Of a stretch of DNA of 24,892 nucleotides, positions 1-24,892 are shown in pieces. The stretch is from Pyrinomonadaceae bacterium (lineage in GTDB: Bacteria; Acidobacteriota; Blastocatellia; Pyrinomonadales; Pyrinomonadaceae). Below the pieces are notes generated by a model. It was not told the origin of the DNA and searched no databases. It worked only from the letters and a program-made list of their open reading frames with translations. Each line of letters opens with the position of its first letter. Positions within the stretch are counted from its first letter, which is position 1. Where the stretch lies: the NCBI GenBank assembly GCA_035697925.1, contig DASSCG010000354.1, forward strand, positions 1 to 24,892, read 5' to 3'. Made by a program: the position numbers and the translations under genes.

Positions 1-857
1 AAGGTTGGACCTGACAGTCCCTCGTCGTAAGGTTGTAAACGTAGATGTACACCAGCCATGGGTATCCCGGTGACGGCAATTGTGCCCGTCACTTTGTAGG
101 TAGCCCGTTCAGCCAGGGTGACGTTGATGTTATTAACTTCGCGACCGGGTCCGACTTGAATCAGCGTAGCGGTTGAGTAACTTGAACCGCCGCCGTAATA
201 GTAAGGGGTGAGTGATTTATTCCCCGTCGTCTGCATAGTTCCACCGTCGCGTTCCTCGATCACAAGACTTTGCTCGATCACACCAATGACGTATTCGCCT
301 TGCGGTAGCGGATAGATGCGGTAAATGGCGCGATCGTCGGTTTGTGCTCCGGCAGAAACAATAGCCGCGCGTTCCCATCTTTTTCCACTCTTTCTAAAGA
401 CGTTGATTTGAGCACCTATAGCGGGCTCGCCATCAGGATAAGTGATTTTGCCTGTAATAGCGCCGCTGCGCTCCGTGCGGATCTTCACCTCAACACTCGA
501 CGTGCCGTCAACGTCCACAATGACCGCGTTAGTTTGATCATAGCCAGCGCCACCATTAGTGAAGCCTGGAAAACCAACGTACACGCGATACTGACCGGCC
601 GTCACATTCTTGAACCTAAACTCGCCTCTACTATCTGTGACACCCAGACGCGACACTCTTGGTAGATCCTCGGAAAACATCTGCACTGCCGCGCGTCGCA
701 CTGGTCGTTCAGTATCTTGGTAGATGGCTCGCACGCTGACAGTGGAACTGCTGAGTGCGTCATTGGTTTGCGCCATCACGCCGGTCGAAAACGGTGCGAT
801 CAGAGCAAACAAACCGGTTGACGATATTGTGAGGAAAATGCCTTTTGCTATTTTCAT
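1..857 (-). CDS. Secreted carboxypeptidase regulatory-like (prealbumin-like/Cna-B fold) domain protein, 3'-truncated by the window edge
   Basis: Not in the ORF track because there is no stop codon in the window. Hand translation from ATG 857 (AGGAG 7 nt upstream) is open to position 1: MKIAKGIFLTISSTGLFALIAPFSTGVMAQ (signal-peptide-like), ...GVTDSRGEFRFKNVTAGQYRV..., ...GAITGKITYPDGEPAIGAQINV..., ...TDDRAIYRIYPLPQGEYVI...PYYYGGG...YKVTGTI. The repeated TD.RG.FRF..L..G.Y pattern is typical of tandem CarboxypepD_reg-like domains. Confidence 0.8.
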   Translation of the reverse strand, partial: MKIAKGIFLTISSTGLFALIAPFSTGVMAQTNDALSSSTVSVRAIYQDTERPVRRAAVQMFSEDLPRVSRLGVTDSRGEFRFKNVTAGQYRVYVGFPGFTNGGAGYDQTNAVIVDVDGTSSVEVKIRTERSGAITGKITYPDGEPAIGAQINVFRKSGKRWERAAIVSAGAQTDDRAIYRIYPLPQGEYVIGVIEQSLVIEERDGGTMQTTGNKSLTPYYYGGGSSYSTATLIQVGPGREVNNINVTLAERATYKVTGTIAVTGIPMAGVHLRLQPYDEGLSGPT

Positions 858-1069
858 AAAACTACTCCTGATTGAGGAATTTACAGTGTGGGCCATTCGC
901 GGCGAACTTCCGCTGAGGTCGACGTGAAGACTCGTGAAATGTGGATGAACCTAACGCCTGCACGCATAGCCTGTCAACGGATTTACCGCTAGAAGGAACA
1001 TTAAAAGTCCCGTCTTGCAATCACGCAGACTCGCCGAATCATCCCTATTTCATGCAGTTAACAAACGCG

Positions 1070-1078
1070 TGCTAAACT
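1070..1078 (+). promoter_or_regulatory. Putative extended -10 promoter element for alaS (TGcTAAACT)
   Basis: TG-N-TAnnnT match about 70 nt upstream of the alaS ATG. The identical 9-mer recurs at 21652-21660. Confidence 0.45.
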
Positions 1079-1091
1079 CAACTTTTGTGAC

Positions 1092-1137
1092 TGGTCAGCG
1101 ATTAGTCGGCGTAAGCGACTGACCACTGGCAACGGAC
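1092..1137. repeat. Degenerate copy of the ACTGACC heptamer inverted-repeat family in the alaS leader
   Basis: TGGTCAG (1092-1098) and CTGACCA (1119-1125) are inverted. They are followed by degenerate units ACTGACC-ACTGGCA-ACGGACT, the same unit as at 21540-21645. Confidence 0.4.
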
Positions 1138-1145
1138 TAAAAATT

Positions 1146-3881
1146 ATGACTGGAAACGAACTTCGAGAGACATTTTTGGCTTACTTCGAGAGGCGCGGGC
1201 ACACACGCGTGCGCTCGTCGCCGTTGTTGCCTGCAAACGATCCGACGCTCTTGTTTACCAACGCCGGCATGAATCAGTTCAAGGACGTCTTTCTAGGCCT
1301 CGAGAAGCGTGAATACGTACGGGCCGTCTCGTCACAAAAATGCGTGCGCGCAGGCGGCAAGCATAACGATCTTGATGAGGTAGGAAAGACTGCACGGCAC
1401 CAAACCTTTTTTGAGATGCTTGGCAATTTCTCGTTTGGCGATTATTTCAAGCGCGACGCGATCGTGTATGCCTGGGATTTCCTTACCGGCAGCGTTGAAG
1501 ATGGCAAGCTGGGCCTGGATCCAGAGCGTCTTTGGTTCACGGTTTTCGGCGGCGATGAGGAAGTATCTGCTGACGAAGACGCGGAAAACTTTTGGGAACA
1601 GGTTGGAGCTCCTCGCGAAAGAATCTTGCGTTTCGACCGTAAGGACAACTTCTGGCAAATGGGCGACACGGGCCCGTGCGGGCCTTGCAGTGAGATTCAT
1701 TACTACATGGGCCGCGATCCCGGAGACGCTGAGAACTGCGCCGCGAGCGTCAACGGCCCAGGCGACACGATCACCGAGATCTGGAATCTGGTCTTCATGC
1801 AGTTTGATCGCAGCGAGATCGAACCTGGGAAATACTCTCTGACACCTCTTCCTGCTCCGTCCGTTGATACGGGGATGGGCCTTGAGCGTCTCGCGGTCGT
1901 CCTGCAAGGCGTTAAGACGAACTACGAAACTGATCTGCTCAAGCCCATTGTTGAGTTCACCGCGGACCTCGCTGGGCGCAAGTACGAAGCTGAAACCCAG
2001 GAAGGTTTTGCAATGCGTGTTATCGCGGATCACGCGCGCTCAACCGCTTTCTTGATTGCCGACGGAATCTTGCCCGGCAATGAAGGCCGCAACTACGTGC
2101 TGCGAAAAATCATGCGGCGCGCTATTTACCAGGGTCGTCACACGCTGACTTTTAAAGATTCGTTCTTTCATAAGGTGACGAACTTCGTGGTGGATCTGAT
2201 GCACGAGCCTTATCCGGAACTAGCGGTACAACGGGAGTTCATCGAGAAGATGGTGAGGCTTGAAGAGGAGCGGTTTGCCGCGACGATGACTGTCGGATTG
2301 CAAAAGCTGGACGACCTTTTCCGGAATACAGCCCAGAATCAATCACCGGCCTATACTGACTTGGCCCGGCTCTACGATACGTTCGGCACCCCACGCGATT
2401 TGATTCGTGTCAGTTTGGAAGAACATGGAGTTGAGCTTGAGGAAGAACAGTTCAACAAATCTTTTGATGCTGCTTTACAAACATTGCAACAGACAGGTGT
2501 GACGGACAAGGTCGAGGGAAAAGCTAAAACGAGCCCGGTTTATGCAGGTATTGTTAGTCGCACTGAGCGGTCGCAATTTAAGGGTTACGAAGCTACCCGC
2601 GTGGACCATGCCAGAGTCGTTAGTGTGATTAAGGATGGCCATGAGGTTCAACAGTTGAAGGAAGGGGATGAGGCCGAGGTAGTTCTTAATCAAACTCCGT
2701 TTTACGCTGAGAGTGGTGGGCAAGTTGGCGATGTCGGAAGACTAAGCAGTCAAGCCGCTAAGGCAGGCAGTCCTGACGTCATTGCGTCAGTTCTCGATAC
2801 TTATTCTCCGTCACAGGGGTTGATTGTTCACAAGGTGAAACTAGAAACAGGGACTCTCACTGTGGGTGATCCTGTTTCGGCAGAAGTCGATGTTGTGAAG
2901 CGTGACGCTACGCGCCGTAACCACACTGCTACTCACCTGATGCACGCCGCTCTCCGTGAAGTCCTGGGGACTCATGTCAAACAATCGGGCTCCGTGGTCG
3001 CGCCGTCTTATCTGCGCTTTGACTTCACTCATTATCAGCCGTTAACGTTGCGTGAAATTGCGGAGATTGAAGACCTGGTCAATTATCACATCCTTCGTAA
3101 CGAGCCAGTGGAAACGAATGAAATGGCTGTTGAGGATGCTATGCGTTCCGGTGCGATGGCGCTATTCGGAGAGAAGTACGGTGAGAAAGTTCGTGTGCTC
3201 TCGATTAAGGGCGCGGAAGACATTTTCTCCAAGGAGCTGTGCGGCGGTACACATGTCCGAGCTACTGGCGACATTGGCCTGTTTAAGATCGTCAGCGACG
3301 AATCTATCGCATCCGGAATTCGTCGTATACGGGCGATCACAGGCGTTGAAGCTTTTGCGCGATTCCGGGAGGCGGAGGCGATCGTTGACAGGATGGCCAG
3401 CGGTTTGCGCACCTCACGAACCGAGCTTCCGGTCCAGGTGGAGCGCTTACAAGAAGAGTTGAAGAAGGCACGACGTGAAGCTGATGACCTGCGCATGAAA
3501 ATCGCCACCGGCGCAGCAGCAGCTCCTTCGAATGGCGACGAGTCGCGCGATGTATCAGGTGTGCGAGTCGTCGCGCGCGAGGCCAGCGGACTCGACGCAG
3601 CAGAGATGCGCCAACTTTCGGACACGCTACTGGCGCGTATTAAGTCAGGGGTGGTTGTGCTGGGCCGTGCAGCAGAGGGTAAGGCTTCTTTGATTGTAAG
3701 GACCTCAGCGGACATCTCAAAGCGTGTCCCTGCGGGACAGGTGATAAAGGAACTTGCACCCATCGTCGGTGGAAAGGGAGGGGGAAAACCTGACATGGCG
3801 GAGGGTGGTGGAAATCAACCGGAGAAACTCGCGGAGGCTCTAGAAACCAGCTATAAAGTTGTTGAGCGCTTGCTCGCATAA
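1146..3881 (+). CDS. alaS: Alanine--tRNA ligase
   Basis: 911 aa. N-terminal DPTLLFTNAGMNQFK, QKCVRAGGKHNDL, HQTFFEMLGNFSFGDYFK and DTGMGLERL; editing domain NHTATHL...ELCGGTHV; C-Ala/DHHA1 end GGKGGGKPDMAEGGG. Confidence 0.99.
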   Translation: MTGNELRETFLAYFERRGHTRVRSSPLLPANDPTLLFTNAGMNQFKDVFLGLEKREYVRAVSSQKCVRAGGKHNDLDEVGKTARHQTFFEMLGNFSFGDYFKRDAIVYAWDFLTGSVEDGKLGLDPERLWFTVFGGDEEVSADEDAENFWEQVGAPRERILRFDRKDNFWQMGDTGPCGPCSEIHYYMGRDPGDAENCAASVNGPGDTITEIWNLVFMQFDRSEIEPGKYSLTPLPAPSVDTGMGLERLAVVLQGVKTNYETDLLKPIVEFTADLAGRKYEAETQEGFAMRVIADHARSTAFLIADGILPGNEGRNYVLRKIMRRAIYQGRHTLTFKDSFFHKVTNFVVDLMHEPYPELAVQREFIEKMVRLEEERFAATMTVGLQKLDDLFRNTAQNQSPAYTDLARLYDTFGTPRDLIRVSLEEHGVELEEEQFNKSFDAALQTLQQTGVTDKVEGKAKTSPVYAGIVSRTERSQFKGYEATRVDHARVVSVIKDGHEVQQLKEGDEAEVVLNQTPFYAESGGQVGDVGRLSSQAAKAGSPDVIASVLDTYSPSQGLIVHKVKLETGTLTVGDPVSAEVDVVKRDATRRNHTATHLMHAALREVLGTHVKQSGSVVAPSYLRFDFTHYQPLTLREIAEIEDLVNYHILRNEPVETNEMAVEDAMRSGAMALFGEKYGEKVRVLSIKGAEDIFSKELCGGTHVRATGDIGLFKIVSDESIASGIRRIRAITGVEAFARFREAEAIVDRMASGLRTSRTELPVQVERLQEELKKARREADDLRMKIATGAAAAPSNGDESRDVSGVRVVAREASGLDAAEMRQLSDTLLARIKSGVVVLGRAAEGKASLIVRTSADISKRVPAGQVIKELAPIVGGKGGGKPDMAEGGGNQPEKLAEALETSYKVVERLLA

Positions 3882-3904
3882 TTAACGCGAAAAATGCAGT
3901 TAGA

Positions 3905-3942
3905 AAAAGCGCGAGTGTGTGATCCCGCACACTCGCGCTTTT
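3905..3942. terminator. Bidirectional Rho-independent terminator between alaS and the PG-binding gene
   Basis: Perfect 15-bp inverted repeat AAAAGCGCGAGTGTG / CACACTCGCGCTTTT with an 8-nt loop, A-run on the left and T-rich on the right, between convergent genes. Confidence 0.85.
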
Positions 3943-3972
3943 GTTTAGTTGGCCGACATCGAAGGGATTGAG

Positions 3973-4323
3973 TTACATGGCCTTCTGCTTGTCGGTCAGC
4001 TCAATCGACATCTTTTCGAGGGTAGATTTGTTCAGAGTGCCCGTGACCTTTAGACCCTCGGCTTTCTGATATTCTTTGAGTCCTGCCCGCGTGGCGTCGT
4101 CAAGTTTCCCAGTGGTGGTTCCGCTGTAAAAGCCGCGACCCTTGAGAATGGCCTGGGCTTGGTTTACCTGGTCCTTATTAGCGCGGAAGACCGGGCCGCG
4201 TTTCCGGCTGCTGGCGGACTTAGCAGCTGTTCTTGAGGAAGTGGAGGAGTCTTGCGCTGATGCTGCAATTGAGTAGGCGAACAGGAAAGACAGTGAGAGG
4301 GTGAGAGTGAGTAGTCTCTTCAT
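3973..4323 (-). CDS. Secreted peptidoglycan-binding domain protein (PG_binding_1)
   Basis: 116 aa. Signal peptide MKRLLTLTLSLSFLFAYSIAASA, a Ser/Lys-rich linker, then QVNQAQAILKGRGFYSGTTTGKLDDATRAGLKEYQKAEGLKVTG, the typical three-helix PG-binding pattern. AAAGGA precedes the ATG. Confidence 0.9.
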   Translation of the reverse strand: MKRLLTLTLSLSFLFAYSIAASAQDSSTSSRTAAKSASSRKRGPVFRANKDQVNQAQAILKGRGFYSGTTTGKLDDATRAGLKEYQKAEGLKVTGTLNKSTLEKMSIELTDKQKAM

Positions 4324-4657
4324 TTTTTTGTTCCTTTGTGTGAGGCGCGCAGAGCGCGCGGGTTAAAAGAAAGTGAGGTCTTTCGAAAAACGTCGGTATC
4401 ATACTACCGGTGTCAATAGCGCTTTTTTAAGCTCTGCCCGCAAAGTCCTGCGCCACTGCCACCAGCTATATACGAGGTGCCTGCGGACTGTCTCCAGGCT
4501 TGGCTATGACCCCCGTCGGACATGTCATTCCCAGAGAATTCCTATCCCTGTCGGCCAGCTCCGACTGTTACCTTCCGAACCAACCGATGTGAAAACCCCC
4601 GTCAAAACCATCATGCCCAGCAAGTCGCAACAATGTTGGCATATGTTCAACCCATTA

Positions 4658-4666
4658 TGTTAGTAT
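4658..4666 (+). promoter_or_regulatory. Putative extended -10 element for the lytic transglycosylase gene (TGtTAGTAT)
   Basis: TG-N-TAnnnT match about 120 nt upstream of ATG 4785. Confidence 0.35.
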
Positions 4667-4784
4667 CCCTTTGGCTCCAGTCGACCGAAATCGTCGGTCG
4701 ATTTTGAAAGCTCCCCATTTCCCACCAAGTACATCGGCCAAAGGTCCAAGGGAATTTCGGTCGATCAAGTAACAGGATTCAAAC

Positions 4785-5594
4785 ATGAAAACGTTCCCCT
4801 TCGCCGCCCTTATACTGCTCGGCTGTGCTGTTGTGACATCCGCGCAGACTGCGCAAACGGACGTTGGATATAAAGTCGACAACTTCGATTTCGCTAATGG
4901 CGTTCGCGTCGAGCCTCCACCGGCTCCCCCAGTTGCTTCGAAGAAGAACGGACGAGTTCGCAAACTCACAAAATACAACAGCCTGAACTACTCACACTCT
5001 GAAGCCCCGCTTACACGCTTAACGAACATGAACGTGGGTACGTCTCTGGAGGGATTTACAACGGGAAACTCTGCCGTAGACACTTTCATTATTGAGTCTG
5101 GCACTCGCAATTCCGTTGACCCGGTATTGCTTTATGCAATCATGCATCAGGAATCCACCTTCAAACCCGGAGCTGTTTCTCCTAAGGGCGCTCGAGGCTT
5201 AATGCAATTAATGCCCCCGACCGCACGAAGATTTGGCGTAACCAACATCTTCGACCCTCGCCAAAACATAGAGGGCGGTGCCCGATACATGCGGTTCCTT
5301 TTAGACCTCTTCAAAGACGTTGATCTTGCACTTGCGGGCTACAATGCCGGCGAAGGTGCAGTCATGAAATATGGTTTCCGTGTCCCTCCTTACAGGGAAA
5401 CTCAGGAATATGTCAGAAGGATCAGCAGACGATATAATCTGATCCGTGATCCCGTCGCCGCGCGCTCGGAGAACCTGACTGAGGCGCAGCTGAACAACTC
5501 ACGTCAGAAGGGATCCCTCCCCTTATCCATCTATGAACAGAATGTATTTGCTGTGCAGACGCCGGACGGCCGTCGCCAACTAGTAAGCCAATAG
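4785..5594 (+). CDS. Secreted lytic transglycosylase (SLT domain, GH23-like)
   Basis: 269 aa with a signal peptide. Catalytic Glu in AIMHQESTF, plus motifs GARGLMQLMP, NIEGGARY and ALAGYNAGEG. Confidence 0.93.
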   Translation: MKTFPFAALILLGCAVVTSAQTAQTDVGYKVDNFDFANGVRVEPPPAPPVASKKNGRVRKLTKYNSLNYSHSEAPLTRLTNMNVGTSLEGFTTGNSAVDTFIIESGTRNSVDPVLLYAIMHQESTFKPGAVSPKGARGLMQLMPPTARRFGVTNIFDPRQNIEGGARYMRFLLDLFKDVDLALAGYNAGEGAVMKYGFRVPPYRETQEYVRRISRRYNLIRDPVAARSENLTEAQLNNSRQKGSLPLSIYEQNVFAVQTPDGRRQLVSQ

Positions 5595-5615
5595 GCTTTC
5601 AGCCAGTTAGGTCCC

Positions 5616-5659
5616 AAACGAGGCGGAACCTTTGTATGGTTTCGCCTCGTTTTGTATTT
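5616..5659 (+). terminator. Rho-independent terminator after the SLT gene
   Basis: 15-bp stem with one G-U, AAACGAGGCGGAACC / GGTTTCGCCTCGTTT, 7-nt loop, followed by TGTATTT. Confidence 0.75.
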
Positions 5660-5733
5660 CGAGGCCGAGTTTCTTTCGGTATGATGGCGCTACAGGTTTG
5701 GAGAGTCGCCAAAGCAGTGAGGTGGAGAAGGAG

Positions 5734-6321
5734 ATGCACTGTTCCAACTGCGGGTCTTACGTTGCACCAGGAGTGCGTTTTTGCTCGGGCTGCGGCGCCC
5801 CGGCAGTAGATCCCGAGGCTACGCGCCTGGCACGTACCCAAAGCGGCCTTCCGGCGCGACAGGCAGCCGAATTAGCGGAGCTTGAGCACACGATTTTCAC
5901 CGTCAAGCCGACGATGATTTTCATTAAGCTTGGGTACGGGCTGGCTGTGATCGGCGCGGTAGTTCTGGTGTTTCTACTCGCTCTTATTGAAGTGCCTGCG
6001 TACATCTCGATTCCTCTCGCTCTGGCCCTGTTGCTTATTCCGGCCTATTTCCATATTAGAAGAAACCTTATTCGCTATACACTCACTGATTCAAAGATCG
6101 AAATCGACACCGGCCTAATAGCCCGTACGACCCGGAATATCCCGCTCAGCAAAGTCCAGGACGTGACTGTGTCTGCGAGTATCCCTCAACGAATCCTCGG
6201 CTTTGGCGATTTGATTGTCGACAATGCCAGCGAAACGGGTGGCACTACGGTGTTGCACAACATTAGTAAACCTCGACACTACGCTGAGCTGCTTTTGCGT
6301 GAGCTGCGTCGGTGGCATTAA
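5734..6321 (+). CDS. Zinc-ribbon + transmembrane + bacterial PH (bPH_2/YdbS-like) domain protein
   Basis: Start moved from the ORF-track 5632, which lies inside the terminator, to ATG 5734 (AAGGAG immediately upstream). MHCSNCG...FCSGCG forms two CxxC motifs, followed by two hydrophobic helices and YTLTDSKIEIDTGLIARTTRNIPLSKVQDV...QRILGFGDLIV, a bPH_2 pattern. Confidence 0.85.
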   Translation: MHCSNCGSYVAPGVRFCSGCGAPAVDPEATRLARTQSGLPARQAAELAELEHTIFTVKPTMIFIKLGYGLAVIGAVVLVFLLALIEVPAYISIPLALALLLIPAYFHIRRNLIRYTLTDSKIEIDTGLIARTTRNIPLSKVQDVTVSASIPQRILGFGDLIVDNASETGGTTVLHNISKPRHYAELLLRELRRWH

Positions 6322-6435
6322 ACTACCCTTGTCCGTGTGGCAACATCTAATTCGATGGTTCTCCTGGAACAAGCAGAGTCGTGCCGGGTTCTAACAGAAG
6401 CCGTCTGACTTAGGAATCTAAGCGGGGTTAATGGT

Positions 6436-7644
6436 TTGCGCTTTTCGTCCTACAAGCAGCAGCTAGTACTCATAGTTATCCTGTTTCTAGCATGTAATTC
6501 TTCGGCCTTAGCTAAATCACCTGCCCCTGAACTGGTTGAGTTACTACCGAAGGAAATCGGTGGGTACCGCCTTGCCGGTAGCGTTCGAACCAGCGACGCG
6601 ATGTCCGAGGAAGGACTTCTCGGTCCGCAGGCAGCCGGTCAGTCATTGGAAGCCGATCGTCACTATTCCGCCGTTGAAGCCGACTATCGTTCTACTGACA
6701 ATTCGCTTCTTCGAGTGGTGCTTGTCCGATTTTCCCGCGATTCAGACGCGTACTCCCTCTTGACGCTTGCCGCCAGGGCCAGTCGAAATTCGGCGCAAGC
6801 TGATGAAGGCAGGCTCAGAAAAGATGTAGGTACGGCGTCGTTCCTTTTGCCAGGAAGCGTTGCCTTCTTCAAAGGCCCAACCTTTGTTCGAATCAATGCG
6901 GTCGATCCCACTGCTCAAGACAAAACCAGCTTCTTAACTTTAGCGCAGAGCATTTCGGAGCGACTCGCTAAAGGAGAAGATGATGTCCCTGTTCTCGTAA
7001 AGCATCTGCCTCAATGGGAAGAGGCACAGAGTCGTGTCATCTATTTGGCTGGCTTTCGTTCATTAAGAGCTGCCATTCCGAATCAACCGATCCTCGAGAC
7101 GGTAAGTTCAGAGGGGGATGCGGATGCGGTTGCTGCCGATTACGGCCGTGCGCAGTTTCTGATCGTTGAGTACAACACGCCTCAGTTGGCAGGAGATAAT
7201 GACCGAAGTGTTTTGTCGAAGATTGAAGAGTTTCGAACTCAGGGTCAGCCAATTCCTTCGGCTTACCGCCGCGTGGGGAATTACTCAGTTTTCGTTTTCA
7301 ACGCCGAGGATGAACAAACCGCCAAAACGCTTATTGACCAGGTCGAGTATGAACAAGTAGTTCAATGGCTAGGTGACAATCCTTACCTGCTTGAACAGGC
7401 TCAAAGGGAATACTATCAGACCACCGCGGGAGTCCTGCTCGCCGTCGTTAAAGCGTCAGGGCTTTCGCTCCTCTTGTGTTTAGCAGCTGGGGGGTTCATC
7501 GGCGCACTCCTATTCAACAGGAGGCGCGCGCAACAGCGTTATGCGGAAGCATTTTCAGATGCCGGCGGAATGCTCCGGCTTAATATTGATGACATAACGC
7601 CGCAGACTGATCCTGCAAAATTGGTAGGACCCGGAGATCGGTAG
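6436..7644 (+). CDS. Exported, C-terminally membrane-anchored hypothetical protein (DUF6599-like)
   Basis: 402 aa from a TTG start. It has an N-terminal hydrophobic signal, a C-terminal helix AGVLLAVVKASGLSLLLCLAAGGFIGALLF and a short tail. The family label is from pattern recall only, and the start codon is uncertain. Confidence 0.65.
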   Translation: MRFSSYKQQLVLIVILFLACNSSALAKSPAPELVELLPKEIGGYRLAGSVRTSDAMSEEGLLGPQAAGQSLEADRHYSAVEADYRSTDNSLLRVVLVRFSRDSDAYSLLTLAARASRNSAQADEGRLRKDVGTASFLLPGSVAFFKGPTFVRINAVDPTAQDKTSFLTLAQSISERLAKGEDDVPVLVKHLPQWEEAQSRVIYLAGFRSLRAAIPNQPILETVSSEGDADAVAADYGRAQFLIVEYNTPQLAGDNDRSVLSKIEEFRTQGQPIPSAYRRVGNYSVFVFNAEDEQTAKTLIDQVEYEQVVQWLGDNPYLLEQAQREYYQTTAGVLLAVVKASGLSLLLCLAAGGFIGALLFNRRRAQQRYAEAFSDAGGMLRLNIDDITPQTDPAKLVGPGDR

Positions 7645-7718
7645 AGAAGATAAGACTGAAATCCGCGAATGGTCGTAGAACTCTGGTTTCTAAAGAGCTT
7701 GAACCGCAAATAAAATGC

Positions 7719-7778
7719 GGGCTGCTGATCTACCTGGGAGGCTCCCCCAAGCCTCGTCAGGACGTCGATCAGCAGCCC
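7719..7778. other. Long nested hairpin in the gap between convergent genes
   Basis: 12-bp perfect outer stem GGGCTGCTGATC/GATCAGCAGCCC, inner stems CCTG/CAGG and GAGGCT/AGCCTC, loop CCCCCA. No U-tract on either side. Confidence 0.6.
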
Positions 7779-8121
7779 AGCAACTATTGCTCTTCGACTA
7801 TTGCCTGCGCTAACTCCGTTCCCCCGAAAGAGCCACCGCTTGCCTTTCAAATCGTGAGAGGATGCCTCCCCCAAAGCTTCCACTCACCACAGTCGTCGAG
7901 CATGACCCGATTTACCCTTATTACCCTTTTGTTCTGATTTTCTCTTTGGCAACGAGCGTGCCAACTTCGTCTGCATGCGTTCCCTAGGGCTATTTATTTG
8001 ATTTCTTAGGAAATTCGCAACGAAGTAGGTTTGGAAGTGGGGCTGGAATATCGCCCTGTCGTACATCTTCCATACAGAGCAATTAGGACACCGCTCGATT
8101 ATCACTCGCTAGGTGCTCTTT

Positions 8122-9246
8122 TTAAGGAAGTGAAGAAATCAGATGGTCCATGTCGTCAAGCGTATTGTAGAGGTGAGGGGACACTCGCAACCGATCACCC
8201 CGGGGAGCGGTGATGATTCCGCGGGCTTTCAAATGCCCGTAAAGATGCATTGAACTTAGATCGCCTCTATGGCGGATACATAGGATGTGAGATTTTTCTG
8301 AGGCCGTACGAGAACTGACAATCTCGTAGTCTTGACCTTCAAGACGTTCGCACACATAGTCCGTAAGTTTTTCGAGGTGGTCATTTATCCGGCCCACCCC
8401 CGTTTCGAGGAGAAGTTTCAGACTTGCCTCCAATCCATGAATCAATGCTGATGGACCTGTCCCAGTCTCCCAAGCTAACGCGCCACGATTCCATCCTTGT
8501 TCGAAGTTTTGGTAATCCTCGGGATCGGGAACGCTGACCCATCCAACCAGCGTCGGTTGGATCCGTTCCCGAGCGCGGTCTGATAGGTAGAGAAGACCGA
8601 CACCCTCTGGACTAAGTAGCCATTTATGTCCTGCAGCCGCAGCCACGTCGATCAATTCCGCCTCAACGTCAGTGGGAACAACTCCCATAGCTTGGATTAC
8701 GTCCACAACAAGAAGAGCGTTATGCGCTCGAGCTGCTCGTCCGATTCGTTCCAGGTCGGCGCGAAACCCCGAGGCGTACTGGACGTGACTGATCGCTACC
8801 AGACGCGTCCTTCTATCAATCAGTGAAATTAGCTCGGTGAGATCAATTCGACCGTTTCGTTCCCCGCACATGCGCACCTCTACTCCAAGGTCGTCCCGCA
8901 GACGCAGCCAAGGGTAGATATTCGACGGGAACTCGTTTCGAAAAGTGACCAGGTTGTCCCCAGAAGACCAGCTCAGGCCATTGGCTACTGTCGACAGCCC
9001 GTCGGAAGTGTTGCGCATGAATGCAATTTGTTCAGGGCGCGCGCCGATCATCTTAGCGGCCAAGCCTCTGGCGCGTTCCTTGACGGCAACCCAACTGCGG
9101 TAGTTTGATGAACCGTTTTCAGCTACATCTCGCAGTTGTGATTGAACAGCGTCTACTGTTGGTGTTGGCAGAGGTGAAACTGCAGCGTGGTTTAAATAAA
9201 CAGCGCGCTCCGTAATGGGAAAGAGCGCGCGTAGTTGATTATTCAT
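8122..9246 (-). CDS. Class V PLP-dependent aminotransferase-family enzyme (not a canonical cysteine desulfurase)
   Basis: 374 aa with YLNHAAVSP, NEFPSN, LVVDVIQ, PLP-lysine motif AAGHKWLLSPEG and C-terminal LRVSPHLYN. It lacks the RxGxHC (SufS) and SSGSAC (IscS) catalytic-Cys motifs. Confidence 0.88.
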   Translation of the reverse strand: MNNQLRALFPITERAVYLNHAAVSPLPTPTVDAVQSQLRDVAENGSSNYRSWVAVKERARGLAAKMIGARPEQIAFMRNTSDGLSTVANGLSWSSGDNLVTFRNEFPSNIYPWLRLRDDLGVEVRMCGERNGRIDLTELISLIDRRTRLVAISHVQYASGFRADLERIGRAARAHNALLVVDVIQAMGVVPTDVEAELIDVAAAAGHKWLLSPEGVGLLYLSDRARERIQPTLVGWVSVPDPEDYQNFEQGWNRGALAWETGTGPSALIHGLEASLKLLLETGVGRINDHLEKLTDYVCERLEGQDYEIVSSRTASEKSHILCIRHRGDLSSMHLYGHLKARGIITAPRGDRLRVSPHLYNTLDDMDHLISSLP

Positions 9247-9286
9247 TGCGGCTTAGAGTTTTAAACTTATTTTTGCAAGTAGGATG

Positions 9287-9835
9287 TCAGGCATTAGGGG
9301 CGTAAGGCCGCCCATAGAACTCCTTATATAACCAGCCAAGTACACGGGCTTCAGCCGTGCACAGTGTTTCAACCCAACAGTTGACCAGAAAGTCGTTCCG
9401 TCCGCGCTGAGTAGGAATCTTGTTGGCCTCGGCAACAATTGAAGTCGTAGCTCCGAGGTCCAGGCCATATGCCTCCGAAACGGCTTCGTTAGCTTTTGAG
9501 GCCGAGTCGAGCGCATTGATCAGCTGCCCAATCCAGGAGTGAAGACTGCGTTCCGTGGTGTTCTCGCCCAGAGCCTGGATAATCCCAATTGCCAGACGAT
9601 CCTCAGCCCGGCTAAACACGAATATTTCTTCGTTATTCTGGCGGCTTAGTTCCTGTTTCCATTGAAAGACCTCTTCAACCCGCGGGTGCTTAATTATTGC
9701 CACACGACTGTCATAATCGAGAAACCACTGGATGACGTCAGGAACAGAGTCTACGTCAACGTGGCCGCTAGCATCGCGCAGGAGCGGTGGGTGACTTACT
9801 TGATCGCCATTTTGCTTAGACTCTGGAACAGACAT
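9287..9835 (-). CDS. Hypothetical protein (182 aa, probably helical, cytoplasmic)
   Basis: Long ORF packed 7 nt after the asparaginase stop and 40 nt before the aminotransferase start, with a GAGGA RBS. No motif recognised. Confidence 0.75.
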   Translation of the reverse strand: MSVPESKQNGDQVSHPPLLRDASGHVDVDSVPDVIQWFLDYDSRVAIIKHPRVEEVFQWKQELSRQNNEEIFVFSRAEDRLAIGIIQALGENTTERSLHSWIGQLINALDSASKANEAVSEAYGLDLGATTSIVAEANKIPTQRGRNDFLVNCWVETLCTAEARVLGWLYKEFYGRPYAPNA

Positions 9836-9842
9836 TCGTTCC

Positions 9843-10931
9843 TCACTTTATTTCGCGATTCAGCTTAAACTCTGCTCTAACTTCTCCGACAACTTCCCCA
9901 TTACGATTTCTCACTGGGAAAAATGCGTATTTTGAAACCGCCTCAAGTGCTTCATCATTGAGCACGCCAAGCTGATTGAGTGACTCAATGACGACGGTTG
10001 GCCTTGCACGGTGGTCATCTCCGTCCTCAATTTTGAGAGCAAGCCCTAGCCCATTAGGCCATTCTTTACAGGGCAACACGCCTGCTGTGTAAACACCTTC
10101 GGCGCCAACCTTAGATACCAAGCTACCCGCTGTGGCGCGCATCATCTCAGTGTCGAGCCTGTCAGAGTTGCCACCAACGAGTTCGGGGTAGGTGGTCATC
10201 GCTGAAACAATCCTTTTGCAAGCTGCCGCAATTTTCCCGTCAAAAGTTTGAGGAGGCGAAATCAGCCGCGCGTACATCAAAGCCATGGCCTTTACGGTCA
10301 CACCAAAAACCGGCACGCCGCATCCATCTACACCAACTGAGAGGTCCTCCGTAAGAATCTCAGAAAACTGAGAGACGACACGAGCTATTTCCAACTGCAC
10401 GGGATTGCTTGCCTCGTCGTATGTCTCGGTAGGTGCGCCCAGATGTAAAGCTACGGCCAACATGCCAGCATGCTTTCCTGAACAGTTGTTCTGGAGGACA
10501 TTTGGCTGCTGGCCTCGCGCGCGCAATGTTTTCGCCACTTCCGGGCTGAAAGGTTCATGTTTGCCGCATTTCAAAGAATCCGGACCCAATCCAATCTTCC
10601 TTAGCATCGAGGCGGCAACTTCAGTATGAATGGCCTCGCCGCTATGGGATCCACAGGCAAGTGCAATCTCTTCCTCGTTAAATCCAAAATGGTCAGCAGC
10701 CCCTGAGGCAATCAAAGGTATAGCCTGATGTGGTTTAGCCGAAGATCGGAGGAATGTGACTGTTTCAGGGGCTCCCAGGAGGGCAACAATCTTCCCGCCA
10801 GGCTCTACTGCCACAATGTGACCTCTATGCCTGGATTCAGTAATGGCTCCACGCGTGACCTGAACCAGGGGCTCGGGAACCGGAATCTCTTGAGCACTGC
10901 TGGCGGCGCTCTTTAGCTGGGACACCTGCAT
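9843..10931 (-). CDS. L-asparaginase II family (Rhizobium-type, class 3)
   Basis: 362 aa with ESRHRGHIVAV, RSSAKP (Ser-Lys pair), ACGSHSG, NNCSGKHAG, DGCG and SKVGAEG, the conserved catalytic and Zn-site motifs of the Asparaginase_II family. Confidence 0.9.
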   Translation of the reverse strand: MQVSQLKSAASSAQEIPVPEPLVQVTRGAITESRHRGHIVAVEPGGKIVALLGAPETVTFLRSSAKPHQAIPLIASGAADHFGFNEEEIALACGSHSGEAIHTEVAASMLRKIGLGPDSLKCGKHEPFSPEVAKTLRARGQQPNVLQNNCSGKHAGMLAVALHLGAPTETYDEASNPVQLEIARVVSQFSEILTEDLSVGVDGCGVPVFGVTVKAMALMYARLISPPQTFDGKIAAACKRIVSAMTTYPELVGGNSDRLDTEMMRATAGSLVSKVGAEGVYTAGVLPCKEWPNGLGLALKIEDGDDHRARPTVVIESLNQLGVLNDEALEAVSKYAFFPVRNRNGEVVGEVRAEFKLNREIK

Positions 10932-10973
10932 TAGGCTAACCCTCGCGGAATGTGATTTGGAACTGGGACGGCC

Positions 10974-10982
10974 ATCTTAGCA
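10974..10982 (-). promoter_or_regulatory. Putative extended -10 element for the asparaginase unit (TGcTAAGAT)
   Basis: TG-N-TAnnnT on the minus strand, 42 nt upstream of ATG 10931 and just downstream of the 3D-gene terminator. Confidence 0.45.
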
Positions 10983-11016
10983 TAGGCCTCAGCCGCCAGG
11001 ACTTGACGAGAATTAC

Positions 11017-11046
11017 AAAAAAAAGGCGAAGGATTGCTCCCTCGCC
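11017..11046 (-). terminator. Rho-independent terminator of the 3D-domain gene
   Basis: Minus strand GGCGAGGGA-GCAA-TCCTTCGCC followed by 8 T: a 9-bp stem (one G-U), GNRA loop and U-tract. Confidence 0.9.
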
Positions 11047-11069
11047 CTGAACATTACGTTGTTATAAAA

Positions 11070-11612
11070 CTAGCCTTGTACTCGCCTCTTTGCTGCGGCG
11101 CGCTTTCCACCGTAGCTTAGGACTGTCAGTTTAACTGTACGGCGACCGAATCTCATGGCCTCGCGCGTACTAGGCGTCCAAATGTCGATTTTGCGACCTT
11201 TGATCGCGCCTCCCGTATCGGCTACGAGATACTCACCGCTCCAAGGCCCTGCCTGAAGGTGAACTCGCGACCCGAGCGGGAGAACCCTCGGATCAGCCGC
11301 AATGATGCCCTGGCTAACCAACTTGCCACTGGCGGTACGGCCTCTGAGGCTGTAAGCGGTGGCAATATACGAGACCGGCGGCTCAACGGCGGTTTGTGCC
11401 GGTAGTGATTCTACGATTTTGCCGGCAGGCGTTTCAGACAGGACCTTTCCCGCTGAGTCGCCTGGAACTTGGGTTTTGGCTGTTGTGGGTTGTTGAAGTG
11501 ATTGTTGTGGTTGAACCGCGGTTTCTGCAACCGATGGCGTAGCCGCAACGAGGAGTAAAGCTGAAAGGAGCGCGGCGGCTGCGATAGCGCTTCCGCCAAA
11601 GAGGGATTTCAT
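11070..11612 (-). CDS. Secreted 3D (Asp-Asp-Asp) domain cell-wall protein
   Basis: 180 aa with a signal peptide and Gln/Pro-rich linker, then ATAYS...TASG...IAADPRVLPLGS...VADTGGAIKGRKIDIW (all three Asp present) and a basic tail. AGGAG RBS at 11623-11627. Confidence 0.93.
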   Translation of the reverse strand: MKSLFGGSAIAAAALLSALLLVAATPSVAETAVQPQQSLQQPTTAKTQVPGDSAGKVLSETPAGKIVESLPAQTAVEPPVSYIATAYSLRGRTASGKLVSQGIIAADPRVLPLGSRVHLQAGPWSGEYLVADTGGAIKGRKIDIWTPSTREAMRFGRRTVKLTVLSYGGKRAAAKRRVQG

Positions 11613-11646
11613 ATAATCGGGTCTCCTACCGAAGTTGATTACCTAC

Positions 11647-11763
11647 CTTTCAGCGCGCCGCGCGAGTCCGTTCTTTCCTATTACTCGACCTTCGGCTCTA
11701 GGAGTCTTACAAGACATGTCAGCCGAAGTTGGGGGCTTGCATCCTTGATGCAGGCGCTGAAAG
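11647..11763 (-). ncRNA. Candidate structured cis-regulatory RNA (riboswitch-like) in the 3D-gene 5' leader
   Basis: 10-bp closing stem plus three internal stems, a possible pseudoknot, and an alternative anti-SD helix (see findings). Read by eye only. Confidence 0.55.
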
Positions 11764-11792
11764 AAACCAGTGAGGCTATAACAAGCAGAATG

Positions 11793-11801
11793 AGGCTAGC
11801 A
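11793..11801 (-). promoter_or_regulatory. Putative extended -10 element for the 3D gene (TGcTAGCCT)
   Basis: TG-N-TAnnnT about 30 nt upstream of the structured leader, which would place the leader inside the transcript. Confidence 0.4.
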
Positions 11802-11963
11802 TACCAGGGTTGGAGCGTCTAGCTGAGGCTTGGCCGGAACAGAAGATTCGATAGCTGGCGGGTGGTAAGTTAAGAAATAGTTGAAGTTAAAAATAGAAAA
11901 AAGTGATCGCCCCGGGGCTCTAAATCGTATCGAAATTTGGGTCCGTGACGAGCCGGGAACGCA

Positions 11964-12024
11964 CTGGAAAGCTGGAAGCCTGGTTCCTGGAAGCCGATCG
12001 CTGGGCTTCCAAAAACGAGGAAGC
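11964..12024. repeat. Short CTGGAA(G) repeat cluster with an 8-bp hairpin downstream of the GATase gene
   Basis: CTGGAAA, CTGGAAGCC and CTGGAAGCC units. Stem TGGAAGCC (11988-11995) / GGCTTCCA (12004-12011). No U-tract in the sense direction of the operon. Confidence 0.45.
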
Positions 12025-12648
12025 TCATAGAGCCAGGAAATTTTCGATTACGCTCTTGCCGGCGGGGAATTCTTCGTTAAAAAGTTCGGGATGAAACTGA
12101 ACTCCAAACAATGGGCGGTTTTTGTGCTGCATCGCCTGGATTTTACAAACTTCGTTAGAGGCAGTGCATTTGAACCCATCCGGAATTTCCTTCACCTCGT
12201 CACAATGCGAGTGCCAGACGGTAATCCTATTCGGCAAGTCCTTGAAAATTCCATTGCCGTTAGTTTCGACCTCGAAATAACCTCGCTCCCTTTTGGCGCC
12301 CTCATAGCCCTTGCCAGGCCCTAAACGCTCCATTAAGTCGATTGGGGCTCCATAAGAGAGAGCAATCTGTTGGTGACCCCCACAAACGCCTAGCATTGGT
12401 TGCGAGGCTTTATGGATAACCTCAAACACTCCAACTAGTGATTCCGAGGAATAATCTGCCCAAGGGTTGCTCTGGCCGCTAAGGATGATATGTGACGGAT
12501 TGAGCCGGCGGACCCTTTCCAGCGAAACCTCGCGGAAAGGTTCGGTTAAGATCTCCGCCTCAGGGCGTAATCGGCCGAGGACCGCCCGTAACTCCCTCGG
12601 GCTCTCGCCGCGGCCATCGATCGTGTTGTCGACTAGATAAATCAGCAT
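12025..12648 (-). CDS. Stand-alone class I glutamine amidotransferase-like protein
   Basis: 207 aa with IILSGQ, nucleophile elbow LGVCGGHQ, VWHSHCDEV and GVQFHPE (Cys-His-Glu triad intact). It resembles the GuaA GAT domain but has no synthase domain. Confidence 0.88.
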   Translation of the reverse strand: MLIYLVDNTIDGRGESPRELRAVLGRLRPEAEILTEPFREVSLERVRRLNPSHIILSGQSNPWADYSSESLVGVFEVIHKASQPMLGVCGGHQQIALSYGAPIDLMERLGPGKGYEGAKRERGYFEVETNGNGIFKDLPNRITVWHSHCDEVKEIPDGFKCTASNEVCKIQAMQHKNRPLFGVQFHPELFNEEFPAGKSVIENFLAL

Positions 12649-12674
12649 TCCAGGGAAAATGACCCATTAAGCTC

Positions 12675-13913
12675 TCAGCCCAGACAGAAAAGCTTTCCGT
12701 TAAATGCCCCAATATAAATGCGGCCACCCAGAATTGCCGGAGTTGCGTTGACGTTTTCGCCAATCTTAAGTTCCCAAAGTCGTTGACCATCCTCCGCGGA
12801 AAGCATGTATAGCCACCCTGCCTTATCACCAAACACGACGCGGCCATCGACTACGGGCGATGTGCCCCAGATCGGACCCCGGACCTGGTGCTGCCAGATA
12901 ACCTCACCTTTTTCAGAGGACAAGCAATAAAGCAAGCCATTATTCGATCCGATGTAAACTCGACTACCTTTGACAATGGGACTTGCCCAAAAACCGCTGC
13001 GTTCCTTATAGATTCTACTTAGTCCACCGTCTGCCTTGAACTTCCAAGATAACTGGCCGTCCGCCTGGCTAAAACAGTAGACATACCCGTCTTCGGCGGC
13101 GGTATACACAAATCCATTTGCCACTGCGGGGGTCGAATTTGAATCAGCTCCTATAGTGGCTTTCCACAGAACCGACCCATCAGTTAGAGCGAGACAATAC
13201 AAATCTCCTTGCTCTGTACCGATGTAGACACGGCCCGCGACCACGGAAAAGCTTCCCTCCATCGAACCCAAACGCGCGGTCTTGTATTCGAGAGTGCCAT
13301 CCTCGAGCTTGAGACAATAGAAATAACCGTCTTCGCCGCCAAAGTATATCCGCCCATCAATTATGGCTGGCGAGCTGTCTACTTCAAACCCAGTCTTATA
13401 CTTCCAAATGAGTGAACCATCGTTTACATCCAGGCAATAGATGTAATGATCGAGACCACTGGCAATCAGGCGATTCCCGGCAATTGTTGGTGTTGTTTTC
13501 AAGCTGTCGGCGGCTTTAAAACTCCAGAGGAGGCGGCCATCCTGGTTATCCAGGCAATAGACATAACCATCCGCGGAACCAAAGAAAACGCGTTGACCCG
13601 AAACGGATGGTTGTCCGGGCCAACTTGATCCTCCCCAACCCTCTTTATGCAAACGGCCTGAAATCAGCTCCGTTTCAAACTCCCAAATTACCGCCGGTGG
13701 GCGATCCGGCCACGGGCCCGACCCATAAAAGTTACGAGCCGGAGTGCCGAGCCACATGGGAAGTGAGGTAGGGGGAACCTGCTCATTCGCCGCCAAGCGA
13801 GGTTCCGCCTCGGTTTGTTTAACGACATTGCTTCCACAACCCGCGGATGACAGACCAATCCAAAGGATCAGGAGACAAGCGTAGCTTCTATTTGTCGGGA
13901 AGGCGGAGAGCAT
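12675..13913 (-). CDS. PQQ-like (BamB-type) 8-bladed beta-propeller lipoprotein
   Basis: 412 aa with a lipobox-like LSSAGC. About 8 repeats of the form SP.v.dG.vyfG..dG.lYCl...dG...W.f. Confidence 0.88.
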   Translation of the reverse strand: MLSAFPTNRSYACLLILWIGLSSAGCGSNVVKQTEAEPRLAANEQVPPTSLPMWLGTPARNFYGSGPWPDRPPAVIWEFETELISGRLHKEGWGGSSWPGQPSVSGQRVFFGSADGYVYCLDNQDGRLLWSFKAADSLKTTPTIAGNRLIASGLDHYIYCLDVNDGSLIWKYKTGFEVDSSPAIIDGRIYFGGEDGYFYCLKLEDGTLEYKTARLGSMEGSFSVVAGRVYIGTEQGDLYCLALTDGSVLWKATIGADSNSTPAVANGFVYTAAEDGYVYCFSQADGQLSWKFKADGGLSRIYKERSGFWASPIVKGSRVYIGSNNGLLYCLSSEKGEVIWQHQVRGPIWGTSPVVDGRVVFGDKAGWLYMLSAEDGQRLWELKIGENVNATPAILGGRIYIGAFNGKLFCLG

Positions 13914-14035
13914 GGGGCAATTCTTTTTGTTCTAAGTTTACTGCGAACTCGCCAGAGAGTATCAAAATGTGGGCCGAATCGAAATGGTTCGGCAGATAGC
14001 AGCTTAAGCGCAATCAAGCCCAAGAATACCGGTTG

Positions 14036-14902
14036 TTAAGTTACCACAGATGCCAGCCATGCGCCTTCATAGACCAACTCTGCGGGCGCATTGATTACCA
14101 CTTCTCCGTCCTCACGCCATTGAATTTTCGCGGTGCCGCCTACCATTTGCACATCTATGGAGCGCTCCGTTTTTCCGCCAACCATCGACGCTACAGCAGC
14201 TGCACATGAACACGTGCCTGAGGCGGTAGTTTCTCCCACGCCCCGCTCCCAAATGCGAAGTTCTATTGTGTGTCGATCTTTCACGCGAATAAACACAACG
14301 TTCGTACGATCGGGAAACTGTTTATGGTTTTCTATTTTCTTTCCTAAGCCTCGCCAGTCGAGCGACTCGAAGCTGTCAACAAAAATACAGCAATTTGGAT
14401 TTCCCATTTGGAGAGCTGTTACGTCAAGCAGATCTCCATTCACGGCGAGAGGGTAGTCGATCACTTTCTCCAATGGTCGGTCGGTAACCATTGGGATGAC
14501 ATCACTGGCTAACCCTGGTTGGCCCAGCTCCGAATCGAACAGATACTTGCCGGGCTCGGAATTCCGGACTAAGAAATAACGCTTAATCCCCGAACGAGTA
14601 CTCAAGCGAAGTTCTTCGCCACTCCAGAGTTTTTTATAGTGAACGTAGGCGGCGGCGCAGCGCGTGCCATTTCCCGAGAGACCAGCTTCGCTGCCATCCG
14701 GATTGAAGATCCGTACTAGAAAGTCTGCCTCTGCAGGCGTGTCTTTACCAACCACGGCGATACCATCGGCGCCGGCTCCGTAATGCCGGTTGCAGATACG
14801 TCGAGCAAAGTCGCCCCAGTCGGTAAGGTCTTTAAGTTCATCCGACTCTATAACGATATAGTCATTACCAAAGCCGTGAAACTTAATGAAACGGATTGCC
14901 AT
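14036..14902 (-). CDS. dapF: Diaminopimelate epimerase, Ser/Ser active-site variant
   Basis: 288 aa with FIKFHGFGNDY, RHYGAGADG, NPDGSEA..SGNGTRC, MGNPNC, FPDRTNV and WERGVGET.ASGT. The DapF fold is clear, but both catalytic Cys positions are Ser. Confidence 0.9.
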   Translation of the reverse strand: MAIRFIKFHGFGNDYIVIESDELKDLTDWGDFARRICNRHYGAGADGIAVVGKDTPAEADFLVRIFNPDGSEAGLSGNGTRCAAAYVHYKKLWSGEELRLSTRSGIKRYFLVRNSEPGKYLFDSELGQPGLASDVIPMVTDRPLEKVIDYPLAVNGDLLDVTALQMGNPNCCIFVDSFESLDWRGLGKKIENHKQFPDRTNVVFIRVKDRHTIELRIWERGVGETTASGTCSCAAAVASMVGGKTERSIDVQMVGGTAKIQWREDGEVVINAPAELVYEGAWLASVVT

Positions 14903-14909
14903 TTGTGGT

Positions 14910-16595
14910 TTAGGATTTTCCGGAAAAAGAGGATAACAAAACTGCTATAGGATCAATGCAGATCGACCTAACATCAGTGTCCACTGGATAATTATTCACC
15001 ATAATAGAAAACGCCAGGTTTTCACCGGCTGCGGTTGTTAGAAAGCCTGACAGACTCGCAGCTGAACTAAGTGAGCCGGTTTTGGCGCGTACATTATTCT
15101 CAGCAGGCGTGCCCCTCATTCTGTTTCTTAGAGTGCCGTCAATTCCGGCAATCGGCAACGCCTCGCGAAAGACCTCCCCATAACGATGCCGGCTCATGTA
15201 CGTCAGCAACTGAACAGACGCTTCAGCCGTAATCATGTCATTTCGCGAAAGTCCTGATCCATCAGTTAACGCTAACCCACTTGTATTGACTCCAGCCTCC
15301 TTAAGAAAGGTTTTGACGATCTCGAGTCCTGCTTCCTCGCTGGTCCGGTTAACTATCGGCAACCCAGGTGGAGGGGGTACAACTTTCCCCAAAGTTCTAA
15401 GAATTAATTCAGTGTATAGATTCTGGCTGGGTTTCAGCGTTTGAGCGGCAATCAGGCTTAGCGGTGGTGATTGCATGCTGGCGATTTCAATTCCGCCAGT
15501 AGGTCTTGATAGCTGAAAGCCGTTCGTGTAAGCGCGCGCTGGAACGGTTCGTGATTTACCGGTAAAGGTAATTCCACGTTGGGCCAGTGAAGAGCGCAAT
15601 AGATAAACGAACAAGAGTCCGGGATGTGAGATGCCGATTCCTGCTGAGTAACCGCGGTCATCAATTGGAATAGTTCCGTGGATCTCGAGCGAATCCGCGC
15701 CCAGGCTGCGATGGAGAGTTAACTCTCGTCTACTTCCTCTGGCCCCCGTAGTTACGCGATTGACAATAGCCAACAGTGGATCGGGCGGGCCGGTTGTGAT
15801 TACAGCAGGTACGCCCACGGCAGAGCCGGGCTTAACAGACAAATCCAGCGCATTGTCGTTGATAGTCAGCGCACTGACTTCAGCGCCATACCACCATTGC
15901 AAATCCTCCCAGTTCCAACCTGAACCATACTGCGGTCCAATAAAATAGGTCTCGTCCCCGACGAGGTCGCCCTCGACTCGCTTCACTCCGGTCGCTGCGA
16001 TTTGTGCAGCCAGTTCGTTAATGCCTTTGAAGTAGTCGCCACTGTTGAACCGGGCCGCGATTGATGGATCGCCTCGCCCATAAACAGTCAGGTCACTACG
16101 AAGAATCCCTGCGGAGTCAGGCCGAGACGTGGCGTACACAGAAGTGACAAATTTGTAGTCAGGAGAAAGCCGATCAAGCGCCGCAGCGACAGTGTAAAGT
16201 TTCATGTTCGACGCAGGTCGAAGCAGCTTGCCGGCGTTTTCTTCGAACAGAACCTTTCCACTTCCCAACGAAGTAACTTTTATTCCCACCATAGCGGGCG
16301 CTAATTCCGGTCTGGCCAAGACTTCAGAAATGCGAGCCTGTAATTCGCCAATGGTTCTGGCGCCATTTCGCACCGGTTGAATCGTCACCGGCGCTTCGTC
16401 AGGACTCACAAGAGGAGTCGGACTGACGACAGGAGTAGGTGAGGGAAGAGGCGTAGGCGTGTTAGTCGGCGAAACCAACACCCTTCGATCGCGTTGCGGT
16501 TGTTGCCGGCCATAACGCGCAGGGACGACGGCAAAAGTAGACGTCAGGAAAAGATTGAGACTGAGTATCTTCGCTAAATACGTCTGATTGATCAT
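14910..16595 (-). CDS. dacB: D-alanyl-D-alanine carboxypeptidase/endopeptidase (PBP4, peptidase S13)
   Basis: 561 aa with a signal peptide, SxxK (PASNMK), GRGDPS, SxN (PSQNLYTE), DGSGLSR, GIDGTL and KTG (AKTGSL). Confidence 0.95.
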   Translation of the reverse strand: MINQTYLAKILSLNLFLTSTFAVVPARYGRQQPQRDRRVLVSPTNTPTPLPSPTPVVSPTPLVSPDEAPVTIQPVRNGARTIGELQARISEVLARPELAPAMVGIKVTSLGSGKVLFEENAGKLLRPASNMKLYTVAAALDRLSPDYKFVTSVYATSRPDSAGILRSDLTVYGRGDPSIAARFNSGDYFKGINELAAQIAATGVKRVEGDLVGDETYFIGPQYGSGWNWEDLQWWYGAEVSALTINDNALDLSVKPGSAVGVPAVITTGPPDPLLAIVNRVTTGARGSRRELTLHRSLGADSLEIHGTIPIDDRGYSAGIGISHPGLLFVYLLRSSLAQRGITFTGKSRTVPARAYTNGFQLSRPTGGIEIASMQSPPLSLIAAQTLKPSQNLYTELILRTLGKVVPPPPGLPIVNRTSEEAGLEIVKTFLKEAGVNTSGLALTDGSGLSRNDMITAEASVQLLTYMSRHRYGEVFREALPIAGIDGTLRNRMRGTPAENNVRAKTGSLSSAASLSGFLTTAAGENLAFSIMVNNYPVDTDVRSICIDPIAVLLSSFSGKS

Positions 16596-16615
16596 TTTAA
16601 TTAGCTGTAGTTTGA

Positions 16616-19090
16616 TTAGGATTGCTTCAGAGAAGATTGGGAATGTTGAGCTTCATGCATTAGCCTGACTCGGGCCATTAGCTCCTGGAACCTTGGGTGG
16701 TCGCGAAGGGAGCTCCAATTTGGATCGTTCTCGAAACATGGACGGTTCTCGTTACCGAGAGAGATGGAACGTTCCAGCCATTCGAAAGCTTCATCCCGCA
16801 TGTCTTCAACGGCATAGACTGACGCAACCGAATATGCAATGTCCGGATCGACCTCTGCATTGCGAATGACCGCATCGCTTAATTGCGCGCGCGCCTCTTG
16901 GTGTTTTCCCTGGGCACTCAAAAACATAGCCAGAAAGGGTCGCACCCCATGCATATTTGGCCGGCGGCTAATTACCTGCTGCATTAGTTCGGCGGCATCG
17001 TCGGTATGGCCGGTGTAATACAACGCCAGTGCCCTGAATGTCGCGACTAGTGGATTATCCTGCTCGCCGGCATTGTCCAGTTGGCGCATGGTCTCATCGA
17101 AGTGTCCCATATACATGTGAACGATGGCTCGGTTATAACTCGCCACGACGTGTGCCGCCGGATCTAGTCGCACCAGCCGGTCATAGCTGCGGAGCGCGCG
17201 TCCGTATTCGCCATCAAGCCGGTGCAAAGTCGCTTTGACAAAATGCACCACTGCTTCATCAGGTGCTTCTTTCCGCGCCCGGGCCACCTCTTCCCGGGCT
17301 TTTTGTTTTTGTCCACGCCACATGTAGACAAAGACCATCAGCATCCTCGCCTCGATCAGATGCGGATCGATCGACAACGCCCTGCCGAAGGCAGCTTCCG
17401 CCCGTTCGAAGTCCTCTGCGCCACCCAACCCCTTAAAAACGCGATTGACGTAAGAAGCACCCAAACCGTCGTGAGCCAGAGCAAAATTTGGGTCGAGCTC
17501 AACAGCTCGCTGGAAGTGTTCGATGGCAGCATTGCAATCCTCGGGAGCAACTGTGCGGAAAATAAAACGGGCAAAGAGGTCGCGACCGCGCAAATACTGT
17601 TCGTACGCTGCTGCGTTTTGGGTAGATGGTTTCGCGATGCCAGCTTGCTCAGCGTGGCTAAGCTCGAGCCGCAAGCCCTCAACGATACGTTGAGCGATAG
17701 TATCCTGGACCGCGATGATATCTGACGCTGAGGTGTCGATGCGATCGCTCCAGAGGATCTCCCCCGAAGCGACATTAAGCAATTGCGCGGTTACTCGAAA
17801 TCGCTCACCCGCATGTATGAATCCAGCGGCGAGAACTGCGTTAACGTTTAGCTCTCGTCCCACCTCACGCGGATCGATTTGTTGGCCCTGGTACCTTGAA
17901 ATGACAGATGAAGGTCGCACGACCAGCGATCGCACTCTCGCCAACTCGGTGATGACCGCATCAGCCAAAGAGAACTCATAAAAACTCGACGCAGTGTCGT
18001 TACTTAGATTTCTAAAAGGCAGGATTGCAAGACTCTGCTTTTCCTGATCAGTCTGAGTGGTCGACGGTGTTTCATGTACTCCGGGCTTTGGAGTAAGTAG
18101 TGTGGGAGCGGTAGTTTGAATATCAGACTTAGTGATCGATTTAAACCACCGCATGGCTCGTGATACGGGACTTGTTCCTCCCAGGTAACGCGGAGGCTCG
18201 GGCGTGACAGTGACGAACGGCTGACCGGCTGATTCGGAAAGAGAAAGGTCCTGCAATACCGTTCGCAGATCGTCGCGCATTTCTTCCATTTTCTGATACC
18301 GATCTCTTGGCTTTTTGGCCATAGCACGGTCCAGAATCTGTTGAAGACGCGGGGGAATGGGTTCGCTCCGCATTTCAGCGACTGGCTGAGGCGCATCGTG
18401 TAAGACTGCATGACGCACATCAATCGTAGTCTTACCACGGAAGGGCCAAGTGCCGGTCAACATCTCATAAAGAAGGACACCGGTCGAAAAAATATCAGCA
18501 CGCTTATCAACGCGATCGCCACGCGCTTGCTCGGGCGCCGCATAAGTCGCCGTCCCATAAGGCACACCGACCTCGGTTAGTTCGGTGCGGTGGATGCCGG
18601 TGGCGGCCGCCTCTGTATCATCAAGCAATTTCGCGAGGCCAAAATCCAGGATCTTGACCTGACCTCCGGGCGACACCATCACGTTCCCCGATTTGATATC
18701 ACGATGAATGATGCCGCGAGCATGGGCTGCGGCCAGAGCATCAGTTACTTGAAGGGCGATCAGCAATGCGCTCTTCAATTCCAGTGGATGACCTCCTACC
18801 AATTGCCGCACGTTCCGGCCCTCGATGTGTTGCATCGCGATGAAATGTAGTCCCTCGGCTTCATCAAGATCGAAAATAGTGCAGATGTTTGGGTGATCAA
18901 GGGACGAGGCGAGCCGGGCTTCGCGTTCGAAGCGCTTGAGGTTTGCTTCTTTGGCGGTGAGTTCGGTTGGCAGAACTTTAATTACAACCGTGCGCCCGAG
19001 CTTGGTATCGGTGGCTTTGTAGACCGTGCCTTGCCCGCCAGCCCCGAGCTTTTCCAGGATGCGATAGTTGCTTAGGTTCTTGCCAATCAT
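16616..19090 (-). CDS. Cytoplasmic Hanks-type Ser/Thr protein kinase with TolB-like N-terminal-type domain and TPR repeats
   Basis: 824 aa with LGAGGQGTVY, VVIK, HRDIKSGN, DFGLAK, APEQ and DIFSTG. A middle SLAILPFRNLS...LADAVITELA domain is followed by C-terminal TPR-like helices (AIEHFQRAVELDPNFALAH). No transmembrane segment seen. Confidence 0.93.
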   Translation of the reverse strand: MIGKNLSNYRILEKLGAGGQGTVYKATDTKLGRTVVIKVLPTELTAKEANLKRFEREARLASSLDHPNICTIFDLDEAEGLHFIAMQHIEGRNVRQLVGGHPLELKSALLIALQVTDALAAAHARGIIHRDIKSGNVMVSPGGQVKILDFGLAKLLDDTEAAATGIHRTELTEVGVPYGTATYAAPEQARGDRVDKRADIFSTGVLLYEMLTGTWPFRGKTTIDVRHAVLHDAPQPVAEMRSEPIPPRLQQILDRAMAKKPRDRYQKMEEMRDDLRTVLQDLSLSESAGQPFVTVTPEPPRYLGGTSPVSRAMRWFKSITKSDIQTTAPTLLTPKPGVHETPSTTQTDQEKQSLAILPFRNLSNDTASSFYEFSLADAVITELARVRSLVVRPSSVISRYQGQQIDPREVGRELNVNAVLAAGFIHAGERFRVTAQLLNVASGEILWSDRIDTSASDIIAVQDTIAQRIVEGLRLELSHAEQAGIAKPSTQNAAAYEQYLRGRDLFARFIFRTVAPEDCNAAIEHFQRAVELDPNFALAHDGLGASYVNRVFKGLGGAEDFERAEAAFGRALSIDPHLIEARMLMVFVYMWRGQKQKAREEVARARKEAPDEAVVHFVKATLHRLDGEYGRALRSYDRLVRLDPAAHVVASYNRAIVHMYMGHFDETMRQLDNAGEQDNPLVATFRALALYYTGHTDDAAELMQQVISRRPNMHGVRPFLAMFLSAQGKHQEARAQLSDAVIRNAEVDPDIAYSVASVYAVEDMRDEAFEWLERSISLGNENRPCFENDPNWSSLRDHPRFQELMARVRLMHEAQHSQSSLKQS

Positions 19091-20082
19091 TTGAACGAGG
19101 AGATCAACTCCTCGGAACTTGCCGTAGCCGTGCCAACTTTGCCGACGACAATACCAGCAGCATGGTTTGCGAGGTTCGCTGCCTGAAGCATAGTCGCTCC
19201 AGCCGCCATGGCTGCGGCCAGAGTCGCGATCACCGTATCGCCGGCACCAGTCACATCATAAACCTCGCGTGCCGCCGTTTCGACAAAAACTGGTTGGCCG
19301 TTACCTTCTAACAGCATCATGCCGTCTGGCCCTCGGGTAATTAGAACAGCGTCACAATTGAGTTTCTCTCGGAGGAGTTGGGCAGCCCGATGGAGTCCCG
19401 AATCTGAGTCTTCCTCCAAGCCAGTCATCCGGAGTGCTTCGTGGTGATTTGGCGTCACCAGAGTTGCCGGTCGGTACGACGCGAGATTGCGAATCTTTGG
19501 ATCTATAAGAACGGGAATTCGGTTGTAAGCCAGGGGCAATACTTCAGTGAGGATTCGGGGAGTTACCACTCCCTTGTCATAGTCCGAGACTACGAAAGCG
19601 TCCGCATCCTTCAGAGCCTCCTTCAAGATGCTGATGATTCGTTCCTCTGTCCTTCCATTTACTGCACTTCGTAACTCCCGGTCAGCGCGGACCACTAACT
19701 GACTATGCGCGATGATTCGGGTTTTGACGGTGGAAGGTCTGCTTTCGTCAATCACAATGCGTTCGTCTGACTGCAAGGGGCTGGCGTTGCGCAAACTCGC
19801 GCGCAGACGTTCGCCAGCCGTGTCTTTTCCCACTACGCCAACTACGCAAGCCTGTGCTCCCAGGGCAACGAGGTTCGCGAGTACATTGGCAGCACCTCCG
19901 AGATGAACCGATTCGCGCCGGATTTCCACCACCGGTACCGGCGCTTCGGGAGAAATGCGGGACACATCACCCCAAACAAATTCATCCAACATGACGTCGC
20001 CGAGGACAACGATCTTTCGGTCGCGGAACGCTCGAGTCAGCCCTTGAATTTGTTCCCGAGAAAAGTGGTCCATGCCTGTCAA
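19087..20082 (-). CDS. rfaE1: D-glycero-beta-D-manno-heptose-7-phosphate kinase (stand-alone RfaE1/HldE kinase domain)
   Basis: 331 aa with VLGDVMLDEF, SRISPEAPVPVV, GGAANV, SDYDKGV, TPNHHEA and DVTGAGDT. There is no C-terminal adenylyltransferase domain. The start may be 20073 (MDHF). Confidence 0.92.
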   Translation of the reverse strand: MTGMDHFSREQIQGLTRAFRDRKIVVLGDVMLDEFVWGDVSRISPEAPVPVVEIRRESVHLGGAANVLANLVALGAQACVVGVVGKDTAGERLRASLRNASPLQSDERIVIDESRPSTVKTRIIAHSQLVVRADRELRSAVNGRTEERIISILKEALKDADAFVVSDYDKGVVTPRILTEVLPLAYNRIPVLIDPKIRNLASYRPATLVTPNHHEALRMTGLEEDSDSGLHRAAQLLREKLNCDAVLITRGPDGMMLLEGNGQPVFVETAAREVYDVTGAGDTVIATLAAAMAAGATMLQAANLANHAAGIVVGKVGTATASSEELISSFK

Positions 20083-20109
20083 ACTTCCGCGCTACAACGC
20101 CCGGGTCTA

Positions 20110-21267
20110 CTAAATATGCCTATTCCTCTCATTCAGAACTCTCGCAACAGCAGCCACAACTCGATCAACCGGGACTCGCCTAATACATTCCGGTTGTTCA
20201 AACTTTTCACAGAAATAACCATGGCAGGGTTGACACTCCATCTCTTCAATCACAATCTCCGCTGGAGCTTTGGCCCAAGGCCTCCAATGAGCAGTGTTTG
20301 ACGACCCGAAGATGACGACTGAGGGGGTAGCAACCGCGGCAGCAATATGCGCAATTCCGCTGTCGTTGCCGACGAAGAGCCGGGCCTGAGAAAGAAGTGC
20401 GGTTACCTCCGGCAATGAGAGGTCGGTAAAGGTTAATAGCGGCGCAGGTGTTTGTTCTCTCAATCTCTCAGCGAGATGAGATTCTGATTGCGCTGTGATC
20501 GCAACTACTGACAGTCCTCGAGATTCGAGATGTTCAGCTACTCTCGCAAATTTGTCTGTGGCCCATTGCTTTGTATCGAACGCAGCCGCCGGATGAATTA
20601 CTGCCAAAGGCTTTGAGGATTTGTCAAAACCAGCAGCCTCCAACCTCGCCGATATTTTGGCCGCAGCCTGATCCGTGACTGCCAGACGAGTCGCAGGTCG
20701 ATCCGTGACCGGCACACCTGTCCAGCCGAGCAACGCAAGTTGTTGTTCAACTGAATGTGTCTTTTCTCGATCCCACAGCACCGACGAAGGAGGCGAAAGG
20801 TGATTGTGCAATCGCCCATATTGATAGGTTGAATAGCCAACCCGATGTGTCGCTCCGGATGCTCGAGTAAGTAACGTTGATGTGGTTCCGCCGTGAAGGT
20901 TGTACGCGACATCATATCTGGCAGCTCTTAATTGGCGCGCAACGGCTGCGCGCCCAGTGGTGCTGCCGCGTTTCAGTGTGATGATGTTATCAATGTATTC
21001 GAACCCTTCGAGTACGGGTGCAACCCAGTCCTCAAGAAGAATATCGACCCGTGCATTCGGCAGAAAGCGCTTTAACGCGAAGAGAGAAGGTGTCGCTAAG
21101 ACCGTGTCGCCAATCGAGCGAAGCCGTACTACGAGAACGCTCCGTACGCTTTGCCAATCCCAAAGGGCAGGACCTAATGGCTGAGCTGAGTCTTCGGCGC
21201 GCAATGTATGCATCGCTACGGACCGCATTTGTGGAGAGGCTTCAACTATTTCTCGCAGACTCTTCAT
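20110..21267 (-). CDS. Glycosyltransferase family 9 (LPS heptosyltransferase-like)
   Basis: 385 aa with VRLRSIGDTVLATP, IHPAA..TKQW and FVGNDSGIAHIAAA..TPSVVIFG. The start overlaps the upstream stop (ATGA); later Met codons are alternative starts. Confidence 0.9.
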   Translation of the reverse strand: MKSLREIVEASPQMRSVAMHTLRAEDSAQPLGPALWDWQSVRSVLVVRLRSIGDTVLATPSLFALKRFLPNARVDILLEDWVAPVLEGFEYIDNIITLKRGSTTGRAAVARQLRAARYDVAYNLHGGTTSTLLTRASGATHRVGYSTYQYGRLHNHLSPPSSVLWDREKTHSVEQQLALLGWTGVPVTDRPATRLAVTDQAAAKISARLEAAGFDKSSKPLAVIHPAAAFDTKQWATDKFARVAEHLESRGLSVVAITAQSESHLAERLREQTPAPLLTFTDLSLPEVTALLSQARLFVGNDSGIAHIAAAVATPSVVIFGSSNTAHWRPWAKAPAEIVIEEMECQPCHGYFCEKFEQPECIRRVPVDRVVAAVARVLNERNRHI

Positions 21268-21452
21268 TTAGGCGCCGGTTTGTCGTCTTCTATTGTCGCT
21301 TCGTCGATAAGCATCACAGGAATGTCGTCGCGGATGGGATATACTCGCTTACATTCCACGCATTTCAGTGCGCTGCCATCAGGTTTCAATTCGACTTTCG
21401 CCTTGCATGCGGGACAGGCGAGTATCTCCAACAAATCGTGACTAATCGCCAT
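21264..21452 (-). CDS. Trm112 family protein (YcaR-like)
   Basis: 62 aa from ATG 21452 (GGAG upstream): MAISHDLLEILACPACKAKV...LKCVECKRVYPIRDDIPVMLIDEA. The ORF-track start at 21533 is upstream of the recognisable domain. Confidence 0.92.
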   Translation of the reverse strand: MAISHDLLEILACPACKAKVELKPDGSALKCVECKRVYPIRDDIPVMLIDEATIEDDKPAPK

Positions 21453-21523
21453 GACAGGAACTCTCCAGTGCTCGGGAATAGCTACGCACAGGTGTGCTGA
21501 AAAGAAGCGCTTAAGAGGAATTA

Positions 21524-21532
21524 AGCTTATCA
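21524..21532 (-). promoter_or_regulatory. Putative extended -10 element for the Trm112-GT9-...-dapF operon (TGaTAAGCT)
   Basis: TG-N-TAnnnT on the minus strand, about 70 nt upstream of ATG 21452. Confidence 0.45.
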
Positions 21533-21539
21533 CAACCCA

Positions 21540-21645
21540 GGTCAGTGGTCAGTAGTCAGTGCTTTGAACTTTGTAATGGTATACACATGCAAAGCGAGGC
21601 ATCCCGAAACCACTGACCACTGACCACTGACTACTGACCACTGAC
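21540..21645. repeat. Inverted arrays of a 7-bp repeat: (RGTCAGT)x3 ... (ACTGACY)x5
   Basis: Left arm 21540-21561, right arm 21611-21645. 21541-21561 is the exact reverse complement of 21625-21645 (21 bp). Confidence 0.9.
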
Positions 21646-21651
21646 GCCTTC

Positions 21652-21660
21652 TGCTAAACT
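21652..21660 (+). promoter_or_regulatory. Putative extended -10 element (TGcTAAACT) giving a near-leaderless transcript
   Basis: Identical to the alaS element and ends 8 nt before ATG 21669. No SD precedes that ATG. Confidence 0.45.
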
Positions 21661-21668
21661 TGCCGGAC

Positions 21669-22430
21669 ATGTCACTTGAATTTGCTGTTCAATATCCTTG
21701 CGTTCTGCGCGCGCGCTATTCCGAGAAGCACCTTCGCGATTGGGGGCGCTTGAGTAATCTGCATACTCTACTGACTACTGGAGACAACAGTGCGCCTTCG
21801 GATGACAAGCTCCGTTGGGTAGAAAATGCCAGCGATGAAGTCGAGCTTATGCAGGCTGAGACTGTGGTGTGTCCAAATTGCCCTTCATGTTTGCCAGTTG
21901 CTGCCGCTGGTGAAGGCGAGGCGGTAGGATGCCTTGGCCGTATCACCTATCCCATCGAAGCACAGTTTGAAAAATTCCTGGCGGATCGAGTGCAACTATG
22001 TATCGACACTGTCGACAAGGAGGACCAGCCGCGATTGCTTCGGATTCTCATTGATCCGGAGTCACCATTTGACGGCGAAGCAACCAAAGAACTGCGTCGA
22101 GTCACTACAACGGAAGGACTGCGTTTCTATGAACTCAGGCTTCCAATTCGTCTGAGTAGGGAGGCGCGTGGAATAACGACGGATAATATTTTCGATCTGC
22201 TGGCGGGATTCCGATCAGAAGATAATGAGCAAACAACCTACACTCGCGAACTTCCCTTTGCCGCGACGGCCGACTATTACGACTTTCTCGACCACGTCCT
22301 CAGGAATGACGTAAACCAGCTGGAAATCACACGGCTTACCGCCCGCAGCAAGAACTACTCGCAGTTTATTCGCCTGCTGTCAGCCATTGAAAGGGCTGAA
22401 GCCCTGACAACGCGCGTACTCGTAGATTAG
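21669..22430 (+). CDS. Hypothetical Cys-rich protein (putative metal binding)
   Basis: 253 aa from ATG 21669 (the ORF track starts at TTG 21660). Motifs YPC, CPNCPSC and GCLGRITYPI. No family confidently recognised. Confidence 0.75.
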   Translation: MSLEFAVQYPCVLRARYSEKHLRDWGRLSNLHTLLTTGDNSAPSDDKLRWVENASDEVELMQAETVVCPNCPSCLPVAAAGEGEAVGCLGRITYPIEAQFEKFLADRVQLCIDTVDKEDQPRLLRILIDPESPFDGEATKELRRVTTTEGLRFYELRLPIRLSREARGITTDNIFDLLAGFRSEDNEQTTYTRELPFAATADYYDFLDHVLRNDVNQLEITRLTARSKNYSQFIRLLSAIERAEALTTRVLVD

Positions 22431-23155
22431 GCCTGACCTTCCAACGCTGATTCATCCATTACTCGTAACGTGTCGAGGATGAGGTTGGTATTGCTCAGCG
22501 ATTGGATGGTAATTGGAAATGTATCTGCAGACTTTTGAAATTCAAAACTGCCGTTAGTTATTTCAACAATACGACGAAAACCTGCCTCGCCCTTTTCTCC
22601 AGCCGATTCGGCATCGACAATTCGTCCCTCATTAAAAAATACCCGACCCGTTTTTGAATCCCCTTTGAGCACCAGCTCACCCGTCAACTTAGCGTTCTCC
22701 AGAACCTGCACAGCATCGAAGACACTTATTGAGGCCAAATCGCCGGCCAACGTTGCGTATGTTCGAGCGACTGTCGGCTCGGCCGGCGTTGCAGCAGGGC
22801 TCAGATCAGGTCGTCGCGCACGGCGAATAGCTTCCAGACCACCCGCAATATTTATGCGCGGATCGATTTGCTTAGCCTCAAGCAGTCGCTCGTGGGCCGT
22901 GTTGAAGTCTTCTCGTTCAATGTAAATGCTGGCGAGCCCGAGACACTGGCGTGCCGCCTCGGCAGTCTGTTTCGCGGTGATTGAAATTTCTCGCAGCCGT
23001 TCGCGCAACGGAATGGACCGCGGATTACGTTCAAGCGCAGTGCGGAGTCGCTCTATAGCCTTGTCCGGCGCTTTGTATTTAAGGAATAACTCGGCATCGA
23101 GGATAGCCGTGTCGACGTCACTTACATGCTCTGACTCGGATTGGGAGTTGACCAT
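22427..23155 (-). CDS. TPR-like + DUF4388 (PATAN-like) domain protein
   Basis: 242 aa from ATG 23155. N-terminal TPR-like helices (AELFLKYKAPDKAIERLRTALERNP), then LAGDLASISVFDAVQVLENAKLTGELVL...GRVFFNEGRIVDA...GSFEF...LILDTLRVMDE, a typical DUF4388 pattern. The upstream 72 codons of the ORF-track call look non-coding. Confidence 0.85.
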   Translation of the reverse strand: MVNSQSESEHVSDVDTAILDAELFLKYKAPDKAIERLRTALERNPRSIPLRERLREISITAKQTAEAARQCLGLASIYIEREDFNTAHERLLEAKQIDPRINIAGGLEAIRRARRPDLSPAATPAEPTVARTYATLAGDLASISVFDAVQVLENAKLTGELVLKGDSKTGRVFFNEGRIVDAESAGEKGEAGFRRIVEITNGSFEFQKSADTFPITIQSLSNTNLILDTLRVMDESALEGQA

Positions 23156-23217
23156 AGTTGGGTCTGAAGTTCGGGAATTCCGGATGGTGCTTCTGGGGGC
23201 GCCCCGGGTTCTGGCGG

Positions 23218-23226
23218 AGTTTATCA
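23218..23226 (-). promoter_or_regulatory. Putative extended -10 element for the DUF4388 gene (TGaTAAACT)
   Basis: TG-N-TAnnnT 62 nt upstream of ATG 23155 and inside the spurious N-terminal extension, which supports the later start. Confidence 0.45.
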
Positions 23227-23774
23227 CAGGAGATTCGTACCGCTCCGGGCATCCTTTTGGAATCCAAGGCTCACCATATCGTATGTCGGGAAAGTTCTGC
23301 GGCTTGGGCTGTAGAAAGGCGCTATTTGACCATGTAAAAAACACATCGTTGGAGGAAGGCTTTGAGGGCAAAAAGCAGCGCTAAATGGAGAATTTACAGG
23401 CTGCGCTTATCTCTGTCTGGGTCATGCTCTGCTCCCAGATGTTACTCGGATATGCGGCACGCAAGCTGCGAAGCGAATGTTGGGGGATTCGAATAAAAGC
23501 CTAAAACCAAATTCCCGAAGGCCTCGTATGGTTGATAGGTACAATTGGAAGGTGAATGAAATGGCTAGATGGATGACCCGGAGAATTCAACGCTCGCGTG
23601 CACGCTGCCAGAGGGCAGTTAGTTCACAGAAGGACAGTTCTGTGGACCAGCGTGTTGGACCCTCAAAAAGAGAATCGGTACAAGTTTCAACTGAGACTTC
23701 TGTCGAAAGACGATGAGATTGCTACGGCTTAACTTACTCTACCCGCCGTTCAAGAACACTCACGCCAGCTCAGC

Positions 23775-24892
23775 TTAGAAGTCCATTCTTATTCCCACGC
23801 GAATCTGCCGCGGACGAAGTGTTCGCGACGTAACTAGAAAAGAATTCAGAAACGACTTCCGCTGTTCAGCGCTCGCTGATAGGGCCAGCGCGCTGAAGTT
23901 AATAAACTCCGCACCGAAACTGAAACCAGTTTTATTTAGAACATTGTCGAACTCTATGACCGGTCTTAACCGGATCCTTTCGGTGAAGTGAAATTCGCGC
24001 GTCACGCTGAGGTCGAAGATAAAAAAGCCCGGTCCGCTTCCGGCGTTGCGTGGAAGATTCCCTGACTGTCCAATAGTTGGCAGGGCAAACAGACTGACGA
24101 TAGCCGGATCAATTGGGTCGTTGGGTCCTCTCCAACGCAACAGCGCAGTGTCTCCATAGAAGTTAGGTCGATCATTCCCGACGTCATCGAGGTTACGATC
24201 GACGCCGCCGAGCGAAATATTGAATGGCGCCCCCGATGCCAGACGGAGGGCTGGTGAAAGGCTCAGCTTGCCCAGAAACGCCGGCAGGTTGAATGATCCC
24301 GAGAAGACAAACCTGTGCTTCCGATCGAGTAGACTTCGCGCGCGTTCGCGTCGAAAGTCTCCGGGCGTAAGCGCGTCGGAAGTATTGACGACTCCATCGT
24401 CGATTAGATTAGACAGTGTATAGGCGGTTCGAAATGAGAAGCCGAGTCCACGCGGTCCCTGCGTAAACGTCTTGCGAAGCTCAATCGTGAGACCCTGATA
24501 AAAACTGTTGCCCACCGAAATTAATTGTTCGACCTCGGCGCGCGTAGGATCAGGCCTAAGATCATTTACAGCTGCCAGGGCAACTTCGATCGAGGTCGTT
24601 GACGTTAAACTATTCAAATTGATCAGTGAAACGGGAATCCCGAATTCATTCCGGTGACCAACCAGATTCGGATTCGAAGTGTCCGGCGAGGTGAATACAA
24701 ACCTCACGAGTTCACCTGCCGTCGACGCATTGTAGATTGGGCGATCCGTCCCAGGCCCGCGGCGGAAATTAGGAAAGTCACGCGACGCCAGATAATCCGA
24801 AAAATTCTTAAAGCCCAGCGGAAGCACGGGAGCATTTGCATTAAATTCCCGCCACAAGTGAATGCCCCGGTTAAGAGTGTAGTTTGCCTCCA
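23775..24892 (-). CDS. TonB-dependent receptor-like outer-membrane beta-barrel (Oar-like), C-terminal part, 5'-truncated by the window edge
   Basis: The frame stays open to the window end (EANYTLNRGIHLWREFN...). It contains SFYQGLTIELRK, FSFRTAYTLS, SLLDRKHRFVFSG and FDLSVTREF, and ends QIRVGIRMDF (C-terminal Phe beta-signal). Confidence 0.88.
   Translation of the reverse strand, partial: EANYTLNRGIHLWREFNANAPVLPLGFKNFSDYLASRDFPNFRRGPGTDRPIYNASTAGELVRFVFTSPDTSNPNLVGHRNEFGIPVSLINLNSLTSTTSIEVALAAVNDLRPDPTRAEVEQLISVGNSFYQGLTIELRKTFTQGPRGLGFSFRTAYTLSNLIDDGVVNTSDALTPGDFRRERARSLLDRKHRFVFSGSFNLPAFLGKLSLSPALRLASGAPFNISLGGVDRNLDDVGNDRPNFYGDTALLRWRGPNDPIDPAIVSLFALPTIGQSGNLPRNAGSGPGFFIFDLSVTREFHFTERIRLRPVIEFDNVLNKTGFSFGAEFINFSALALSASAEQRKSFLNSFLVTSRTLRPRQIRVGIRMDF

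What the first reader, a model, noticed from the sequence alone, without database searches (positions are those of the whole stretch)
11623..11763. Riboswitch-like two-state RNA leader with pseudoknot and anti-SD helix upstream of a 3D-domain peptidoglycan enzyme
Seen in the sequence (minus-strand RNA, 5'->3'): P1 CUUUCAGCGC/GCGCUGAAAG (10 bp perfect, 11763-11754 with 11656-11647) closes a multi-branch junction. It contains P2 UGCAUC-AAG-GAUGCA, P3 CUUCGGCU/AGCCGAAG (8 bp, enclosing a GUCU-UGUA-AGAC hairpin and an unpaired UCCUAG), and P4 CGAGU/ACUCG with a purine-rich loop AAUAGGAAAGAACGG. UCCUA in the P3 interior can pair with UAGGA in the P4 loop, forming a 5-bp pseudoknot. Alternatively, CUCCUA-GAG-CCGAAG (11704-11690) pairs with CUUCGG-UAGGAG (11634-11623), a 12-bp helix with a 3-nt bulge that covers the Shine-Dalgarno AGGAG. 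The 9-mer CAACUUCGG occurs twice, once running into the 5' arm of P3 and once next to the SD, which is what makes the two folds mutually exclusive. A TG-N-TAnnnT promoter element sits just upstream. Established knowledge: cell-wall hydrolase genes (3D, Rpf, NlpC/P60) are common targets of c-di-AMP and c-di-GMP riboswitches, but I cannot find their consensus cores here. Inference: a possibly undescribed translational switch (ligand, temperature, protein or sRNA controlled) for peptidoglycan remodelling in this lineage.
Basis: partly seen in the sequence, partly recalled or inferred. Interest (0 to 1): 0.78.

Follow-up and report, generated by a model that had tools for sequence, protein, structure and literature searches.

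The report
Conserved structured leader of 3D-domain gene

Summary
The four-stem core (P1-P4, 11765-11644, minus strand) is real and conserved. A covariance model finds one copy per genome in 75 of 151 Pyrinomonadaceae genomes (31 of 60 genera). In every copy examined it lies upstream of the same secreted 3D-domain gene. It was found in no other family of the class, apart from one marginal hit. About 95% of pair cells are paired, 25 of 29 pairs show compensatory changes, and 0 of 500 shuffles reach that. Rfam 15 has no match. Soil metatranscriptome contigs cover the leader plus the gene but not the neighbouring genes.

- The P4-loop pseudoknot forms in only 34 of 91 distinct sequences, with no compensation.
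- The 12-bp anti-SD helix is specific to the window's lineage and does not co-evolve (p about 0.8).
- As a nested alternative fold it costs about 10-15 kcal/mol.

An invariant CUCCU in the P3 internal loop and a conserved hairpin that shows the Shine-Dalgarno in its loop remain unexplained. CsrA, the classical c-di-AMP riboswitch and a leader peptide were tested and rejected.

Verdict: a new orphan cis-regulatory RNA class whose ligand and mechanism are unproven. The scan had already noted the same element in two other genomes.

The parts
11816..11821 (-). -35-like hexamer TAGACG. The family consensus is (C)TGGACA.
   Evidence: It sits 17 nt upstream of the -10. The element is conserved across genera when the upstream regions are aligned.
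11793..11801 (-). Extended -10, TGCTAGCCT. The family consensus is TG(T/C)TAGCCT. The inferred TSS is about 11785-11788.
   Evidence: It is conserved in nearly all family members. The TSS position is inferred, not mapped. RNA contigs end at 11747-11757.
11754..11763 (-). P1 5' arm, CUUUCAGCGC.
   Evidence: Seen. All 9 P1 pairs in A3, and 8 of 9 in A5, show compensatory changes, and 93.5% of cells are paired.
11738..11752 (-). P2 hairpin with the near-invariant loop CAAGG.
   Evidence: In A3, 4 of 5 pairs show changes on both sides and 96% of cells are paired. Loop positions are conserved in 87-90 of 91 sequences.
11729..11737 (-). J2/3 junction, AGCCCCCAA, a conserved unpaired C-run.
   Evidence: Invariant in the genus. 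The CCCC core is kept across the family.
11721..11728 (-). P3 5' arm, CUUCGGCU, followed by the conserved GAC at 11720-11718.
   Evidence: All 7 modelled P3 pairs covary in A3 and 98.6% of cells are paired. In the swap test P3's own arms give -12.77 kcal/mol against -10.93 for swapped arms, p < 0.0002.
11704..11715 (-). P3a, a small hairpin of variable sequence and length (GUCU-UGUA-AGAC).
   Evidence: Its sequence and length vary between genomes, and it is absent in L094.
11698..11704 (-). Invariant CUCCUAG in the P3 internal loop, an anti-SD-like sequence.
   Evidence: C, U, C, C and U are each conserved in 89-90 of 91 distinct sequences. The segment is complementary to the SD AGGAG.
11690..11697 (-). 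P3 3' arm, AGCCGAAG.
11663..11687 (-). P4 hairpin (CGAGU/ACUCG) with the purine-rich loop AAUAGGAAAGAACGG.
   Evidence: The stem shows CG to UA and UA to CG compensations. The loop varies across the family, and AGGA is present in 55 of 91 sequences.
11647..11656 (-). P1 3' arm, GCGCUGAAAG.
11617..11632 (-). P5, the SD hairpin UCGG-UAGGAGAC-CCGA, with the Shine-Dalgarno GGAG (11626-11623) in its loop.
   Evidence: The UCGG...CCGA stem around a GGAG-containing loop of 6-11 nt is conserved in nearly all family members. The stem is invariant, so covariation cannot be tested.
11070..11612 (-). Regulated gene: a 180-aa secreted protein with a signal peptide and a C-terminal 3D domain.
   Evidence: Pfam 3D (PF06725), E = 9.3e-16. 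NCBIfam gives partial matches to EntA-D wall-binding and SpsC proteins. Ten divergent downstream ORFs are also 3D-domain proteins.
11023..11048 (-). Intrinsic terminator of the gene: an 11-bp stem followed by a T-run.
   Evidence: RNA contigs stop at about 11075.

Best explanation
This is the 5' leader of a monocistronic mRNA for a secreted 3D-domain peptidoglycan-acting protein. It carries a new, family-specific structured RNA. The RNA is a four-way junction (P1-P4) whose stems covary, while its junctions and internal loops are almost invariant: the P2 loop CAAGG, the J2/3 C-run, and CUGAC / CUCCUAGAG in P3. A variable linker follows, then a conserved hairpin (P5) that shows the Shine-Dalgarno in its loop.

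I read it as an orphan riboswitch-type cis-regulator of translation. The stable junction would be the sensor. Its output would be whether the invariant CUCCU of the P3 internal loop is free to pair with the SD AGGAG shown on P5. That contact would be a loop-loop or pseudoknot contact that does not require the aptamer to unfold.

Shown: the fold, its conservation, its exclusive gene association, its promoter and its transcription.

Inferred: that it senses a ligand, which ligand that is, and the CUCCU-SD contact.
For: Fold and conservation:
- The fold is the MFE structure, z = -3.17.
- Covariation in A3: 95.2% of cells paired, 25 of 29 pairs compensatory, 0 of 500 shuffles as high, and slid controls 23-49% paired.
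- Covariation in A5: 95.8% paired, 19 of 29 pairs compensatory.

Distribution and gene association:
- 75 of 151 family genomes and 31 of 60 genera carry it, one copy each.
- Genus g1 has it in 28 of 29 genomes and g25 in 12 of 12.
- In other families of the class there is 1 marginal hit in 112 genomes.
- Every copy examined precedes the same 3D-domain gene.

Sequence pattern:
- Unpaired nucleotides are more conserved than the stems, which is the usual pattern for ligand-binding or tertiary-structured RNAs.
- CUCCU is invariant (89-90 of 91) and the SD hairpin is conserved.

Transcription:
- The -35 and extended -10 are conserved.
- Metatranscriptome contigs from 4 runs span 11075-11757 continuously across the leader and the CDS, with nothing on the flanking genes.

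Novelty:
- No Rfam family matches.
- Literature searches found nothing on this motif.
Against: - No ligand is known, and none can be inferred from a single gene association.
- The aptamer is very stable without any ligand: P1 is 9-10 bp. No near-isoenergetic alternative fold exists, since the anti-SD fold costs +10.2 kcal/mol at the median.
- The CUCCU:AGGAG contact has no covariation support because both sides are invariant.
- The flanks of that contact do not co-evolve.
- In nested folding the SD is predicted to be mostly unpaired, mean P = 0.68.
- A narrow phylogenetic range and a single-gene association are also typical of protein-binding leaders.
- MI analysis found no tertiary pair.
- One genus member has lost P3-P4 and kept the gene (G208), so the element is dispensable there.
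Confidence: 0.45

Rival explanations
1. It is a protein-binding leader. The conserved loops (CAAGG in P2, CUCCUAGAG, and the SD hairpin) would be recognition sites for an RNA-binding regulator specific to this family, which represses or activates translation of the 3D-domain gene.
For: The element has a narrow family-level distribution, one copy per genome and one target gene. Invariant loop sequences sit on covarying stems. GGA or AGG motifs are shown in hairpin loops, and P2 resembles a CsrA site.
Against: The obvious candidate, CsrA, is found in only 22 of 151 family genomes. It is missing from 0 of 4 genomes of the window's genus and from several other motif-bearing genera. The encoded protein is secreted, so autoregulation is unlikely. 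No candidate regulator is linked to the locus.
Confidence: 0.25
2. It is a non-sensing 5' UTR that stabilises the mRNA or enhances translation of a highly expressed secreted protein, in the manner of the ompA or S-layer leaders, with no regulatory switching.
For: The gene is well represented in soil metatranscriptomes while its neighbours are not. The fold is very stable and has no competing structure. The SD is exposed in a hairpin loop.
Against: Stabiliser UTRs need 5'-terminal hairpins, not a four-way junction with about 40 near-invariant unpaired nucleotides kept across 31 genera. In most genomes a separate 5' hairpin already lies upstream of P1.
Confidence: 0.2
3. One reading: a two-state switch in which the P3 3' arm plus CUCCU leaves P3 to form a 12-bp anti-SD helix with the duplicated CAACUUCGG-UAGGAG segment, and a P4-loop pseudoknot marks the ON state.
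For: Both pairings exist in the window. The SD hairpin arms UCGG/CCGA repeat the inner P3 arms, and both are unusually invariant.
Against: The anti-SD fold is 15.3 kcal/mol (window) and a median 10.2 kcal/mol less stable than P1-P4. P3 and the SD-upstream segment do not co-evolve (p about 0.82). The pseudoknot is complete in only 34 of 91 sequences, with no compensation. Most genomes have only 2-3 bp of flank complementarity.
Confidence: 0.07
4. It is a leader-peptide attenuator. A 7-codon mini-ORF (MQAPNFG, ATG in the P2 3' arm, TGA in CUGAC) would be translated and would control the structure.
For: The mini-ORF is present in 58 of 91 distinct sequences.
Against: In divergent members the ATG, the frame and the length are not kept: 10 lack the ATG and lengths run from 1 to 35 codons. 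Codon 6 changes are non-synonymous (S, L or F) and follow P3 base-pairing. There is no properly spaced SD.
Confidence: 0.02

Closest known systems
c-di-AMP (ydaO/yuaA) riboswitch, Rfam RF00379
   Same: Both are structured 5' leaders upstream of cell-wall remodelling genes of the NlpC/P60, Rpf and 3D-type class, and both are about 120-140 nt multi-helix aptamers. The gene-class association comes from general knowledge, plus PMC9960051, seen by title and abstract only.
   Different: No match to RF00379 even at E <= 10. This element is a four-way junction, not the pseudo-twofold ydaO architecture. Classical RF00379 riboswitches sit at other loci in 31 of 40 family genomes, including motif-bearing ones, so this is not simply the local form of that class.
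Cobalamin riboswitches with a kissing-loop expression platform
   Same: This is a possible working analogy (from general knowledge). A stable multi-way-junction aptamer controls translation through a loop-loop contact with a downstream hairpin that carries the ribosome-binding site, without the aptamer unfolding.
   Different: There is no sequence or structural homology and no Rfam hit. The loop-loop contact here (CUCCU with the SD loop) is inferred only.
nadA motif / NAD+-I riboswitch
   Same: That riboswitch class is confined largely to Acidobacteria and found exclusively upstream of one gene (PMC6859854 abstract). It is a precedent for a phylum-restricted, single-gene riboswitch.
   Different: It has a different architecture (tandem bulged hairpins), a different gene and a known ligand. 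This element shows no model match to it.
CsrA/RsmA-regulated leaders
   Same: Both show GGA or AGG motifs in hairpin loops, one of them overlapping the SD. P2 (CAAGGAUG) resembles the CsrA SELEX consensus (general knowledge).
   Different: CsrA is not encoded in most motif-bearing genomes. The covarying four-way junction is far more elaborate than CsrA sites.

Membership tests
Any Rfam 15 family (4227 models) | A covariance-model match at the family's gathering score. | tested here: not met
   No match in the whole window at gathering thresholds. At E <= 10 over 11550-12050 there are only two chance-level hits, both outside the element. Homologous loci give none either.
c-di-AMP riboswitch (RF00379) | A match to the RF00379 model (38 bits) and the pseudo-twofold ydaO architecture. 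| tested here: not met
   No hit at this locus or in the window's own genome. The same model detects genuine members elsewhere in 31 of 40 family genomes.
c-di-GMP-I / c-di-GMP-II riboswitches | A match to the Rfam models for GEMM-I or c-di-GMP-II. | tested here: not met
   Neither appears among matches up to E = 10.
Riboswitch (generic kind) | A conserved aptamer fold supported by covariation, with conserved unpaired core nucleotides. | tested here: met
Riboswitch (generic kind) | Location in the 5' UTR of the controlled gene and co-transcription with it. | tested here: met
   A conserved promoter lies upstream. RNA contigs are continuous from 11757 into the CDS. One caveat: the contigs stop about 30 nt short of the inferred TSS.
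Riboswitch (generic kind) | An expression platform with a competing structure that changes SD or terminator accessibility. | tested here: inconclusive
   No near-isoenergetic nested alternative exists, and the anti-SD flanks do not co-evolve. The invariant CUCCU and the SD hairpin are compatible with a pseudoknot contact that these tools cannot score.
Riboswitch (generic kind) | Direct, selective ligand binding. | not testable with these tools
   This needs in-line probing, ITC or SHAPE.
CsrA-regulated leader | A CsrA protein encoded in the genomes that carry the leader. | tested here: not met
   PF02599 is found in 22 of 151 family genomes and in 0 of 4 genomes of genus g1. It is also absent from g25, g28, g31, g32, g39 and g47, which carry the motif.
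RNA thermometer (ROSE/fourU type) | The SD is base-paired in the ground-state fold. | tested here: not met
   The mean probability that the SD is unpaired is 0.68 across 57 homologues. A local SD-pairing hairpin occurs only in the window's clade, where P(unpaired) is 0.30.
Leader-peptide attenuator | A conserved translatable uORF. | tested here: not met
   Frame, start and length are not conserved outside the close clades.

The most novel reading that the evidence does not exclude
This is a new riboswitch class restricted to Pyrinomonadaceae. It would sense a cell-envelope-related signal, such as a peptidoglycan turnover product, a nucleotide second messenger or an ion. It would gate translation of a secreted 3D-domain lytic enzyme through a ligand-dependent loop-loop contact between an invariant anti-SD pentamer (CUCCU) inside the aptamer and the SD shown on a dedicated hairpin. 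In most genomes a promoter-proximal terminator would add a second control point.
Probability: 0.3. Interest if true: 0.8.

Novelty: new variant of a known kind. Interest (0 to 1): 0.62.

Why it matters
Pyrinomonadaceae (Acidobacteriota subdivision 4) are abundant, mostly uncultured soil bacteria, and almost nothing is known about their gene regulation. This element gives a well-supported, family-wide structured RNA with a clear regulated gene, more than 90 distinct natural variants for design, and evidence of expression in soil. That is what is needed to start a ligand hunt. If it is a riboswitch, its ligand would show which intracellular signal these bacteria couple to peptidoglycan remodelling. 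It would also add a class outside the second-messenger riboswitches already known to control cell-wall hydrolases. If it is not a riboswitch, it is still a clean test case for a protein-binding or structural leader in an understudied phylum.

Tried and rejected
1. RNAalifold on a plain MAFFT alignment of 36 genus sequences missed P1, because indels misaligned the 3' arm, and proposed a GCGC/GCGC pairing instead. A CM-guided alignment resolved this in favour of P1.
2. P1 own-arm versus swapped-arm duplex energies differ little (-16.4 vs -15.1 kcal/mol) because the P1 core is conserved. This is uninformative, so the per-pair counts were used instead.
3. CsrA hypothesis (GGA hairpins): rejected by the phyletic pattern.
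4. c-di-AMP variant hypothesis: there is no model match, and genuine RF00379 members coexist elsewhere in the same genomes.
5. Leader-peptide hypothesis: rejected.
6. An alternative pairing of the P2 loop CAAGG with CCUNG is complementary at 4 of 5 positions but invariant, with a central A.A mismatch in 60 of 91 sequences. It is also lost in the divergent g69 form. It is unproven.
7. The MI/APC scan for tertiary pairs recovered only P1 and P3 pairs and clade effects.
8. Orthologous 3D-domain genes in motif-less genera (G083, G108 and G062) show no element, even with filters off, and no known Rfam leader.
9. I started to look at which genes the family's c-di-AMP riboswitches control, but the ORF calls were ambiguous and I dropped it.
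10. Complex prediction was not used, because RNA jobs get no verdict.

Full report
**Observation**

RNAfold gives P1-P4 as the minimum-energy fold of 11645-11765: -47.1 kcal/mol, z = -3.17, and none of 200 dinucleotide shuffles folds as well. The downstream ORF (11612-11070) is a 180-aa protein with a signal peptide and a C-terminal 3D domain (Pfam PF06725, E = 9.3e-16). NCBIfam gives partial matches to EntA-D wall-binding and SpsC stationary-phase survival proteins. A strong intrinsic terminator follows at 11048-11023.

**Known families**

Rfam 15 gives no match in the whole window at gathering thresholds. At E <= 10 on 11550-12050 there are two chance-level hits, both outside the element. 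Full-text searches and two Breaker-lab discovery papers gave nothing on such a motif in Acidobacteria or upstream of 3D-domain genes.

**Conservation**

- The element is single-copy in the window's own genome.
- blastn finds it at 78-93% identity in 33 of 36 genomes of the same genus. Conservation begins exactly at the P1 5' arm and runs to the SD.
- An exact 24-nt core pattern hits 119 or more contigs of the GTDB species set. They are titled Pyrinomonadaceae, Blastocatellia or Acidobacteriota MAGs.
- A covariance model (R1) finds one copy in 75 of 151 genomes and 31 of 60 genera of the family.
- A second model (R2) finds it in 28 of 29 genomes of the window's genus, in 12 of 12 genomes of genus g25 and in 0 of 60 genomes of genus g43.
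- In nine other families of the class there is a single marginal hit (E = 0.005) in 112 genomes.
- Every copy examined is followed within about 25-50 nt by an orthologous secreted 3D-domain gene.
- Orthologues in motif-less genera have no such leader, even with CM filters off.
- Genus g69 has a divergent form. One member of the window's genus (G208) has a natural deletion of P3-P4 and keeps the gene.

Tallies include genomes flagged as unpublished (G032, G092, G223, G237 and G077). No sequence-level claim rests on them.

**Structure**

| Alignment | Distinct sequences | Cells paired | Pairs with compensatory change | Shuffles as high | Slid-partner controls paired |
|---|---|---|---|---|---|
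| A3 | 64 | 95.2% | 25 of 29 | 0 of 500 | 23-49% |
| A5 | 91 | 95.8% | 19 of 29 | 0 of 500 | not quoted |

P1, P2 and P3 all covary, and P4 shows CG to UA and UA to CG exchanges. Because the alignments were fitted to the model, these numbers lean toward the structure. The raw MAFFT alignment already shows the same compensations, including paired indels in P1.

The unpaired nucleotides are the most conserved part. These are the P2 loop CAAGG, the J2/3 C-run, CUGAC and CUCCUAGAG flanking a variable inner hairpin in P3, and CGCG after P4. That pattern is typical of RNAs with a tertiary core.

**Transcription**

Upstream of P1 the family shares a -35 (C)TGGACA and an extended -10 TG(T/C)TAGCCT. 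In the window these are 11821-11816 and 11801-11793, which predicts a TSS near 11786.

Four soil metatranscriptome runs from two studies hold contigs that together span 11075-11757. Single contigs bridge the leader and the CDS, and there is no coverage on either flanking gene. This supports a monocistronic mRNA that includes the element. Two caveats apply. These are assembled contigs, not reads. They also stop about 30 nt short of the inferred TSS, covering 7 of the 10 nt of the P1 5' arm.

**The proposed switch**

1. Pseudoknot UCCUA:UAGGA. The P4 loop varies across the family. AGGA is present in 55 of 91 sequences and the full 5 bp form in 34 of 91. CUCCU never changes, so there is no compensation.
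2. Anti-SD helix. Forcing CUCC:GGAG in a nested fold costs a median 10.2 kcal/mol (window 15.3) relative to the MFE. Only 1 of 57 homologues is within 2 kcal/mol.
3. Swap test. The P3-3'/CUCCU segment pairs no better with its own SD segment than with those of other genomes (-10.75 vs -10.89 kcal/mol, p about 0.82). The same test on true P3 arms gives -12.77 vs -10.93, p < 0.0002.

The 12-bp helix and the 9-mer duplication are therefore features of the window's clade, not of the family.

What is universal is the invariant CUCCU and a hairpin UCGG-(6-11 nt loop containing GGAG)-CCGA just before the start codon. The stem of that hairpin is invariant, so covariation says nothing about it. Its sequence repeats the inner P3 arms, which is suggestive but unproven. 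An MI scan found no tertiary pair.

**Other hypotheses tested**

- CsrA. P2 looks like a CsrA site, but CsrA is encoded in only 22 of 151 family genomes and in none of the four genomes of the window's genus that were searched.
- c-di-AMP. Classical c-di-AMP riboswitches exist at other loci in 31 of 40 family genomes. This element is therefore not that class in disguise. That does not exclude the ligand.
- Leader peptide. A 7-codon mini-ORF in P2-P3 is not conserved in frame or start outside the close clades.

**Interpretation**

The best-supported reading is a new, family-restricted, structured cis-regulatory leader, in other words an orphan riboswitch-type candidate. I favour translational control through a contact between the aptamer's CUCCU and the SD shown on P5, one that does not require the junction to unfold. 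This is analogous to kissing-loop expression platforms. That step, and any ligand, are inference. Protein binding and a purely structural or stabilising role remain serious rivals.

The scan's first readers had already flagged the same leader in two other genomes. One of those notes also records the terminator inside the leader, which I had seen independently.

Noticed in passing
L167:1440-1500, L173:1440-1500 and most other family loci. It is absent in the window, where a remnant GCTTGTT lies at about 11786-11780.: In most family members a terminator-like hairpin lies between the conserved promoter and P1, so it would be at the very 5' end of the transcript. Its consensus is ACAAGCGGAC...GUUCGCUUGU, its stems covary, and a U-tract follows. 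By a strict test it is present in 75 of 107 distinct upstream regions. The window's clade (L009, L010 and L094) has lost it. It could be a promoter-proximal attenuator or a 5' stabiliser.
   Followed up: partly
L251:1433-1535 (G208, same genus): This is a natural deletion variant. P1, P2 and J2/3 are retained but P3-P4 are missing, and the 3D-domain gene is intact. It could serve as a natural knockout for comparison.
   Followed up: partly
L252:2054-2161 (-) (G110, genus g69): This is a divergent form of the motif (34 bits with filters off). It has a different P2 hairpin without the CAAGG loop, but it keeps CUGAC, CUCCUUGAG and the SD hairpin.
   Followed up: partly
window 11741-11718 (-): A 7-codon mini-ORF, ATG CAA GCC CCC AAC TTC GGC TGA (MQAPNFG), lies inside P2-J2/3-P3. 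It is present in 58 of 91 variants but is not conserved in divergent members.
   Followed up: yes
Family genomes, for example L257, L259 and L261: Classical c-di-AMP (ydaO) riboswitches, 1-5 per genome, occur in 31 of 40 Pyrinomonadaceae genomes at loci other than the 3D-domain gene. Their target genes were not determined.
   Followed up: partly
L251:2122-2167 (-) and 2257-2303 (+): Two sub-threshold matches to the Acido-Lenti-1 RNA (32.9 and 34.4 bits against a cut-off of 37) lie just downstream of the 3D-domain gene in a genus relative. They may be terminator-like palindromes.
   Followed up: no
G011, G001, G015, G002 and G259 (for example L038, L039, L040 and L041): Some MAGs hold two copies of the leader plus the 3D-domain gene on different contigs, at 78-88% identity. 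These could be real paralogues or mixed strains in the bins.
   Followed up: no
window 11075-11757 against 10850-11040 and 11790-12250: In four soil metatranscriptome runs only the 3D-domain gene unit is assembled. The flanking asparaginase-II and glutamine amidotransferase genes have no coverage, which suggests comparatively high expression of this gene in situ.
   Followed up: partly
window 11935-12013 (+): A weak ZTP-riboswitch-like match (14 bits against a cut-off of 39, E = 8.2) lies in the spacer upstream of the promoter. I judge it to be chance.
   Followed up: no

What the first reader, a model, noticed from the sequence alone, without database searches (positions are those of the whole stretch)
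14036..14902. DapF with both catalytic cysteines replaced by serine, plus a new nearby Cys
Seen in the sequence: the canonical DapF motifs CGNG (E. coli Cys73) and ACG(S/T)G (Cys217) read SGNG (Ser76, codon TCG, 14675-14677) and ASGTC (Ser228, codon TCA, 14219-14221). Each codon differs from a Cys codon at two positions, so a single sequencing error cannot explain either. The Gly that normally follows is Cys231 (SGTCSC). Substrate-contact motifs (GNDY, NPDGS, GNP, TNV, ERG) are retained, and the gene sits 7 nt behind dacB, which argues for a functional PG/lysine role. Established knowledge: PLP-independent epimerases normally use a thiol/thiolate pair. I recall that Ser/Ser DapF variants have been reported as active, so this may be a rare subtype and not unprecedented; I cannot verify that here. 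Inference: an oxidation-insensitive or mechanistically different epimerase, or one with altered substrate specificity.
Basis: partly seen in the sequence, partly recalled or inferred. Interest (0 to 1): 0.66.

Follow-up and report, generated by a model that had tools for sequence, protein, structure and literature searches.

The report
Natural serine-for-cysteine DapF epimerase gene
This soil acidobacterium's only detectable diaminopimelate epimerase gene (lysine and cell-wall synthesis) really has serines where textbook enzymes have two catalytic cysteines, but such serine enzymes were reported as active in 2025, so this is a further example and not a new kind.

Summary
ORF 14036-14902 (-) is a full-length DapF (TIGR00652, 223 bits against a cut-off of 115). 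Alignments to solved DapFs place Ser76 and Ser228 at the two catalytic cysteine positions.

It is not an error. All 120 closest homologues, all 30 classified loci from seven families of the same class, and contigs from four independent metagenome runs carry the same serines, with synonymous TCN codon turnover.

All DAP-contact residues are kept, and the AlphaFold model matches closed Anabaena DapF (TM 0.89). No second dapF was found in this 70%-complete genome. Most related genomes also gave a single match. LysA and a DNPR-type MurE are present in relatives, and no meso-DAP dehydrogenase was found.

Natural Ser/Ser DapFs are already published as active: Lamer et al., J Mol Biol 2025, known here only through its citation in PMC13728532. 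This scan has also noted them on other DNA many times.

Cys231 is a local feature of this genus and one sister genus. It replaces a Gly whose backbone NH contacts the catalytic side chain. Other Ser/Ser enzymes have Gly or Ser there, so Cys231 is not required for Ser/Ser chemistry.

Verdict: new member of a known kind, modest interest.

The parts
14036..14902 (-). dapF coding sequence, 288 aa (P0001), the Ser/Ser type of diaminopimelate epimerase
   Evidence: It scores 223.5 bits on TIGR00652 (cut-off 114.65) and hits PF01678. The AF2 model has pLDDT 95.6 and TM 0.89 to 9mro_A.
14675..14677 (-). Ser76 codon (TCG), at the position of the first catalytic Cys (the Cys of CGNG)
   Evidence: It aligns to the catalytic Cys in the PDB alignments. 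Ser is invariant in 36 diverse Ser/Ser sequences. TCC, TCA, TCG and TCT are all used at this site across the class. No variant appears in four runs.
14219..14221 (-). Ser228 codon (TCA), at the position of the second catalytic Cys (the Cys of ACGTG)
   Evidence: The evidence is the same as for Ser76.
14210..14212 (-). Cys231 codon (TGT), at the +3 position after Ser228, where canonical DapF has Gly
   Evidence: It aligns to Gly227 of Anabaena DapF, whose backbone NH lies within H-bond distance of the catalytic side chain (PMC12039745). Cys (TGC or TGT) occurs in the own genus, except G021, and in genus g15. The other families have Gly.
14910..16595 (-). dacB-like D-Ala-D-Ala carboxypeptidase (Peptidase_S13), ending 7 nt upstream of dapF
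   Evidence: PF02113, E 5.6e-100. The dacB-dapF linkage is found in the genus loci whose flanks reach it and in no locus of the other families.
12675..13913 (-). PQQ/BamB-like beta-propeller gene, 122 nt downstream of dapF
   Evidence: PF13360 and PF13570. It is syntenic with dapF throughout the genus.

Best explanation
This is the housekeeping LL-diaminopimelate epimerase of a Pyrinomonadaceae-like acidobacterium (taxon labels from the names of its nearest homologues), of the natural Ser/Ser type. It binds LL- or meso-DAP with the same residues as canonical DapF. It most likely inverts the proximal alpha-carbon by the same two-base, 1,1-proton-transfer geometry. The hydroxyls of Ser76 and Ser228, which are the N-cap residues of the two active-site helices, would take the roles of the thiolate/thiol pair. 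Its product feeds LysA (lysine) and MurE (peptidoglycan). Shown here: gene identity, the Ser/Ser state, its conservation, retained binding residues, fold, and pathway context. Inferred: catalytic activity and the acid/base role of the serines, by analogy with the Ser/Ser DapFs reported active by Lamer et al. 2025. Cys231 is a lineage-specific second-shell change next to Ser228 and is not a required catalytic residue.
For: The protein scores above the DapF equivalog cut-off. The model takes the DapF fold, with closed DapF 9mro as its best match. Every DAP contact listed for Anabaena DapF in PMC12039745 is kept, as N13, N67, N168, N201, E219, R220, G77, N78, G229 and T230. Both serines are fixed across 120 close homologues, and 39 of the 40 Ser/Ser cluster representatives form one supported clade, with synonymous codon turnover at both sites. 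Most class genomes gave a single DapF match, and all 30 classified loci are Ser/Ser. No second copy was found in the own genome. LysA is present in the own genome and in four complete relatives. No meso-DAP dehydrogenase was found in those five genomes. DapA is present in four of the five. MurE carries the DNPR motif in four relatives. Ser/Ser DapFs are published as using two catalytic serines (citing J Mol Biol 437:169375).
Against: No assay exists for this protein or, as far as I could see, for its lineage. The Lamer paper itself was not readable. The only cyanobacterial Ser/Ser paralogue I could fetch, from Nostoc paludosum (L145), is 36% identical to this protein and separates from its clade in the quick tree. 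Engineered Cys-to-Ser mutants of canonical enzymes of this class are strongly impaired (PMC11602996). I found no new conserved general base that distinguishes Ser/Ser from Cys/Cys sequences. The own genome is only 70% complete, so a second dapF cannot be excluded there.
Confidence: 0.8

Rival explanations
1. The protein has the DapF fold but a changed reaction or substrate, for example an elimination/dehydratase-type activity or a different diamino acid, as happens in the proline-racemase superfamily when a catalytic Cys is replaced. Under this reading meso-DAP would be made by some other route.
For: The defining thiol pair is missing. Solved relatives with the same fold include 3-hydroxyproline dehydratases, PhzF and O-ureidoserine racemase.
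Against: All DAP-specific contacts, including the distal-end residues N67, N168, N201, E219 and R220, are kept. Those other families match far more weakly than DapF does. No alternative route (Ddh) or second DapF was found in complete relatives that have LysA and a DNPR-type MurE.
Confidence: 0.08
2. The protein is a catalytically dead DapF kept for a non-enzymatic role, such as a partner of another protein in the way E. coli DapF activates RppH. The cell would then tolerate LL-DAP in its wall or import lysine.
For: Engineered Cys-to-Ser mutants are poor catalysts. One relative, G035, lacks a dapA match yet keeps dapF, so pathway completeness varies within the class.
Against: A dead enzyme would not be expected to keep every substrate contact and both serines fixed, with synonymous turnover, across 39 diverse 50%-identity cluster representatives. 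The literature reports Ser/Ser DapFs as using the serines catalytically.
Confidence: 0.05
3. Cys231 has taken over as the acid/base on the Ser228 side, making a functional Ser/Cys enzyme, or it forms a redox switch with Cys233 (the C-S-C motif).
For: Cys231 sits at the +3 position, whose backbone NH contacts the catalytic side chain in Anabaena DapF. It is conserved with both TGC and TGT codons across the genus and in all 120 close homologues. Residues other than Gly at +3 were seen only on a Ser/Ser background: 7 of 45 classified Ser/Ser rows against 0 of 98 Cys/Cys rows.
Against: Most Ser/Ser DapFs, including one genome of the same genus (G021) and all other families of the class, have Gly there. 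The Nostoc Ser/Ser paralogue has Ser at that position.
Confidence: 0.07
4. The Ser codons are a sequencing or assembly artefact, or the gene is a decaying pseudogene.
For: No evidence supports this beyond the unusual residues themselves.
Against: The frame is intact and the same residues occur in hundreds of independent assemblies and in four independent runs. Variation nearby is synonymous only.
Confidence: 0

Closest known systems
[quoted passage not shown]
   Same: It has serine at both catalytic positions, the DapF fold and retained DAP-binding residues.
   Different: The cited example, Anabaena sp. YBS01, has the Ser/Ser enzyme as a second copy beside a Cys/Cys DapF. Here, and across the class, the Ser/Ser gene is the only DapF match in most genomes. 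The Nostoc Ser/Ser paralogue I could fetch (L145) is 36% identical and has a different motif around the second catalytic Ser than this protein's A-S-G-T-C-S-C. The AU test does not reject a single clade holding both (p 0.86). Whether an acidobacterial-type enzyme was assayed in that paper is unknown to me.
Canonical Cys/Cys DapF (EC 5.1.1.7; e.g. Anabaena 9MRO, H. influenzae 1GQZ/2GKE, E. coli 4IJZ, P. aeruginosa 8QZY)
   Same: It is 31-37% identical over the full length, with the same two-domain fold, the same substrate contacts and the same place in the lysine and peptidoglycan pathway.
   Different: Both catalytic Cys are Ser. Second-shell positions differ between Ser/Ser and Cys/Cys sequences at 85, 122, 217, 227, 232 and 253. 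The Gly at +3 is Cys.
Engineered C73S / C217S H. influenzae DapF (2Q9H, 2Q9J) and HisR C67S / C209S
   Same: They also have Ser at a catalytic Cys position in the same fold.
   Different: Those are single laboratory substitutions that hinder catalysis (PMC11602996). This is a naturally evolved double substitution with co-adapted surroundings. According to PMC13728532, reverting Ser to Cys in the Anabaena Ser/Ser enzyme inactivates it.

Membership tests
DapF, diaminopimelate epimerase (TIGR00652 / PF01678) | Full-length profile match above the curated cut-off | tested here: met
   TIGR00652 gives 223.5 bits against 114.65. PF01678 gives E 2.3e-52 with two stretches.
DapF, diaminopimelate epimerase (TIGR00652 / PF01678) | Two pseudo-symmetric alpha/beta domains, with the catalytic residues at the N-termini of two helices | tested here: met
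   The AF2 model has pLDDT 95.6. Helices start at residues 77 and 229, directly after Ser76 and Ser228. TM is 0.89 and rmsd 2.2 to 9mro_A.
DapF, diaminopimelate epimerase (TIGR00652 / PF01678) | DAP-contact residues (Anabaena N13, N66, N164, N197, E215, R216, G76, N77, G225, T226) | tested here: met
   All are conserved, as N13, N67, N168, N201, E219, R220, G77, N78, G229 and T230.
DapF, diaminopimelate epimerase (TIGR00652 / PF01678) | Catalytic thiol/thiolate cysteine pair | tested here: not met
   Ser76 and Ser228 occupy both positions. This places the protein in the Ser/Ser subtype, not the canonical one.
DapF, diaminopimelate epimerase (TIGR00652 / PF01678) | LL-DAP to meso-DAP epimerase activity | not testable with these tools
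   Only context is available: a single dapF match in most genomes, LysA present, no Ddh found, and a DNPR-type MurE in relatives.
Natural Ser/Ser DapF (Lamer et al. 2025) | Serine at both catalytic positions, fixed by selection | tested here: met
   120 of 120 close homologues, 30 of 30 class loci and 36 of 36 diverse Ser/Ser sequences carry the serines. All four TCN codons are used.
Natural Ser/Ser DapF (Lamer et al. 2025) | Same evolutionary lineage as the biochemically characterised enzyme(s) | tested here: inconclusive
   The Nostoc Ser/Ser paralogue L145 is 36% identical. The quick tree separates a 43-row clade from a 3-row clade, but the AU test does not reject a single clade (p 0.86). 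The characterised sequences themselves were not available.
Proline racemase-like dehydratases / PhzF isomerases (same fold superfamily) | Closest structural and sequence match lies in those families, with their substrate pockets | tested here: not met
   These families match at E 1e-14 to 1e-16 and 13-17% identity, against 1e-29 to 1e-33 and 31-37% for DapF. Pfam gives no hit other than PF01678.

The most novel reading that the evidence does not exclude
In this Pyrinomonadaceae lineage a thiol-free Ser/Ser DapF has re-acquired a cysteine (Cys231, in a C-S-C motif with Cys233) directly beside Ser228. That cysteine takes part in proton transfer or acts as a redox switch on activity. This would be a third active-site arrangement for this enzyme class.
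Probability: 0.08. Interest if true: 0.5.

Novelty: new member of a known kind. Interest (0 to 1): 0.27.

Why it matters
Cofactor-independent amino-acid epimerases are textbook two-thiol enzymes and antibiotic targets, so a natural thiol-free version bears on both the mechanism and inhibitor design. Thiol-alkylating aziridine inhibitors may not act on it. That point was made in print in 2025. What this locus adds is modest. In a whole class of abundant soil Acidobacteriota the Ser/Ser form is apparently the sole DapF, not a spare copy, which argues that it carries the full physiological flux. The Gly three residues after the second catalytic position is replaced only on a Ser/Ser background, by Cys here and by Ser elsewhere. 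That pattern gives a concrete mutagenesis target.

Tried and rejected
- **Sequencing error:** rejected.
- **Second canonical dapF in the own genome:** none found, though the genome is 70% complete.
- **Meso-DAP dehydrogenase bypass:** none found in five genomes.
- **DapL:** neither DapL model (TIGR03542, TIGR03540) reached its cut-off. Only generic aminotransferase hits appeared, some next to dapA, so the transaminase step is left unassigned.
- **A new conserved general base separating Ser/Ser from Cys/Cys sequences:** none found. The discriminating positions are small or hydrophobic second-shell changes.
- **Reading Lamer et al. 2025:** not held by DOI or PMID. Text searches for other citing papers gave nothing further.
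- **Peptidoglycan chemistry of cultured Blastocatellia:** no usable paper found.
- **Measuring the Ser228-Cys231 distance:** not possible, because model coordinates are not exposed to scripts.
- **Searching genome contigs with a 36-sequence alignment:** this failed for lack of a conserved stretch. A 9-sequence alignment worked.
- **Taxon names through cluster look-ups:** mostly uninformative.
- **Independent origin of the two Ser/Ser groups:** suggested by the quick tree but not upheld by the AU test.

Full report
**Observation**

The window carries an intact 288-codon ORF on the minus strand at 14036-14902.
- It scores 223.5 bits on the NCBIfam DapF equivalog TIGR00652 (cut-off 114.65) and matches Pfam PF01678 in both halves.
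- phmmer alignments to solved DapFs from Anabaena (9mro), A. baumannii (5ha4), P. aeruginosa (8qzy) and Arabidopsis (3ejx) place Ser76 (TCG, 14675-14677) under the Cys of CGNG. They place Ser228 (TCA, 14219-14221) under the Cys of ACGTG, and Cys231 (TGT, 14210-14212) under the last Gly of CGTG.

**Not an artefact**

- All 120 best database homologues (69-99% identity, many independent metagenomes and MAGs named Pyrinomonadaceae, Blastocatellia or Acidobacteriota) have SGNG and S-G-[TS]-C.
- All 30 DapF loci fetched from 41 genomes of the same class (seven families) are Ser/Ser.
- At both sites the class uses all four TCN codons, so the amino acid is held while the codon drifts.
- Contigs of four independent soil and root metagenome runs laid on 13900-15000 show no alternative letter in the three codons. 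The nearest variants (14207, 14225) are synonymous third positions. These are assembled contigs, not raw reads.

**How large the Ser/Ser group is**

- Among the 150 best representatives of 50%-identity clusters, 40 are Ser/Ser, 99 are Cys/Cys and a few are mixed.
- In a tree of the full-length representatives (40 Ser/Ser among 139 rows), 39 of the 40 Ser/Ser rows form one supported clade that contains this protein.
- In an even draw of 120 high-quality genomes of the phylum, 118 have a DapF match, nearly always a single one. The 30 loci returned include five already fetched from this class; of the 25 new ones, 16 are Ser/Ser, 4 Cys/Cys, 1 Cys/Ser and 4 gave no motif match. One genome in that tally (G062) is unpublished.
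- Named loci with Ser/Ser include Aminicenantes, Terriglobia, Vicinamibacteria and Blastocatellia.

**What it is and does**

- Every residue that PMC12039745 lists as contacting DAP analogues in Anabaena DapF is conserved here. The paper's residues are N13, N66, N164, N197, E215, R216 and the backbone of G76, N77, G225 and T226. They correspond to N13, N67, N168, N201, E219, R220, G77, N78, G229 and T230.
- An AlphaFold2 model built on 36 Ser/Ser sequences has mean pLDDT 95.6. Ser76 and Ser228 sit directly before helices 77-89 and 229-241. The best structural match is closed Anabaena DapF (TM 0.89, rmsd 2.2). PhzF and proline-racemase-like proteins match far more weakly.
- Only one DapF match exists in the own genome, which is 70% complete. 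Nearly all related genomes also gave a single match.
- LysA is present in the own genome, at 287 bits (just under the 297.9-bit cut-off), and in four complete relatives.
- No meso-DAP dehydrogenase was found in those five genomes. DapA is present in four of the five.
- MurE of four relatives has the DNPR motif. From established knowledge of E. coli MurE, that motif marks DAP-adding enzymes.
- Together this makes a working DAP epimerase the most economical reading.

**Comparison with what is known**

[quoted passage not shown] It adds that Anabaena sp. YBS01 has one Cys/Cys and one Ser/Ser DapF, that replacing the serines by cysteines inactivates the enzyme, and that this may help cope with oxidative stress. 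It cites J Mol Biol 437:169375 (2025).
- The paper itself is not held, so I know it only second-hand.
- This scan has noted Ser/Ser DapFs on other DNA more than 80 times. One earlier bold reading is marked as fallen.

**Relation to the characterised type**

- I found a Cys/Cys plus Ser/Ser pair in Nostoc paludosum (L141 and L145).
- The Nostoc Ser/Ser paralogue is 36% identical to this protein, no closer than the Nostoc Cys/Cys copy at 39%.
- In the quick tree it groups with two other sequences apart from the 43-row clade that holds this protein.
- The AU test does not reject a single Ser/Ser clade. The constrained tree was in fact better than the one found by the short free search (p 0.86). 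The number of origins is therefore open.
- What differs biologically is that here the Ser/Ser gene is the sole copy in most genomes, not a paralogue.

**Cys231**

- All 120 close homologues, most genomes of the own genus (one, G021, has Gly) and genus g15 have Cys at +3, with both TGC and TGT codons. All other families of the class have Gly.
- In Anabaena DapF the backbone NH of this Gly (Gly227) is within H-bond distance of the catalytic side chain (PMC12039745).
- Among the sequences in my tree, the +3 residue is Gly in 98 of 98 Cys/Cys rows. In Ser/Ser rows it is Gly in 38, Ser in 4 and Cys in 3. Three of the non-Gly rows were added by me after I had seen their motifs, so these proportions are biased.
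- The smaller Ser side chain may leave room at +3. That is inference.
- Cys231 is therefore a conserved local second-shell change and is not required for Ser/Ser chemistry. Its role is unknown, and I could not measure its geometry.

**Mechanism**

- No new conserved His, Asp, Glu, Lys or Tyr separates Ser/Ser from Cys/Cys sequences. The discriminating positions are 227 (Ala to Ser), 232 (Ala to Ser), 85 (Lys to Ala), 217, 122 and 253.
- The likely mechanism is the same two-base geometry with the serine hydroxyls tuned by the helix N-termini and by desolvation. This is inferred, not shown.

**Context**

dacB-dapF-propeller synteny holds throughout the genus but not in other families of the class. 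The dacB linkage is therefore weak evidence for function.

**Verdict**

This is a real and well-conserved example of an already published kind. It adds the sole-copy status across a class and the +3 Cys.

Noticed in passing
L086, L100, L116, L117, L123, L134 (genome-contig loci): These DapFs are natural Cys/Ser hybrids, with Cys in the first catalytic motif (ETCGNG) and Ser in the second (ASGSGSC). They come from Hydrogenedentota and a few unassigned or Nitrospiraceae-labelled MAGs. The asymmetric pair is conserved across six assemblies. One acidobacterial locus (L045) is also Cys/Ser.
   Followed up: partly
L141 and L145 (Nostoc paludosum FACHB-159): One genome holds a canonical Cys/Cys DapF (325 bits) and a Ser/Ser paralogue (244 bits) whose second catalytic motif also has Ser at the +3 position. 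This matches what PMC13728532 reports for Anabaena sp. YBS01. Three other Nostocales genomes searched had only the Cys/Cys copy.
   Followed up: partly
G035 (3.7 Mb, 2 contigs, same class): No dapA match was found in this nearly closed genome, although lysA (406 bits), Ser/Ser dapF and a DNPR-type murE are all present. The upper DAP pathway may be missing there.
   Followed up: no
window 12025-21267, minus strand: A co-oriented run of genes surrounds dapF: GT9 heptosyltransferase, PfkB-family kinase, Ser/Thr kinase with TPR repeats, dacB, dapF, PQQ/BamB-like propeller and a class-I glutamine amidotransferase. Only the dacB-dapF-propeller part was checked, and it is conserved within the genus.
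   Followed up: partly
P0155, P0192, P0213 (Ser/Cys) and P0214 (Cys/Ser): Single representatives of mixed catalytic pairs are scattered in the tree among Cys/Cys sequences. They could be real intermediates or errors in single-member clusters.
   Followed up: no
G033:C26 (22172-34328) and G029:C1 (160467-164418): In two relatives a class-I/II aminotransferase that scores below both DapL cut-offs lies about 1-2 kb from dapA. In G033 lysA is on the same contig, about 8 kb from the aminotransferase. It is a candidate for the unassigned DAP transaminase step.
   Followed up: no
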